Virus genome (UHGV): UHGV-0144530
Strand: one strand, 5' to 3'
Source of the DNA: a virus
Length of the DNA: 17,582 nucleotides
In this document: in pieces, positions 1-17,582 of the stretch
Layout of the letters: every line of letters begins with the position of its first letter
How positions within the stretch are numbered: the stretch's first letter is position 1
Made by a program: the position numbers and the translations under genes
Notes under the pieces: generated by a model
Databases searched by the model: none
Seen by the model: only the letters and a program-made list of their open reading frames with translations
What the model was told of the DNA's origin: nothing

Positions 1-192
1 TCAGGAGCATTTCTGATTAACGCCACCGTTAAGAATCCACCCTTCAACAGCTTCACGAAGGTATGATTTGGGGTGGGTTCTGACTGGCTTCGGAAATCCG
101 TGCCGTTTGGTATAGTTCCAGATTGTCTGACGTGATGAAACACCGAGCTTGTTCATCACTTCTTTCTCAGGAATCAGGCTGGTATCGGTCAT
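1..192 (-). CDS. xis: excisionase-like small DNA-binding protein (Xis/AlpA type)
   Basis: 63 aa ORF with stop at 1-3 and ATG at 192; RBS GGAGA 6 nt upstream; segment RQTIWNYTKRHGFPKPV resembles the lambda Xis / AlpA winged-helix region; sits at the distal end of the leftward operon where xis-int normally lie. Confidence 0.5.
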   Translation of the reverse strand: MTDTSLIPEKEVMNKLGVSSRQTIWNYTKRHGFPKPVRTHPKSYLREAVEGWILNGGVNQKCS

Positions 193-206
193 CTTAACTC
201 TCCAGG

Positions 207-232
207 CAAAAATAAACCGCCATATAGCGGCT
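207..232 (-). terminator. weak intrinsic terminator on minus strand
   Basis: minus-strand hairpin CCGC-tatatg-GCGG followed by a U-rich run TTTATTTTT; lies between the 114 aa ORF and xis. Confidence 0.35.
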
Positions 233-271
233 CTATCAGATATGAACAGGCCTCATCGAGTGTGAGGCGGG

Positions 272-616
272 TTAGTCCTTGCGTAGCTCGCTGATTCTTC
301 TGTAAGTCTCTGGTGCTTTGTTCCCGTACGTCTTCATTTCAGACTTCAACAGCGCGACGAGTGAATCCCATTCGTTGAGGATTCCTTTGAATGCCGGAAC
401 GCGCTTTGCAACCTTGTCGAATGAATCTCTGATTTCTGGAATCTGCTCAACAAGTGCAACGCATCGCCGAAAGTCTGCTGCGTCATGGGGAGCGCCGAAG
501 TGATGACCATAGATATTCTTTTTCAGGCCACATGCGATTGAGGCAAGAGTTGCGCTACTGATGCCGACATCGCCAGTTGATTGCCATTTCAAAACCTTCA
601 TAGCCAAATCTGACAT
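272..616 (-). CDS. hypothetical protein (114 aa)
   Basis: ORF-track frame 272..643 trimmed to the ATG at 616, which has RBS GGAGA 7 nt upstream; no motif recognised. Confidence 0.5.
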   Translation of the reverse strand: MSDLAMKVLKWQSTGDVGISSATLASIACGLKKNIYGHHFGAPHDAADFRRCVALVEQIPEIRDSFDKVAKRVPAFKGILNEWDSLVALLKSEMKTYGNKAPETYRRISELRKD

Positions 617-628
617 TTCTTGTCTCCA

Positions 629-652
629 ATAAAAAACCGCCATCAGGCGGCT
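629..652 (-). terminator. intrinsic terminator on minus strand
   Basis: minus-strand hairpin GCCGCC-tgat-GGCGGT followed by TTTTTTATT; downstream of the zinc-ribbon ORF. Confidence 0.5.
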
Positions 653-716
653 TGGTGTTCTTTCAGTTCTTCAATTCGAATATTGGTTACATTGTTTTCA
701 TATATGAATAAATAAA

Positions 717-896
717 TTAGCTTTTTTCGTTGCCTTCGCGTTCTTTATTAATTTTGACAAACTCGTTTTTACCACGCTCTCCAAATGCGTCTTTAGAGTC
801 GTTGTATCCGCAATCGCAGCACACATAATCATCAGACCATCCACGCATTGTTTTTTCTTTTGCAATATTTCCAGAACCGCATTTTGGACAAGACAT
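717..896 (-). CDS. small zinc-ribbon protein (C4 type, 59 aa)
   Basis: MSCPKCGSGN...YVCCDCGY gives CxxC-(17)-CxDC; strong RBS GGAGG 7 nt upstream of the ATG at 896; the alternative frame 698..937 is rejected. Confidence 0.55.
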   Translation of the reverse strand: MSCPKCGSGNIAKEKTMRGWSDDYVCCDCGYNDSKDAFGERGKNEFVKINKEREGNEKS

Positions 897-992
897 ATCA
901 CTACCTCCAAAGCATGAGAGAGATGACAACGTAACATTGATTGGAGATTAACAATAGATTGCTGATGTAAAAGATATGTATAAGCTTAGCTA

Positions 993-1631
993 TCAAAGAG
1001 GAGGTTCTGGTAGCGGCATCCAGTGGGTTACTTTCGATGCCGGTTCTTCCCCATCGTCAGTAACTGCCCACCATTTGTTTCTCGACCAATCGTAATACCC
1101 TTCGAAGGTATTGCACTCAGTCCAGCCGTAAGACTTACCCCAACACCAAACATACTGTTTATCGTTCGGCATTCGCTCACTACAGCTTATCCAACCATCC
1201 GGAGTTACCGGAGAGTTGCACGATAGCTGGTTCAACTTGTAAGTTTTGCTTACAGGTTCGGCACCATGAAGCATAGCGGCACGACAGGAGTTCCAGCCTC
1301 TCACCTCTGCAATAGCGGCAACAGCATCGACCGCGTACATTTTAAGATGGTTAGGCATTGGTTTTTCTTCAGGTACTACTGGCACTGGAGGGGCGGCATA
1401 AACAGGAATAACGTCCGATTGCTCTTTATTGCTTTCATCCGTTAAAGCCCAGAATAATTTTCCGGCCGGATGTTTGAAAATATAAGCAACTGGCTCTGCT
1501 TCCAGTGATGCCAGCGCAATCCGCGCCAGTTCTTCCGCTTCTTCTGCTGGCAGTACAACGTTGCTATCAGGTCCGTATGTTTCGCGCCACTGCTTGATTG
1601 TCAGTAGTCGCTCTTTGGTAATAGTGATCAT
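993..1631 (-). CDS. DUF551-like phage protein
   Basis: 212 aa; Trp-rich C-terminal region (DGWISCSERMPNDKQYVWCW ... THWMPLPEPP) typical of the DUF551 family common in enterobacterial prophage early regions; start overlaps the upstream stop (ATGA). Confidence 0.55.
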   Translation of the reverse strand: MITITKERLLTIKQWRETYGPDSNVVLPAEEAEELARIALASLEAEPVAYIFKHPAGKLFWALTDESNKEQSDVIPVYAAPPVPVVPEEKPMPNHLKMYAVDAVAAIAEVRGWNSCRAAMLHGAEPVSKTYKLNQLSCNSPVTPDGWISCSERMPNDKQYVWCWGKSYGWTECNTFEGYYDWSRNKWWAVTDDGEEPASKVTHWMPLPEPPL

Positions 1632-2143
1632 GCCGCGTTTCCTTCTTTCTTATTAACAATTACACCGTCATATATTTCATTAAGGTGCCCTCTCAACTCC
1701 ATGCGCCTTAATGCAGATAACATGTAATCGCATTCAACCTGCTTATTTCCAGTAAATGGCTTATCGTCAGGATTACCCCAACAGCAATTACCCTTGGGCC
1801 ACCCATGTACTTTCCGTACTCTTCCGTTAACAACGTGAAGTAATCCCCAGCCAGGTGGTAAATCCTCAATTGAAATAATTCCCGGCTCACTAATAAAGAA
1901 TCGCCAGTCGCCCATTCCAAGAGACGGATTTTTACGAAAACGCTTTTTTCTATCTGCCAACAAGTCAGCACGAGAACACTTCGCCTCTATCAGGCATGAT
2001 GCTGAATTTCTGAATCCCATAGCATCTGGCTGTTCTCCGGTACTGGTTACAGCTATAAAGCGGTCATGAAAACAAACCTTGAACCCGTTGCGCTTAAGGA
2101 ACTTGTACGCAATCTGACAGAGTTCGCGGTGTGTTAGCGCCAT
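1628..2143 (-). CDS. putative PD-(D/E)XK-fold nuclease-like protein (171 aa)
   Basis: start moved to the ATG at 2143 with RBS AAGGAGAG; motif GEQPDAMGF...(12)...LIEAKCS fits a PD-x(n)-ExK nuclease signature; fold assignment is inference. Confidence 0.4.
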   Translation of the reverse strand: MALTHRELCQIAYKFLKRNGFKVCFHDRFIAVTSTGEQPDAMGFRNSASCLIEAKCSRADLLADRKKRFRKNPSLGMGDWRFFISEPGIISIEDLPPGWGLLHVVNGRVRKVHGWPKGNCCWGNPDDKPFTGNKQVECDYMLSALRRMELRGHLNEIYDGVIVNKKEGNAA

Positions 2144-2144
2144 A

Positions 2145-2930
2145 TCACTCTCCTTTGATGCGAATGCCAGTAGCGCGGATTGCATCGATGACTTCAGAAA
2201 CTTTGTATGCCATTACCGTTTGGTAATCATCGTGAAAATCTGTTCGATGAAGCATGCTGCTACGTTCCGGGAGCGTTATTTCCCGAGCATCCAGTTCCTT
2301 AACGCGTTCCTCCAGTTCGTAGACCCTGCATTGTTCTCTATCATCAATCAGATATAACCCAAGACATTCGCTTTCTACCCAACCGCCAAAATCATGATCG
2401 TAACGCTCACATGAAAACTCACCGTCACCGTCCTTTGTTGGAATGGTGTAACTGTCTAATGGGCCACCGTACGTCGGCACATTTCCTAATGTCGGATGCT
2501 CAATCCACATAAAAAATGCACGTCCGGTTATTGGGCAAATATCTGGCCGCCATTGGTTACGAACAGCGTTGGTTTCTGATAATTCTTCAGCGTGTTGTTT
2601 TACTTCCTCAAGCTCAACACGCAGCTTCCCTACCGTTAGCGCAATATCCTCGTTCTCCTGATCGCGGCTTTTGATGTATTGCAGGTTTCTTTCCCGTTCA
2701 TCCAGCAACGCCTGCACTACTTCAGGGTTGAAAGCTGCGATATAACGCGCGTTATTCTCTGCGTTTTCCTGTCCATCAAAGCCGGTCCATTTGATAACGT
2801 CTTCACATCGTTTATCACCGGGTGTATGCACCGCATATGTACCAGTACCCGACGAAATAAATGCGACCCATTCGCCCTGCGTGGCCTGTTTTGCTATCTC
2901 ACGCAGTGCCTGATAGTCAATCTTGCTCAC
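2145..2930 (-). CDS. Ea22-like early accessory protein (tentative)
   Basis: 261 aa; GTG start at 2930 preceded by RBS AAGGAGG; conserved-looking N-terminus [21 protein letters not shown], central coiled-coil and Cys-rich C-terminus, in the ea22 position between the recombination module and xis. Confidence 0.35.
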   Translation of the reverse strand: MSKIDYQALREIAKQATQGEWVAFISSGTGTYAVHTPGDKRCEDVIKWTGFDGQENAENNARYIAAFNPEVVQALLDERERNLQYIKSRDQENEDIALTVGKLRVELEEVKQHAEELSETNAVRNQWRPDICPITGRAFFMWIEHPTLGNVPTYGGPLDSYTIPTKDGDGEFSCERYDHDFGGWVESECLGLYLIDDREQCRVYELEERVKELDAREITLPERSSMLHRTDFHDDYQTVMAYKVSEVIDAIRATGIRIKGE

Positions 2931-3529
2931 TGGTTGCCTCCTTTTCGAAGCTGGGCGGCGATATCTTCGAGAACGCCATCAGAGAATGAGCGGTCAAAAT
3001 CGCCTTCCGGCGCATTAGCCATAAACTCAGTAGAGGTAAGAATCATCCGGGCAATATCCGCGGCGTTCTTCGCAGTATCATCAATAAAACCAGCTTCCCA
3101 GGCAGCCAGCATTCTGTTCGCCACAAAGTAAGCGCCCTCCTTGCGTGCTTCAGTCTTCACTTCAGCCAGGAAAGCATCGGTGGCTGGTGTTTGCGGCATC
3201 CCTCCATCTGTTGCGCAGATATACGCATCAGATATTTCATCCTGCTCGCCATCAAACACGTAGCAACTCTGTGCGATAAATTTATTCAGCCCAGCATTCT
3301 CCGCTGCCAGTGCTGAAAACTTCTCGTGTGCCAACTTAACAGCAGAATCAGCCTGCTTAATTGACTCAATCGCTTTCTGTTGGTCTTCGGACAGAGCTGA
3401 AATCTTGGCCTCCGCTTCAGTAAATTTGCGTACCAGATATTCAGCATTTGTTTCGTTAACCTTTAAATCACATGGGATGCATTTACCTTTCAGAAAACCA
3501 TCCATCTCAATTAGTGACATTTGTTTCAT
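2927..3529 (-). CDS. hypothetical protein (200 aa), coiled-coil rich
   Basis: ATG at 3529 overlaps the stop of the upstream ORF (ATGA coupling); no recognised motif. Confidence 0.45.
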
Positions 3530-3690
3530 TTCTTCCCACTCCGCCACATCGCATTCAGATATTTGTTTTGATTCACTGATGGAAAAGAATTTCTCTTAAG
3601 AAATTCCTCTCTCGATGGCATTGGCTTTACGCGTTGGCGAATAATCATTTCTGCCGGAAGAATGCCGGGATTGTATGCAAGTCCTCTCAT
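3526..3690 (-). CDS. hypothetical small protein (54 aa)
   Basis: ATG at 3690 preceded by GAGGAA; translationally coupled to neighbours. Confidence 0.35.
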
Positions 3691-3700
3691 GGTAAATTCC

Positions 3701-3997
3701 TCAGTCATTACTGATAGCGCCATAGCGTGAGCGGTAATTACGCAGGCGCGGGTCGATATATTCAGGGAATTTGTCTATTGTCGCTTTTCGCAACGGTCTC
3801 ATTGCTGTTTCGTTTGTTCGGTCCTTCTCCTGTTTTAGCGCGAGTTGTATATCGCGTCGGTACATCCGTTCTGCTTTTGTTTCTGGTGTCAGAGCAAGAA
3901 ACGCGTCGAAATTGTTTTTGATATTTTCCAGCACCTCCGCCTTGGAGCTACCGGAGCAATTGCGCGGGTCATCCGCACCATACAGAGGCGCTGGCAT
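3701..3997 (-). CDS. hypothetical protein (98 aa)
   Basis: ORF-track ORF in the leftward operon; weak RBS. Confidence 0.4.
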
Positions 3998-4020
3998 AAT
4001 GGGAGCCTTATTTTCAATAA

Positions 4021-4608
4021 TCAGAAAGGAGGGTAATCGTTCTGGCTGTAACCATAATCATCTGCATGATTCTGGCTTACGTTTTTAGAGCGATTGTCTT
4101 TATCTTTGAGGCTGGCAACCATGTTGGCGATAGTTTCTGGTTGCTTGCCTTCCGCCTTTTCTTTAAGGGTTTGACCTGTTTGTGCAATAAACGGGATGCG
4201 TATTTCCATCTGGTAGCTGTCTGCGCCAGTCTTTTTGTTTGTGGTTAATACTTTCTGGAGCACTAACCCGATTTTCTTTCCATGAAACTCAGGAGCAACA
4301 AATTTACTGGCGGAAACCATATGTTGCGTTAATTGTCCAATCCCGGCACACCCCATCATGGCGTGAACGACATTTGCGCCAAATTTGTTTTCCGTTCCGT
4401 CATTTTTCTGAACACAGACGCTAAGATATTGGATTTTACGTCCGTCGTCGGATTCTCCAGAAAACTCAATAAATTTGGCTCCTTTTTCTGATTGCTTTAG
4501 TTCTGCTTCAGTAATGGTAATGATATGGGCGCCAGTTTCGTTAATAAAACCACCTTGCCCTGCGGTCAGTGCTGCTTCTTCGTTATAAGTAAAAATCACG
4601 TTGCTCAT
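4021..4608 (-). CDS. putative ssDNA-binding / recombination accessory protein with SSB-like acidic C-terminal tip
   Basis: 195 aa; C-terminus ...DDYGYSQNDYPPF resembles the conserved SSB tail (D-D-D-I-P-F); translationally coupled (ATGA) to the upstream AAA ATPase, as in Sak4-SSB modules. Confidence 0.4.
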   Translation of the reverse strand: MSNVIFTYNEEAALTAGQGGFINETGAHIITITEAELKQSEKGAKFIEFSGESDDGRKIQYLSVCVQKNDGTENKFGANVVHAMMGCAGIGQLTQHMVSASKFVAPEFHGKKIGLVLQKVLTTNKKTGADSYQMEIRIPFIAQTGQTLKEKAEGKQPETIANMVASLKDKDNRSKNVSQNHADDYGYSQNDYPPF

Positions 4609-5285
4609 GCGGCGTTTTCCTTAATTTGATGAACATTATTGATGCCGTAGTAATCACAAACAGTGGCATCGACGAAAGAGAGATCGTTATCAATCTCATT
4701 GGAATCAAACATTCCCATTGGGGATTTGACAGTGTCTGCACCGTTGTTTTTCGTGGTGAAAAAGAACTGGTCATCGCGGGTAAGAGTGCGAAGAACTATA
4801 GTAAACATGCCTTCGACAGTGATTTTCTCGTCCAGCATTTTGCCGATAGTTTTCATTTTCACGCGCCCCATAGGGGTTTCTTCGGTATGTGCAAGAAAAT
4901 AGACTCTCAGGTCATCAGGTGCATCCTGTGCAGCCTTAATCACCTCCCATGCGTGGCGGCCTATCTCAGTAAATTTATCAAACGATTTTTCTTCTGAGCG
5001 GCGCATAAACTCATTGCTCATCACATACTGGAAGTCATCAACAATAACGATTCTTTTTCCGTATTCGTGAGCACGCTTAATTGCAGCAACTATTACGTCC
5101 CATTTGTCAGTGGTAACTACGGTTCCTTTTTTTGCTCTGGCATCCCATGCAAGCCAGTCTTTTGATTTAAATGGTAGCGGCTTGCCTATTGGTTTTATAA
5201 GTATTGCTTCCTCTGGATTGATATTTCTCATGCTGGTTGATTTTCCGGTGCCAGATTCACCGAGTATTAATGTCGCAGTTCCCAT
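4605..5285 (-). CDS. RecA-fold AAA_24-type ATPase (Sak4-like recombination protein)
   Basis: 226 aa; Walker A GESGTGKST near the N-terminus; hydrophobic strand plus acidic residues IVIVDDFQ as Walker B; size and position (where lambda gam/bet/exo sit) match phage Sak4-like ATPases; RBS GAGG. Confidence 0.55.
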   Translation of the reverse strand: MGTATLILGESGTGKSTSMRNINPEEAILIKPIGKPLPFKSKDWLAWDARAKKGTVVTTDKWDVIVAAIKRAHEYGKRIVIVDDFQYVMSNEFMRRSEEKSFDKFTEIGRHAWEVIKAAQDAPDDLRVYFLAHTEETPMGRVKMKTIGKMLDEKITVEGMFTIVLRTLTRDDQFFFTTKNNGADTVKSPMGMFDSNEIDNDLSFVDATVCDYYGINNVHQIKENAA

Positions 5286-5293
5286 AATTTGCC

Positions 5294-5482
5294 TCAGAAT
5301 GGTAATTCGGATGGGCAGGAAAGAAATTCGCGCTCATTCATGCGCTCTCTTTGCGCCTGCCATAAACAAAGTTGTTTCTTTGATTTATCTCCCGCTTTAC
5401 GCCAGTAACGAGCCTCAGCAATGTGATACTCTCTTTTTAATCGACTTAACTCTGGAGTTTTCGCCAGTTCTACCGGAATCAT
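5294..5482 (-). CDS. hypothetical small protein (62 aa)
   Basis: ATG at 5482 preceded by GGAGG; overlaps the kil stop. Confidence 0.4.
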   Translation of the reverse strand: MIPVELAKTPELSRLKREYHIAEARYWRKAGDKSKKQLCLWQAQRERMNEREFLSCPSELPF

Positions 5483-5592
5483 TTTGACCTCCATTTTCTG
5501 TAGGCTTCTACGGCTTCACGAAACATCTTTTCATCGCCAATAAAAGTGGCGATAGTGAATTTAGTCTGGATAGCCATAAGTGTTTTATCCAT
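5479..5592 (-). CDS. kil: Kil-like host-killing protein (37 aa)
   Basis: MDKTLMAIQTKFTIATFIGDEKMFREAV...; start ATGGATAAA overlaps the 3' end of cIII as lambda kil does; identity recalled from memory, not searched. Confidence 0.5.
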   Translation of the reverse strand: MDKTLMAIQTKFTIATFIGDEKMFREAVEAYRKWRSK

Positions 5593-5725
5593 TTTTGGGA
5601 ACTCCTGGCTGATTAAGTATGTCGATAAGGCGTTTCCATCCATCACGTAATTTACGTGTGATTCGTTCAAGTAAAGATTCGGAAGGGCAGCCAGCAACAG
5701 GCCACCCTGCAATGGCATATTGCAT
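5585..5725 (-). CDS. cIII: CIII, inhibitor of FtsH-mediated CII degradation
   Basis: MQYAIAGWPVAGCPSESLLERITRKLRDGWKRLIDILNQPGVPKNG matches lambda CIII almost residue for residue; RBS AAGGAG; ORF-track frame 5585..5827 trimmed to the ATG at 5725. Confidence 0.8.
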   Translation of the reverse strand: MQYAIAGWPVAGCPSESLLERITRKLRDGWKRLIDILNQPGVPKNG

Positions 5726-5782
5726 GGTGTGCTCCTTATTTATACATAACGAAAAACGCCTCGAGTGAAGCGTTATTGGTAT

Positions 5783-5811
5783 GCATATAAAAAGGCCCTC
5801 ACACTGGAGGG
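5783..5811 (-). terminator. intrinsic terminator-like hairpin on minus strand
   Basis: minus-strand CCCTCC-agtgtg-AGGG followed by CCTTTTTATAT; upstream of cIII. Confidence 0.4.
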
Positions 5812-5874
5812 CAAAGAAGATTTCCAATAATCAGAACAAGTCGGCTCCTGTTTAGTTACGAGCGACATTGCTCC

Positions 5875-5902
5875 GTGTATTCACTCGTTGGAATGAATAC
5901 AC
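5875..5902. repeat. perfect 9 bp inverted repeat with 10 nt spacer
   Basis: GTGTATTCA-ctcgttggaa-TGAATACAC; in the untranslated stretch between the orf66 terminator and cIII. Confidence 0.6.
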
Positions 5903-5930
5903 AGTGCAGTGTTTATTCTGTTGTTTATGC

Positions 5931-5960
5931 CAAAAATAAAGGCCACCATCAGGCAGCCTT
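5931..5960 (-). terminator. intrinsic terminator on minus strand
   Basis: minus-strand AGGCTGCC-tgat-GGTGGCCT (8 bp stem with 2 G-U pairs) followed by TTATTTTTGG; the orf66 stop codon lies in the loop. Confidence 0.55.
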
Positions 5961-6149
5961 GTTATTCTGTTTACCAAGTTCTCTGGCAATCATTGCCGTC
6001 GTTCGTATTGCCCATTTATCGACATATTTCCCATCTTCCATTACAGGAAACATTTCTTCAGGCTTAACCATGCATTCCGATTGCAGCTTGCATCCATTGC
6101 ATCGTTTGAATTGCCCACACCATTGATTTTTATCAATAGTCGTAGTCAT
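5949..6149 (-). CDS. hypothetical Cys-rich small protein (66 aa)
   Basis: MTTTIDKNQWCGQFKRCNGCKLQSEC... with four Cys in the first 27 residues; ORF-track ORF. Confidence 0.45.
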   Translation of the reverse strand: MTTTIDKNQWCGQFKRCNGCKLQSECMVKPEEMFPVMEDGKYVDKWAIRTTAMIARELGKQNNKAA

Positions 6150-6219
6150 AAGGATAGTCCTGGTATTGTTCCATCACATCCTGAGGATGCTCTTCGAACT
6201 CTTCAAATTCTTCTTCCAT
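6133..6219 (-). CDS. candidate very acidic micro-protein (28 aa)
   Basis: MEEEFEEFEEHPQDVMEQYQDYPYDYDY; RBS GAGGTG 4 nt upstream of the ATG at 6219; 3' end overlaps the start of orf66; below the ORF-track size cut-off. Confidence 0.3.
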   Translation of the reverse strand: MEEEFEEFEEHPQDVMEQYQDYPYDYDY

Positions 6220-6227
6220 ATATCACC

Positions 6228-6338
6228 TCAAATAAGTGGTTTGCTGCCTAATTTCATTTTCTGGCGACCAACACAAGTCACACCCATTTCACTGCGTGGC
6301 TTGCGGTAGTAAAGATTGTGCCTGTCTTTTAACCACAT
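6228..6338 (-). pseudogene. fossil 3' end of a lambda-type N gene
   Basis: open frame ending ...NLYYRKPRSEMGVTCVGRQKMKLGSKPLI-stop aligns with the lambda N C-terminus ...RTWYSKPGERGITCSGRQKIKGKSIPLI; the frame is open back to about 6392 but has no N-terminal half, ARM or convincing start. Confidence 0.6.
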
Positions 6339-6400
6339 CAGGCTCGGTGGTTCTCGTGTACCCCTACAGCGAGAAAAATAGTAAAATCCTCTTCACCCCC

Positions 6401-6763
6401 TTACTTTGTCAGGGGGATATCTCCTTCAGTTCTGACCATTCGCCTTAATACTTTCCTTAAGTCGATGTAAAGTTGAATGTCTCCATTTGCTGCGGCATCA
6501 GCCATTTTTTGCCTGACAAGCAGTAATGTTTCATACGGCTCAATAAGAATATCGTCATGAGTAATTAGGTGAAGCGTTGCCGCATCAACTATTCCTAGAG
6601 CTGCGCCAAGTATCAAAAATTCCCTGCTATTTTTGTCGCATGAGGAGATAAGCGTATTTAGCGCATACCTAATATTCTTTATAGCTGTTGTTAATGCTGC
6701 AATTTCTTCTATGGCGTCTTCTTCAATGAGCTTTTTAAGCTCATATTTTTCTTCCTGACCCAT
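6401..6763 (-). CDS. hypothetical protein (120 aa) immediately downstream of N
   Basis: ATG at 6763 with RBS GAGG; the N stop TAA lies inside GAGGTAATTATG; ORF-track frame 6401..6847 trimmed; no recognised motif. Confidence 0.5.
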   Translation of the reverse strand: MGQEEKYELKKLIEEDAIEEIAALTTAIKNIRYALNTLISSCDKNSREFLILGAALGIVDAATLHLITHDDILIEPYETLLLVRQKMADAAANGDIQLYIDLRKVLRRMVRTEGDIPLTK

Positions 6764-6765
6764 AA

Positions 6766-7035
6766 TTACCTCGCCGTCAGTTGTTTTGATTTCCGGTAGC
6801 CTGCCGCGTAAATAGCTACGTTTGGCAGGCAAATACTTCCACTGCATTCATCTGCCTTCTTGCAGCGAAGGCTTCCGAGTGATGCTGCTTTATCTGCTCT
6901 GACGCAACCAGAGAGCTTTAGCGCAATTTTTCGTGCCAATCGCTGTTCTTGCATTGCCTGTTCACGTTGAGCCTGTCTGCGTGCTCTGCGGCGATTTCTG
7001 GCGTTATCATCAGCCAGATAAGTAACGATTATCAT
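6766..7035 (-). CDS. N: N-like transcription antiterminator (89 aa)
   Basis: arginine-rich motif NARNRRRARRQAQREQ near the N-terminus; strong RBS GGAGG 5 nt upstream of the ATG at 7035; lies downstream of nutL; ORF-track 6766..7164 is an unsupported in-frame 5' extension. Confidence 0.6.
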   Translation of the reverse strand: MIIVTYLADDNARNRRRARRQAQREQAMQEQRLARKIALKLSGCVRADKAASLGSLRCKKADECSGSICLPNVAIYAAGYRKSKQLTAR

Positions 7036-7465
7036 GTTGACCTCCGATGATTGGCTTTGGTGATTAGGTGGACGGTACTGATCTCCGGCTTGGTTAGTGC
7101 TTCGCCTGGTCATTATCACGCCTAGTGACCCCCTGAGGATCGTCTCCTCGCCAGTGCAGGTCATATCGCATCAGTCTGCGCATTCACCCAATCCCAAAGC
7201 CAACTACTCTTTGACTCACACTCTCGCAGTGAGCGCGCTCATGCCATTGAGTCTCTGCCGCTTCATCGCCGCTGATAACCGGTGCGCGTCTGGCATTCGC
7301 GCTGCTTTACCGGAGCTACTTTTAATATATTGACCCTAACCCGATGCTAAGCAGGCTCGCTCAATGGCGACTCAGGGCAGCATCATTACTGCTGCATTGC
7401 CTTTCGGCTGCGGTCTAACCGCGTTAGTGCACCATTACGGCACCTCCTGTTTGGTTAAACTCAGT

Positions 7466-7507
7466 TCCCGCATTTCGGCGGGACAATCCCATCAATGTTA
7501 AAGAGCC
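7466..7507 (-). promoter_or_regulatory. nutL (boxA plus boxB)
   Basis: minus-strand boxA GGCTCTTTAACA (plus coordinates 7496-7507) followed 12 nt later by hairpin TCCCGC-CGAAAU-GCGGGA (7466-7483); the boxB is identical to that at nutR. Confidence 0.7.
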
Positions 7508-7552
7508 TGCCAATCTGTTCCGTTTGGCTTCCAGCGTCCTGCTGATGGCTTA

Positions 7553-7637
7553 AAGATAACTTAGGTTATAGGTGTGGTCAATAACCTAATTTATATTTTA
7601 TGGTAAATAAGTTATAAGTGATGGATAACAAAGGTAT
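7553..7637 (-). promoter_or_regulatory. OL operators and pL promoter
   Basis: 14 bp palindromes matching ATAAC-N4-GTTAT at 7556-7569 (perfect), 7581-7594 (1 mismatch) and a degenerate copy near 7624-7637; minus-strand -35 TTGACC (7576-7581), 17 bp spacer, -10 TATCTT (7553-7558). Confidence 0.55.
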
Positions 7638-7759
7638 TTTATTTTTGTAAATGTTGCTGATTGATTGGTGTTTGAGGGCTTACGTGCGGGGTGAAGGTGT
7701 TACCTTTGGCTTGATGCTTGTCTATGATGAGGATGGTTGATTGGGTGGTGAACGGCAGG

Positions 7760-7794
7760 AAAAGAAAACCCGGCGCTGAGGCCGGGGGTTTTTA
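7760..7794. terminator. bidirectional intrinsic terminator
   Basis: CCCGGC-gctgag-GCCGGG with an A-run on the left and a T-run on the right, so a U-tract follows the hairpin on either strand; ends the cI-orf98 transcript. Confidence 0.65.
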
Positions 7795-8088
7795 GTCTTT
7801 TCTTTTGCTTAGCATTTCGTCGATTTCTAAGTCAATACGATATTGATCTATTGCTTTTCTCTCGTTTGGGGTTGGTATTTTATACTGTTCAATTAGATCT
7901 GTTGTGTATTTTATTTCATCTAATGTGATTTTTATATCAGAGAGAATCTCTTTTATATCAATTAGATGCTCTTCTTCTTTTGCGCGATTAGAGCTATGTT
8001 CAATCATTTGAGATAGCTTTTTGCTAATGCTTAGCAAAACAAAAAGAATGATGACCAAAACAACAACAAAAACTATCAGAAATTCCAT
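7792..8088 (-). CDS. membrane-anchored coiled-coil protein co-transcribed with cI (98 aa)
   Basis: hydrophobic N-terminal helix EFLIVFVVVLVIILFVLLSI then a charged, heptad-like C-terminal half; strong RBS GGAGGG 4 nt upstream; about 40 nt downstream of the cI stop; strongly AT-rich relative to neighbours. Confidence 0.6.
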   Translation of the reverse strand: MEFLIVFVVVLVIILFVLLSISKKLSQMIEHSSNRAKEEEHLIDIKEILSDIKITLDEIKYTTDLIEQYKIPTPNERKAIDQYRIDLEIDEMLSKRKD

Positions 8089-8128
8089 TATCCCTCCGCA
8101 CTTCCGTAAGTCTTCTTCTGATTATCGG

Positions 8129-8836
8129 TTACCAACTATGAGACGACCAGAATACTCTGCCAATAATCCTTACGGTTTCATGAAATTCATCTCTATCCAT
8201 TACTTCATCCGGGTACTCTTCGCGATTTATTGATCTGATTATCACCGATGTAGGGGTGGCGATTAATGTTTTTACTCGTAACAAATCAGACTGGCAAATA
8301 GCGTAGGTTTTACCATCTCTGATTGTGGTATCTTGCGTGTTAACACCAACAACATCGCCATCGTGAAGCGTTGGTTCCATGCTTTGCCCTACAACCCTAA
8401 CTAGCTTGGCTGATCTTTCTGATACTCCCATCTTTTTCAGATAGTGCTTTCTGAAAACCAAAGAGAACTCCGATGATTCCTCTAGCTCGCAGCTACCGCT
8501 TCCAGCTGAAAGCGAAACGTTAAGAAGAGGCAACGCAACAAACTCGTCATCGTTTCTTTTAATGTCTTCCCATACCACAGCTTTTAAAGATGACTCACGG
8601 ACATTGGATGGTTCTTCATGTGCACCATCCCTCATTTCACCAATACCAGAACTAAGCCATTCAGGACGCACTTTTAAAGCATTGGCTAATTCAACCATCT
8701 TGCGAGATCCGTTTGTTTTACCGGACGACATCTTCTGTATGGCTGGCTGAGATATTCCAACCATGTCAGCAAGCTGTGATTGTGATACCCCTGCTGAGCT
8801 CATGGCTGCATTTAGTCTTTCTGCGAATGTTTTCAT
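8129..8836 (-). CDS. cI: CI-type prophage repressor (HTH plus S24 LexA-like peptidase domain)
   Basis: N-terminal HTH (VSQSQLADMVGISQPAIQKM), Ala-Gly cleavage site in SLSAGSG, catalytic Ser in GQSMEPT and Lys in LRVKTL; ATG at 8836 abuts the operators; ORF-track 8129..8866 begins at an upstream TTG. Confidence 0.85.
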   Translation of the reverse strand: MKTFAERLNAAMSSAGVSQSQLADMVGISQPAIQKMSSGKTNGSRKMVELANALKVRPEWLSSGIGEMRDGAHEEPSNVRESSLKAVVWEDIKRNDDEFVALPLLNVSLSAGSGSCELEESSEFSLVFRKHYLKKMGVSERSAKLVRVVGQSMEPTLHDGDVVGVNTQDTTIRDGKTYAICQSDLLRVKTLIATPTSVIIRSINREEYPDEVMDRDEFHETVRIIGRVFWSSHSW

Positions 8837-8848
8837 ACTCACAAATCT

Positions 8849-8914
8849 ATAACTACGGTTATCCAAAGTAAAATAACAAAGGTTATTGCTATTTTTTATA
8901 ACTTGAGTTATCTT
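8849..8914. promoter_or_regulatory. OR operators with divergent pRM and pR
   Basis: three perfect 14 bp palindromes ATAAC-N4-GTTAT at 8849-8862, 8873-8886 and 8898-8911, centres 24-25 bp apart; plus-strand -35 TTGCTA (8886-8891), 17 bp spacer, -10 TATCTT (8909-8914). Confidence 0.65.
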
Positions 8915-8947
8915 TGGTTATAAGTAATGACCACAAGAGGTATGCTC

Positions 8948-9172
8948 ATGAATTTAGTAATTCAACGAGCCTTGAAAATTGTCGGTAGCCAAAAGCGCCT
9001 TGCCGACAAGTGTGGTGTAACGCAGCCAGCAGTACACAAATGGCTGAAAGGCGGGTTGGTCTCTCCAGAGAAAGTTACCGCCATCGTTAACGCCACTGGA
9101 GGGCAGATCAAGGCTTACGAAATTCGCCCCGATTTGCCACACCTGTTTCCAAAACCGAATCAGGCAGCATAA
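8948..9172 (+). CDS. cro: Cro-like HTH repressor (74 aa)
   Basis: first rightward gene after OR; RBS AAGAGG 8 nt upstream of the ATG at 8948; HTH QKRLADKCGVTQPAVHKW; ORF-track start 8927 is rejected for lack of an RBS. Confidence 0.65.
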   Translation: MNLVIQRALKIVGSQKRLADKCGVTQPAVHKWLKGGLVSPEKVTAIVNATGGQIKAYEIRPDLPHLFPKPNQAA

Positions 9173-9179
9173 GTAACAC

Positions 9180-9223
9180 CGCTCTTTAACAGTCATGGTC
9201 CTCATTCCCGCCGAAATGCGGGA
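9180..9223 (+). promoter_or_regulatory. nutR (boxA plus boxB)
   Basis: boxA CGCTCTTTAACA (9180-9191) and hairpin TCCCGC-CGAAAT-GCGGGA (9206-9223), the same 18 nt as the nutL boxB. Confidence 0.7.
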
Positions 9224-9229
9224 ATACAA

Positions 9230-9262
9230 CGCGCATCAGTTGGTGCGCATAACTTCTTATTT
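9230..9262 (+). terminator. possible tR1-region hairpin
   Basis: GCGCA-tcagttgg-TGCGC followed by a moderately U-rich stretch; weak. Confidence 0.2.
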
Positions 9263-9281
9263 GTTAAGGAAATACTTACAT

Positions 9282-9560
9282 ATGCAACTTACAAGTACTC
9301 GCAAGAAAGCGAATGCAATTACAAGCAACATCCTAAATCGAATTGCTGTACGTGGTCAGCGAAAGGTTGCTGATGCATTAGGGATCAATGAATCGCAAAT
9401 TTCGCGATGGAAAGACAGCTTTATCCCAAAGATGGCCATGCTTCTGGCTGTGCTGGAGTGGGGTGTTGAAGACGAGGAATTAGCGGAGCTGGCAAAGAAA
9501 GTAGCCATGGTGCTGACAAAAGAAAAGCCTCAAGACTGCGGCAACAGTTTTGAGGCCTGA
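9282..9560 (+). CDS. cII: CII transcriptional activator
   Basis: ...[42 protein letters not shown]... closely parallels lambda CII ([28 protein letters not shown]); the upstream context TAAGGAAATACTTACATATG is the same as in lambda; ORF-track start 9195 rejected. Confidence 0.8.
9291..9304 (-). promoter_or_regulatory. candidate CII-binding site of pRE
   Basis: minus strand reads TTGC-gagtac-TTGT, the same distance from the cII ATG as TTGC-N6-TTGC in lambda. Confidence 0.4.
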
Positions 9561-9600
9561 TGTAGAAAGACTGGATCAATCCACAGGAGTCATTATGACA
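9517..9600 (-). ncRNA. candidate OOP-like antisense RNA with its terminator
   Basis: strong minus-strand hairpin (about 12 bp, GCCUCAAAACUG...CAGUCUUGAGGC) followed by UUUUCUUUU, inside the 3' end of cII and antisense to it; 5' end and promoter not defined. Confidence 0.4.
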
Positions 9601-9741
9601 AAACAACTCAGTCCTTACCAGGACAAAATTCACAAACACATACTACGTGATCGCTTCCTGTCCAGCTTCAAGCAGCCTGGTCGATTCCGGGCTGAGTTGG
9701 AAAAAGTGAAGCTGATGCAGAAGGAGAAAGGTCATGAGTAA
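9595..9741 (+). CDS. small ORF (48 aa) using the lambda O translation-initiation region
   Basis: CAGGAGTCATTATGACAAA is the same as the lambda O RBS and start, but the protein diverges after Met-Thr; overlaps the start of the O-like gene. Confidence 0.35.
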
Positions 9742-10594
9742 TCTTGCAACCGTAACACATTTAAGGCCCTCACAACGGCCTGTGGAGCGTCGTGTGGCAG
9801 AAGTTGAAGATGGTTATACCCGTCTTGCAAATGCCCTGTATGAAGAGCTTATCGGCGCAGATTTAACAAAAAATCAGAGCAAGGTTGCCCACGCCATATG
9901 CCGTAAAACATACGGATACGGTAAAAAGATGGATCGCATCTCTGATAGTCAGTTAGCTCAAATTACCAGGCTGCCAAGACAGAAGGTAAACAAGGCCAAG
10001 AATGAGCTTATCGCGATGAAGGTAATCCTTCGCGAAGGCCAGCAAATCGGGCCTAACAAGAACATCGAGGAATGGCAAATCGAAGGGTGTCACTACTCTG
10101 GTGATAATGTCACTGCATTGGTGACAAAAAGTGTCACCAAAACGGTGACAGCGCTGTCACCAAAACAGGGACACACAAAAGAAACTATTACAAAAGAAAA
10201 AAGAAATAATAAAAACACTATGTCCGAAAGTGTTCGGACGGAGTGTGAAAAATCATCTGACCGTCACGAAGAAACCGACAAGGCATTCGAGGAAATATTC
10301 TGGTGTGCAGGCATGCGGAAAGCCGGGAAAAAAAACGCAGCTTCGGCATTCAGAACACAGTTCAGGGAATGGCGTAAAACTACCAGGGGTACGGCAAGCG
10401 AGTTTGCCACGATGCTGGCAGAAGACATCGCATGCAGGAATGGTAAGCAGTTCGGATTCGACAGGTTGTTACCATCGAGCTACTTGAACGGTCAGCGCTG
10501 GAACGACGAAAAGCCAGAAACCATTCAACCACAATCCAAACCATCATCCGCAATCACCGTATCGAAAACTGGCTACGTGTTTTTCGACAGGTGA
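9734..10594 (+). CDS. O: replication initiator, lambda O family, with a divergent C-terminal domain
   Basis: N-terminal half aligns with lambda O (ADLTKxQxKV...RKTYG...MDRIxDSQL...GPNKNIxEW; linker [15 protein letters not shown]); the C-terminal 100 aa are unrelated; RBS AAGGAGAAAGG. Confidence 0.8.
10086..10225. other. origin of replication: iteron array plus AT-rich region inside the O-like gene
   Basis: inverted-repeat iterons on a GTGACA/TGTCAC core (GGTGATAATGTCAC 10100-10113, GGTGACAAAAAGTGTCACC 10120-10138, GGTGACAGCGCTGTCACC 10144-10161), then an AT-rich stretch that closely parallels the lambda ori AT-rich element. Confidence 0.7.
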
Positions 10595-10597
10595 ACC

Positions 10598-10705
10598 ATG
10601 AAATCAAAAATCAAATCGCTACTGGTCGCTGGTTATAACCACGGCTGGTTAAGTATTTCGTTTGTCGATTTCTGGTTTAAAAATCTCAATCTGAGGGAAT
10701 CATGA
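10598..10705 (+). CDS. candidate small ORF (35 aa) coupled to the primase-helicase
   Basis: ATG at 10598 follows GGTGA and the O stop; its stop overlaps the primase-helicase start (ATGA); below the ORF-track cut-off. Confidence 0.25.
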   Translation: MKSKIKSLLVAGYNHGWLSISFVDFWFKNLNLRES

Positions 10706-12582
10706 GGCCAAGTGAACTTAGCGACCTGCTTTGGGCGCAGGTTGACAGGGTGGCTCCGCACCTGTTGCCAAATGGCAAGAAAGAGGGGCATGAGTGGGTT
10801 GCCGGTAACGTCAACGGTGACAAGGGAAACAGCCTTAAGGTCAACCTTAGCGGCAAGAAAAAATGGGCTGATTTCGCTGAGGGAGACGGCGGTGACATGC
10901 TTGATTTGTGGATGGCATGTCGTGGAATTAACCTGCATCAGGCTATGCAGGAAGCGAAAGCATTTCTCGGTATCAAGGATGACGATCACCATTTCGATGC
11001 CAGACGTGAGAAAAAATTCTCCAGACCTGATCGCAAGAAAATCGCCCGCTACGTTACCAGAACAGAATCCCATCTTGAGTACCTGCAATCGCGTGGCATA
11101 TCGCCAGAAATCGTAAAGCGCTACGAGGTTGTCAGCGGCAAGGTGTGGAATGGAGAGCGGGAACTGGATGCTCTGGTGATTCCGTACAAACGCGATGGTG
11201 AGTTGTTGCAGGTCAAGCGAATCAGCACTGAGCGCCCGGACGGGAAGAAAGTCATTATGGCAGAAGGTGATTGCGAACCTTGCCTGTTCGGATGGCAGGC
11301 TCTGGACGCTGGCGTGAGGGCGGTTGTACTTTGCGAAGGCGAAATTGATTGTATGAGCTATGCGCAATACGGCATCTCGGCGTTATCCGTACCGTTTGGT
11401 GGAGGGAAAGGCGCTAAGCAACAGTGGATTGAGTTTGAGTATCACAACCTCGACAGGTTTGAGGAAATATTCATCTCGATGGACGTTGATGATGTTGGTC
11501 GTGAAGCCGCAAGGGAAATCGCAAGCCGACTCGGTGAACATCGTTGCCGTCTTGTTACTCTGCCGTGCAAAGACATCAACGAATGCCTGATGAACGGTGT
11601 TACCGAGGATGAAATCTGGCAGTACATCGGCACGGCATCCTACTTCGATCCTGAAGAACTCTACAGCGCGCGAGAGTTTTACCAGGACACTATCAACGCT
11701 TTCTACGGCAAGCAGCAGTATCTGTTTAATCCACCGTGGGAATCTCTGGCAGATAAATTCCAGTTCCGTGAGGCAGAGTTGACGCTGGTCAATGGTGTGA
11801 ACGGTCACGGAAAAACGGAGGTTGTCGGGCATATGGCACTTGAGGCAATGCGTCAGGGTGTGAAGACGTGCATCGCGTCACTTGAGCTGAAGCCTGGTAT
11901 TCTCCTTAAGCGCCTTACCCGTCAGGCGACGTGCTGCAAGATGCCGCCAGTGCTGGAAATTGACTCTGCATTTAAATTTTATGACGAAAGACTTTGGGTG
12001 TTTGGCCTGACCGGAACGGCGAAAGCCGACAGGCTGATCGAAATATTCGACTACGCTCGCCGCCGATACGGGATCCAGTTATTCATCATCGACAGCCTGA
12101 TGAAATGTGGCATAGGCGACGATGACTATAACGGGCAGAAGGCGTTTGTTGACTCGATTTGCGACTTCAAAAACAAAACAAACTCCCACGTCATTCTCGT
12201 TACTCACTCGCGAAAAGGAGACAGCGAAGAAAAACCAACCGGGAAAATGGACGTAAAAGGCTCTGGAGCGATAACAGACCTGACAGACAACCTTTTCATC
12301 ATCTGGCGTAACAAGGCTCGCGAGAGAGCGTTACAGAGAGTTCAGAGTGGTGAAAAGATGTCAGAGAAGGACGAACAGCTACTGGCATCTCCGGCATCTG
12401 TTTTGATGCTTGAAAAACAACGTAACGGCGAAGGTTGGGAAGGTGGTGTCCCGTTGTTCCTTGACGAGCAATCGCACCAGTTCCTGCAACTTGAATCAGG
12501 ATCGCCATATAGCTACATCGCCAATATGCCGAAATCGGAATATGACGAGGCGTGGCGACAGGAAAACGTGACGGAGTATTAA
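10702..12582 (+). CDS. bifunctional DNA primase-helicase (TOPRIM plus DnaB-like RecA-fold helicase)
   Basis: 626 aa; TOPRIM-like acidic segments (VVLCEGEIDCMSY, ISMDVDDVGRE) in the N-terminal half; helicase Walker A GVNGHGKT and Walker B LFIIDSL in the C-terminal half; occupies the slot of lambda P. Confidence 0.75.
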   Translation: MRPSELSDLLWAQVDRVAPHLLPNGKKEGHEWVAGNVNGDKGNSLKVNLSGKKKWADFAEGDGGDMLDLWMACRGINLHQAMQEAKAFLGIKDDDHHFDARREKKFSRPDRKKIARYVTRTESHLEYLQSRGISPEIVKRYEVVSGKVWNGERELDALVIPYKRDGELLQVKRISTERPDGKKVIMAEGDCEPCLFGWQALDAGVRAVVLCEGEIDCMSYAQYGISALSVPFGGGKGAKQQWIEFEYHNLDRFEEIFISMDVDDVGREAAREIASRLGEHRCRLVTLPCKDINECLMNGVTEDEIWQYIGTASYFDPEELYSAREFYQDTINAFYGKQQYLFNPPWESLADKFQFREAELTLVNGVNGHGKTEVVGHMALEAMRQGVKTCIASLELKPGILLKRLTRQATCCKMPPVLEIDSAFKFYDERLWVFGLTGTAKADRLIEIFDYARRRYGIQLFIIDSLMKCGIGDDDYNGQKAFVDSICDFKNKTNSHVILVTHSRKGDSEEKPTGKMDVKGSGAITDLTDNLFIIWRNKARERALQRVQSGEKMSEKDEQLLASPASVLMLEKQRNGEGWEGGVPLFLDEQSHQFLQLESGSPYSYIANMPKSEYDEAWRQENVTEY

Positions 12583-12687
12583 ATGACAATCTACATCACT
12601 GAGCTAATAGCAGGGTTATCGTTACTAATGGTTCTTACTGTATATATTATTAAGTATATTCTTTATGCGAATAAAAAAAACAATTGA
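12583..12687 (+). CDS. candidate single-TM micro-protein (34 aa)
   Basis: MTIYITELIAGLSLLMVLTVYIIKYILYANKKNN; the ATG directly follows the primase-helicase stop, with GGAG 8 nt upstream; AT-rich; its 3' end overlaps the HNH start across an A8 tract. Confidence 0.3.
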   Translation: MTIYITELIAGLSLLMVLTVYIIKYILYANKKNN

Positions 12688-13276
12688 TCACGATGAGCTT
12701 CTGTCAACATTATCATATGACTCAGAAACAGGAATATTTAAATGGCTAAAAACAAATTCAGTAGTAAGAGTAAAAGGTAGTATTGCTGGAGGTGTTAGTG
12801 GTGGTTATATATGCATTAGCATAAATAATGTTTTGTATTATGCGCATAGGCTTGCTTGGTTCTATGTATACAAAAAATGGCCTCCTAAGTTTATTGATCA
12901 TGTAAATGGGAACAGACTTGACAATAGGATTTCAAATCTAAGACTGGCAACAGAGGAGCAGAATGCAAGAAACATTGTAGGTAATAGGTTAAACACATCC
13001 GGTGCGATTGGAGTGTCTTGGGATAAGACAACTGGCAGGTGGAAGTCTTATGTTGGTTATAAAAATAAGACAATATCGTTAGGGTATTTCGATAGCAAAG
13101 AAGATGCAGCATTCATAGCAGCACTAGCAAGAAAGAAACTATATGGAACTTATGCGAGTAAAGCACTTAATTGCGAGCATGAGCTTTTATCTCAATTTAA
13201 TAATGATGAGGATAAACTTGCGGAATATCTTAAGGAAAAATCTAAAAGGACTCGAAAGCGTGTTAAAAAAAGATAA
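12665..13276 (+). CDS. HNH endonuclease with C-terminal AP2 DNA-binding domain (homing-endonuclease-like)
   Basis: HNH_3-type motif YAHRLAWFYVYKKWPPKFIDHVNGNRLDNRISNLRLATEEQNARN followed by an AP2-like segment SGAIGVSWDKTTGRWKSYVGYKNKTISLGYFDSKEDAAFIA; AT-rich codon usage; no obvious RBS. Confidence 0.75.
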   Translation: MRIKKTIDHDELLSTLSYDSETGIFKWLKTNSVVRVKGSIAGGVSGGYICISINNVLYYAHRLAWFYVYKKWPPKFIDHVNGNRLDNRISNLRLATEEQNARNIVGNRLNTSGAIGVSWDKTTGRWKSYVGYKNKTISLGYFDSKEDAAFIAALARKKLYGTYASKALNCEHELLSQFNNDEDKLAEYLKEKSKRTRKRVKKR

Positions 13277-13277
13277 A

Positions 13278-13308
13278 GGCCTGCTGGTAATCGCAGGTCT
13301 TTTTATTT
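13278..13308 (+). terminator. intrinsic terminator after the HNH gene
   Basis: CCTGC-tggtaatc-GCAGG followed by TCTTTTTATTT. Confidence 0.5.
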
Positions 13309-13323
13309 GGGGGAGAGTAAATC

Positions 13324-13530
13324 GTGGCTGAGTTAATTTTCTCTGCATTGAGGCTTCTCGGTGCTATGTGGATGGTGGCGACGTTCATTGTGATTGCTGG
13401 CTGTTTTGTCCGGTTGGTAGGCGAAGGTAAAGACCTGGTGGGTGTGCTTTTCGGTAGCATTCTCCTGTGGGTGATTATCGGTGTTGCGCCTGTTGCTGTA
13501 GCAAAAATGGCGTGGCGTTTTGTTAGTTGA
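13324..13530 (+). CDS. small two-helix membrane protein (68 aa)
   Basis: GTG start with RBS GGGGGAGAG 6 nt upstream; two hydrophobic segments (MWMVATFIVIAGCFV and VLFGSILLWVIIGVAPVAVA); lies in the slot lambda ren occupies. Confidence 0.5.
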   Translation: MAELIFSALRLLGAMWMVATFIVIAGCFVRLVGEGKDLVGVLFGSILLWVIIGVAPVAVAKMAWRFVS

Positions 13531-13537
13531 GGTGACA

Positions 13538-13948
13538 ATGAAGCAAACAATCTTCCTCCGAACTAAGCAACAACAGCAAGCTGCAATAAATGCCATCCTC
13601 GCAACACCACTCGATAAAGACAAGCCAGTCACCATCCGCATTACTGACTACAAGCGCAACCTTGACCAGAACGCAAAATTTCACGCGATGCTGGCGGATA
13701 TCGCACGTCAGGTTCAATGGTGCGGCAAATGGTTAAAACCAGAACAATGGAAGGTTTTGTTGATTAGCGGTCATGCAGTGGCAACAAAGCAGGAAGCTGA
13801 TGTTTTGTCCGGCCTTGAAGGCGAATACGTCAACATTCGCGAAAGTAGCGCGCAGATGAGTGTGAAGCGTATGGCAAGTCTGATTGAGTACACGACAGCA
13901 TGGGCTATTGGTCAGGGCGTCAGATTTACCGACAGGAGGTACGAATGA
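13538..13948 (+). CDS. ninB: NinB-family recombination protein
   Basis: first gene of a lambda-like nin cluster; similar to lambda NinB in length and in motifs such as LDQNxK and the run of aromatic and basic residues; RBS GAGGTGA; ORF-track TTG start 13520 replaced by the ATG at 13538. Confidence 0.65.
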
Positions 13949-14127
13949 GACGACAGCGACGAAGTATCACCGACATAATCTGCGAAAACTGCAAATACCT
14001 TCCAACGAAACGCTCCAGAAATAAACGCAAGCCAATCCCAAAAGAATCTGACGTAAAAACCTTCAATTACACGGCTCACCTGTGGGATATCCGGTGGCTT
14101 AGAGAACGTGCGAGGAAAACAAGGTGA
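13945..14127 (+). CDS. ninE: NinE
   Basis: 60 aa [60 protein letters not shown], recognised as lambda NinE; ATG overlaps the ninB stop. Confidence 0.75.
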
Positions 14128-14294
14128 TTGACCCAAATCGAAGTTACGAACAAGGAAGTGTCGAGCGAGCTTTAACGTGCGCTAACTGCGGTCAGAAGCT
14201 GCATGTGCTGGAAGTTCACGTGTGTGAGCACTGCTGCGCAGAACTGATGAGCGATCCGAATAGCTCGATGCACGAGGAAGAAGACGATGGCTAA
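14124..14294 (+). CDS. ninF: NinF
   Basis: 56 aa from GTG 14124 (overlapping the ninE stop, GTGA); Cys-rich sequence ...[29 protein letters not shown]... recognised as lambda NinF; below the ORF-track cut-off. Confidence 0.65.
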
Positions 14295-14898
14295 ACCAGC
14301 GCGAAGACGATGTAAAAACGATGAATGTCGGGAATGGTTTCACCCTGCATTCGCCAATCAGTGGTGGTGCTCTCCAGAGTGTGGAACCAAGATAGCACTC
14401 GAACGACGAAGCAAAGAACGCGAAAAAGCGGAAAAGGCAGCAGAGAAGAAACGACGACGAGAGGAGCAGAAACAGAAAGATAAACTGAAAATTCGAAAAC
14501 TCGCCTTAAAGCCCCGCAGTTACTGGATTAAACAAGCCCAACAAGCTGTAAACGCCTTCATCAGAGAAAGAGACCGCGACTTACCATGTATCTCGTGCGG
14601 AACGCTCACGTCTGCTCAGTGGGATGCCGGACATTACCGGACAACTGCTGCGGCACCTCAACTCCGATTTGATGAACGCAATATTCACAAGCAATGCGTG
14701 GTGTGCAACCAGCACAAAAGCGGAAATCTCGTTCCGTATCGCGTCGAACTGATTAGCCGTATCGGGCAGGAAGCAGTAGACGAAATCGAATCAAACCATA
14801 GCCGCCATCGCTGGACTGTCGAAGAGTGCAGGGCCATCAAGGCGGAGTATCAGCAGAAACTCAAAGACCTGCGAAATAGCAGAAGTGAGGCCGCATGA
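14287..14898 (+). CDS. ninG: NinG (Rap) recombination-associated protein
   Basis: 203 aa; Cys-rich N-terminus and a central lysine/glutamate-rich segment; recognised as near-identical to lambda NinG. Confidence 0.85.
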
Positions 14899-15101
14899 CG
14901 TTCTCAGTAAAAACCATTCCAGACATGCTCGTTGAAGCATACGGAAACCAGACAGAAGTAGCACGCAGACTGAAATGTAGTCGCGGTACGGTCAGAAAAT
15001 ACGTTGATGATAAAGACGGGAAAATGCACGCCATCGTCAACGACGTTCTAATGGTTCATCGCGGATGGAGTGAAAGAGATGCGCTATTACGAAAGAATTG
15101 A
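14895..15101 (+). CDS. ninH: NinH
   Basis: 68 aa [37 protein letters not shown]..., recognised as lambda NinH; ATGA overlap with ninG. Confidence 0.8.
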
Positions 15102-15744
15102 TGGCAGCAAATACCGAAATATTTGGGTAGTTGGCGATCTGCACGGATGCTACACGAACCTGATGAAAAAACTGGAGACGATAGGATTCGACACCAAAAA
15201 AGACCTGCTTATCTCGGTGGGCGATTTGGTTGATCGCGGTACAGAGAACGTCGAATGCCTGGAATTAATCACATTCCCCTGGTTCAGAGCTGTACGTGGA
15301 AACCATGAGCAAATGATGATTGATGGCTTATCAGAGCGTGGAAACGTCAATCACTGGCTGCTTAATGGCGGTGGCTGGTTCTTTAATCTCGATTACGACA
15401 AAGAAATTCTGGCTAAAGCTCTTGCCCATAAAGCAGATGAACTTCCGTTAATCATCGAACTGGTGAGTAAAGGAAAAAAATATGTCATCTGCCACGCCGA
15501 TTATCCTTGTGATAAATACGAGTTTGGAAAGCCAGTTGATCATCAGCAGGTAATCTGGAACCGCGAACGAATCAGCAACTCACAAGACGGGATCGTGAAA
15601 GAAATCAAAGGCGCGGACACGTTCATCTTTGGTCATACGCCAGCAGTGAAACCACTCAAGTTTGCCAACCAGATGTATATCGATACCGGCGCAGTGTTCT
15701 GCGGAAACCTCACATTGATTCAGGTACAGGGAGAAGGCGCATGA
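15079..15744 (+). CDS. ninI: NinI serine/threonine protein phosphatase
   Basis: metallophosphatase motifs GDLHGC, GDLVDRG and GNHE; near-identical to lambda NinI; ATG at 15079 preferred over the ORF-track GTG at 15070. Confidence 0.85.
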
Positions 15745-16364
15745 GACTCGAAAGCGTAGCTAAATTTCATTCGCCAAAAAGCCCGATGATGAGCGACTCA
15801 CCACGGGCTACTGCTTCTGACTCTCTTTCCGGTACTGATGTGATGGCTGCTATGGGGATGGCGCAATCACAAGCCGGATTCGGAATGGCTGCATTCTGTG
15901 GTAAGCACGAACTCAGCCAGAATGACAAACAAAAGGCTATCAACTATCTGATGCAATTTGCACACAAGGTATCGGGGAAATACCGTGGCGTGGCAAAGCT
16001 TGAAGGAAATACTAAGGCAAAGGTACTGCAAGTGCTCGCAACATTCGCTTATGCGGATTATTGCCGTAGTGCCGCTACGCCGGGCGCAAGATGCAGAGAT
16101 TGCCACGGTACAGGCCGTGCGGTAGATATAGCAAAAACAGAGCAGTGGGGGAGAGTTGTTGAGAAAGAGTGCGGAAGATGCAAAGGCGTCGGCTATTCCA
16201 GGATGCCAGCAAGCGCCGCATATCGCGCTGTAACGATGCTAATCCCAAACCTTACCCAACCCACCTGGTCACGCACTGTTAAGCCGCTGTATGACGCTCT
16301 GGTGGTGCAATGCCACAAAGAAGAGTCAATCGCAGACAACATTTTGAATGCGGTCACACGTTAG
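15741..16364 (+). CDS. Q: Q late-gene antiterminator
   Basis: 207 aa, lambda Q type, with the zinc-binding Cys cluster CRDCHGTG...CGRCKG; ATGA overlap with ninI. Confidence 0.9.
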
Positions 16365-16406
16365 CAGCATGATTGCCACGGATGGCAACATATTAACGGC
16401 ATGATA

Positions 16407-16435
16407 TTGACTTTTTGAATAAAGTTGGGTAAATT
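16407..16435 (+). promoter_or_regulatory. pR' late promoter (Q-dependent; qut expected here)
   Basis: -35 TTGACT (16407-16412), 17 bp spacer, -10 TAAATT (16430-16435), in lambda-like context immediately downstream of Q. Confidence 0.7.
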
Positions 16436-16471
16436 TGACATCAACGATGGATAAATGCACTCGTTAAATAA

Positions 16472-16505
16472 AGCCCTGAGTTAATATCTCGGGGCTTTTT
16501 GCGTT
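16472..16505 (+). terminator. hairpin plus U-tract about 30-60 nt downstream of the pR' start
   Basis: AGCCCTGAG-ttaatat-CTCGGGGCT (one G-U pair) followed by TTTTTGCGTTTT. Confidence 0.5.
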
Positions 16506-16643
16506 TTAAGCACGGCCTTTCTGAAAGCACATCAAACCAAATACCAGACAGACAAAAATAATCACCTTATCCGCTGTGGCTACGGTGCGGTGTGCTTTGC
16601 ATAAAAGAAAACCAGCGCAATGGCTGGCTTCGTGAAAGCGGGT

Positions 16644-16678
16644 GGCATGAGGTTGCCCTAACAACCTCCTGCCGTTTT
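16644..16678 (+). terminator. second hairpin with U-run upstream of S
   Basis: GGCATGAGGTT-gccctaac-AACCTCCTGCC followed by GTTTTGCC, inside lambda-like sequence preceding S. Confidence 0.4.
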
Positions 16679-16778
16679 GCCCGTGCATATCGGTCACGAA
16701 CAAATCTGATTACTAAACACAGTAGCCTGGATTTGTTCTATCAGTAATCGACCTTATTCCTAATTAAATAGAGCAAAT

Positions 16779-16801
16779 CCCCTTATTGGGGGTAAGACAT
16801 G
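16779..16801 (+). promoter_or_regulatory. sdi-like stem-loop and dual-start translational control region of S
   Basis: CCCC-ttatt-GGGGG hairpin overlapping the Shine-Dalgarno sequence just upstream of ATG-AAG-ATG (Met1-Lys2-Met3). Confidence 0.6.
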
Positions 16802-17122
16802 AAGATGCCAGAAAAAAATGACCTGTTAGCCGCCATTCTCGCGGCAAAGGAACAAGGCATCGGGGCAATCCTTGCGTTTGCAATGGCGTACCTTCGCGGC
16901 AGATATAATGGCGGTGCGTTTACAAAAACAGTAATCGACGCAACGATGTGCGCCATTATCGCCTGGTTCATTCGTGATCTTCTCGACCTCGCCGGACTAA
17001 GTAGCAATCTCGCTTATATAACGAGCGTGTTCATCGGCTACATCGGTACTGACTCGATTGGTTCGCTTATCAAACGCTTCGCTGCTAAAAAAGCCGGAGT
17101 AGAAGATGGTGGAAATCAATAA
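16799..17122 (+). CDS. S: holin S (class I, dual-start S107/S105)
   Basis: 107 aa beginning MKMPEK, three hydrophobic segments and a charged C-terminus; lambda S type. Confidence 0.95.
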
Positions 17123-17582
17123 TCAACGTAAGGCGTTCCTCGATATGCTGGCGTGGTCAGAGGGAACTGATAACGGACGTCAGAAAACCAGAAATCATGG
17201 TTATGACGTCATTGTTGGCGGAGAGCTATTCACTGATTACTCCGATCACCCTCGCAAACTTGTCACGCTAAACCCAAAACTCAAATCAACAGCAGCCGGA
17301 CGTTACCAGCTTCTTTCCCGTTGGTGGGATGCCTATCGTAAGCAGCTTGGCCTGAAAGACTTCTCTCCGAAAAGCCAGGACGCTGTGGCACTGCAACAGA
17401 TTAAAGAGCGTGGCGCTTTACCGATGATTGATCGCGGTGATATTCGTCAGGCTATCGACCGTTGCAGCAATATCTGGGCTTCACTGCCGGGCGCTGGTTA
17501 TGGTCAGTTCGAGCATAAGGCTGACAGCCTGATTGCAAAATTCAAAGAAGCAGGCGGAACGGTCAGAGAGATTGAGGTATGA
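17106..17582 (+). CDS. R: endolysin R (lytic transglycosylase)
   Basis: 158 aa; N-terminal catalytic region [24 protein letters not shown] with the catalytic Glu; lambda R type; complete, stop at 17580-17582. Confidence 0.95.

Follow-up and report, generated by a model that had tools for sequence, protein, structure and literature searches.

A probable HK620-type Sak4-SSB recombination module in the lambda Red position of a mosaic lambdoid phage genome

The stretch of DNA analysed here (hereafter the window) comprises 17,582 nucleotides of the virus genome UHGV-0144530 and carries, directly after kil, four leftward genes in the order hkaM - sak4 - ssb - abc2 (Table 1). The first-pass annotation had singled out two of these four genes, describing a 226-residue ATPase with the Walker A motif GESGTGKST and a 195-residue protein with an SSB-like tail, and both open reading frames were found, the second ending in NDYPPF. 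Sak4 begins with MGTATLILGESGTGKST, and the C-terminus of SSB reads ...HADDYGYSQNDYPPF. The ssb gene lies directly downstream of sak4 with a 4-base overlap, and the start of each gene is preceded by a purine-rich, Shine-Dalgarno-like stretch; the ATGA stop/start arrangement agrees with the translational coupling that had been proposed for the pair. A cognate ssb has been reported to adjoin about 80% of sak4 genes (PMC5928155). On sequence grounds, sak4 and ssb are genuine genes and not chance open reading frames, because their products match PHROG families at E 5e-108 and 2e-66, respectively, and numerous phage and E. coli records contain genes that are 98-99% identical. The plus-strand open reading frames within 4021..5285 (e.g., 4626..4997, 123 aa) were set aside as probable antisense artefacts because minus-strand genes fill the whole stretch in the leftward pL operon.

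Table 1. Features of the recombination module and of the adjoining kil-cIII segment (positions refer to the window)
Feature	Position	Strand	Description and basis
cIII	5585..5725	minus	46 aa; identical to lambda cIII residues 1-46
kil	5479..5592	minus	37 aa; Pfam Lambda_Kil E 6e-21
hkaM homologue	5294..5482 (longest ORF to 5494)	minus	62 aa, first module gene; PHROG 1723 E 3e-33
sak4 (hkaL homologue)	4605..5285	minus	226 aa, predicted RecA-core-only ATP-dependent single-strand annealing protein; ORF, profiles and HK620 identity
Walker A GESGTGKST	5235..5261	minus	Sak4 residues 9-17; read from sequence, same in HK620 Sak4
Walker B-like IVIVDD	5034..5051	minus	Sak4 residues 79-84; read from sequence, same in HK620 Sak4
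ATGA stop/start overlap of sak4 and ssb	4605..4608	minus	Read from sequence
ssb (hkaK homologue)	4021..4608	minus	195 aa, predicted atypical OB-fold single-strand DNA-binding protein, cognate partner of Sak4
C-terminal tail NDYPPF of SSB	4024..4041	minus	Sak4-recruiting motif in HK620; read from sequence
abc2, anti-RecBCD protein 2	3701..3997	minus	Pfam PF11043 E 1.5e-35; PHROG 656

The family matched by the ATPase is PHROG 2872 ('Sak4-like ssDNA annealing protein'), with residues 1-220 aligned to positions 1-218 of the 219-position profile. In Pfam, AAA_24 is the only P-loop family that exceeds its cut-off (30.4 bits against 27); its match spans residues 5-169 with no second domain match, and a length of 226 aa leaves no room for an extra domain of approx. 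70 residues. Moreover, the protein is identical to HkaL of phage HK620 at 224 of 226 positions (substitutions D43/E and A68/V). These results bear out the assignment of the ATPase to the Sak4 type in the first-pass annotation, which had proposed the AAA_24/Sak4 profile search as a check. Walker A and Walker B motifs have both been reported for Sak4 (PMC5928155). A PDB sequence search with Sak4 returned no relative. Assignments to AAA_22, AAA_16, ABC_tran or Zot were rejected, as all of these Pfam matches fall below their cut-offs and mostly cover the Walker A region alone. Such sub-threshold matches could be taken to mean that the protein is an unrelated P-loop ATPase (of a packaging, replication or Zot-like type) that adjoins ssb by coincidence. 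That reading is extremely improbable: the family containing Sak4 alone passes its threshold, the PHROG match is full-length, a demonstrated annealase shares 99% identity with the protein, and the window has its O-like and primase/helicase replication genes and its lysis genes in other places.

The 195-residue protein belongs to PHROG 743 ('single strand DNA binding protein') and is identical to HK620 HkaK at 194 of 195 positions (substitution E153/V). Its cluster at 99% contains 1,407 member sequences and is named DUF669 by NCBI, whereas the Pfam models for DUF669 and SSB found no match; the DUF669 search suggested in the first-pass annotation thus fails when run directly. In particular, no Pfam family, DUF669 included, was matched at E<=10, and no NCBIfam match was obtained. 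Homology to canonical bacterial SSB was not detected either: BLASTP against E. coli SSB gave E 16, and a profile built from 58 SSB homologues retrieved nothing from PDB sequences at E<=10, a single SSB query being likewise unhelpful. The tail, DDYGYSQNDYPPF, is disordered and acidic/aromatic, with a model pLDDT below 50 from residue 177 onwards. In the alignment of the 58 homologues, it follows the consensus D-x-x-x-P-F, and the terminal F is kept in at least 90% of them.

The HK620 pair has been studied biochemically and genetically by Hutinet et al. 2018 (PMC5928155), who purified both proteins. HK620 Sak4 requires ATP both for ssDNA binding and for the annealing of complementary strands; no strand exchange was detected in vitro. 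HK620 SSB, which appears as a tetramer in gel filtration, binds ssDNA and stimulates Sak4, both in annealing in vitro and in recombineering in a recA mutS host (PMC5928155). In this host, Sak4 alone raised recombineering 15-fold and the whole module raised it 210-fold; Sak4 together with SSB alone reached the level of the full module (PMC5928155). In particular, the last six residues of SSB, NDYPPF, are needed for Sak4 to bind SSB-covered ssDNA; their deletion abolishes the stimulation of Sak4 and lowers recombineering 10-fold (PMC5928155). Since the HK620 proteins differ from those of the window by one or two residues, the recombineering assay in a recA host proposed in the first-pass annotation is in effect already published. 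A 2025 survey (PMC12315714) classes Sak4 as a Rad51/RecA-type strand-annealing protein and counts HK620, like lambda, P22 and Rac, as a well-studied lambdoid phage that carries a Rec module.

The three substitutions fall outside Walker A, Walker B and the tail, and the Sak4 and SSB of the window are therefore expected to act identically to those of HK620. By analogy with the HK620 protein, from which it differs at 2 of 226 residues, the window's Sak4 would bind ssDNA and anneal single strands in an ATP-dependent manner. SSB, with its predicted OB fold, would coat phage ssDNA; its exposed C-terminal NDYPPF would bring Sak4 onto the SSB-covered ssDNA; and Sak4, an ATPase predicted to consist of the RecA core only, would anneal complementary strands using ATP, without strand exchange. 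The proposal that the element uses a RecA-like annealing route and not Red is supported by the 99% identity to the HK620 pair, for which annealing without strand exchange has been described. Recruitment through the SSB tail resembles the behaviour of RecO and UvsY (PMC5928155), and Sak4 might accordingly be regarded as a recombination mediator, or as a RecA paralogue that loads or aids host RecA on SSB-coated DNA. This is very unlikely, as recombineering with Sak4 and SSB works in a recA host and no better in a RecA+ host, and RecA strand exchange in vitro was not enhanced by Sak4, from which the authors of the same study concluded that Sak4 is no mediator (PMC5928155). ATP-dependent annealing by Sak4 itself is thus the preferred reading.

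The two remaining genes of the module flank the pair. The homologue of HkaM is identical to the HK620 protein at 61 of 62 positions, and HkaM has been found to be dispensable for recombineering (PMC5928155). Abc2 aligns over residues 1-98 with positions 1-97 of the 97-position PF11043 profile and matches the P22 Abc2 structure (PDB 8b1t_A) at E 3.7e-32. Identity to HK620 HkaJ is 60 of 98 residues (61%), which marks a divergent allele; HK620 Abc2 is itself 94% identical to P22 Abc2 (Hutinet 2018, PMC5928155). At the DNA level, identity to HK620 is 96-100% across the module and drops to 52-84% only in 3723-4022, the centre of abc2. The divergent abc2 allele, which looks like an allelic patch, is common to JEP4 and many Stx phages. 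Abc2 would bind host RecBCD (the RecC subunit) and alter it, and Hutinet et al. 2018 regard Abc2-altered RecBCD as the source of resection in place of a phage exonuclease (PMC5928155). Given the low identity (61%) of the window's allele to the HK620/P22 protein, the case for its acting on RecBCD comes from its membership of the Abc2 family, which suggests such a role. Chi sites (GCTGGTGG) number 0 on both strands of the 17.6 kb, where about 0.5 would be expected by chance, so that the count is not significant; their absence would be consistent with a phage that has an anti-RecBCD function, yet it is uninformative at an expectation of about 0.5.

In HK620 (AF335538, Clark 2001), the gene order kil - hkaM - hkaL - hkaK - hkaJ(abc2) is the same as in the window. 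There, hkaL occupies 5065..5745 and hkaK 4481..5068, with the same ATGA overlap, gene lengths, Walker A and B motifs and NDYPPF; the differences lie in the abc2 allele and in two residues of Sak4 and one of SSB, exchanges that look conservative or neutral. Beyond the module, HK620 covers only 43% of the window, and the rest is a different mosaic. Phages JEP4 and HK629 and Stx1a/Stx2a-converting phages carry the same module: their DNA is 98% identical over 3500-5964, they carry the same abc2 allele, and their Sak4 proteins are 98.7-99.6% identical; in these records, the genes are labelled 'DNA binding ATPase' or 'hypothetical protein' or are unannotated. The segment 3701..5494 on the minus strand is very probably an HK620-type Rec module belonging to a temperate phage (or prophage) with a mosaic, P22-like/lambdoid genome. 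The genes, their motifs, their family membership and the near-identity to HK620 were observed directly, and the activities would be carried over from the 99%-identical HK620 proteins.

The position of the module relative to lambda can be defined closely on one side. By blastn, the window is 96-97% identical to lambda over ral, cIII and most of kil (5490-6244), and the homology ends at 5490, 11 bases short of the stop of the window's kil; in lambda, this point is position 33228, where gam starts. Leftward of the module, blastn finds lambda homology only in short ea22 patches, and the flank, with Abc2, DUF2737 and ea genes, resembles P22, HK620 and JEP4. The swap had been described as module-precise; it is sharp on the kil side, whereas the left flank belongs to P22/HK620-like DNA. 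Kil and cIII are retained, as had been stated. Both are shorter than in lambda (37 vs 47 aa for Kil and 46 vs 54 aa for cIII), the short forms are the same as in HK620, and the HK620 annotation (AF335538) records an early stop of cIII. At 5784|5785, the window lacks ea10, a gene that lambda has between cIII and ral, and shows a clean joint of lambda 33522 to 33923; an old lambda record calls ea10 'ssb'.

It had also been claimed that the cassette stands in place of lambda Red. Consistent with this claim, the module directly follows kil, blastn against lambda detected no gam, bet or exo homology in the window, and none of the 10 leftward open reading frames from 2145 to 6847 matched a Bet/RecT/Exo/Gam family in profile scans. 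The likeness to lambda Red lies in the slot in the pL operon directly after kil and in the combination of a phage annealing pathway with control of RecBCD; there is no sequence homology between the two modules. Lambda Beta is Rad52-like and ATP-independent, whereas Sak4 would have a RecA-core fold and be ATP-dependent; the window's module includes an SSB partner but no exonuclease. The functional counterpart of lambda Gam is Abc2, although Gam blocks RecBCD whereas Abc2 modifies it. The P22 Rec module (arf-erf-abc1-abc2) likewise comprises four genes ending in abc2 and shares the Abc2 family; however, P22 Erf is a Rad52-like annealase, not a Sak4, and P22 Abc1 is unrelated to SSB. The Rec module of the window would functionally replace lambda gam-bet-exo as part of the leftward pL transcript, following N, ral, cIII and kil. 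No sigma-70-like promoter was found in 3400-6400 against an expectation of 5.7, and upstream of cIII there are terminator-like hairpins; this pattern fits an N-antiterminated pL operon.

The main role of the pair during infection may be a different matter from its chemistry. In vivo, the activity of Sak4 and SSB is weak relative to Red-beta (PMC5928155), and this weakness in recombineering implies that their main function in infection could differ from recombination. [quoted passage not shown] It is possible, though rather unlikely, that the pair mainly serves phage DNA replication (for example, the formation of concatemers or the theta-to-sigma switch) through the same chemistry, and not genetic recombination. 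A replication role would, however, extend the annealing mechanism and not replace it; the cited parts of PMC5928155 describe no replication phenotype for HK620, and nothing in the window sequence separates a replication purpose from a recombination purpose. Single-strand annealing within a recombination module remains the favoured interpretation of the pair.

Outside the module, the window combines segments with different relatives. Megablast coverage of the window by any phage record or complete E. coli genome is at most 56%, the best values being 51% for Sf101 and 56% for E. coli 162.2; judged by these comparisons, the element combines known lambdoid/P22-like modules in a mosaic not sampled before. 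Identity to lambda is about 97% in the segment 13952-17582, which holds the nin region, Q, S and R. The replication module (9734..12582, plus strand) consists of an O-like initiator of 286 aa and, after it, a toprim primase fused to a DnaB-like helicase (626 aa), which matches PHROG 239 at E 1e-171 and corresponds neither to lambda O/P nor to the HK620 P helicase. Between this primase/helicase gene (10702..12582) and ninB (13520..13948) lies a gene for an HNH endonuclease of 203 aa (12665..13276, plus strand; PHROG 99, E 3e-72). It forms a low-GC island (about 0.39, with flanks of about 0.47-0.51) and is possibly a free-standing homing endonuclease insertion. A further low-GC stretch contains a 98-aa open reading frame (7792..8088, minus strand) with a hydrophobic N-terminus, which matches PHROG 18389, a label without a function. 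It sits between the cI-like repressor gene (8129..8866) and the pL/N region. Exclusion or moron genes are often carried between cI and pL/N in lambdoid phages.

The ancestry of the SSB component is described differently in two published accounts. According to PMC5928155, other phage SSBs link HK620 SSB to bacterial SSB as a distant homologue; in contrast, the 2025 survey PMC12315714 names HkaK 'SSB-2' and considers it not homologous to bacterial SSB. For structure prediction, a homologue search gave 146 matches, all named ones from Enterobacterales, from which an alignment of 58 sequences was made. The resulting model is confident (pLDDT 83, pTM 0.73) and has a beta-rich core with a helix and a disordered tail; a single-sequence AlphaFold model had been discarded as unusable (pLDDT 39). 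The modelled fold is an OB fold, and the nearest solved structure is PrgE of the Enterococcus plasmid pCF10 (PDB 8s4s/8s4t), not bacterial SSB, although sequence identity to PrgE is only 12-13%. The model thus suggests, as a lead and not as proof, that SSB is an OB-fold protein of an atypical, phage-associated branch and not a canonical SSB.

PrgE has been characterized as an atypical OB-fold DNA binder and is believed by its authors to be of phage origin. It is encoded in a conjugation operon without Sak4, forms a monomer-based filament, and binds both dsDNA and ssDNA (PrgE paper). Unlike PrgE, HK620 SSB was interpreted as a tetramer, on the basis of its size in gel filtration, and as binding an oligonucleotide in the manner of E. 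coli SSB (PMC5928155). The PrgE paper makes no mention of HK620, Sak4 or DUF669. It may tentatively be suggested, with considerable doubt, that the HK620-type SSBs and PrgE constitute a phage-derived clade of atypical OB-fold proteins, perhaps sharing filament-like or dsDNA binding.

Sak4-SSB modules of this type are widespread. Of 5,426 complete E. coli genomes, 179 contain 80% or more of the 1,265-bp gene pair, in every case on the chromosome; phage records with a Sak4 that is at least 90% identical number 66, among them HK629, JEP4 and Stx1a/Stx2a-converting phages. More distant Sak4 proteins were found in phages of Hafnia, Acinetobacter, Pseudomonas, Vibrio, Bacteroides (crAss-like) and Fusobacterium, among others, and the family is therefore not mainly Gram-positive. 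The statement that such cassettes are better known from Gram-positive phages does not hold, the best-characterized Sak4 being that of E. coli phage HK620. The module, its mechanism and its distribution among lambdoid phages have already been published, and the system is known and common. However common it is, most records label the pair 'ATP-binding protein', 'DNA binding ATPase', 'hypothetical protein' or 'DUF669', dozens of them being Stx-converting phages. The practical value of the present analysis lies in annotation, as the pair could be named Sak4 and cognate SSB in such records. The predicted structural kinship of SSB with PrgE is the only marginally new point, this link being apparently unreported in the papers cited here; if PrgE-like properties were true of the phage protein, the nucleoprotein substrate of Sak4 would differ from the classical wrapped SSB tetramer.

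Follow-up and report, generated by a model that had tools for sequence, protein, structure and literature searches.

Lambdoid phages are mosaics, and leftovers are expected at the joints between their modules. The antitermination protein N offers two described cases against which such a leftover can be read. In lambda N, residues 73-107 form the C-terminal domain that binds RNA polymerase, and the corresponding domain of H-19B N is likewise C-terminal (PMC3526286). The domain is important when a second terminator further downstream is to be read through, and antitermination at the nut-adjacent terminator survives the deletion of much of it (PMC3526286). The second case is gene 24 of phages L and P22. 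According to the phage L report (PMC8022706), the two gp24 proteins are 96% identical over 75 amino acids and unrelated over the last 25-35, the proteins are interchangeable, phage L is without sieB, and ST64T is 99.9% identical to phage L.

The locus studied here lies in a 17,582-nt stretch of the viral genome UHGV-0144530 (hereafter, the window), which is the early region of a lambdoid prophage or phage, with the minus strand as its leftward (pL) operon. Read leftward, the order is a cI-like repressor gene (8129-8866), nutL, a non-coding element (7212-7437), N (6766-7035, minus strand), orf120, an 81-nt segment, the fossil N end that is the subject of this report, orf28 (6133-6219, minus strand; PHROG 16060), ral (5949-6149, minus strand; Pfam Ral, E = 1.6e-48), terminators and the cIII thermoregulator RNA (5680-5738; Rfam, at gathering thresholds). 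An IMG/VR contig (IMGVR_UViG_3300045988_010512) is 99.98% identical to the window over the 6 kb compared, and window positions 4600-9200 are covered to at most 79% in any complete E. coli genome of the collection. A first-pass annotation made from the sequence alone had read the frame at 6228-6392 as the 3' end of a lambda-type N, left behind downstream of a functional N of a different type when an ancestral N and its immunity region were replaced.

The functional N is where that annotation placed it. The protein encoded at 6766-7035 matches Pfam PF25694 (N_peptide, E = 2.2e-15) and PHROG 271 (E = 2.5e-33); the Pfam match takes in residues 10-89, that is, up to the last residue (profile positions 13-100 of 100), and includes the YAAG(Y/H)RKSKQ(L/I)TAR end. 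Its presumed targets also agree with what had been claimed, since nutL (7466-7506, minus strand; boxA GCTCTTTAA and boxB TCCCGCCGAAATGCGGGA, with the boxB hairpin at about 7466-7483) and nutR (plus strand; boxA 9180-9189, boxB 9205-9224) carry boxB hairpins of one sequence, CCCGCCGAAATGCGGG. The nutL sequence of the window is identical in HK620, HZ41, phi296, Stx1a_10051 and ETEC1730, and the HK620 record annotates a putative nutL over the equivalent stretch.

Downstream of N, the minus-strand stop-to-stop frame spans exactly 6228-6392 and contains, in frame, an ATG-initiated ORF of 36 codons (6228-6338; peptide MWLKDRHNLYYRKPRSEMGVTCVGRQKMKLGSKPLI, then stop). Residues 10-36 of this ORF are identical to lambda N residues 82-107 at 16 of 27 positions (BLASTP, E = 3e-8), and residues 7-36 match positions 142-171 of the 176 in PHROG 271, 'anti-termination protein N-like' (E = 2.6e-11), so that the end of the frame does align with the lambda N C-terminus as first proposed. 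At nucleotide resolution, the N-derived part is confined to 6228-6313 (minus strand). It consists of two nucleotides of an Ile codon, 27 codons (YYRKPRSEMGVTCVGRQKMKLGSKPLI) and the TGA stop at 6228-6230, and its last bases (TTATTTGAGGTGATATATG) include the Shine-Dalgarno region of orf28. Compared with the 3' ends of intact N genes, these 86 nt show no mismatch to HZ41, two each to phage 21 and CUS-3 and five to Sf101, and all 27 amino acids are the same as in CUS-3 and HZ41 N. Of 120 IMG/VR contigs in which a 21-type N is intact, 47 have the exact 86-mer as the end of that gene. The N 3' end of lambda itself agrees with the fossil at just 41 of 86 positions in an ungapped comparison. The fossil allele is therefore of the phage 21/HZ41 type (type A below), and the label 'lambda-type' is right for the protein family and wrong for the nucleotide allele.

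The similarity to N ends between 6313 and 6314, and hence 6314-6392, which had been counted as part of the fossil, is not N-derived. The frame is blocked by a stop 18 codons 5' of its ATG, and both the N-terminal half and the arginine-rich motif are lacking, as the first reading had noted; the ORF thus has homology to the RNA polymerase-binding C-terminal part of N without the motif that binds boxB. Rather than the 3' end of an intact longer gene with a proper start, we find the terminal part of a gene that is intact and nearly identical elsewhere and of which the rest is gone.

We located the rest by local alignment of window positions 5800-7300 with fourteen reference loci. HZ41 and CUS-3 have an uninterrupted 99-aa N (MTVVITYLADDNARNRRRARRQAQREQAMQEQRLARKIALKLSGCVRADKAASLGSLRCKKAEEVESKQNRIYYRKPRSEMGVTCVGRQKMKLGSKPLI, then stop), which ends in RCKKAEEVESKQNRIYYRKPRSEMGVTCVGRQKMKLGSKPLI. 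Window positions 5800-6313 correspond to HZ41 201-714 (98.8% identical). The following 22 nt of HZ41 (715-736, GTAGAGAGTAAACAGAATCGTA) are absent from the window, which has 533 nt (6314-6846) in their place, and the correspondence resumes at 6847-7060, equivalent to HZ41 737-953 (94.9% identical). The resumed part covers the 5' two-thirds of the resident N, that is, 63 codons (6847-7035, minus strand) including the arginine-rich motif NARNRRRARRQ; they are collinear with N genes whose 3' end is the fossil sequence, and divergence from HZ41, CUS-3 and phage 21 begins exactly at the joint between 6846 and 6847. Identity on the far side of this joint is 94.2% to CUS-3 (6847-7050) and 97.8% to phage 21 N (6847-6938). 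Given this collinearity, a single N gene is represented by the 63 codons at one end and by the fossil at the other.

The last 26 codons and stop of the resident N (CSGSICLPNVAIYAAGYRKSKQLTAR; 6766-6846, minus strand) have a different affiliation and align with the N proteins of HK620, HK97, ev207 and P22-like phages; we refer to this P22/HK97/HK620-type end as type B. The earlier statement that the resident N is of a different type consequently holds for these 26 codons and fails for the first 63, which are 94-95% identical to CUS-3/HZ41 N. The swapped part of the protein corresponds to the RNA polymerase-binding C-terminal domain. In addition to the type B tail, the 533 nt contain orf120, a homologue of hkaQ (6401-6763, minus strand; 120 aa; PHROG 7374, function unknown, E = 3.7e-79), and a segment otherwise found upstream of sieB.

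Three pairs of genomes with and without this cassette show the same difference: CUS-3 or HZ41 against the window, Sf101 against lambda, and ST64T against P22-like phages. Where the cassette is absent, an N body with a 21/L-type tail directly adjoins orf28-ral, a module (5949-6219) that is 97.8% identical in the window to both lambda and phage 21 and that lies directly 3' of N in phage 21, CUS-3, HZ41, Sf101 and ST64T. Where it is present, the same N body has another tail, after which come the exclusion cassette, the 81-nt segment and the relic, with orf28-ral last. Phage 21, CUS-3 and HZ41 are the closest known counterparts with an undisturbed arrangement: the last 86 nt of their N genes agree with the fossil at 84-86 of 86 positions, and the N 5' part and orf28-ral are collinear with the window. 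In CUS-3 and HZ41, however, a functional 99-aa N still ends with these 86 nt, whereas in the window 533 nt separate them from the gene and the sequence before them is unrelated. The exchange between phage L/ST64T and P22 at gene 24 is similar, with the N body kept, the last 25-35 amino acids unrelated and the presence or absence of sieB tracking the swap (PMC8022706); the accessible part of that report gives the difference between the proteins and describes no displaced tail in P22.

The stretch between the fossil and orf120 (6314-6399) matches a segment that lies directly upstream of sieB or hkaP in HK620, lambda, ev207, HK140 and UAB_Phi20. More specifically, the 81 nt at 6319-6399 are 98.8% identical to the hkaP-upstream segment of HK620; lambda 34373-34453 matches 6296-6376 at 98.8% identity, and ev207, HK140 and the P22-like phage UAB_Phi20 match 6296-6399 at 90-91%. 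Beside this segment, HK620, lambda, P22-like phages, ev207 and HK140 have an exclusion gene (hkaP or sieB) in the opposite orientation, the sieB start of ev207 lying 26 nt past the segment. Comparison with HK620 and Stx1a_10051 shows sieB/hkaP itself to be absent from the window locus: these two have about 534 nt, including the 495-nt hkaP, between the equivalents of 6399 and 6388, and the window has none, so that of the exclusion gene's surroundings only the 81-nt upstream segment remains. In HK620, hkaP is flanked by an imperfect direct repeat, CCTCTT(C)ACCCC. HK620 is otherwise very close to the window on this side, with hkaQ and N 97.5% identical to 6388-7060, yet it is the opposite of the window in content, having kept hkaP but neither the fossil nor orf28 nor ral; past the segment it continues directly with the counterpart of window position 5918, the switch lying at a GGCA(TA) microhomology. 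Pfam and PADLOC searches returned nothing meaningful for hkaQ or hkaP.

The downstream joint, at which GACAGGCACAATC meets TTTACTAC, is not peculiar to the window. A search with an exact 21-mer across it found at least 120 IMG/VR contigs, and the joint is also present in lambda, UAB_Phi20, ev207, HK140, Stx1a_10051, ETEC1730 and E2865. A sharp joint common to this many genomes points to a single origin followed by spread. Among 5426 complete E. coli genomes, 87 contain the full fossil together with the segment from upstream of sieB, and 1960 contain parts of the 183-nt query (relic plus segment). A further 22 joint matches in GTDB species genomes were considered as evidence on host range and set aside; they come from non-enteric assemblies, many of the contigs are short or of low coverage, and with three contigs of about 48.4-48.5 kb among them they look like lambda DNA contamination, which is uninformative on host range.

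For the comparison of copies, we examined 142 joint-bearing loci, namely 120 IMG/VR contigs (among the matches listed) and 22 contigs from genome assemblies. Among the matches listed, 112 of the 142 have a deletion between GCAA(G/A)CCAC repeats within the relic, the full fossil is found in 30, and the exact layout of the window (full relic with hkaQ and no hkaP) in six. The deletion removes 60 nt and is in frame in some carriers. It is present in the P22-like phage UAB_Phi20, in ev207 and in HK140, and lambda adds a 1-nt frameshift: its joint, at about 34.4 kb, sits between sieB (ORF 34482-35036) and orf28, leaving the stub MWLKDRHNLYYRNPLFKVIYGRRI and a stop. Lambda (J02459, about 34341-34453), the P22-like phages, ev207 and HK140 therefore have the joint and the sieB-upstream segment as in the window, but they have lost 60 nt of the fossil and kept sieB, neither of which is true of the window. 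The active N genes differ as well, as lambda's own N has a lambda-specific type A tail and the window N a type B tail.

On either side of this one joint the sequences vary. What follows it is one of several type A alleles and then one of at least eight different genes, among them orf28-ral and an HK97 gp45-like gene; before it come the lambda sieB, a P22-type sieB, hkaP with hkaQ, or hkaQ alone, and the N bodies differ too. Recombination has thus clearly continued within or around the relic.

At least three joints of this general kind are independent of each other: the window/lambda class at 6313, an HK97 class at about 6281 and a phi296 class at about 6251, with about 24 nt of the type A tail left in phi296. 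HK97 resembles the window in having a type B N tail followed by a 21-type N 3' remnant (54 nt, ending in VTCVGRQKMKLGSKPLI and a stop), which is 98.5% identical over window positions 6217-6281. Its joint is nevertheless of separate origin. The TGA of N is formed by the first bases of the remnant, which joins the N coding end directly, there is no cassette between N and remnant, and the downstream gene is gp45-like rather than orf28-ral as in the window. The N genes of H-19B and Stx phages give the same partial matches as the HK97 remnant; matches limited to the stretch retained by HK97 are common in Stx phages and O157:H7 chromosomes, which suggests the same arrangement there.

Copies of the fossil also differ from intact N ends in how they change. 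Private variants in the fossil copies comprise no synonymous and seven nonsynonymous changes, compared to 24 synonymous and 14 nonsynonymous among 89 N ends that are intact (Fisher p = 0.0026, on small numbers of variants and sequences that are not independent). That all private variants are nonsynonymous indicates relaxed constraint, as neutrality predicts, and fits a relic. Decay or relaxed selection is seen in the 60-nt deletion in 112 of 142 loci (among the matches listed), the lambda frameshift and the skew in variants. The window copy itself is free of private mutations, with its frame intact and an ATG present, and only its relatives show decay. A function of the fossil at the RNA level was considered and rejected: folding of 6215-6420 (minus strand) gave no structure signal (z = -0.73), the only Rfam match in the window at gathering thresholds is the cIII thermoregulator, which lies outside the fossil, and a scan of 5700-7400 for promoters and terminators found none in 6200-6420, the only leftward-strand terminators in the scanned region lying after ral (5755-5960). 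Every variant of the relic keeps at least the end bases CCAC(T)TATTT(G/A)AGGTGA, which hold the Shine-Dalgarno sequence of the next gene; their constant presence fits selection on downstream translation and not on the relic itself.

Taken together, we interpret 6228-6313 as the orphaned last 86 nt of a phage 21/CUS-3-type N, a dead relic without a function of its own, and assign this reading a probability of roughly 0.85. It keeps the core of the first-pass annotation, namely a non-functional N 3' fragment at a recombination joint, with orf120 between it and the functional N. A cassette would have joined into the 3' region of N and parted the native tail from its gene, 533 nt taking the place of 22. 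The same cassette would have brought a substitute P22/HK97-type C-terminal end (6766-6846), and with that tail on board N would have stayed complete, with its own arginine-rich motif, its own middle and a new tail at the position of the RNA polymerase-binding domain. It would also have brought hkaQ and the upstream region of the superinfection-exclusion gene (sieB/hkaP), and the gene itself would have been lost, or never gained, at a site that in HK620 is bounded by short repeats. We infer the polarity, an insertion into an intact gene and not a more complex exchange, from the intact relatives; as 22 nt of the intact genes are missing here, a layout like that of the window cannot simply delete back to the intact form. 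The downstream joint would have arisen once, presumably by illegitimate recombination, and homologous recombination would then have carried it to other lambdoid phages, lambda and the P22-like ones among them. Three things probably explain why the relic is still there: its last bases are the orf28 ribosome-binding site, it is young or homogenised against intact N genes, and there is no selection against it.

A different role for the fossil, compatible with its being a relic, would be that of a homology arm: flanks derived from N could let the cassette enter or leave, by homologous recombination, whichever phage has a 21-type N, and at the N stop codon left-arm modules could likewise be exchanged. 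The single joint with its several type A alleles and at least eight genes on one side and its varied cassettes and N bodies on the other is what this would produce, and the fossil is 100% identical to an intact N allele in current circulation. Use in recombination is, however, no proof of selection for that role, and the common form with the 60-nt deletion retains little homology; we consider the idea possible, though doubtful. A more far-reaching version would see the fossil as the footprint of 'gene-end-replacement' cassettes, in which accessory genes (sieB, hkaP, hkaQ) travel with a substitute N C-terminal end, land in N, on which early gene expression of the phage depends, without inactivating it and, flanked by N-derived homology, hop by homologous recombination between lambdoid phages whose N genes are compatible. 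The N 3' end, with its three or more independent joints, would then be a preferred, reusable docking site and the relic a working homology arm. We put this forward tentatively and regard it as unlikely in full.

The original proposal, that an ancestral lambda-type N and its immunity region were swapped wholesale for a different module and only the old N 3' end was left, would account for a fossil lying 3' of a functional N and for two C-termini of different kinds. The two sides may moreover have had separate histories, since HZ41/CUS-3 are 98-99% identical to the window across the fossil and ral but 94-95% identical across the 5' part of N. It is largely refuted by the collinearity, however. 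The 63 codons of the resident N are of the same type as the N genes of CUS-3 and HZ41 that end in fossil sequence, identity to phage 21 N reaches 97.8% over 6847-6938, and the whole difference is a replacement of 22 nt by 533 nt inside N, while HZ41, phi296 and HK620 share the nutL boxA and boxB of the window. We regard a wholesale replacement as very improbable.

Least credible of all is that the 36-codon ORF (6228-6338) is a real small gene, either a free copy of the N C-terminal end competing with the type A N of superinfecting phages or a leader ORF coupled to orf28/ral, for although the ORF is intact with an ATG, its frame is kept in 30 of the 30 full-length fossils examined (other alleles included, such as one ending in GRQKQRGKSIPAYYD and a stop), its stop codon overlaps the orf28 Shine-Dalgarno and the C-terminal domain binds RNA polymerase in lambda and H-19B N (PMC3526286), the unrelated, non-N segment is the source of the first eight codons and of the fortuitous ATG (6336-6338), which has only a weak GAG before it, most carriers of the joint (among the matches listed) have the 60-nt deletion, lambda is frameshifted, HK620 has no fossil at all, the private variants are all nonsynonymous, and repeated recombination with intact N genes could keep the frame.

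A separate observation concerns the space between nutL and N, where the window has about 250 nt that are absent in HK620, HZ41 and phi296. Phages of E. coli, Hafnia, Klebsiella, Edwardsiella and Providencia have homologues of this element that are 69-99% identical, in none of which a gene is annotated on the strand of the element, and Rfam 15 has no family that matches the window copy or six homologues, even at E <= 1. We built a covariance model from seven sequences (core of about 228 nt; 7212-7437, minus strand, in the window) and applied it to 100 IMG/VR loci fetched with a degenerate 18-mer from a conserved stretch, CTCAAKGGCATRRGCGYG. The model gave 93 matches in the 100 loci, nearly all at 70-264 bits. 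In the alignment, 91.6% of cells pair, compared to 28-42% with slid partners; compensatory changes are present in 36 of 53 pairs, and none of 500 shuffles reaches the observed values. We discarded the possibility of an antisense protein-coding gene, as an open frame of any kind is found in just 21 of the 79 unique copies and a 3-nt periodicity is lacking. The element always has the sense orientation and always belongs to an antiterminated operon, where it occupies the leader or an intercistronic gap. In 18 loci, which represent two Q families, it follows a Q-like gene at a distance of 116-131 nt; it also occurs about 83 nt before holin genes and, in 14 loci, between nutL and N. It appears to be an undescribed, widespread phage RNA, and it may be the more valuable lead in this window.

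We found no description of this particular N relic in the searchable full-text literature, whose matches did not include the classic papers (Franklin 1985 J Mol Biol 181:75 and 85; Juhala et al. 2000; Clark et al. 2001). As a scar, it is of a well-known kind in lambdoid mosaicism, ordinary though very clear. Its value lies in being an unusually clean and datable example, running from a pristine 86-nt copy over the 60-nt in-frame deletion to the frameshifted stub of lambda, with three pairs of genomes that reveal what was inserted. The relic accounts for the short 'hypothetical protein' calls beside ral in lambda-like genomes. For the family as a whole, the comparison shows the last 25-35 codons of N behaving as an exchangeable module that moves with exclusion genes, and it makes this locus a natural substrate for asking whether conserved gene ends serve phage mosaicism as recombination linkers.

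The joint between the relic and the sieB/hkaP-upstream segment is shared with lambda (J02459, 34341–34453) and with the P22-like phage UAB_Phi20, ev207 and HK140. In these four genomes the joint is the same as in the window, but the relic lacks 60 nt, and this deletion falls between GCAA(G/A)CCAC repeats. The lambda relic has lost a further 1 nt, leaving a 24-codon open reading frame that overlaps the start of orf28 and is annotated as a hypothetical protein in some lambda records. The joint is also matched exactly in 22 GTDB species-representative assemblies, all of non-enteric taxa (Shewanella, Pseudomonas, Paenibacillus, Bradyrhizobium and others). Many of these matches are on contigs that are short or of low coverage, and three lie on contigs of ~48.4–48.5 kb; the set looks like contamination of the assemblies with lambda control DNA.

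A shorter relic is found in HK97 (1201–1265), where the coding end of a type B N gene, that is one with a P22/HK97/HK620-type tail, directly adjoins a remnant comprising the terminal 54 nt of a 21-type N tail. The TGA stop codon of HK97 N is supplied by the first bases of this remnant (...KQLTAR*, continuing into CTTGTGTTGG...). The HK97 remnant is a relic independent of the joint in the window. Stx phages and chromosomes of E. coli O157:H7 also give short hits over the same stretch, and 11 of 40 rows in an even sample of the E. coli hits match the remnant stretch only.

HK620 shows a different break (~1497–1501 in HK620, against window 5918 and 6319). Here, the sieB-upstream segment continues directly, through a GGCA(TA) microhomology, into the counterpart of window 5918. 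HK620 appears to derive from an arrangement like that of the window by a deletion that removed the relic, orf28 and ral. The 495-nt putative exclusion gene hkaP is present in HK620, Stx1a_10051, ETEC1730 and E2865, and is not found in the window. An imperfect direct repeat, CCTCTT(C)ACCCC, lies on both sides of hkaP in HK620 (1569–1580 and 2114–2125, compared with window 6388–6399), which suggests that the gene was deleted or inserted between short repeats.

In E. coli ETEC1730, PGAP gives the label ‘antitermination N domain protein’ to the hkaQ homologue and calls the real N a ‘hypothetical protein’. In E. coli E2865, N is reduced to its 3' 90 nt, annotated as an incomplete ‘regulator’ pseudogene; the 5' part of N has therefore been lost from this prophage. 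Elsewhere in the window, Rfam identifies the cIII thermoregulator Lambda_thermo on the minus strand at 5680–5738 (88.5 bits), an ordinary match that fits a lambda-like left arm.

Between nutL and N, the minus strand carries a conserved non-coding element of ~228 nt (7212–7437), which is absent from HK620, HZ41 and phi296. Homologues are found in phages of E. coli, Hafnia, Klebsiella, Edwardsiella and Providencia. The element always lies in sense orientation in the leaders of antiterminated operons, where it follows Q genes, precedes holin genes or separates nutL from N. A protein-coding reading of the element was ruled out. Searched against Rfam 15, it had no match even at E<=1. A covariance model gave 93 matches in 100 IMG/VR loci, which had been fetched with a degenerate 18-mer from a conserved stretch of the element. 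In the resulting alignment, 91.6% of cells pair, compared to ~30–40% in slid controls, and compensatory changes are seen at 36 of the 53 pairs. The element is probably a structured phage RNA that has not been described before.

Follow-up and report, generated by a model that had tools for sequence, protein, structure and literature searches.

Ral, cIII, Kil and Gam of phage lambda, together with gp17 and Abc1/2 of phage P22, are small accessory proteins encoded in the early-left (pL) operon of lambdoid phages, and they act as binders or modulators of host targets. In the same part of the P22 genome, the sieB gene also encodes Esc, an in-frame C-terminal product of sieB itself. Reportedly, as Ranade and Poteete are said to have found in 1993, P22 requires Esc together with an antisense RNA if it is to survive its own SieB. 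Closest to the gene considered here is hkaQ, first annotated in 2001 in coliphage HK620. In HK620, HK629 and HK630, hkaQ starts 2 nt after a 90-aa N gene and is followed by the convergent gene hkaP, and tL1 of HK620 is annotated downstream of hkaQ. In the one relevant paper that we found to name hkaQ, the hkaP/hkaQ intergenic region has been used solely as a neutral insertion site (PMC4506075). We found no functional data on hkaQ in the literature on HK620, HK629 and HK630 and on sieB/esc.

The stretch of DNA analysed here, called the window, comprises 17,582 nt of virus genome UHGV-0144530 and represents the early region of a lambdoid prophage. It contains an open reading frame on the minus strand at 6401..6763 (ATG 6763-6761, stop 6403-6401), whose predicted product of 120 aa starts with MGQEEKYELKK. 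The gene is genuine, as the original prediction had it, considering the open reading frame, a match to PHROG 7374 from end to end (all 120 residues aligned to the 120 profile positions, E = 3.7e-79) and a 64% identical homologue giving a dN/dS of 0.17. However, it had been called unrecognised, and this does not hold. Over all 120 residues the protein has 97.5-98.3% amino acid identity to HkaQ of HK620 (NP_112050; 97.5%), HK629 (gp44) and HK630 (gp41), and a counterpart is also present in the Stx1a phage Stx1a_10051. On sequence grounds the gene is the already known orphan hkaQ (PHROG 7374), which belongs to a family without functional annotation. The NCBI cluster of HkaQ has 497 members, and within that cluster the exact protein is recorded from 43 contigs. 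NCBI and RefSeq records often name, or rather misname, the protein 'antitermination N domain protein', sometimes with a start giving 148 or 158 aa.

Three lineages make up the HkaQ family, all of them in enterobacterial lambdoid prophages. The first is that of E. coli and E. albertii. The second, represented by P0003, is 64% identical to it and was found in six metagenome-derived contigs (L008-L013). The third, with 38-41% identity, is short, counting 92-93 aa from a conserved Met (P0012 is annotated with 115 aa from an upstream TTG), and was encountered in a prophage of Symbiopectobacterium purcellii (P0008, L056) as well as in contigs from metagenomes (P0012, P0013; L058-L060). Among 5426 complete E. 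coli genomes, 96 carry hkaQ at 95-100% DNA identity, many of them O26-type Shiga-toxin strains. The gene was also found in 42 IMG/VR contigs, with 96-100% amino acid identity in 41 and a frameshift in the remaining one (L055). A word-indexed search over 5.8 billion proteins, using either a single sequence or a six-sequence profile, returned these three lineages only, and an exhaustive scan with HMMER, covering 1.84 billion representatives, brought in nothing further except P0008. HkaQ was absent from 185,579 GTDB species representatives. Three long repeat proteins that came up as relatives (P0007, P0010 and P0011) were rejected as multi-stretch artefacts, P0011 sharing only a ...PHDDHLVE... 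repeat. Neither the 120-aa nor the 148-aa form had a match in Pfam, NCBIfam or PADLOC, and PHROGs gave 7374 only; with PADLOC-DB 2.0, zero families were obtained for HkaQ at E <= 1.

In the window, hkaQ lies directly behind the gene for the resident N antiterminator (6766..7035, minus strand; 89 aa), which has an HK620-type N-terminal arginine-rich motif (PF25694 N_peptide, E = 2.2e-15; PHROG 271). Upstream of N, the predicted region of the pL start and boxA-L (7489..7554, minus strand) is 97% identical to positions 2861-2926 of the phage 21 locus L005, where both of these elements are annotated. The next intact gene of the pL transcript, about 250 nt downstream of hkaQ, is ral (restriction alleviation; 5949..6149, minus strand; PF11058, E = 1.6e-48; PHROG 1055), and an AAA_24 (Sak4-like) gene at 4605-5285 is found among the leftward recombination and accessory genes. 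A cI-type repressor is encoded at 8129-8866. The window further contains cro-like, cII-like, O-type replication and Toprim/DnaB-like genes and a nin region, as well as Q-like, holin-like and endolysin-like open reading frames that are assigned from position and sequence only.

The junction of N and hkaQ reads ...ACG GCG AGG TAA TT ATG GGT... on the minus strand, and the same junction sequence is present in HK620, HK629 and HK630. The putative translation initiation region of hkaQ (6764..6775, minus strand) consists of GGCGAGG, the N stop codon TAA (6768-6766) and a 2-nt spacer TT ahead of the ATG from 6763. Its GAGG Shine-Dalgarno sequence (6772-6769) sits inside the last codons of N (Ala-Arg), 5 nt before the ATG. 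The original prediction of an ATG placed 3 nt after the N stop, with a ribosome binding site that overlaps the N coding end, is borne out by this arrangement. The E. coli, P0003 and P0012 lineages share the junction GCGAGGT(A/G)AnnATG, and the Symbiopectobacterium lineage (P0008; L056/L057) has kept it with the in-frame stop gone. We extracted the junction from 60 hkaQ loci: the Shine-Dalgarno sequence is kept in every one of them, and the arrangement of Shine-Dalgarno sequence, stop, 2 nt and ATG is found in all except L055 and L056/L057. Some NCBI records use a 148-aa form, which starts from an in-frame ATG further upstream, at 6847. However, the divergent homologues P0003, P0008 and P0013 all begin at the Met of the 120-aa form, and the 28-aa extension is merely the conserved 3' end of N read off-frame, both of which support the 120-aa start.

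A consensus scan of the pL strand gave no terminator-like site between N and hkaQ, so that expression of hkaQ in the first wave of the pL transcript, as originally proposed, would be the natural expectation. Downstream of hkaQ, the same kind of scan placed the first terminator-like hairpin at 5939..5960 (minus strand), overlapping the ral stop, and a second one at 5812-5795. The first of these is likely to be the end of the N-independent transcript. By this consensus scan, hkaQ falls into the interval from pL to the first leftward terminator, which is where immediate-early lambdoid genes lie. Most other accessory genes of the pL operon require N-dependent read-through; from its location upstream of the first pL terminator we infer that hkaQ is immediate-early like N.

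The history of the window was mapped by blastn against HK620 and phage 21 (L001-L004 were among the subjects). The segment 5785-6313 is 97% identical to phage 21 and includes the terminator, ral and the last 86 nt of phage 21 N. The latter form a relic 3' end of a phage-21-type N gene (6228..6313, minus strand; 97% identity), the fossil N, whose translation ends in YYRKPRSEMGVTCVGRQKMKLGSKPLI followed by a stop, the corresponding C-terminus of phage 21 N being YYSKPRSEMGVTCVGRQKIKLGSKPLI followed by a stop. As had been proposed, hkaQ is positioned between this fossil and the resident N. Next comes an 81-bp spacer of HK620 type (6319..6399, minus strand; 99% identity), which in HK620 is located beyond the convergent hkaP. 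The segment 6388-7060, containing hkaQ and N, has 97.5% DNA identity to HK620 and ends around N; within it, 6847-6938 also matches phage 21, this being the shared central part of N. The gene hkaP is absent from the window, where in place of it hkaQ is followed by the phage-21 N relic and ral, and there is a 12-bp overlap at the junction (6388-6399). The full arrangement, with the P22-type N tail, hkaQ, hkaP and the spacer in a phage-21-like N, is retained by phage Stx1a_10051. A cassette of N tail, hkaQ, hkaP and spacer may have entered a phage-21-like N at the boundary between its central region and its C-terminal domain, which would have produced a chimeric yet complete N and left the old tail behind as a relic, and hkaP would since have been lost from the lineage of the window across the 12-bp overlap. 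Such an insertion followed by the loss of hkaP is the simplest reading of the window as judged from these alignments. A comparable picture is seen in the P0003 lineage, where a complete N of phi80 type is preceded by an N of H-19B type, hkaQ and a GhoS-family gene in convergent orientation.

What accompanies hkaQ in the window is a C-terminal segment of N that is of P22-gp24/H-19B type (6766..6849, minus strand; ECSGSICLPNVAIYAAGYRKSKQLTAR followed by a stop). Its consensus, CLPxVA.YAAG(Y/H)RK..Q.TAR and a stop, precedes hkaQ in whole or in part in the E. coli, P0003 and P0012 lineages. L056/L057 are without the CLP...TAR motif and retain the GCGAGGT junction alone. The constant partner of hkaQ is the last ~60-80 nt of a P22/H-19B-type N gene, functional or relic. 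Ahead of this tail we found at least six types of N body, namely those of HK620, phage 21, H-19B/933W, a P22-like type and two others, and clustering of the flanks around hkaQ gave at least 12 unrelated upstream immunity regions and at least 15 downstream contexts. The neighbourhood survey that had been suggested, for co-occurrence of the gene with this type of N and immunity region, has a divided outcome, with the tail of N constant and the N body and the immunity region varying. An arrival of hkaQ with the immunity module is contradicted by the same variety among the 60 loci and by the extent of the HK620-like segment, which in the window covers only 6388-7060.

The invariant adjacency of hkaQ to this N tail, its co-translation with N and the NCBI name 'antitermination N domain protein' could all suggest an accessory factor of N, which would bind either RNA polymerase or the C-terminus of P22/H-19B-type N and adjust antitermination or the stability of N. 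We regard this as very unlikely. Among the 277 phage records that have this N tail, hkaQ is present in 7 and absent from 270. Three records with the tail and without hkaQ were inspected: P22 has sieB downstream of N, and PA27 and phi367 each have a different small open reading frame in the slot, the one in PA27 encoding 83 aa. Six E. coli loci (L006/L036, L018/L019, L023 and L029) lack N or have it in a truncated or frameshifted form, with tail relics of 13-44 aa, and yet hkaQ is intact in them. The working N of L058 ends in a tail of lambda type; a P22-type tail is present there merely as a relic, out of frame and 2 nt ahead of the hkaQ homologue, the usual spacing. No match to an N model was obtained in Pfam at E <= 1 (the 120-aa and 148-aa forms, P0001, P0003, P0008 and P0012) or in NCBIfam (the 120-aa and 148-aa forms). 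Moreover, linkage between hkaQ and the tail is expected anyway from their physical adjacency, with a gap of 2 nt, and from the position of the Shine-Dalgarno sequence inside the tail. The small share of tail-bearing records that carry hkaQ, and its survival when N is lost, make hkaQ an accessory, dispensable gene of the lambdoid pL operon and not a cofactor of N; hkaQ does not depend on N in cis. The translational linkage to N that was originally proposed stands as far as the abutting genes and the Shine-Dalgarno sequence in the end of N are concerned, but coupling is not required, given that hkaQ is intact where N is broken or absent, and where the preceding N tail is an out-of-frame relic, as in L058.

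A nearly constant gene amid varied N bodies, immunity regions and downstream genes is what identifies mobile cargo. At the level of sequence, these loci establish hkaQ as a mobile cargo cassette that has its left end in the 3' end of N (~60-80 nt, holding the Shine-Dalgarno sequence) and its right end at its own stop codon. On entering or following another N gene, the cassette would give either a chimeric working N and a relic of the old tail, as in the window, or a working N and a relic of the P22-type tail, as in L058. The position after N is a general cargo slot, as shown by the phrog_5305 gene of phi367, which occupies the identical one. What is new here, and it is modest, is that hkaQ behaves as a cassette together with the tail of N, by which both the relic and the chimeric N of the window are explained; the cassette structure would likewise account for the chimeric N proteins and N relics in many prophages. 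It also provides a checkable example of mosaic evolution, in which a cargo gene brings a replacement C-terminus for the essential regulator that it enters.

A gene carried on a recombination-prone 3' end of N might perhaps be a hitch-hiker without any function. The extremely low diversity in E. coli would fit with this, the copies differing at no more than 5 nt in 354, as would the absence of detected relatives outside three small lineages and the one frameshifted copy (L055). The within-species variants show no clear depletion of non-synonymous changes, a count that is based on few differences and distorted by the frameshifted L055, and given the very low diversity the conservation within the species could reflect recent spread instead of selection. 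However, comparison of the E. coli lineage with the P0003 lineage (L009) gave a dN/dS of 0.17 at a dS of ~1.6, so that the frame codes for a protein and is under purifying selection. A core of ~80 residues, the start codon and the Shine-Dalgarno sequence are conserved down to 38-41% identity, and the open reading frame is intact in 59 of the 60 loci, degraded prophages included. A functionless hitch-hiker is accordingly highly improbable. The C-terminal tails differ between hkaQ alleles, ending in ...IPLTK or in IPLSDAKQGIQAKLE.

The predicted HkaQ protein is all-alpha, with a mass of 13.5 kDa and a pI of 5.0. AlphaFold2 runs with three and six sequences gave 4-5 helices at a mean pLDDT of 74-76, with a pTM of only 0.45-0.47. 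The most conserved stretch, ...AI.NIR..L... and then IVDAATLHLIxH(D/N)DxLxEPY, includes the HDDxLxEPY loop, which is poorly modelled (pLDDT < 50 at residues 69-76). The short lineage is without the two C-terminal helices, and only ~80 residues are therefore common to the family. Residues 49-67 have a Kyte-Doolittle value of 2.0 and a Hessa insertion energy of +2.8 kcal/mol, and they include a conserved Asp and His; the corresponding residues of the short lineage reach a Kyte-Doolittle value of only 1.5 and Hessa values of +4.9 to +8.3. The E. coli protein could thus pass as having a membrane span, but the membrane-like score is not kept in the short lineage, and residues 49-67 more likely form a buried core helix of a soluble protein. 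An HD-type metal site composed of H65, H69, D70 and D71 was rejected, the spacing being wrong and D70 being Asn in P0012. No conserved catalytic signature was found in HkaQ. Foldseek searches of the models against PDB and BFVD returned nothing at E < 0.5, and a profile search against PDB sequences gave no relative. The remote-homology and structure searches recommended at the outset yielded the three lineages only and no fold match in PDB or BFVD, and the initial impression of a protein with no recognisable motif agrees with the family, fold and defence-model searches. No housekeeping family was matched, and the gene is conserved in related prophages, so that neither of the two observations that would have refuted the original prediction was made. 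Overall, what was originally observed is confirmed, and its interpretation holds in part.

From these data, the reading that we prefer, with a probability of roughly 0.4, is that HkaQ is an immediate-early, non-enzymatic binding protein aimed at a function of the host or of a rival prophage. The gene would be transcribed and translated together with N as an immediate-early gene, at a stage that does not yet call for N-dependent read-through. A soluble, helical and mildly acidic protein could then act by binding another macromolecule, a mode of action suggested by the lack of an enzymatic motif, and IVDAATLHLIxH(D/N)DxLxEPY is the candidate contact surface. By binding, HkaQ may neutralise or modulate a function of the host or of a resident prophage that is a threat to the phage on infection or induction, that is, it may serve in counter-defence or host takeover. 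This class of target is suggested by the slot, the timing and the neighbours (Ral, cIII, Kil, Gam/Abc, P22 gp17 and SieB/Esc); it is position, timing and the absence of catalytic features, and these only, that point to a counter-defence role. The slot holds small genes that would be directed at hosts or competitors: ral in the window, a convergent gene (sieB, hkaP or one of the GhoS family) at other loci and, in P22, ral and gene 17 after sieB.

The convergent genes raise a more specific possibility. A convergent gene abuts or overlaps the 3' end of hkaQ in all three lineages, encoding HkaP in the E. coli phages, a GhoS-family protein with P0003 and SieB in the short lineage, where the HkaQ homologues of both L056 and L058 face a convergent gene of the SieB family. 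HkaP is a coiled-coil and zinc-ribbon protein (PHROG 1244). Near-identical hkaP (at least 99% protein identity) is present in exactly the 7 phage records that have hkaQ. At 95% DNA identity or more it occurs in 66 E. coli genomes, versus 96 for hkaQ, and the two genes are 30 nt apart in every E. coli genome with both positions listed. L058 likewise has a gene of the HkaP family, at a distance of no more than 1 kb from its remote HkaQ homologue. An immunity gene that is found alone and a toxin that never is would be the pattern expected of such a pair. HkaQ might consequently be an Esc-like self-immunity partner, which guards the phage from the convergent exclusion or abortive-infection gene, in analogy to the Esc and antisense RNA with which P22 reportedly counters its own SieB. 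However, these convergent partners come from three families without relation to each other, and about half of the E. coli loci, the window included, are without a convergent gene. Relatives of HkaP with 27-63% identity are found in phages of Pseudomonas, Klebsiella and Salmonella and in further E. coli phages, and the 7 hkaQ records include none of these. The tight linkage of hkaP and hkaQ at near-identity also fits recent common descent. HkaQ itself has no profile similarity to HkaP, which excludes it as kin of that protein. Kinship with SieB/Esc (PF14163) was rejected as well, there being no Pfam match and an hhalign probability of 0.2% against the SieB alignment. Equally rejected was the idea that HkaP is SieB, which the HK620 note 'putative superinfection exclusion protein' might suggest, because HkaP has no SieB match. 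On balance we think it unlikely that HkaQ is a self-immunity partner of this kind.

The slot is rich in exclusion genes, and this, together with the patchy distribution and mobility of hkaQ and a GC content of 0.39 that is lower than that of N (0.49-0.54), would also be compatible with a moron, a defence or exclusion gene expressed from the prophage and made in the lysogen to protect the host. In MBT-5-type prophages, where N is absent, hkaQ is even the first open reading frame after the repressor region. Against such a gene speaks the position of hkaQ, immediately after N and on the pL strand. The known morons of the region (sieB, hkaP and rex) are transcribed separately from pL, sieB and hkaP being on the opposite strand. 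No promoter-like site was detected upstream of the ATG, the sole weak match falling inside the gene (6616-6588), and no PADLOC model matched. We therefore consider a protective role in the lysogen to be quite unlikely, and the preferred reading is still that of an immediate-early binding protein directed against a host or rival function.

A bolder form of this reading would make HkaQ the founder of a new immediate-early counter-defence or self-immunity family, made with N before other phage proteins and disarming HkaP-, SieB- or GhoS-type exclusion or abortive-infection genes of prophages, with the N-tail cassette permitting insertion into the essential N gene without its inactivation. We think this unlikely as a whole. 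If HkaQ were an immediate-early factor of counter-defence or self-immunity, it would represent a new protein family in the arms race between phages and prophages. The phages concerned include Shiga-toxin converting ones, hkaQ being present in Stx1a_10051 and in O26:H11 strains, and a role would also emerge for the neighbouring orphan hkaP, which ranges from E. coli to Mu-like phages of Pseudomonas. As things stand, hkaQ is an annotated hypothetical gene of very narrow distribution.

In comparison with the known systems, HkaQ resembles Ral, cIII, Kil and Gam of lambda and gp17 and Abc1/2 of P22 in operon, strand, predicted early expression, small size, dispensability and patchy distribution, but shares no sequence, profile or fold similarity with these accessory proteins. 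The SieB-Esc system of P22 uses the same slot, with sieB converging on the end of gene 24/N in the order 24-sieB-ral-17. By contrast, HkaQ is encoded by a separate gene on the strand opposite to sieB and is unlike SieB in sequence, and the window has no sieB. The nearest parallel in position is the phrog_5305 gene of phage vB_EcoP_phi367, which encodes 74 aa and occupies the same slot, 3 nt after an N that shares its last 24 residues with N of the window. This gene is unrelated in sequence to hkaQ.

In the NCBI cluster to which HkaQ of the window belongs, RefSeq calls HkaQ 'antitermination N domain protein', but HkaQ gave no match to N models. Some HkaQ records take a start giving 148 or 158 aa, which overlaps N in a different frame. 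The gene was disrupted in 1 of the 60 loci, namely the IMG/VR contig L055 (4001-4361), where there is a 1-bp frameshift near codon 50. In prophages of the type found in E. coli MBT-5 (NZ_CP058682.2; locus L006, 3626-4363) no N open reading frame is left between cI and hkaQ, and the N remnant consists only of about 60 nt of the 3' end.

The contigs of the lineage whose HkaQ homologues are 64% identical (L009, 1009-2948; also L008 and L010) have two complete N genes. The first, preceding hkaQ, is of the H-19B type, and the second, about 900 nt beyond, is of the phi80 type. The 3' end of hkaQ in these contigs is overlapped by a convergent GhoS-family gene (PF11080, 29 bits), near which L009 also has an open reading frame for a hydrophobic protein of 45 aa (2114-2251). 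In the short-lineage contig L058 the N gene is complete and ends in a lambda-type tail. Behind it, immediately 5' of the HkaQ homologue, is a P22-type N tail (...CLPQVALYAAGHRKSVNITAR*) that survives as an out-of-frame relic. An HkaP-like gene is located between cI and N of this contig and is split into open reading frames of 82 and 114 aa, these features of L058 being at 566-1177 (-) and 1649-1912 (+).

Compared with HK620 and Stx1a_10051, the window cleanly lacks hkaP between hkaQ and an 81-bp spacer (6319-6399), and a 12-bp overlap (6388-6399) is present at the junction where the gene is missing. In locus L001 hkaP (3307-3801) encodes a protein of 164 aa with a coiled coil and a zinc ribbon (PHROG 1244). 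Genes of the same family, with 27-63% identity, were found in the Pseudomonas Mu-like phages DMS3, JBD30 and D3112 (orf25), in Klebsiella phages, and in PhiR29, where the gene adjoins cI. HkaP is a candidate for an uncharacterised prophage defence gene.

The rex position of the window, between pL and the cI-type repressor, is occupied by a very AT-rich open reading frame (7792-8088 (-); GC about 0.32) encoding 98 aa with a hydrophobic segment at the N-terminus and matching PHROG 18389, of unknown function. Behind it lies a strong GC hairpin that is terminator-like and bidirectional (7769-7786), and E. coli H19 has the same gene in the same position (L007, 1996-2292). This gene looks like a moron expressed from the prophage by cotranscription with cI.

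Elsewhere in the window, the initiator of the replication module (9734-12582 (+)) is of the lambda O type (PF04492), while lambda P is replaced by a Toprim plus DnaB-like primase-helicase of 626 aa. The gene for this primase-helicase is separated from the nin region by an open reading frame of 203 aa (12665-13276 (+)) that resembles a homing endonuclease and has HNH_3 and AP2 domains.

Phages other than those with hkaQ, but whose N ends in the same tail as N of the window, have unrelated small open reading frames in the position following N. In phage vB_EcoP_phi367 (L061, 2079-2303) this is a 74-aa frame of PHROG 5305 starting 3 nt past the N stop, and in phage PA27 (L062, 2134-2385) an 83-aa frame starting 58 nt past it. 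The position after N thus appears to serve as a cargo slot in general.

Follow-up and report, generated by a model that had tools for sequence, protein, structure and literature searches.

ORF98, a 98-codon reading frame directly behind the cI-type repressor gene of a lambdoid Escherichia coli prophage, appears to belong to a small family of cargo genes of the cI-N hotspot that, judging from their position, are expressed in lysogens, a kind of gene that is already known. Mosaicism is well established for the cI-N interval, in which two abortive-infection systems, rexAB and bstA, are located and are believed to be expressed from the highly active promoter of the repressor (PMC8585504). From its position and architecture, we tentatively propose that ORF98 may protect the lysogen and its prophage from superinfecting phages, a reading that we hold as possible rather than probable.

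The window (the whole stretch of DNA analysed, 17,582 nucleotides) covers the early genes of a lambdoid prophage of E. coli, and the Stx1a-converting phage Stx1a_10051 is 99.3% identical to it across 1.4 kb. The ORF98-bearing segment was found in 105 of 5,426 complete E. coli genomes (∼2%), in all of them on the chromosome and with ORF98 always annotated as a hypothetical protein; the copy in O26:H11 strain 11368 is WP_000394868.1. From left to right, the window carries Ral and a cIII thermoregulator RNA, N (positions 6766-7164, minus strand, left of OL), an OL/PL-like region, a terminator, ORF98, cI, OR, cro, cII, O and a primase-helicase gene. The repressor gene (8129-8836, minus strand) encodes HTH_3 and Peptidase_S24 domains and yields 235 aa when read from the ATG that RefSeq uses in strain 11368, its longest open frame starting at a TTG at 8866 (245 aa); the longest frame of cro starts at an ATG at 8927 (81 aa), and the RefSeq start in the same strain gives 74 aa. 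Three operators of the form ATAAC-N4-GTTAT lie between cI and cro and make up OR (8849-8862, 8873-8886 and 8898-8911), and two OL operators (7556-7569 and 7581-7594) are overlapped by a PL-like promoter, TTGACC-17-TATCTT (7553-7581, minus strand). This palindrome occurs six times in the window compared with 0.47 expected by chance, one copy lying outside the immunity region at 2742, and the 24-25 bp spacing of such sites marks OL and OR of this immunity type.

Further features were seen elsewhere in the window. The lambda cIII thermoregulator RNA element (5680-5738, minus strand) matches Rfam RF01804 with 88.5 bits (E=8e-21). The ORF directly downstream of N (6401-6847, minus strand) matches PHROG 7374, of unknown function, from residue 29 onward (E=8e-79); since the longest version of this frame runs into the end of N, translation probably starts at an internal codon. 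A second AT-rich island (12665-13276, plus strand, 31-38% GC) lies between the primase-helicase gene and ninB and encodes a 203-aa protein with HNH_3 and AP2 domains that looks like a homing endonuclease.

ORF98 starts with an ATG and occupies positions 7792-8088 on the minus strand. The original prediction had placed it about 40 nt downstream of cI, with a strong ribosome-binding site and a bidirectional terminator, and each of these elements was found. The spacer (8089-8128, minus strand) measures exactly 40 nt, the stop codon of cI being at 8129, and a Shine-Dalgarno sequence read from the sequence, GGAGGG (8092-8097, minus strand), precedes the ATG by 4-5 nt; GGAG is present upstream of the Citrobacter orthologues as well. 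Downstream of the gene, the two-way intrinsic terminator CCCGGC-N6-GCCGGG (7769-7786, both strands) consists of a 6-bp all-GC stem with T-runs on both strands (folding energies of -12.4 and -18.3 kcal/mol for the minus and plus strands, respectively) and is retained alongside the ORF98 orthologue in Citrobacter loci. This terminator, which we take to correspond to lambda t_imm, closes the cI-ORF98 operon. No terminator-like hairpin was detected in the spacer between cI and ORF98, where the fold is weak (-5 kcal/mol, z-score +0.42).

In a blastn comparison of the window with a Citrobacter locus (L002) in which cI and the flanks are unrelated, the sole shared DNA is a block of 334 nt (7765-8098, minus strand) with 80.5% identity, extending from 10 nt before the ORF98 ATG to 27 nt past its stop codon and thus comprising the ribosome-binding site, ORF98 and the terminator. 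Since the shared DNA begins only 10 nt before the ATG, this cassette carries no promoter of its own and depends on transcription from cI. Together with the short gaps (1-40 nt in all lambdoid loci) and the lack of an intervening terminator, the layout strongly suggests that ORF98 is co-transcribed with cI in lysogens, in agreement with what had been predicted. Compared with a classical moron, the cassette shows the atypical base composition (30% GC versus 43-46% nearby) and the terminator of its own, but not the promoter. The only promoter-like site nearby is a weak sigma-70-like one, TTGGCA-17-CATAGT (8135-8163, minus strand), which recalls lambda pLIT and is located in the 3' end of the repressor gene, ∼47 nt upstream of ORF98. 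It scores 9 of 12, lies outside the conserved cassette, and is within chance, three sites of such kind being found where 4.1 are expected.

The cassette sits in a variable slot that extends from the conserved OL/nutL block to the cI stop codon (7657-8128). In phage SH2026Stx1, whose cI is 93-94% identical, the slot contains a DUF3024 gene and another ORF and no ORF98, and in phage PA28 (cI ∼79% identical) a similar terminator and one small ORF, directed rightward, are all that it contains, with no leftward gene. Both phages share with the window the OL/nutL block (7489-7656) and everything rightward of 8127/8129, and ORF98 can thus be replaced by other cargo. In Citrobacter-type loci, a rightward ORF of 68-74 aa converges on the two-way terminator of the ORF98 orthologue (L002, 6324-6530; L004 and L006, 6324-6548), and in PA28 a weakly similar 69-aa ORF (L008, 2203-2412) is found with a near-identical terminator in a cI-OL slot that has no ORF98. 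We rejected a two-gene system consisting of ORF98 and this convergent ORF, as its homologue is absent from the window and is present without ORF98 in PA28. The corresponding stretch of the window (7657-7768) is a conserved G/T-rich sequence of 112 nt, with no homologue of the rightward ORF and no unusual structure; a search for a small RNA in it gave no Rfam match and a fold z-score of -0.97, which lend no support to one.

Linkage to a repressor gene was then compared across relatives. All those examined in a lambdoid context lie 1-40 nt behind a cI-type repressor gene (HTH and S24 peptidase) on the same strand: the gap is 40 nt in 32 E. coli loci (97-100% identity to ORF98), 15 nt in five Citrobacter-type loci (∼75% identity) and 1-20 nt in five distant viral contigs (35-48% identity). 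At least seven types of repressor are encoded next to the gene, many of them only 20-40% identical to one another. The original prediction had likened the location of ORF98 to the slot of lambda rexA-rexB, and the most direct confirmation comes from a Citrobacter freundii prophage, the locus that shares only the 334-nt block with the window, whose cI and Cro have 78% and 67% identity, respectively, to those of lambda and in which the ORF98 orthologue, 15 nt after cI, replaces rexA-rexB. Within E. coli, the OL-ORF98-cI-cro block is 95-100% identical across backbones that differ in N, cII and replication genes.

The AT-richness of the gene is evident (30.3% GC, compared with 43% for cI and 45.9% for the whole window), but its reading as a sign of recent acquisition did not hold. 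All members measured have 29-40% GC, versus 43-48% in their cI genes, and a low GC content is a lasting property of the family, imposed at least in part by a composition rich in Ile, Lys, Glu, Asp and Leu. Since the family has diverged to 35% identity while keeping its place behind cI, ORF98 is a long-standing resident of the slot.

Strict linkage to the repressor over many immunity types raises the alternative that ORF98 tunes the lifecycle of its own prophage, by acting on induction (spontaneous or SOS), on the choice between lysis and lysogeny or on how stable phage regulators are. Lambda cIII acts on the membrane-bound FtsH/HflKC, and ORF98 might work through the same complex; its predicted cytoplasmic amphipathic helices at the membrane surface, as well as its travelling in the OL-cI-cro block through many backbones, would fit such a role. 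However, ORF98 is missing from phages whose cI is the same (93%) or related (79%), indicating that it is dispensable for that repressor circuit, and partner repressors of only ∼20% identity argue against a specific partnership with cI. We consider this alternative unlikely.

At 26-31% identity, the three relatives furthest from ORF98 lie neither beside repressors nor in recognisable prophages. One lies among small hypothetical genes of Pelagicoccus (Verrucomicrobiota), another with a gene for a SHOCT-domain protein and an IS200 transposase, and another behind an NtrC-type response regulator (these relatives, all outside lambdoid prophages, are L045, 6001-6351; L046, 1229-1570; and L047, 1376-1756). 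Linkage to cI is thus not universal in the family, and the ancestral function need not concern phages. These chromosomal, non-prophage contexts, the one beside the response regulator in particular, are consistent with ORF98 being a lysogenic-conversion factor that acts on host physiology, for instance on a transporter, a sensor kinase or an envelope stress pathway, as might be expected of a small single-pass membrane protein with a conserved, predicted cytoplasmic domain. Against this, no match to known small membrane regulators was obtained, PspB being the one compared by profile (hhalign probability of 35% over 13 columns; no Pfam PspB match), and the cI-N slot is best known for exclusion genes. 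A role in host physiology is therefore doubtful in our view, and exclusion of superinfecting phages remains the reading that we favour.

As predicted, the protein begins with a transmembrane helix (residues 3-21, mean Kyte-Doolittle 3.67), which contains no polar or charged residue. Inner-membrane localisation is predicted from this strong helix and from a conserved charge asymmetry: 17 of 17 aligned family members lack Lys and Arg ahead of the helix and have one to four of them among the 15 residues that follow it. By the positive-inside rule, on which the topology is based, the protein would be oriented N-out/C-in, with an N-terminus of 0-8 residues in the periplasm and a C-terminal part of ∼75 residues in the cytoplasm. 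An AlphaFold2 model built from a nine-sequence alignment (mean pLDDT 81, pTM 0.29) contains helices at residues 2-38, 45-68 and 74-97, and in the model and the family alignment the last two are linked by an invariant YK(L/I)P turn. The heptad-like character ascribed to the C-terminal half proved to be partial: residues 42-66 show a clean a/d register (LLLT/IIII, 7/8), albeit one matched by 394 of 5000 shuffles, whereas no register was found in the last helix.

Common to the family as a whole are a hydrophobic helix at the N-terminus, a variable linker and, at the C-terminus, a conserved block of ∼45 residues with the motif I-K-Y-x-T-D-x-I-E-x-Y-K-(L/I)-P-x-x-x-E-R-x-x-I-D-x-x-x-x-D-x-E-I, and Y69, P72, D81 and E88 are invariant across the 17 aligned sequences. 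Compared with three Citrobacter-type orthologues (∼80% nucleotide and ∼75% amino-acid identity), ORF98 gave dN/dS values of 0.17-0.19, which separate into 0.38-0.41 for codons 1-40 (anchor and linker) and 0.08-0.10 for codons 41-98. Selection is thus strongest on the C-terminal hairpin of helices, which includes the invariant Y-K-(L/I)-P turn. As the helix in the membrane consists of hydrophobic residues only, without a polar face, and belongs to the less constrained, faster-evolving part of the protein, it would be an anchor rather than the lining of a pore, and function would reside in a membrane-tethered cytoplasmic hairpin.

The same observations bear on the possibility that ORF98 is a membrane-active toxin or addiction element whose oligomers depolarise the membrane, either as a RexB-like abortive-infection effector or as a stabiliser of the prophage. 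A small hydrophobic protein at the position of RexB invites such a reading, and the one heptad-type helix could drive oligomerisation. Yet the transmembrane helix offers no polar or charged residue and lies in the less constrained half, no conserved partner, sensor or antitoxin gene was found, and a cell could hardly tolerate a toxin made constitutively along with cI; a toxin is distinctly improbable. That ORF98 is a spurious or decaying frame in an AT-rich spacer open by chance, as its low GC, its annotation as hypothetical everywhere and its want of a domain match might suggest, is highly improbable and effectively refuted by the selection analysis (dN/dS 0.08-0.19), with the full-length frame and ribosome-binding site being retained down to 35% identity, the four invariant residues being kept in 17 sequences, and the exact protein being found on more than 700 contigs. 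The pattern of substitution shows that ORF98 is a real gene under purifying selection.

Profile and structure searches, which the original prediction had proposed as a check, returned no match to a characterised protein. The protein matches PHROG 18389 ("unknown function") over its full length (E=5.2e-62, residues 1-98 on profile positions 1-98), and so do 17 of 17 aligned family members; this PHROG has no functional annotation, so that membership says nothing on function. Accordingly, the view that ORF98 belongs to no known family stands as far as characterised families are concerned, but the family, while uncharacterised, had already been catalogued. It is also very small. A profile search found 14 representatives among 1.84 billion representative proteins, a word-indexed search of 5.8 billion clusters found 11-16 members, and one of 50,697 deposited phage genomes has a member; a scan of GTDB species-representative genomes found nothing. 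Pfam, NCBIfam and PADLOC gave marginal matches only (DUF5385, MscL and ZorB/MotB), due to the transmembrane helix or to composition, those to the PADLOC defence models being below threshold and due to the transmembrane helix. A profile search of PDB sequences retrieved designed coiled coils and MotB with non-significant E-values, and neither PDB nor BFVD yielded a match when searched by Foldseek with the AlphaFold2 model. A literature search for the accession and the PHROG 18389 identifier found no mention of either.

Two other assignments were considered and rejected. Similarity to a MotB/ZorB-type stator subunit is confined to the transmembrane region (E=0.009, 13.5 bits; E=0.38-0.5 for MotB in PDB), and the transmembrane helix of ORF98 has no Asp or Glu, whereas such stators have a conserved acidic residue there and a periplasmic domain. 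An i-spanin (Rz-like) or a holin, expected in a lysis cassette and with N-in/C-out topology and a periplasmic coiled coil, does not agree with the location of ORF98 in the immunity region or with its charge distribution, which predicts an N-out/C-in orientation.

Returning to protection against superinfection, we envisage ORF98 as the promoterless second gene of an immunity operon, cI-ORF98-terminator, that would be transcribed with cI in lysogens from the promoters for maintenance and establishment of repression. Its product would be a single-pass inner-membrane protein with ∼2 residues in the periplasm and ∼75 in the cytoplasm, tethered at the membrane surface. On the cytoplasmic face of this membrane, the tethered hairpin would bind its target as the phage genome enters or at another early step of infection, the target being either a component of the genome-entry or early machinery of the incoming phage or a host membrane protein used by that machinery. 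Position and architecture make an exclusion or abortive-infection role plausible; it counts against such a role that the cargo of the cI-N slot is not always defence. Going one step further, ORF98 could conceivably found a new single-gene family of prophage defence, in which a membrane-tethered cytoplasmic hairpin, co-expressed with the repressor and swapped into the rex slot as a promoterless cassette, stops rival phages at the inner membrane face by a mechanism unrelated to RexAB, BstA and known superinfection exclusion (Sie) proteins; we regard this as a speculative possibility that falls short of being probable. Nothing in the analysis points to an unprecedented mechanism, and many candidates of this type exist.

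The cI-N interval is where lambdoid prophages keep genes that stay on during lysogeny, and it is the source of rexAB, which has been studied for more than 60 years, and of bstA. The ORF98 family is a minimal occupant of this slot, and its clearly bounded 334-nt cassette and conserved domain of ∼45 residues make it easy to clone and test. Its presence in ∼2% of complete E. coli genomes extends to O26:H11 Shiga-toxin strains. If ORF98 excludes phages, it would be a new and very small defence protein, relevant to phage therapy and to how Stx phages spread in pathogenic E. coli; should it tune induction instead, it could affect the release of Shiga toxin.

Of the known exclusion systems, lambda rexA-rexB is the closest in location. 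Like ORF98, it lies directly 3' of cI, between OR and OL, and ends at the terminator of the immunity operon, and one of its products is an inner-membrane protein, as is predicted for ORF98. The differences are in content. ORF98 is one gene of 98 aa and the only gene between cI and the terminator, whereas rex consists of two genes (279 and 144 aa), and the gap after cI is 1-40 nt in the ORF98 family versus 112 nt in lambda rex. RexB is a multi-pass membrane protein and ORF98 has one transmembrane helix, so that the two-component arrangement of rex, a cytoplasmic sensor and a membrane effector, is not seen here. Homology to RexA or RexB was not detected by blastp at E≤1e-3, and no Rex model in PADLOC or the PHROGs was matched.

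Small Sie membrane proteins are made while the cell carries the phage. P22 SieA, HK97 gp15, T4 Imm and Sp, lactococcal Sie2009 and DicB are small, phage- or prophage-encoded and inner-membrane-associated proteins that block genome entry (PMC10883804, PMC6832061). No sequence or fold similarity between ORF98 and the small Sie proteins or DicB was detected, their genomic positions differ, and the functional domain of ORF98 is predicted to be cytoplasmic, unlike that of the small Sie proteins. BstA, for its part, is ∼300 aa long, binds DNA through its N-terminal domain and has an aba element for self-immunity, and the synteny seen for the BstA of Salmonella prophage BTP1 is maintained in different prophages (PMC8585504); ORF98, a 98-aa membrane-anchored helical protein by prediction, has no detected domain in common with it. 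If it does protect against superinfecting phages, ORF98 would be a functional substitute for rexA-rexB that acts differently.

Follow-up and report, generated by a model that had tools for sequence, protein, structure and literature searches.

[quoted passage not shown] The module itself is already known as a sequenced and annotated replication cassette of lambdoid prophages. It is annotated in ES18, was described for epsilon34 in 2008 (PMC2629481) and has been described further (PMC10307801), and we found it in 286 of 5,426 complete E. coli genomes (~5%). Annotated phages already in the databases match the window's cassette at 98% identity, and little is added here as discovery. The features discussed below are listed in Table 1.

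Table 1. Features of the replication region, with positions in the window and the evidence for each ("." denotes a feature with no strand assigned).
Feature	Position	Strand	Evidence or description
oop-like antisense RNA (putative)	9508-9584	-	5' end homologous to lambda oop +1; terminator hairpin with a U run behind it
Conserved 33-nt lambdoid boundary cassette	9570-9602	+	oop 5' end, po -10 on the opposite strand, Shine-Dalgarno GGAG, ATG ACA AA
orf48, 48-aa DUF2740 protein, P22 orf48 family	9595-9741	+	PF10872, E 8.9e-29, 99.4 bits vs cut-off 27; phrog_1913
Initiator, lambda O family, 286 aa	9734-10594	+	Pfam, NCBIfam, BLASTP and phrog matches
Four 19-bp palindromic iterons, TGTCAC-N7-GTGACA	10088-10173	.	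Pattern scan
A-rich origin element	10174-10206	.	CACAAAAGAAACTATTACAAAAGAAAAAAGAAA, one base different from lambda
Mosaic junction	10207-10209	.	PhiR12_1 identity (99%) ends at 10206; Stx2a_F403 and ES18 identity starts at ~10208
Initiator C-terminal domain, aa 161-286	10214-10594	+	phrog_33384 at 6e-88
Hairpin, 7-bp stem GTCCGAA-AGTG-TTCGGAC	10222-10239	.	Left edge of the right-hand module
Initiator C-terminal tail, 18 aa	10538-10591	+	Common to S107 and SI8 initiators
35-aa ORF (ES18 gp60, epsilon34 gene 51)	10598-10705	+	phrog_21848 at 4e-26
Primase-helicase, T7 gp4/Twinkle type, 626 aa	10702-12582	+	Pfam and structure matches

The initiator belongs to the lambda O family by its N-terminal domain and its internal origin, as judged from sequence. 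An origin-binding N-terminal domain (aa 1 to ~157) is joined to a C-terminal domain unlike that of lambda (aa ~161-286) by a linker that the origin sequence encodes. Phage_rep_O (PF04492) matches aa 20-114 (E 1e-37, 128.8 bits vs a cut-off of 28.7), TIGR01610 matches as well (E 1.6e-30, 105.4 bits vs 45.5), and BLASTP gave 49% identity to lambda O over aa 1-157, with no similarity to lambda O beyond residue 157. Both the lambda-like N-terminal domain and the replaced C-terminal domain proposed in an initial annotation of this DNA are borne out by these matches. A lambda-type P-binding C-terminal domain was not found in the initiator and no P gene is present. The C-terminal domain, presumed to be a recruitment domain, had no match in Pfam or NCBIfam searches; a homologue search gave mostly short or partial proteins and, for this domain, hardly anything but relatives from enterobacteria at ≥60% identity, a set without the depth that a good profile needs, and AlphaFold modelling of the full-length initiator from 12 aligned sequences was of poor quality (mean pLDDT 44.5).

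Inside the initiator gene lie four iteron copies (10088-10106, 10108-10126, 10132-10150 and 10155-10173), presumed from sequence to be the binding sites of the initiator N-terminal domain. Allowing at most two mismatches, the iteron pattern has five matches in the window vs 0.53 expected, and five were reached in 0 of 200 shuffles. Their start-to-start spacing of 20, 24 and 23 bp repeats the number and spacing of the lambda copies (39034, 39054, 39078 and 39101), and the two sets differ in half-site sequence only. The initial annotation had set inverted repeats here, placed at 10100-10161, against the iterons of lambda; the inverted repeats are present, in a slightly wider block, but the contrast does not hold, since lambda iterons are themselves 19-bp palindromes (TCCCTC-N7-GAGGGA). 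Iteron sequence covaries with the type of N-domain, TCCCTC iterons accompanying N-domains of the ES18 type. The adjoining A-rich element, presumed to be the DNA-unwinding element, is as close to lambda as that annotation had it and is the last stretch that the window has in common with PhiR12_1. To its right, the hairpin at 10222-10239 could, speculatively, be the right arm of the origin. A conserved structure for this hairpin was sought through compensatory changes relative to Stx2a_F403 and set aside: a single pair has both of its bases changed and another pair is broken, an insufficient basis for the argument.

The origin sits at a mosaic junction, with the N-domain and iteron module on the left and the C-domain, the 35-aa ORF and the primase-helicase on the right. 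Natural recombinants define it from both sides: PhiR12_1 has the same N-domain and iterons (99%) joined to the lambda C-terminus, P and ren, and ES18, with a lambda-like N-domain, and Stx2a_F403, with an HTH_36-type N-domain, are joined to the window-type C-terminus and primase-helicase. Among IMG/VR loci with the window-type C-terminus and enough downstream DNA, 77 of 77 carry the primase-helicase, with no P and no gp12-type helicase. When the 76 informative viral contigs with the window-type N-domain are taken instead, 72 combine the window-type C-terminus with the primase-helicase, 4 combine the lambda C-terminus with P and none is mixed, i.e., the type of C-terminus predicts the partner gene in 76 of 76. 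The breakpoints recur at domain borders, at 10207-10209 in three independent N-domain types and at 10535 in the S107 and SI8 types. These recombinants, the junction and the perfect covariation agree with the mosaic that had been proposed (N-terminus and origin of lambda O, a foreign C-terminus and a primase-helicase in place of P), and the C-terminal part of the initiator (aa ~161-286), the 35-aa ORF and the primase-helicase make up a single stretch of DNA that is exchanged as a whole in recombination.

The stop codon of the 35-aa ORF overlaps the start of the primase-helicase, and the ORF occurs as two alleles, 69-71% identical, each keeping 35 codons. The primase-helicase, for which "primase" is here a label taken from homology, has a domain at aa 1-94 that is DnaG-ZBD-like but zinc-less, followed by TOPRIM (aa ~205-300) and SF4 helicase (aa ~355-600) domains. 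The profile search found both Toprim_2 (E 3.5e-12, 47 bits vs a cut-off of 22.1) and AAA_25 (E 2e-6, 28 bits vs 27), with DnaB_C just under its cut-off (23.8 vs 27), so the TOPRIM and helicase parts that the initial annotation had assigned to this 626-aa protein are both present, with intact catalytic motifs. Structures of T7 gp4 (PDB 5ikn) match aa 192-539 at E 7e-25 and Twinkle matches at 6e-14. The TOPRIM acidic residues E212/E214/D216, D261/D263 and D291 are kept in the T7 gp4 alignment, where EGEID, DVDD and KDINE align with T7 E157, D207/D209 and D237, and the helicase motifs H1, H1a, H2, H3 and H4 align too (Walker A K371, E395, Walker B D464, H502, GSGA and the arginine finger R536). 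Foldseek placed the N-terminal domain (model pLDDT >90) in the DnaG ZBD fold (2au3, E 1.8e-5; 1d0q_A, TMt 0.66). The relationship to the DnaG ZBD draws on this fold search and an NCBIfam dnaG match, phmmer of aa 1-200 against PDB sequences having returned nothing even at E 10.

The nearest relatives of the module are mEp043, Sf101 and vB_EcoP-720R6, which have 98% DNA identity to the window over the 3' end of cII (720R6 from orf48), orf48, the initiator, orf35 and the primase-helicase, annotated in these phages as replication protein O and as DNA primase/helicase or toprim protein. The module of mEp043 and Sf101 is otherwise the same, but it is without the HNH-AP2 endonuclease inserted after the primase-helicase of the window, and the match ends at ~12605. 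ES18 (gp58-gp61, AY736146) and epsilon34 (genes 49-53, PMC2629481) have the same order of a small ORF, an O-like initiator with an internal origin, a 35-aa ORF and a 626-aa primase-helicase, with DNA identity of 93-94% from 10214 rightward (for ES18, 93.8% over 10214-11198), and the initiator C-termini of ES18 and the window are nearly identical in protein alignment. On the left side they differ: ES18 and epsilon34 have TCCCTC iterons and an N-domain hardly different from that of lambda (94% identity to lambda gpO aa 17-148; PMC2629481), whereas the window has TGTCAC iterons and the more distant N-domain described above, and the small upstream ORF is HK97 gp53-like in ES18 and P22 orf48-like in the window. 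The GenBank record of ES18 carries the annotations "similar to lambda ori", "similar to phage lambda gpO" and "putative primase/helicase; similar to phage T7 gene 4".

The PhiR12 phages (PV340549 and others) are 99% identical to the window over orf48, the N-domain, the iterons and the A-rich element up to 10206; their C-terminus, however, is identical to that of lambda O and is followed by P and ren. The reverse holds for Eru5, a replication type of Stx phages (Stx2a_F403, Min27, phi24B; PMC8951638), which the window matches from 10208 rightward. Here, the C-terminal domain and primase-helicase are 94-98% identical to those of the window, but the N-domain is of the HTH_36 type, GC-rich direct repeats stand in place of lambda-like iterons, and the Walker A motif of the helicase is interrupted by an intein-like insertion of 342 aa. 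Lambda itself has in common with the window the N-domain family, the four 19-bp palindromic iterons (20/24/23) within the gene for the initiator, the A-rich element and a location following cII and oop; it differs in the unrelated C-terminus after aa ~157 and in that the window, without P and ren, has a phage helicase in place of a loader of host DnaB. P22 genes 18 and 12 also pair an O-like initiator with a phage-encoded replicative helicase, with orf48 upstream, but gp12, a helicase of the DnaB type, has no primase domain, its N-terminal half is not homologous and the initiator C-terminus differs. T7 gp4 and mitochondrial Twinkle have the same TOPRIM then RecA-type SF4 helicase domain, at ~28% identity, and every catalytic motif aligns. 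The window protein differs from them in its zinc-ligand-free DnaG ZBD fold, in an insertion of ~20 aa after the arginine finger and in its theta-origin, initiator-dependent context.

Upstream lies a boundary cassette, ACTGGATCAATCCACAGGAGTCATTATGACAAA, in which 31 of 33 nt are as in lambda just before and into gene O. In lambda, the corresponding sequence holds the 5' end of the oop antisense RNA together with its -10 region. The oop-like RNA of the window overlaps the 3' end of cII and folds at -25.7 kcal/mol (z -3.4; equalled in 0 of 200 shuffles). An Rfam search of 8000-13500 at E ≤ 1 found no oop family, only a sub-threshold Mu-gpT-DE match (20 bits vs 49), so the oop reading draws on homology to lambda and on folding. 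A po-like -10 (CATAAT, minus strand) is conserved; a sigma-70 scan found no po-like promoter at 9592-9620, and no convincing -35 was found by eye. The orf48 that follows overlaps the start codon of the initiator by 8 nt (ATGAGTAA) and is 91% identical in DNA to P22 and SE1; in P22-like phages such as SE1, the DUF2740 ORF lies between the cII-like gene and the initiator gene, as it does here.

It had been proposed that the start of gene O survives at 9595 as a scar, fused to an unrelated 48-aa ORF. The match to the ribosome-binding site and start of lambda O is real, taking in the Shine-Dalgarno sequence and the ATG with the five bases after it, and this is what speaks for a private scar of this phage, formed by recombination as a lambda O gene was displaced. 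We consider such a private scar very improbable. The same cassette aligns before O in lambda, before orf48 in the P22-like SE1 and before gp53 in HK97, is found in PhiR12_1 too, and so precedes three different first genes; it coincides with the lambda oop 5' end and the po -10, next to an oop-like terminated RNA that folds in the window; and the 48-aa ORF is not unrelated but a member of a conserved family, DUF2740. The cassette is also widespread in lambdoid records: 285 phage records match 9560-9745, of which 160 cover <80% of the query, and the weakest matches reach the cassette alone.

The covariation of C-terminus and helicase could come partly from physical linkage, since the two are ~110 bp apart and would rarely be separated by recombination. 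Taken as the whole explanation, the C-domain and the primase-helicase would travel together by adjacency, and the helicase would reach the opened origin by itself, as T7 gp4, which loads without a dedicated loader, might suggest, or via the product of the 35-aa ORF, which is always found between the two. This seems to us unlikely. The breakpoints fall repeatedly at domain borders, with at least an 18-aa tail always staying with the helicase, none of the 76 informative loci has a lambda-type C-terminus beside the primase-helicase or the reverse, and the equivalent region of lambda O, its C-terminal region, is the partner-specific part by the established genetics of O-P hybrids. A greater though still minor chance is given to the 626-aa protein being a helicase only, with its primase part inactive or used otherwise (e.g., structurally) and priming left to host DnaG. 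Despite the DnaG ZBD fold, aa 1-72 contain no Cys, so that a zinc ribbon is not possible, and the zinc ligands are missing throughout the family, even in members of 39% identity; the zinc-binding domain of T7 gp4 is needed for template-directed priming, and gp4B, which lacks it, cannot make template-directed primers, so primase activity is not assured. Metazoan Twinkle, with degenerated zinc-finger and primase functions, offers a parallel. Against this stand the conservation of every TOPRIM catalytic acidic residue and that of the zinc-less domain itself, whose residues W32, G35, G39, G42, D57, G64, D65 and W70 are invariant across the family, which argues for retained function rather than decay.

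Recruitment of the phage's own helicase by the initiator C-terminus, the reading we prefer, may involve the 18-aa tail. This tail is the only part of the initiator in common with the S107 and SI8 initiators, which lie upstream of the same primase-helicase and have 17-18 identical tail residues in proteins otherwise ~20% identical to the window initiator. It is inherited with the helicase even where the rest of the initiator is replaced, is kept in initiator variants 60-77% identical, and sits after a predicted disordered linker. Tentatively, the tail may be a portable docking peptide for the primase-helicase, and the conserved zinc-less ZBD-like domain may belong to a primase that recognises its template unlike DnaG or T7 gp4; neither appears to have been described previously.

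In lambda, the O C-terminus binds P, which brings host DnaB; the gene 12 product of P22 replaces DnaB, and T7 gp4 loads itself. By analogy, the window initiator would bind the iterons and open the A-rich DNA like lambda O, and its alternative C-terminus would recruit a phage-encoded hexameric SF4 helicase to which a TOPRIM primase domain is fused. Initiation would then need neither host DnaB nor DnaC, an independence that we regard as plausible; whether host DnaG is dispensable is uncertain, because the primase zinc-binding domain has lost its zinc ligands. Our literature search found no experiment on DnaB, DnaC or DnaG dependence of the ES18-type module, nor on helicase or primase activity of this primase-helicase family.

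PhiR12 compared with mEp043, Sf101 and the window is a natural experiment, in which the same origin and N-domain occur with either the lambda C-terminus and P or the window-type C-terminus and the primase-helicase, and the PhiR12 phages provide a natural "isogenic" control for partner specificity. The matter is also relevant to the Eru5-type Stx phages, for which the literature discusses replication capacity in relation to toxin output. The pair bears on the choice of helicase partner by an O-type initiator, and on whether such prophages escape dependence on host DnaB and DnaC.

The replication module of the window is chimeric, as the initial annotation had proposed, and natural recombinants exchange its two halves, i.e., the initiator N-terminal domain (N-domain) with the origin against the C-terminal domain (C-domain) with the helicase block. 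Over 9570-10206 the phage PhiR12_1 shares 99% identity with the window, a stretch that holds a 33-nt boundary cassette, the 48-codon ORF (orf48), the N-domain, the four iterons and the A-rich element; right of 10206 its C-terminus is identical to that of lambda O and is followed by P and ren. In Stx2a_F403, Min27 and phi24B the N-domain is unrelated, of HTH_36 type, and comes with GC-rich repeats, and in ES18 it is almost that of lambda and comes with TCCCTC iterons; Stx2a_F403 and ES18 match the window from about 10208 rightward, through the C-domain, the 35-codon ORF (orf35) and the primase-helicase. Since the one identity ends at 10206 and the other begins at about 10208, sequence comparison places the mosaic junction at 10207-10209, directly after the A-rich element. 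The region is part of a lambdoid prophage's early-right operon, and the whole window is a typical mosaic, with Sf101, HK620, mEp043 and several Stx phages as best overall relatives and a coverage of at most 51% by any single best relative in the whole-length comparison.

Features of the early-right region (window positions)
Feature	Position	Strand	Sequence or remark
cI	8129-8866	minus
cro	8927-9172
cII	end at 9560
Predicted oop-like antisense RNA	9508-9584	minus	overlaps the cII 3' end
Boundary cassette	9570-9602		33 nt
48-codon ORF (orf48)	9595-9741
286-aa initiator	9734-10594
Iteron 1, 19 bp	start 10088		TGTCACTACTCTGGTGATA
Iteron 2, 19 bp	start 10108		TGTCACTGCATTGGTGACA
Iteron 3, 19 bp	start 10132		TGTCACCAAAACGGTGACA
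Iteron 4, 19 bp	start 10155		TGTCACCAAAACAGGGACA
A-rich stretch	10174-10206		one base different from lambda
Hairpin	10222-10239		7-bp stem, GTCCGAA-AGTG-TTCGGAC
35-codon ORF (orf35)	10598-10705
626-aa primase-helicase	10702-12582
HNH-AP2 endonuclease ORF	12665-13276

Covariation of the C-terminus with the partner gene was followed in IMG/VR. A scan with the C-domain returned 210 contigs, and among the best 80 of these the primase-helicase is present in all 77 that have enough downstream DNA, the other three reaching the contig end; neither lambda P nor a P22 gp12-type helicase occurs among these best 80 of 210. With the N-domain as query, a further 80 loci were obtained: 72 carry the window-type C-terminus with the primase-helicase, four carry the lambda C-terminus with P, three are cut at the contig end and one is a deleted prophage remnant (L148 4001-4817), whose initiator gene is truncated within the C-domain and fused to unrelated DNA. 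No N-domain locus combines one C-terminus with the other partner, and the C-terminus type therefore predicts the partner gene in 76/76 informative loci.

In profile searches, initiator residues 20-114 match Pfam Phage_rep_O (E 1e-37), and TIGR01610 is also matched; identity to lambda O is 49% over residues 1-157 and there is no similarity beyond residue 157, supporting both the lambda-like N-domain and the replaced lambda-type C-terminus of the initial annotation, and the AT-rich origin element it described as lambda-like is present as well. The four iterons lie within the initiator gene with start-to-start spacings of 20, 24 and 23 bp. Their pattern has five matches in the window against 0.53 expected, a number reached in 0/200 shuffles; GTGACA taken alone shows no enrichment across the window (11 versus 7.9 expected), so that it is the local array which carries the signal. 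This array is found where the initial annotation put it, at 10100-10161, but that span takes in only 62 of the 86 bp, about two-thirds. The iterons are indeed inverted repeats; the contrast drawn with lambda, however, does not hold, because the annotated lambda iterons (starts 39034, 39054, 39078 and 39101, i.e., the same 20/24/23 spacing) are likewise 19-bp internal palindromes, TCCCTC-N7-GAGGGA. Given the identical spacing and the palindromic 19-bp iterons, the origin design is that of lambda, and the half-site alone differs. The hairpin immediately right of the mosaic junction is roughly where the lambda origin has an inverted repeat beyond its A-rich region; in Stx2a_F403 one of its pairs is altered on both sides and one is broken.

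For the downstream gene, the claim of a 626-aa TOPRIM and helicase protein is borne out by domain searches, with Toprim_2 (3.5e-12) and AAA_25 matched and DnaB_C slightly under the Pfam cut-off. The protein also matches phrog_239 "DNA primase/helicase" (1e-171), and solved structures of T7 gp4 (E 7e-25, aa 192-539) and Twinkle (6e-14) are found as well. Aligned with T7 gp4, the protein retains the acidic residues of TOPRIM (EGEID at aa 212-216, DVDD at 261-264 and D291) and also Walker A GHGKT (K371), E395, Walker B IID (D464), H502, GSGA and R536 as arginine finger. Residues 1-94 (10702-10983) have a predicted structure of pLDDT >90, whose best structural matches are DnaG zinc-binding domains (Aquifex DnaG 2au3, E 1.8e-5; 1d0q_A, TM 0.66 over 97 columns). 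No cysteine occurs in residues 1-72, either here or in relatives down to 39% identity, in which this domain resembling the zinc-binding domain (ZBD-like) is otherwise strongly conserved. It is probably functional, yet unable to bind zinc as DnaG and T7 gp4 do; as zinc ligands are lacking, primase activity and independence of DnaG are only putative.

Some copies of this region are interrupted. The primase-helicase orthologue of Stx2a_F403 (L004 2996-5902) is 968 aa long, likewise in Min27 and phi24B, and the Stx2a_F403 protein has a 342-aa insertion exactly inside Walker A (GHGK/A...THN/TEVV), which by its position is an intein signature; the window's copy is intein-free. In six loci (L043, L057, L060, L076, L082 and L088) an insertion of about 490 nt separates orf35 from the primase-helicase (about 4490-4980), and in L017 and L032 the primase-helicase match is broken after about aa 370. 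The orf35 (phrog_21848; ES18 gp60) is always found between initiator and primase-helicase, as two alleles 69-71% identical, both of 35 codons and with mostly conservative differences. The HNH_3 and AP2 endonuclease ORF (Pfam 8e-16 and 1e-7) lies in an island of 31-38% GC (12600-13350; flanks about 47-52%), after the stop of the primase-helicase and before the nin region. It is absent from mEp043 and Sf101, whose match stops at about 12605; 3/80 IMG/VR loci have a 100% identical copy, and at the same site other loci have relatives of 38-40% identity. Its appearance is that of an inserted, free-standing homing endonuclease gene.

The sequence shows what the domains are, that the origin has a lambda-like design, and that the C-domain, or its tail, is inherited together with the helicase gene. 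We infer that the N-domain would bind the four iterons and destabilise the A-rich DNA, by analogy with lambda O, and that the C-terminal part would recruit the phage's own SF4 helicase, which would then unwind and possibly prime; in that case the module would do without lambda P and without DnaB and DnaC of the host. There are precedents, i.e., P22 gene 12 stands in for DnaB and T7 gp4 is self-loading. In the literature searched, we found no experimental work on the host-factor requirements of the module. As to the contact, Salmonella phages S107, SI8, SF6 and others carry an initiator of another kind, with about 20% identity to that of the window, which has only the last 18 residues in common; DNA identity is back at 10535, and downstream of the tail come the same orf35 and primase-helicase. 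The tail is also nearly invariant in C-domain variants of only 60-77% overall identity, and it is possibly a docking peptide.

The boundary cassette, which takes in the Shine-Dalgarno sequence, the start ATG and five bases after it, is identical to lambda at 31 of 33 nt, so that the lambda match that the initial annotation took for a scar at 9595 is real. It is not private to this genome: the same cassette stands upstream of O in lambda, of orf48 in P22-like SE1 and PhiR12_1, and of gp53 in HK97, and 285 phage records match 9560-9745, the weakest through the cassette alone. The 48-aa ORF itself is Pfam DUF2740 (E 9e-29), a small ORF between cII-like and initiator genes of P22-like phages. Debris of a displaced O gene was considered and is rejected, as the cassette precedes different genes in several lambdoid phages; on the distribution and the orf48 assignment it is a functional boundary element that lambdoid genomes share, and likely a recombination linker. 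Its lambda counterpart is where the oop antisense RNA has its 5' end and the oop promoter its -10, and HK633, among the matching records, is annotated "similar to lambda oop mRNA". Folding of the minus-strand sequence 9584-9508 predicts a hairpin at the 5' end, a strong terminator hairpin and a run of U (-25.7 kcal/mol, z -3.4); no Rfam family was found for this candidate RNA. The cII that it overlaps is mechanically an ORF of 121 aa (9195-9560) with a 29-aa N-terminal extension; because relatives begin at an internal ATG (MQLTSTRKK..., about 92 aa), the true start is probably 9282.

The chimeric reading is thus confirmed, with two details misread (the iteron contrast and the scar), and the module is already known and common. 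In mEp043, Sf101 and vB_EcoP-720R6 it is 98% identical and annotated as replication protein O and DNA primase/helicase, and the ES18 GenBank record has "similar to lambda ori", "similar to phage lambda gpO" and "putative primase/helicase; similar to phage T7 gene 4". The same region and its lambda-like N-domain were remarked on in the epsilon34 paper (PMC2629481), it figures as the third type of replication module among P22-like phages in a 2023 survey of Salmonella typing phages (PMC10307801), and the right-hand block corresponds to the Eru5 type of Stx phages (PMC8951638). The module is present in 286/5,426 complete E. coli genomes (coverage at least 80%), under the PGAP names replication protein, toprim domain-containing protein and DUF2740 family protein. 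What remains of interest is the zinc-less ZBD-like domain and the possible 18-aa docking tail, and the natural PhiR12/mEp043 pair is a test bed for the partner specificity of initiator and helicase.

Follow-up and report, generated by a model that had tools for sequence, protein, structure and literature searches.

In the T4-type phages, the Seg and Mob homing endonuclease genes (HEGs) are small, lie between conserved genes or at their ends, have a patchy distribution and spread via break repair with co-conversion of the flanks. I-HmuI of the Bacillus phage SPO1 (PDB 1U3E) is an intron-encoded nicking enzyme with an HNH motif, an N-terminal beta-sheet region and C-terminal helical/HTH modules. 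The combination of HNH and AP2 domains is presented, in the part of Barth et al. (2023, PMC10448857) that draws on Magnani et al. (2004), as a HEG family found in phages, cyanobacteria and protists, and the same part states that AP2 domains prefer GC-rich DNA. The IPA-HNH HEGs of the Vibrio phage ICP1 (PMC10448857) belong to this architecture, with the HNH domain in the N-terminal and the AP2 domain in the C-terminal part; they are free-standing, are located at genetic-exchange boundaries between related phages and include frameshifted copies.

Here we describe an island in the virus genome UHGV-0144530, of which a stretch of 17,582 nucleotides (the window) was analysed, that shares all these traits with the ICP1 genes, including the order of the two domains. 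It differs in that its protein has a canonical HNH_3 domain, whereas those of ICP1 are too divergent for this Pfam family, and in that its host is a temperate lambdoid phage while ICP1 is lytic. With I-HmuI the 203-aa protein of the island shares the N-terminal beta-sheet region and the HNH motif at only ~20% identity, but it is free-standing, carries an AP2 domain and a basic tail instead of the helical modules, and its nicking activity is putative. It resembles the T4-type genes in being a small endonuclease gene that is patchy among relatives, although the Seg enzymes are of the GIY-YIG type, in phages of another lifestyle, and the island lies inside a tiny gene beside a terminator. Taken together, we conclude with moderate confidence that the island is a free-standing HEG that probably targets the uninterrupted ninA/tR2 sequence. 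Its presence or absence at one precise site, an insert that is mostly ORF with foreign composition, and near-identical copies in unrelated backgrounds are the properties that lead to this reading. The features of the locus are collected in Table 1.

Table 1. Features of the island and its surroundings, in positions of the window.
Feature	Position	Strand	Description	Basis
N gene	6766..7164			
Primase-helicase gene	10702..12582	+	626 aa, Toprim/DnaB-like; upstream backbone	Pfam Toprim_2 (E 3.5e-12), AAA_25, DnaB_C
5' part of resident ninA	12583..12614	+	codons 1-11; backbone, not insert	matches lambda, HK75 and 720R6 empty sites
Chimeric ninA' frame	12583..12687	+	34 codons, MTIYITELIAGLSLLMVLTVYIIKYILYANKKNN*; made by the insertion	read from sequence
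Left repeat copy	12607..12614	.	ATAGCAGG, imperfect 7-8 nt direct repeat of target ATAACAGG	junction alignment
Inserted element	12615..13279	+	665 bp, GC 0.34	empty-site comparison with HK75, 720R6 and lambda
5' leader of element	12615..12664	+	50 nt	sequence
HNH-AP2 endonuclease gene	12665..13276	+	203 aa	Pfam, phrog, predicted structure
Right repeat copy	13273..13279	.	ATAAAGG, imperfect direct repeat	junction alignment, sequence
tR2 intrinsic terminator of lambda	13277..13309	+	backbone; stem AGGCCTGC/GCAGGTCT with one G-U pair, then T tract	
3' part of resident ninA	13280..13331	+	…LLVIAGLFIWGRVNRG*	empty-site comparison
68-aa protein gene, phrog_1165	13324..13530	+	function not assigned; downstream backbone	profile match
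NinB	13520..13948		after the phrog_1165 gene; NinG also downstream of the island	

A preliminary description of this DNA, made from the sequence alone, had reported a self-contained insertion of low GC between the replication genes and the nin cluster, and in this it was right. The segment is missing from most relatives, it lies downstream of a primase/helicase with Toprim and DnaB_C domains and upstream of NinB and NinG, and its GC content contrasts with ~0.49 in the flanks (0.31-0.38 across the island versus 0.49-0.53 on either side). In fact, no other 665-bp segment of the 17.6 kb has so low a GC content, those outside the insert having a mean of 0.462 (sd 0.033, minimum 0.358), so that a segment present at uniform GC in all relatives is not what was found. 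The extent given for the island, 12583-13310, does hold the features described for it, but the comparison with empty sites assigns a smaller part of it to the inserted DNA, 612 of whose 665 bp are taken up by the ORF. The junction was identical whether HK75, 720R6 or lambda served as the empty site, and is ambiguous only within a shared AGG.

This comparison showed that the element splits ninA, a gene of 26-27 codons, at the 5' foot of the lambda tR2 hairpin (…CTAATAACAGG^CCTGCTGG…). We use the gene name ninA as in Li et al. (2016, PMC4824070) and in the records of 933W, Nil2, P22 and mEp506. When the two parts of the gene in the window are joined, they reconstitute the lambda ninA/tR2 linker with 2-3 substitutions. 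The TAA stop of the primase-helicase gene directly abuts the ninA ATG, and the TGA that ends the 3' part shares bases with the GTG at which the next gene starts; the same primase-helicase gene is found without the island in vB_EcoP-720R6, as is the phrog_1165 gene in HK75. The insertion fuses the beginning of ninA to a frame (ninA') that crosses the start codon of the endonuclease and stops 20 nt past it, and that may have a role in translational coupling. The element is bordered by an imperfect direct repeat, the right copy of which includes the endonuclease stop codon (TAA, 13274-13276); TB354 carries ATAACAGG at the position of the left copy. This repeat of 7-8 nt is not a homing signature.

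The terminator at the end of the island had been taken as its own. It is the backbone tR2, since the island-free lambda, HK75 and 720R6 have the same sequence as the hairpin at 13277-13302, which in lambda lies at 40,6xx between ren and ninB and differs from the window in a C-to-T change at 13298; databases label the hairpin of these phages as the terminator or the tR2 terminator, and it is annotated as a terminator in the records of HK75, 933W, Nil2 and P22. The contribution of the insert is limited to its terminal A's, which lengthen the tR2 stem to 10 pairs, from 13275, and the resulting terminator-like hairpin and T run (13275..13302) fold with -15.3 kcal/mol (z -3.2). Similarly, the island was said to fill the position of lambda ren, yet the insertion is downstream of that position, inside ninA, and ren and the island coexist in PA28 and in E. 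coli TB354. Three points in the reading of the locus are thus corrected, a change of modest importance: its terminator is that of lambda, tR2, the insertion interrupts ninA, and ren has not been displaced.

The preliminary description had also recognised in the 203-aa protein the HNH_3 plus AP2 architecture of free-standing phage homing endonucleases, and we agree, the HNH catalytic residues being intact. Pfam HNH_3 (PF13392) matches aa 58-102 over its full profile (1-46; E 8e-16, 57.9 bits, cut-off 24.8), and AP2 (PF00847) matches aa 114-161 with E 1e-7 and 32.6 bits against a cut-off of 33.3; PF00847 is included in the precomputed Pfam list of the 99%-identical cluster P0001. Furthermore, phrog_99 ('HNH endonuclease') matches with E 3e-72 and phmmer found a match to the AP2 repeats of WRINKLED1 (E 0.0015), while an NCBIfam search with the endonuclease gave no match. 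The protein consists of the N-terminal beta-sheet region, the HNH motif (D78, H79, N91, N100 and N103), the AP2-like domain (aa ~114-163), and a C-terminal helix with a basic tail that is unique to this protein. In the alignment the counterparts of D78-H79 and N100 in I-HmuI are D74-H75 and N96, so that the absence of catalytic residues, which would have spoken against an endonuclease, was not observed. In I-HmuI the active-site residues reportedly act as the catalytic Asp-His general base and a metal-binding Asn. Among 63 homologues D78, H79, N87, N91, R93 and N103 do not vary, and conservation reaches at least 90% at N81 and N100.

The AlphaFold (AF2) model of the protein has a pLDDT of 90. 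In a Foldseek comparison it matched I-HmuI (1U3E) with a probability of 1.00 over 106 columns (rmsd 3.6), with an E-value no better than 0.026 owing to the two-domain query, and the model has the beta-beta-alpha-metal fold together with the N-terminal beta-sheet DNA-contact region. The AP2 fold appears in it as a three-stranded sheet (117-120, 125-132 and 135-142) on one helix (145-163), with Foldseek matches to 7ET4/7ET5 (probability 1.00, 26-30% identity) and 1GCC (probability 0.97, rmsd 2.2). According to this prediction the protein joins an N-terminal half that is similar to the I-HmuI nicking endonuclease to a C-terminal half formed by an AP2-type DNA-binding domain. A terminase-associated HNH protein of the HK97 gp74 type was rejected by position alone, as the gene belongs to the early-right operon, where it follows the replication genes and precedes the nin genes. 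The dN/dS ratio of ~0.27 reveals purifying selection, and this value and the fully conserved catalytic residues indicate that the protein is still under selection. One of the 10 copies of the element carries a frameshift, which fits the life cycle of a HEG.

Regarding expression, a promoter scan found no sigma-70-like site on the + strand between 12000 and 13900 (a consensus scan, which a weak promoter could escape), and the gene therefore does not have a moron architecture. The element would then be transcribed from pR along with the replication genes. Inspection of the 50-nt leader found no GG-containing Shine-Dalgarno sequence, nor was there any significant RNA structure in it masking the start codon (z +1.0). 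Because of the missing Shine-Dalgarno sequence and the location of the start codon inside the ninA' frame, the endonuclease is probably translated weakly. An Rfam scan of the window had a sole match, the cIII thermoregulator, which lies elsewhere than the island.

Of 5426 E. coli genomes, at least 1884 have the intact ninA/tR2 linker and 135 the occupied one; the corresponding numbers of phage records are 371 and 19. Counted as sites, these genomes hold 161 occupied and about 3000 empty copies of ninA. The ten copies of the element fall into three haplotypes that are at most 2.5% apart, each of them preceded, depending on the copy, by one of two to four different genes (primase-helicase, ren, DnaB-like helicase or ORFs of 88-89 aa). 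The copy of TB354 differs from the window at 6 nt in 738 with both flanks unrelated, and both flanks can be unrelated in copies that differ by 0-2 nt (TB354 versus the window). Such near-identical copies in unrelated backgrounds suggest lateral spread, and are also compatible with plain recombination in the linker. The element is of a known kind and occurs also in Shiga-toxin phages, and an identical protein has already been annotated: the copies of TB354 and 20AR0300, identical in protein, are listed as WP_077070034.1, 'HNH endonuclease', while the gene is a 'putative endonuclease' in HK022 (NP_597900) and a 'homing endonuclease' in the PA28 GenBank record (YP_009601910). These copies (HK022, PA28 and WP_077070034.1) show 97.6-100% nucleotide identity, lie at the same site between the same two halves of ninA, and do not differ in anything of substance from the one in the window. 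None of these records mentions where the insertion lies, that it splits ninA or that the terminator is tR2, and a search of one literature library on lambdoid or Stx phages found no characterisation of this endonuclease.

How could a free-standing HEG spread at this site? During lytic growth, another lambdoid phage that is co-resident or co-infecting would offer an uninterrupted ninA/tR2 sequence to which the enzyme would bind, with the GC-rich stem of tR2 as a plausible contact for the AP2 domain, and near which it would nick or cut. The phage recombination functions would then repair the break by copying the element from the HEG-carrying genome, for which they could use ~32 nt of conserved ninA sequence on the left and 40-50 nt on the right. 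A carrier would be immune because the insertion splits the target site. This immunity cannot rest on the flanking SNPs, as these are not fixed in the occupied sites: G12610 and T13298, considered as markers unique to occupied alleles, were rejected because neither is restricted to carriers, position 12610 being the canonical A in the carrier TB354 and position 13298 a C in most carriers, with T also in the empty sites of LR-50 and MEI005. We tentatively propose, as a possible but rather doubtful extension, that the endonuclease is actively homing into this linker, needing no more than the ~32 nt and 40-50 nt of flanking homology, and that each event could thereby reassort the adjoining modules; the linker is the most conserved replication/nin junction of lambdoid phages and is intact in more than one third of the complete E. 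coli genomes. If true, the HEG would be a driver of lambdoid mosaicism at the replication/nin boundary, and its translation, by ending at the foot of tR2, would incidentally weaken the terminator.

The distribution has to be weighed against a simpler explanation, in which the gene rides along as a passive passenger, or as a retired HEG that still encodes an HNH-AP2 protein and has ceased to home, and a 735-bp cassette of ninA and the HEG moves only by ordinary or Red-type homologous recombination in the conserved linker. The breakpoints of mosaicism relative to the window, at 12582/3 and 13317-13335, coincide with both ends of ninA in occupied and empty relatives alike; ninA is thus itself a mosaic junction even without the element, and ordinary homologous recombination could yield the same distribution. 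An alternative tR2 hairpin allele has the same start nucleotide in mEp506 and IME10, and the frameshifted copy also speaks for a passenger. Moreover, the occupancy is low (~5%) despite a haplotype divergence of up to 2.5%, which argues against efficient homing or for a cost. Nevertheless, we consider this explanation unlikely, since it does not agree with the selection acting on the protein and its fully conserved catalytic residues, and since near-identical copies with both flanks unrelated require two crossovers, within ~32 and 40 nt, an outcome that a break directed to this site would make more likely.

Two other roles seem to us less probable still. The nuclease could be accessory or exclusion cargo that helps the prophage or the host by attacking competing phages or other invading DNA, as ren or other nearby cargo might, and does not promote its own spread. 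This is suggested by its place in the variable stretch that separates the replication genes from the nin genes (home of ren, Lar, DUF7301 and other small accessory genes) and by the HEG-derived nucleases that serve in conflicts between phages and their satellites (Barth et al. 2023, PMC10448857). Such a role is quite improbable, given that the element has a minimal footprint, interrupts a resident gene and is decayed in one copy, and that a gene downstream of pR with no promoter-like site of its own should be silent in the lysogen. The earlier idea of a hotspot for defence cargo found no backing either: no defence model matched, and PADLOC gave only a weak match, 'HEase homing endonuclease' (E 1e-3). 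Alternatively, the protein could be mainly a DNA-binding regulator, with nuclease activity being secondary, acting by its AP2 domain at the GC-rich tR2 or by its translation, which would alter the read-through into nin and Q. AP2 domains do regulate transcription in the phage CasPR proteins (bioRxiv 10.64898/2026.02.23.707548). In lambda, where ninA is uninterrupted, tR2 lies 30 bp past the ninA AUG and 16 bp ahead of its stop (Li et al. 2016, PMC4824070). The same study found that in vivo hardly any termination is left at tR2 when translation runs to a stop codon a few bp before it; the endonuclease stop codon overlaps the foot of the tR2 stem. However, the family shows no variation in its HNH active-site residues, unexpected for a pure DNA binder, and N antitermination already overrides tR2 during lytic growth, which makes this role very improbable.

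The locus now offers nucleotide-exact empty and occupied sites for an HNH-AP2 endonuclease that HK022, a standard laboratory phage, naturally carries, and homing by a HEG of a temperate phage into one of the best-studied terminators becomes a testable idea. If the enzyme is active, it would be an example of a nuclease at a lambdoid module boundary and a possible contributor to mosaicism.

Finally, three further observations on this site have other explanations. MS 196-1 could appear to have a co-conversion tract around the element, but its high identity spans the entire upstream primase-helicase and breaks at the ninA stop, a normal mosaic joint at a gene boundary. mEp506 and IME10, considered as a second type of insertion, share with the linker no more than its left 32 nt and carry instead the alternative terminator hairpin allele, which in mEp506 begins at the same nucleotide as tR2 in the window. 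The match to the Stx2 phage 1717, which starts at window position 12614, was discarded as independent evidence for the left end because it is a coincidence: in this phage ISEc8 is inserted inside the leader of the element, with an 8-bp target duplication (GGTTATCG).

Profile searches identified the window as the early region of a lambdoid prophage, in which the endonuclease ORF lies between the genes for a primase-helicase and NinB. The GC content falls to 0.31-0.38 over this ORF, against 0.49-0.53 on both sides, and the 665-bp insert that carries it (GC 0.34) is the lowest among all 665-bp windows of the 17.6 kb. The ORF with its HNH_3 and AP2 domains, the GC dip and a hairpin with a T run 3' of the ORF were all found, confirming what the preliminary description had observed here (Pfam, GC scan, hairpin search).

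Coordinates of the features in the window
Feature	Position	Strand	Remark
Lambda_thermo (cIII thermoregulator)	5680-5738	-	Rfam, 88.5 bits
N	6766..7164	-	
AT-rich trough	7400-8465		GC 0.36-0.39
ORF in trough	7792..8088	-	98 aa
cI-like repressor	8129..8866	-	
cro and cII			present, lambdoid early region
O-like initiator	9734..10594		
Toprim/DnaB-like primase-helicase	10702..12582	+	626 aa
ninA, 5' part	12583-12614		
Chimeric ninA' frame	12583..12687		
Inserted element	12615..13279		665 bp
Endonuclease ORF	12665..13276	+	203 aa; stop codon 13274-13276
ORF running into 3' ninA	13143..13331	+	62 codons
C-terminal extension of endonuclease	13160-13273		aa ~166-203
Hairpin and T run (tR2)	13275..13302		
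ninA, 3' part	13280-13331		
NinB	13520..13948		
NinG	14287..14898		
NinI-like phosphatase			
Q	15741..16364		
Holin	16799..17122		

BLAST of the region against relatives showed that the island is absent from phages HK75 and vB_EcoP-720R6, the latter carrying the same primase-helicase as the window. In both, window 12583-12614 is joined directly to 13273/13280 onward, so that the empty site reads ATGACCATCTACATCACTGAGCTAATAACAGG immediately followed by CCTGCTGGTAATCGCAGGCCTTTTTATTTGGGGGAGAG…, and the same stretch is found in lambda, between ren and ninB. The inserted DNA therefore comprises a 612-bp ORF and a 50-bp AT-rich leader. Because the target (ATAACAGG) is imperfectly repeated over 7-8 nt at the two ends of the element (ATAGCAGG … ATAAAGG), the junction is uncertain by ~3 nt.

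The element does not interrupt plain spacer but the gene ninA (26-27 codons), and it enters at the 5' foot of the stem of tR2, the intrinsic terminator within ninA. According to Li et al. 2016 (PMC4824070), 30 bp separate the NinA start from tR2, and the NinA stop follows 16 bp after tR2. Both ninA and a terminator are annotated at this place in the GenBank records of 933W, Nil2 (which names it tR2), P22, Sf101, and mEp506. The preliminary description had the island ending in its own terminator; since tR2 lies inside ninA, the hairpin is that of the backbone. In the window it has a 10-bp stem with one G-U pair and a free energy of -15.3 kcal/mol, compared to -16.8 in lambda. Across relatives, ninA is a 26-32-codon hydrophobic ORF with the terminator embedded (lambda piece L007 1068-1148; mEp506 piece L018 2501-2599), start/stop-coupled to its neighbours on both sides: in lambda its start codon and the ren stop overlap (ATGA), as do its TGA and the ninB ATG, and in the window its ATG directly abuts the TAA of the primase-helicase. 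Phages mEp506 and IME10 have a different hairpin (GGGCTAtttacacaGTAGCCC) starting at the same nucleotide as the insertion, and these alleles keep the ninA frame and a similar hydrophobic peptide (…GAIYTVALFYWIK…), suggesting that peptide and terminator are both under selection. The 62-codon ORF, whose start lies within the endonuclease gene in a different frame and which continues in frame into 3' ninA (…GLLVIAGLFIWGRVNRG*), is the only way in which the ninA C-terminus could still be translated, and is probably meaningless.

In the 203-aa protein, Pfam assigned HNH_3 to aa 58-102 (E 8e-16, 57.9 bits) and AP2 to aa 114-161 (E 1e-7; 32.6 bits, just below the 33.3 cut-off), and PHROGs gave phrog_99, 'HNH endonuclease' (E 3e-72). 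A search of 5.8 billion proteins returned 1783 relatives at E <=0.001, most of them of 160-280 aa and the same HNH_3 (+AP2) architecture; the 90% cluster of our protein has 521 members. Y18, G23, H61-W65, D78, H79, N87, N91, R93, N103, and G116 are invariant in an alignment of 63 sequences. By phmmer, D78-H79 and N100 pair with D74-H75 and N96 of I-HmuI, the closest characterised enzyme, where these residues reportedly act as general base and metal ligands. The AlphaFold2 model (mean pLDDT 90.1) matches I-HmuI (1U3E) in its N-terminal half (probability 1.00, 106 columns, rmsd 3.6) and plant AP2 domains over residues ~114-163 (7ET4/7ET5, probability 1.00; 1GCC, probability 0.97, rmsd 2.2). The last 35-40 residues, a predicted helix (pLDDT 53-85) with the basic tail KRTRKRVKKR, are not present in the other 62 homologues of the alignment.

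With a criterion of >=80% of an 84-nt query, the intact ninA/tR2 linker was found in at least 1884 of 5426 complete E. coli genomes (~3000 places) and in 371 phage records; the occupied site was found in 135 of the 5426 (161 places) and in 19 phage records (HK022, PA28, 06-3462, SH2026Stx1, phi330, and several Stx2 phages). Ten aligned copies fall into three haplotypes diverging by <=2.5%, each preceded in different carriers by several unrelated genes: the primase-helicase (window, E. coli MS 196-1), ren (phage PA28, E. coli TB354), P22 gp12-type DnaB-like helicases (HK022, ES3), an HK97 gp55-type helicase (phage 1717), or 88-89-aa ORFs (Stx2_16002, ECP19-798, 20AR0300). As ren and the island stand side by side in PA28 and TB354, the proposal that the island fills the ren position does not hold. 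The genes 3' of ninA vary likewise, and homology to the window stops at 12582/3 and 13317-13335, where ninA starts and ends, so that the unit seen to move in nature is the element together with ninA. Carriers are not uniform for the two flanking substitutions of the window, G12610 and T13298, and the latter occurs in empty sites too. Among the ten copies dN/dS is ~0.27, a value resting on at most 7 synonymous and 7 non-synonymous differences. The protein is identical to those of TB354 and 20AR0300 (RefSeq WP_077070034.1, 'HNH endonuclease'), and the MS 196-1 copy is disrupted at codon 6 by a 1-bp insertion and listed as a pseudogene.

The 88-89-aa ORFs are variable cargo upstream of ninA, at the position of ren; that of the Stx2a phage Stx2_16002 (~88 aa, piece L006 2585-2851) lies between the same primase-helicase and ninA with an ATGA overlap with ninA, and ECP19-798 and 20AR0300 have a similar 89-aa ORF. 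In the Stx2 phage 1717 (pieces L005 1-2000 and L008 877-951), ISEc8 sits within the 50-nt endonuclease leader (window equivalent 12614-12621) with an 8-bp target duplication, GGTTATCG, 0-8 nt from the left end of the element, and cuts the endonuclease gene off from upstream transcription.

Judged from its sequence, the island has the hallmarks of a free-standing homing endonuclease gene (HEG) and probably is one: its active-site residues are intact, its footprint is minimal and its base composition foreign; it sits at one precise point of a highly conserved sequence; and its near-identical copies, patchily distributed over unrelated backbones, are mostly under purifying selection and occasionally decayed. 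HEGs combining HNH and AP2 have been described as a family (Magnani et al. 2004, cited in Barth et al. 2023, PMC10448857). Alternatively, the island could be a passive cassette spread by ordinary recombination alone, because ninA is itself a mosaic joint: breakpoints cluster at its ends in carriers and non-carriers alike, and the alternative hairpin of mEp506 and IME10 begins at the very same nucleotide as the insertion; the low occupancy, ~5%, would also fit a weak or retired HEG. We nevertheless consider such purely passive spread rather unlikely. That the island is defence or exclusion cargo seems quite improbable, as no defence model matches it, no promoter was detected for it and it interrupts a resident gene, and a regulatory role for the protein is more improbable still, its invariant catalytic residues speaking against a purely regulatory function.

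As a homing endonuclease, the protein would probably be expressed along with the replication genes but not from the repressed prophage, since a promoter scan returned no promoter-like site for its gene, which belongs to the pR operon, ahead of tR2. Its translation is probably weak or coupled, given that no Shine-Dalgarno precedes the start codon and that the chimeric ninA' frame crosses this codon and stops 20 nt later. The likely target would be an uninterrupted ninA/tR2 sequence in a second lambdoid genome sharing the cell, where a nick or break repaired from the carrier would spread the element, the conserved ninA halves (~32 nt and 40-50 nt) serving as repair homology. Such lengths are within the range of Red-type recombination, as known from recombineering. 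The carrier would be immune because the insertion splits its own site. The AP2 domain could plausibly contact the GC-rich tR2 stem beside the insertion point, since AP2 domains are described as favouring GC-rich DNA (Barth et al. 2023, PMC10448857). Furthermore, the endonuclease stop codon overlaps the foot of the tR2 stem, and tR2 is almost fully repressed by a translated stop codon a few bp upstream (Li et al. 2016, PMC4824070), so that translating the endonuclease may, as a side effect, lower termination.

Elements of this kind are known, and the identical protein already bears an annotation. The closest described family is that of the HNH-AP2 HEGs, from which none of our tests indicated a departure, and the nearest database entries hold this very gene, in HK022 (cited as 'putative endonuclease' in the phage 1717 record), PA28 ('homing endonuclease' in GenBank), and RefSeq. 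A limited literature search found no publication on this particular endonuclease, and one may exist elsewhere. What our comparisons add is the nucleotide-exact insertion site, its location within ninA at the foot of tR2, and the two corrections, on the terminator and on the ren position.

Other HEG-like genes were seen nearby in relatives. The MS 196-1 prophage holds, besides the frameshifted ninA-site copy, a second paralogous HNH-AP2-type gene after ninF (piece L011 3242-3742), and in ES3 and ECP19-798 ninB is followed by a gene with a NUMOD4 domain, pointing to several HEG-like genes in lambdoid nin regions. The MS 196-1 paralogue is 42% identical to P0004, a chimeric endonuclease from the metagenomic Logan contig SRR10380363_203 (piece L016 3918-4520), whose left junction and first ~65 aa are nearly identical to the window gene and the rest only ~40% identical. 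Directly after its gene come rusA, ninH, and Q, and ninB-ninG are missing, which looks like recombination of two paralogous HNH-AP2 genes with deletion of the nin genes between them.

Elsewhere in the window, the second AT-rich trough, between N and the cI-like repressor, occupies the position of rexAB in lambda; its 98-aa ORF, an N-terminal hydrophobic segment followed by a charged helical remainder, had no match in Pfam, PADLOC, or NCBIfam. Lambda_thermo was the only Rfam family over threshold. Finally, the primase-helicase gave a weak PADLOC match (E 8e-11) to a DRT model, in its DnaG-like part; the most likely cause is the Toprim/DnaG domain common to both, and not a defence function.

Follow-up and report, generated by a model that had tools for sequence, protein, structure and literature searches.

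What is encoded by the 68-codon reading frame that lies between a homing endonuclease gene and ninB in the virus genome UHGV-0144530, and what would its product do? The whole stretch of DNA analysed, referred to here as the window, is 17,582 nucleotides long and is a typical lambdoid early region ( Table 1 ). The original prediction, made from the letters of the sequence, had described this frame (here ORF68) as a well-initiated ORF for a small protein with two transmembrane helices that could not be assigned to any family, had placed it where lambda has ren, and had considered toxin-like or exclusion roles. Its place between the HNH gene and ninB and its start behind a good ribosome binding site (RBS) are as predicted. 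ORF68 belongs to the nin region, upstream of Q and about 3.3 kb upstream of the lysis cassette.

Table 1. Features of the window, with positions counted from its first nucleotide.
Feature	Position	Strand	Remarks
N-like antiterminator	6766-7164	-	
cI	8129-8866	-	
cro, cII, O-like gene			between cI and the primase-helicase in gene order
Primase-helicase	10702-12582		followed in order by HNH, tR2, ORF68, ninB, ninE, ninF, ninG, ninH and NinI phosphatase
ninA 5' stub (MTIYITELI...)	12583-12687	+	extended to 34 aa by the HNH island; marks the split point of the tR2 module
HNH-AP2 homing endonuclease island	~12615-13272	+	CDS 12665-13276; Pfam HNH_3 (8e-16), AP2
tR2-type intrinsic terminator	13275-13308	+	stem 13275-13284 / 13293-13302, 8-nt loop, then TTTTTATTT; terminator scan
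ORF68 Shine-Dalgarno GGGGGAGAG	13309-13317	+	6 nt 5' of the GTG
ORF68 CDS	13324-13530	+	GTG start, 68 codons, TGA stop; PHROG 1165; equals HK022 gp58, HK75_43
ORF68 TM1	13354-13410	+	codons 11-29; conserved K/R10 before, near-invariant W16 inside; hydropathy, alignments
ORF68 connecting loop	13411-13443	+	codons 30-40; family motif V-N-x-G-x-D-P; predicted periplasmic
ORF68 TM2	13444-13500	+	codons 41-59; hydropathy
ORF68 most conserved block	13468-13521	+	codons 49-66; predicted cytoplasm-proximal half of TM2 plus interfacial tail
ninB (Orf recombination mediator)	13538-13948	+	Pfam NinB (9.2e-55); 7 nt after the ORF68 stop
Q	15741-16364		
lambda-family holin	16799-17122		holin and endolysin together 16799-17582, downstream of Q

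Coding evidence for ORF68

A length of 68 codons is in itself little evidence for a gene, since the window holds 84 mechanically called ORFs of at least 55 amino acids. ORF68, whose product is MAELIFSALRLLGAMWMVATFIVIAGCFVRLVGEGKDLVGVLFGSILLWVIIGVAPVAVAKMAWRFVS, was therefore compared among eight homologous DNAs, which fall into three classes: the window, HK630 and HK022 (class 1), HK633, mEp213 and one E. coli prophage (class 2), and two Salmonella P22-like phages (class 3). Frame +1 is the sole frame free of stops in all eight. Substitutions between classes number 27, 18 and 33 at codon positions 1, 2 and 3, respectively, with dS of 1.0-2.0 (saturated synonymous sites), dN/dS of about 0.25-0.45, no indels and 68 codons throughout; within classes dN/dS is near 1, a noisy value drawn from small counts. 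The start site is kept behind the same RBS, as GTG in the E. coli phages and as ATG in the Salmonella phages, and among 116 full-length class 1 cluster representatives nearly all variation exchanges one hydrophobic residue for another. Given this conservation among homologues, ORF68 is, as judged by sequence comparison, a genuine protein-coding gene, and its dN/dS between classes points to moderate constraint only.

Other readings of the same DNA were discarded. The internal start at Met15 used in the HK630 annotation falls on a residue that is Gly in classes 2 and 3. Two antisense ORFs, at 13263-13550 (- strand, 95 aa) and 13333-13641 (- strand, 102 aa), were rejected on the substitution pattern, which is that of the + frame. 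Avoidance of the codons TTA, CTA and TCA on the sense strand leaves frame -1 open across ORF68 in six of the eight homologues, and the antisense ORFs appear to be side effects of the hydrophobic coding there. A consensus scan, which weak or non-consensus promoters could escape, found nothing promoter-like on the - strand from which 13324-13530 would be transcribed.

ORF68 is itself mosaic, with a recombination joint inside the gene (window 13462-13527, codons 47-68). Between classes 1 and 2, pS is 0.19-0.25 at codons 47-68, as against 0.75 (saturated) at codons 2-46, and a natural recombinant (P0147) combines a class 1 N-terminal part with a class 2 middle. Between the window and the Salmonella copy sal5, codons 47-68 differ with pS of 0.57 and pN of 0.16.

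Position behind tR2 and the optional cargo slot

In lambda, P is followed by ren, by the mini-ORF ninA (MTIYITELITGLLVIAGLFIWGR...), whose frame extends across the tR2 hairpin AGGCCTGCTGGTAATCGCAGGCCTTTTTATTT, and then by GGGGGAGAGGGAAGTC and the ninB ATG; the arrangement of the region from ren/P to ninB is the same in P22. The hairpin of the window, whose RNA fold is calculated at -16.2 kcal/mol, is the one found in lambda and P22 between ren/P and ninB, save for one G.U-preserving change of C to T. It is annotated as a terminator in the HK75 record, and in the P22 record as a terminator similar to lambda's. The start of ORF68, 21 nt downstream from the tR2 stem, takes the place of the ninB start codon of lambda and P22, and the RBS of the gene, GGGGGAGAG, is the same G-rich RBS that serves ninB in those phages. 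In the window ninB has a Shine-Dalgarno of its own, GAGGTG, which overlaps the ORF68 stop codon; this overlap and the short gap between the two genes suggest that they are probably co-transcribed. ORF68 is best described, from this layout, as an insert between tR2 and ninB that has captured the ninB RBS of lambda and P22.

The position originally proposed for ORF68, that of lambda ren, is therefore not the right one. Lambda ren (40280-40570) lies upstream of tR2, ORF68 downstream, and a BLASTP comparison of ORF68 with Ren gave no alignment at E <= 100, so that a ren analogue is ruled out. Both are non-essential genes between the replication genes and ninB, but Ren has 96 aa and an unlike sequence, and is not the membrane hairpin predicted for ORF68. 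The correction to the annotation is thus a positional one: not an analogue of ren but a tR2/ninB insert on the ninB RBS.

The HNH island lies in the same neighbourhood. It sits inside ninA, between the first ~10 codons and the tR2 hairpin, and has a GC content of 0.34, compared with about 0.50 in its flanks. The first 32 nt of the ninA stub match ninA of lambda, P22 and HK630, and residues 1-12 give a weak phrog_5907 match. About 8 nt of HK630 sequence align to both junctions of the island, which is absent in HK630; HK022 has the same arrangement as the window, with 97.7% identity over 12583-13530. The tR2 stem shares its first two bases with the stop codon of the HNH gene (13274-13276). The island is functionally untied to ORF68: a link of ORF68 to the HNH island, to a specific replication module or to a virion type was rejected, as it occurs with all of them.

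In lambda (1069-1144 of locus L012), P22 (674-754 of L013) and HK630 (2477-2560 of L001) the ninA frame has 26-27 codons, continues without a break across the tR2 hairpin and is TM-like in its own right; its terminal TGA in HK630 overlaps the region of the ORF68 GTG. Ribosomes translating ninA could interfere with formation of the hairpin and so modulate termination. In proteins P0121, P0123, P0125 and P0128 of Salmonella prophages, of 93-94 aa, ninA is fused in frame to ORF68. From the protein sequences, these fusions appear to be due to changes of one base in the T-run or the G-run that separates the tR2 stem from the RBS, and may be either real variants, in which a shorter T-run weakens the terminator, or homopolymer sequencing errors.

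On the + strand no promoter-like site was found by the consensus scan from 12400 to the ORF68 start, and the terminator scan found no terminator between ORF68 and ninB. With tR2 directly upstream and no such promoter-like site, expression of ORF68 probably depends entirely on the pR transcript antiterminated by N. From the established behaviour of tR2 and N in lambda, it would be silent in lysogens and appear as a delayed-early product after antitermination; we infer N-dependent, lytic timing.

The occupancy of the position behind tR2 was assessed in a sample of at least 120 IMG/VR loci carrying the exact 40-mer of tR2 and RBS, in which the first gene after the RBS was tallied. In at least 62 of them ninB follows directly, and in at least 22 an intact ORF68, always of 68 aa, with at least 21 GTG starts and at least one ATG; at least two loci have a frameshifted ORF68. 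The remainder carry a 108-aa protein with an N-terminal anchor (VADWQIPIIILAGASLVAGFILLKK...; at least 11 loci), a protein of about 92-105 aa in which no hydrophobic segment was seen by eye (VNDSYRQFENWW...; at least nine), a 93-aa N-anchored protein (MKDLLVTLNVGLSLLGYAYIMF...; at least one) or an ORF of 34-60 aa (MNLD...; at least three), while at least eight had no ORF called by the criteria used and at least two were too short. Loci with such alternative first genes include L096:669, L026 (- strand) and L056:300. Among the loci listed, ORF68 is thus the optional first gene after tR2 in about a fifth of the lambda-like phages sampled, and it is absent from lambda, P22 and roughly half of the tR2-bearing phages. 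The slot holds, in other phages, at least two other small membrane-anchored proteins.

ORF68 is carried by lambda-like, HK97-like, P22-like and Stx phages, some of which have the HNH island and some not, together with replication modules of the O/DnaB type, the primase-helicase type and others. This breadth indicates a function independent of any one virion, lysis or replication module. Roughly 10% of the copies are disrupted, a proportion that fits a marginal function. Disrupted copies include L010, L011, L067 and L133; codon 15 has become a stop in an Stx1a phage, and a Salmonella phage has a frameshifted tail. Lying directly after tR2 on the ninB RBS of lambda and P22, ORF68 is optional cargo in a hot spot, and on the comparisons made here it is a dispensable accessory gene of lambdoid phages. 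According to one paper (PMC5630979), the nin-region gene pool comprises 30-50 genes, for the most part uncharacterised, and a given phage has about 10 of them.

In one E. coli prophage (L004, 3281-3484) a 67-aa ORF with no hydrophobic segment by eye is found between ORF68 and ninB. Its C-terminus (..AIRAAGIKVKE) resembles the ~92-aa post-tR2 protein, which suggests cassette shuffling of the cargo genes.

Protein family and predicted membrane architecture

That ORF68 fits no family holds for families of known function, but the protein does have a family of its own: it matches the PHROG 1165 profile over its full length (E 3.6e-35, 121.5 bits, residues 1-68 on positions 1-68 of 68), a profile annotated as of unknown function. 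Further PHROG matches are to unknown-function families only. The family occurs in 107 phage records, and every locus examined has a lambdoid prophage context. Its named members HK022 gp58, HK75_43, HK633_054 and mEp213_058 are all lambdoid 'hypothetical proteins'. In its nucleotides the segment shares 90-96% identity with HK022 (gene 58), HK75 (HK75_43), HK629, HK630, mEpX1 and Kapi1, and likewise with the copies in 48 Stx2a-converting phages. ORF68 is present in 559 of 5426 complete E. coli genomes (~10%). The identical protein is encoded on 58 public contigs, each time under the name "hypothetical protein", and one member of its cluster is annotated "membrane protein". ORF68 is, in short, an ordinary accessory gene, already catalogued as a hypothetical protein in HK022, HK75, Stx2a phages and hundreds of E. 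coli genomes; nothing sets it apart from PHROG 1165, to which it belongs.

More distant members are few. An exhaustive HMM search of 1.84 billion representative proteins returned only 25 matches, all of 38-85 aa. The distant relatives, of 62-66 aa and 25-35% identity, keep the two-helix layout and the shared motif, and are confined to prophages of Enterobacterales (Erwinia, Izhakiella, Pantoea and Serratia); a narrower alignment search of loci recovered three Erwiniaceae loci. They reside in early accessory arrays, most of them directly after the replication genes, with a few small ORFs, ahead of ninB (L014, L018-L020), and in one case (L015) on the pL arm after CIII and RecT.

Searches of other resources gave no functional lead. 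No match was obtained for ORF68 in Pfam at E <= 1, for ORF68 and the distant relatives in NCBIfam, or for ORF68 and five relatives in PADLOC and likewise in Pfam. A sequence-profile search of the PDB gave chance matches only (E > 0.5; ClC and phosphate transporters), and Foldseek against BFVD and the PDB retrieved generic helical hairpins, with best E values of 0.73 and 2.3. Rfam gave no match over 12400-14200, and the reading of the segment as an RNA element was dropped on that ground. The literature searches returned no study of this gene.

The two transmembrane helices originally predicted are borne out by hydropathy and by the structural model. The best 19-residue hydrophobic windows, residues 11-29 and 41-59, have Kyte-Doolittle means of 2.32 and 2.54 and summed Hessa values of -1.6 and -0.25 kcal/mol, and the GRAVY of the whole protein is 1.55. 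AlphaFold2, run with a 16-sequence alignment, predicts a hairpin of helices 2-33 and 38-67 with a mean pLDDT of 89.4. The helices hold no charged residues, and T20 and S45 are their only polar ones; TM2 is rich in small residues (G40, G44, S45, G53, A55, A58 and A60). Outside the membrane there would remain an N-terminal stretch of at most 10 residues, a loop of about 8 and the 8-residue C-terminal tail KMAWRFVS, with a charge of +2. ORF68 is accordingly modelled as a 68-residue helical-hairpin protein of the inner membrane.

As to topology, K/R residues at positions 10, 61 and 65 lie on one side and R30 and K36 in the loop, where they are balanced by E34 and D37 (net charge 0). This distribution, three against two, is a weak positive-inside signal that slightly favours both termini inside; we infer an N-in/C-in arrangement.

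The signature of the family is K/R10-x5-W16 ... V-N-x-G-x-D-P ... W49-x3-G53-x2-P56-V-x2-[AV]-K61-x-[AG]-W64-x-[FY], of which the last part, from W49 onwards, is the motif of codons 49-66. Among 18 sequences, reaching down to 25% identity, G53, P56 and W64 never vary, and conservation is at least 90% at W16 and W49. A search for one conserved face of the helices gave a conservation moment of only 0.07-0.08; conservation is concentrated by depth, at residues 49-66. The idea of a one-face binding surface was dropped on this account, and with conservation not limited to one face the helices present no clear binding surface.

Candidate functions

The explanation that we favour, tentatively, is that ORF68 is produced during lytic growth and modulates, from within the membrane, some inner-membrane protein of the host. 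N would antiterminate tR2, so that the pR transcript reaches ORF68, the first cistron downstream, in lytic development only. The protein would insert as a hairpin with both short termini in the cytoplasm and the loop of about 8 residues in the periplasm, and its helices would bind a host inner-membrane protein helix to helix, in the manner of small bacterial membrane regulators. The outcome could be a block to DNA entry by superinfecting phages during the lytic cycle, or the tuning of a host transporter or protease; target and phenotype are speculative. Being almost entirely membrane-embedded, ORF68 can act only within the membrane. With almost no soluble part, very apolar helices and a conserved cluster of W49, G53, P56, K61 and W64, helix-helix binding, rather than pore formation, would be its most likely mode of action.

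Small membrane proteins are described as regulators of larger membrane proteins in a published account (PMC11539335). ORF68 resembles the AcrZ, MgtS, MgrB and SgrT class in being almost wholly embedded in the membrane and in having no enzymatic domain, so that its function would have to come from intramembrane contacts; those proteins, however, are mostly single-TM host proteins and share no homology with it. T4 Imm, an early superinfection-immunity membrane protein of lytic growth, is likewise a small early lytic protein of the inner membrane, and by analogy ORF68 may act similarly, although the two have no sequence relationship (no Pfam match for ORF68 at E <= 1).

A membrane-permeabilising toxin or lysis-timing factor is a less likely interpretation than an intramembrane modulator, and in our estimate an unlikely one. 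As a holin-, pinholin- or antiholin-like protein, ORF68 would oligomerise and depolarise or perforate the inner membrane, shutting the host down or setting the lysis clock. Small hydrophobic phage proteins are often toxic on overexpression, and the class II holin S68 of phage 21 is about 68 aa long with two TM helices; ORF68, within the range of ~65-95 aa of class II holins and pinholins, matches their size and layout, and the small residues of TM2 would suit such a role. Against this, ORF68 is not beside an endolysin or in a late, Q-dependent cassette: it belongs to the early operon upstream of Q, not to late pR', and the lysis cassette ~3.3 kb away already holds a lambda-family holin. Its N-terminus, M-A-E-L, offers no dual-start motif, since conservation does not extend to any further in-frame Met close to the start (class 2 has G in place of M15). 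In place of the charged C-terminal domain of those holins it has only the 8-residue +2 tail; no holin family matched in Pfam or PHROGs, and the very apolar helices lack a charged or polar face. Early depolarisation is known to trigger lambda-type holins prematurely and to abort the burst, so that early membrane depolarisation by ORF68 should be counter-selected in a phage with such a holin downstream. That ORF68 would badly damage the membrane at natural levels of expression is made less likely both by its very apolar helices and by its early expression, ahead of a lambda-type holin. Type I toxins such as Hok, TisB and Ldr are also small and very hydrophobic inner-membrane proteins, but they have one helix and fewer than 60 aa as compared with the two TM helices and 68 aa of ORF68, which lies in a polycistronic phage operon with no promoter-like site of its own found, none in the consensus scan of the - strand for an antisense RNA across it, and no Rfam match.

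Still less probable, and again behind the intramembrane modulator, is a moron-like gene for superinfection exclusion or lysogenic conversion, expressed from the prophage and guarding lysogens at the inner membrane. T4 Imm and HK97 gp15 are examples of small inner-membrane exclusion factors, ORF68 is optional cargo in a recombination hot spot, and its TM1 and loop diverge between classes while the C-terminus is kept, all of which would be compatible with such a gene. But morons carry their own promoter and a downstream terminator, whereas the terminator of ORF68 lies upstream, 21 nt before its start, with none between the gene and ninB and nothing promoter-like on the + strand from 12400 to the start; the gene is packed against ninB inside the pR operon. 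PADLOC gave no match, and neither did Pfam, hence none to a superinfection-immunity family. The classical, prophage-expressed form of the exclusion role first considered for ORF68 is disfavoured by the terminator directly upstream and the lack of a promoter-like site.

Also very improbable is that ORF68 is conserved but near-neutral, hitch-hiking with the recombinogenic tR2/ninA segment and perhaps not usefully translated: the GTG start, the absence from many tR2-bearing phages including lambda and P22, the disrupted copies and the noisy within-class dN/dS near 1 would suit it, but the 68-codon length is kept despite saturated synonymous sites, with dN/dS below 0.5, and relatives from Erwiniaceae and Serratia (25-35% identity) without tR2 DNA keep W16, W49, G53, P56 and W64, which hitch-hiking of DNA cannot explain.

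A wider proposal may be considered, which we regard as quite doubtful: the ORF68 family would represent an unrecognised class of early intramembrane effectors, in which the conserved block formed by TM2 and the tail binds a host inner-membrane component needed for DNA entry by competitors or for membrane-acting abortive infection, and the post-tR2 slot would be a cargo hot spot for exclusion and counter-defence factors, in Stx2a phages among others. As it stands, ORF68 matters little, being one of many small hydrophobic phage ORFs without an assigned function. Were a function found it would matter, given that many Shiga-toxin phages and about a tenth of complete E. coli genomes carry it, and given its inferred early lytic expression. 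It also points to a cargo slot behind tR2 that is well delimited, easy to engineer and could be mined for host-takeover or exclusion factors.

Two neighbouring annotations deserve comment. In the window the mechanical ORF of ninE spans 13900-14127, and its Pfam NinE match begins at residue 16; the true start is probably the ATG at 13945, in an ATGA overlap with the ninB stop that is typical of the tight packing of the nin region. In Salmonella phage S9-5 (L009) an intact but unannotated homologue of ORF68 lies at 2501-2707, with no tR2 upstream and with an AGGAGG RBS of its own; as annotated, the helicase gene runs at its 3' end into this homologue, and its annotation may thus be over-extended.
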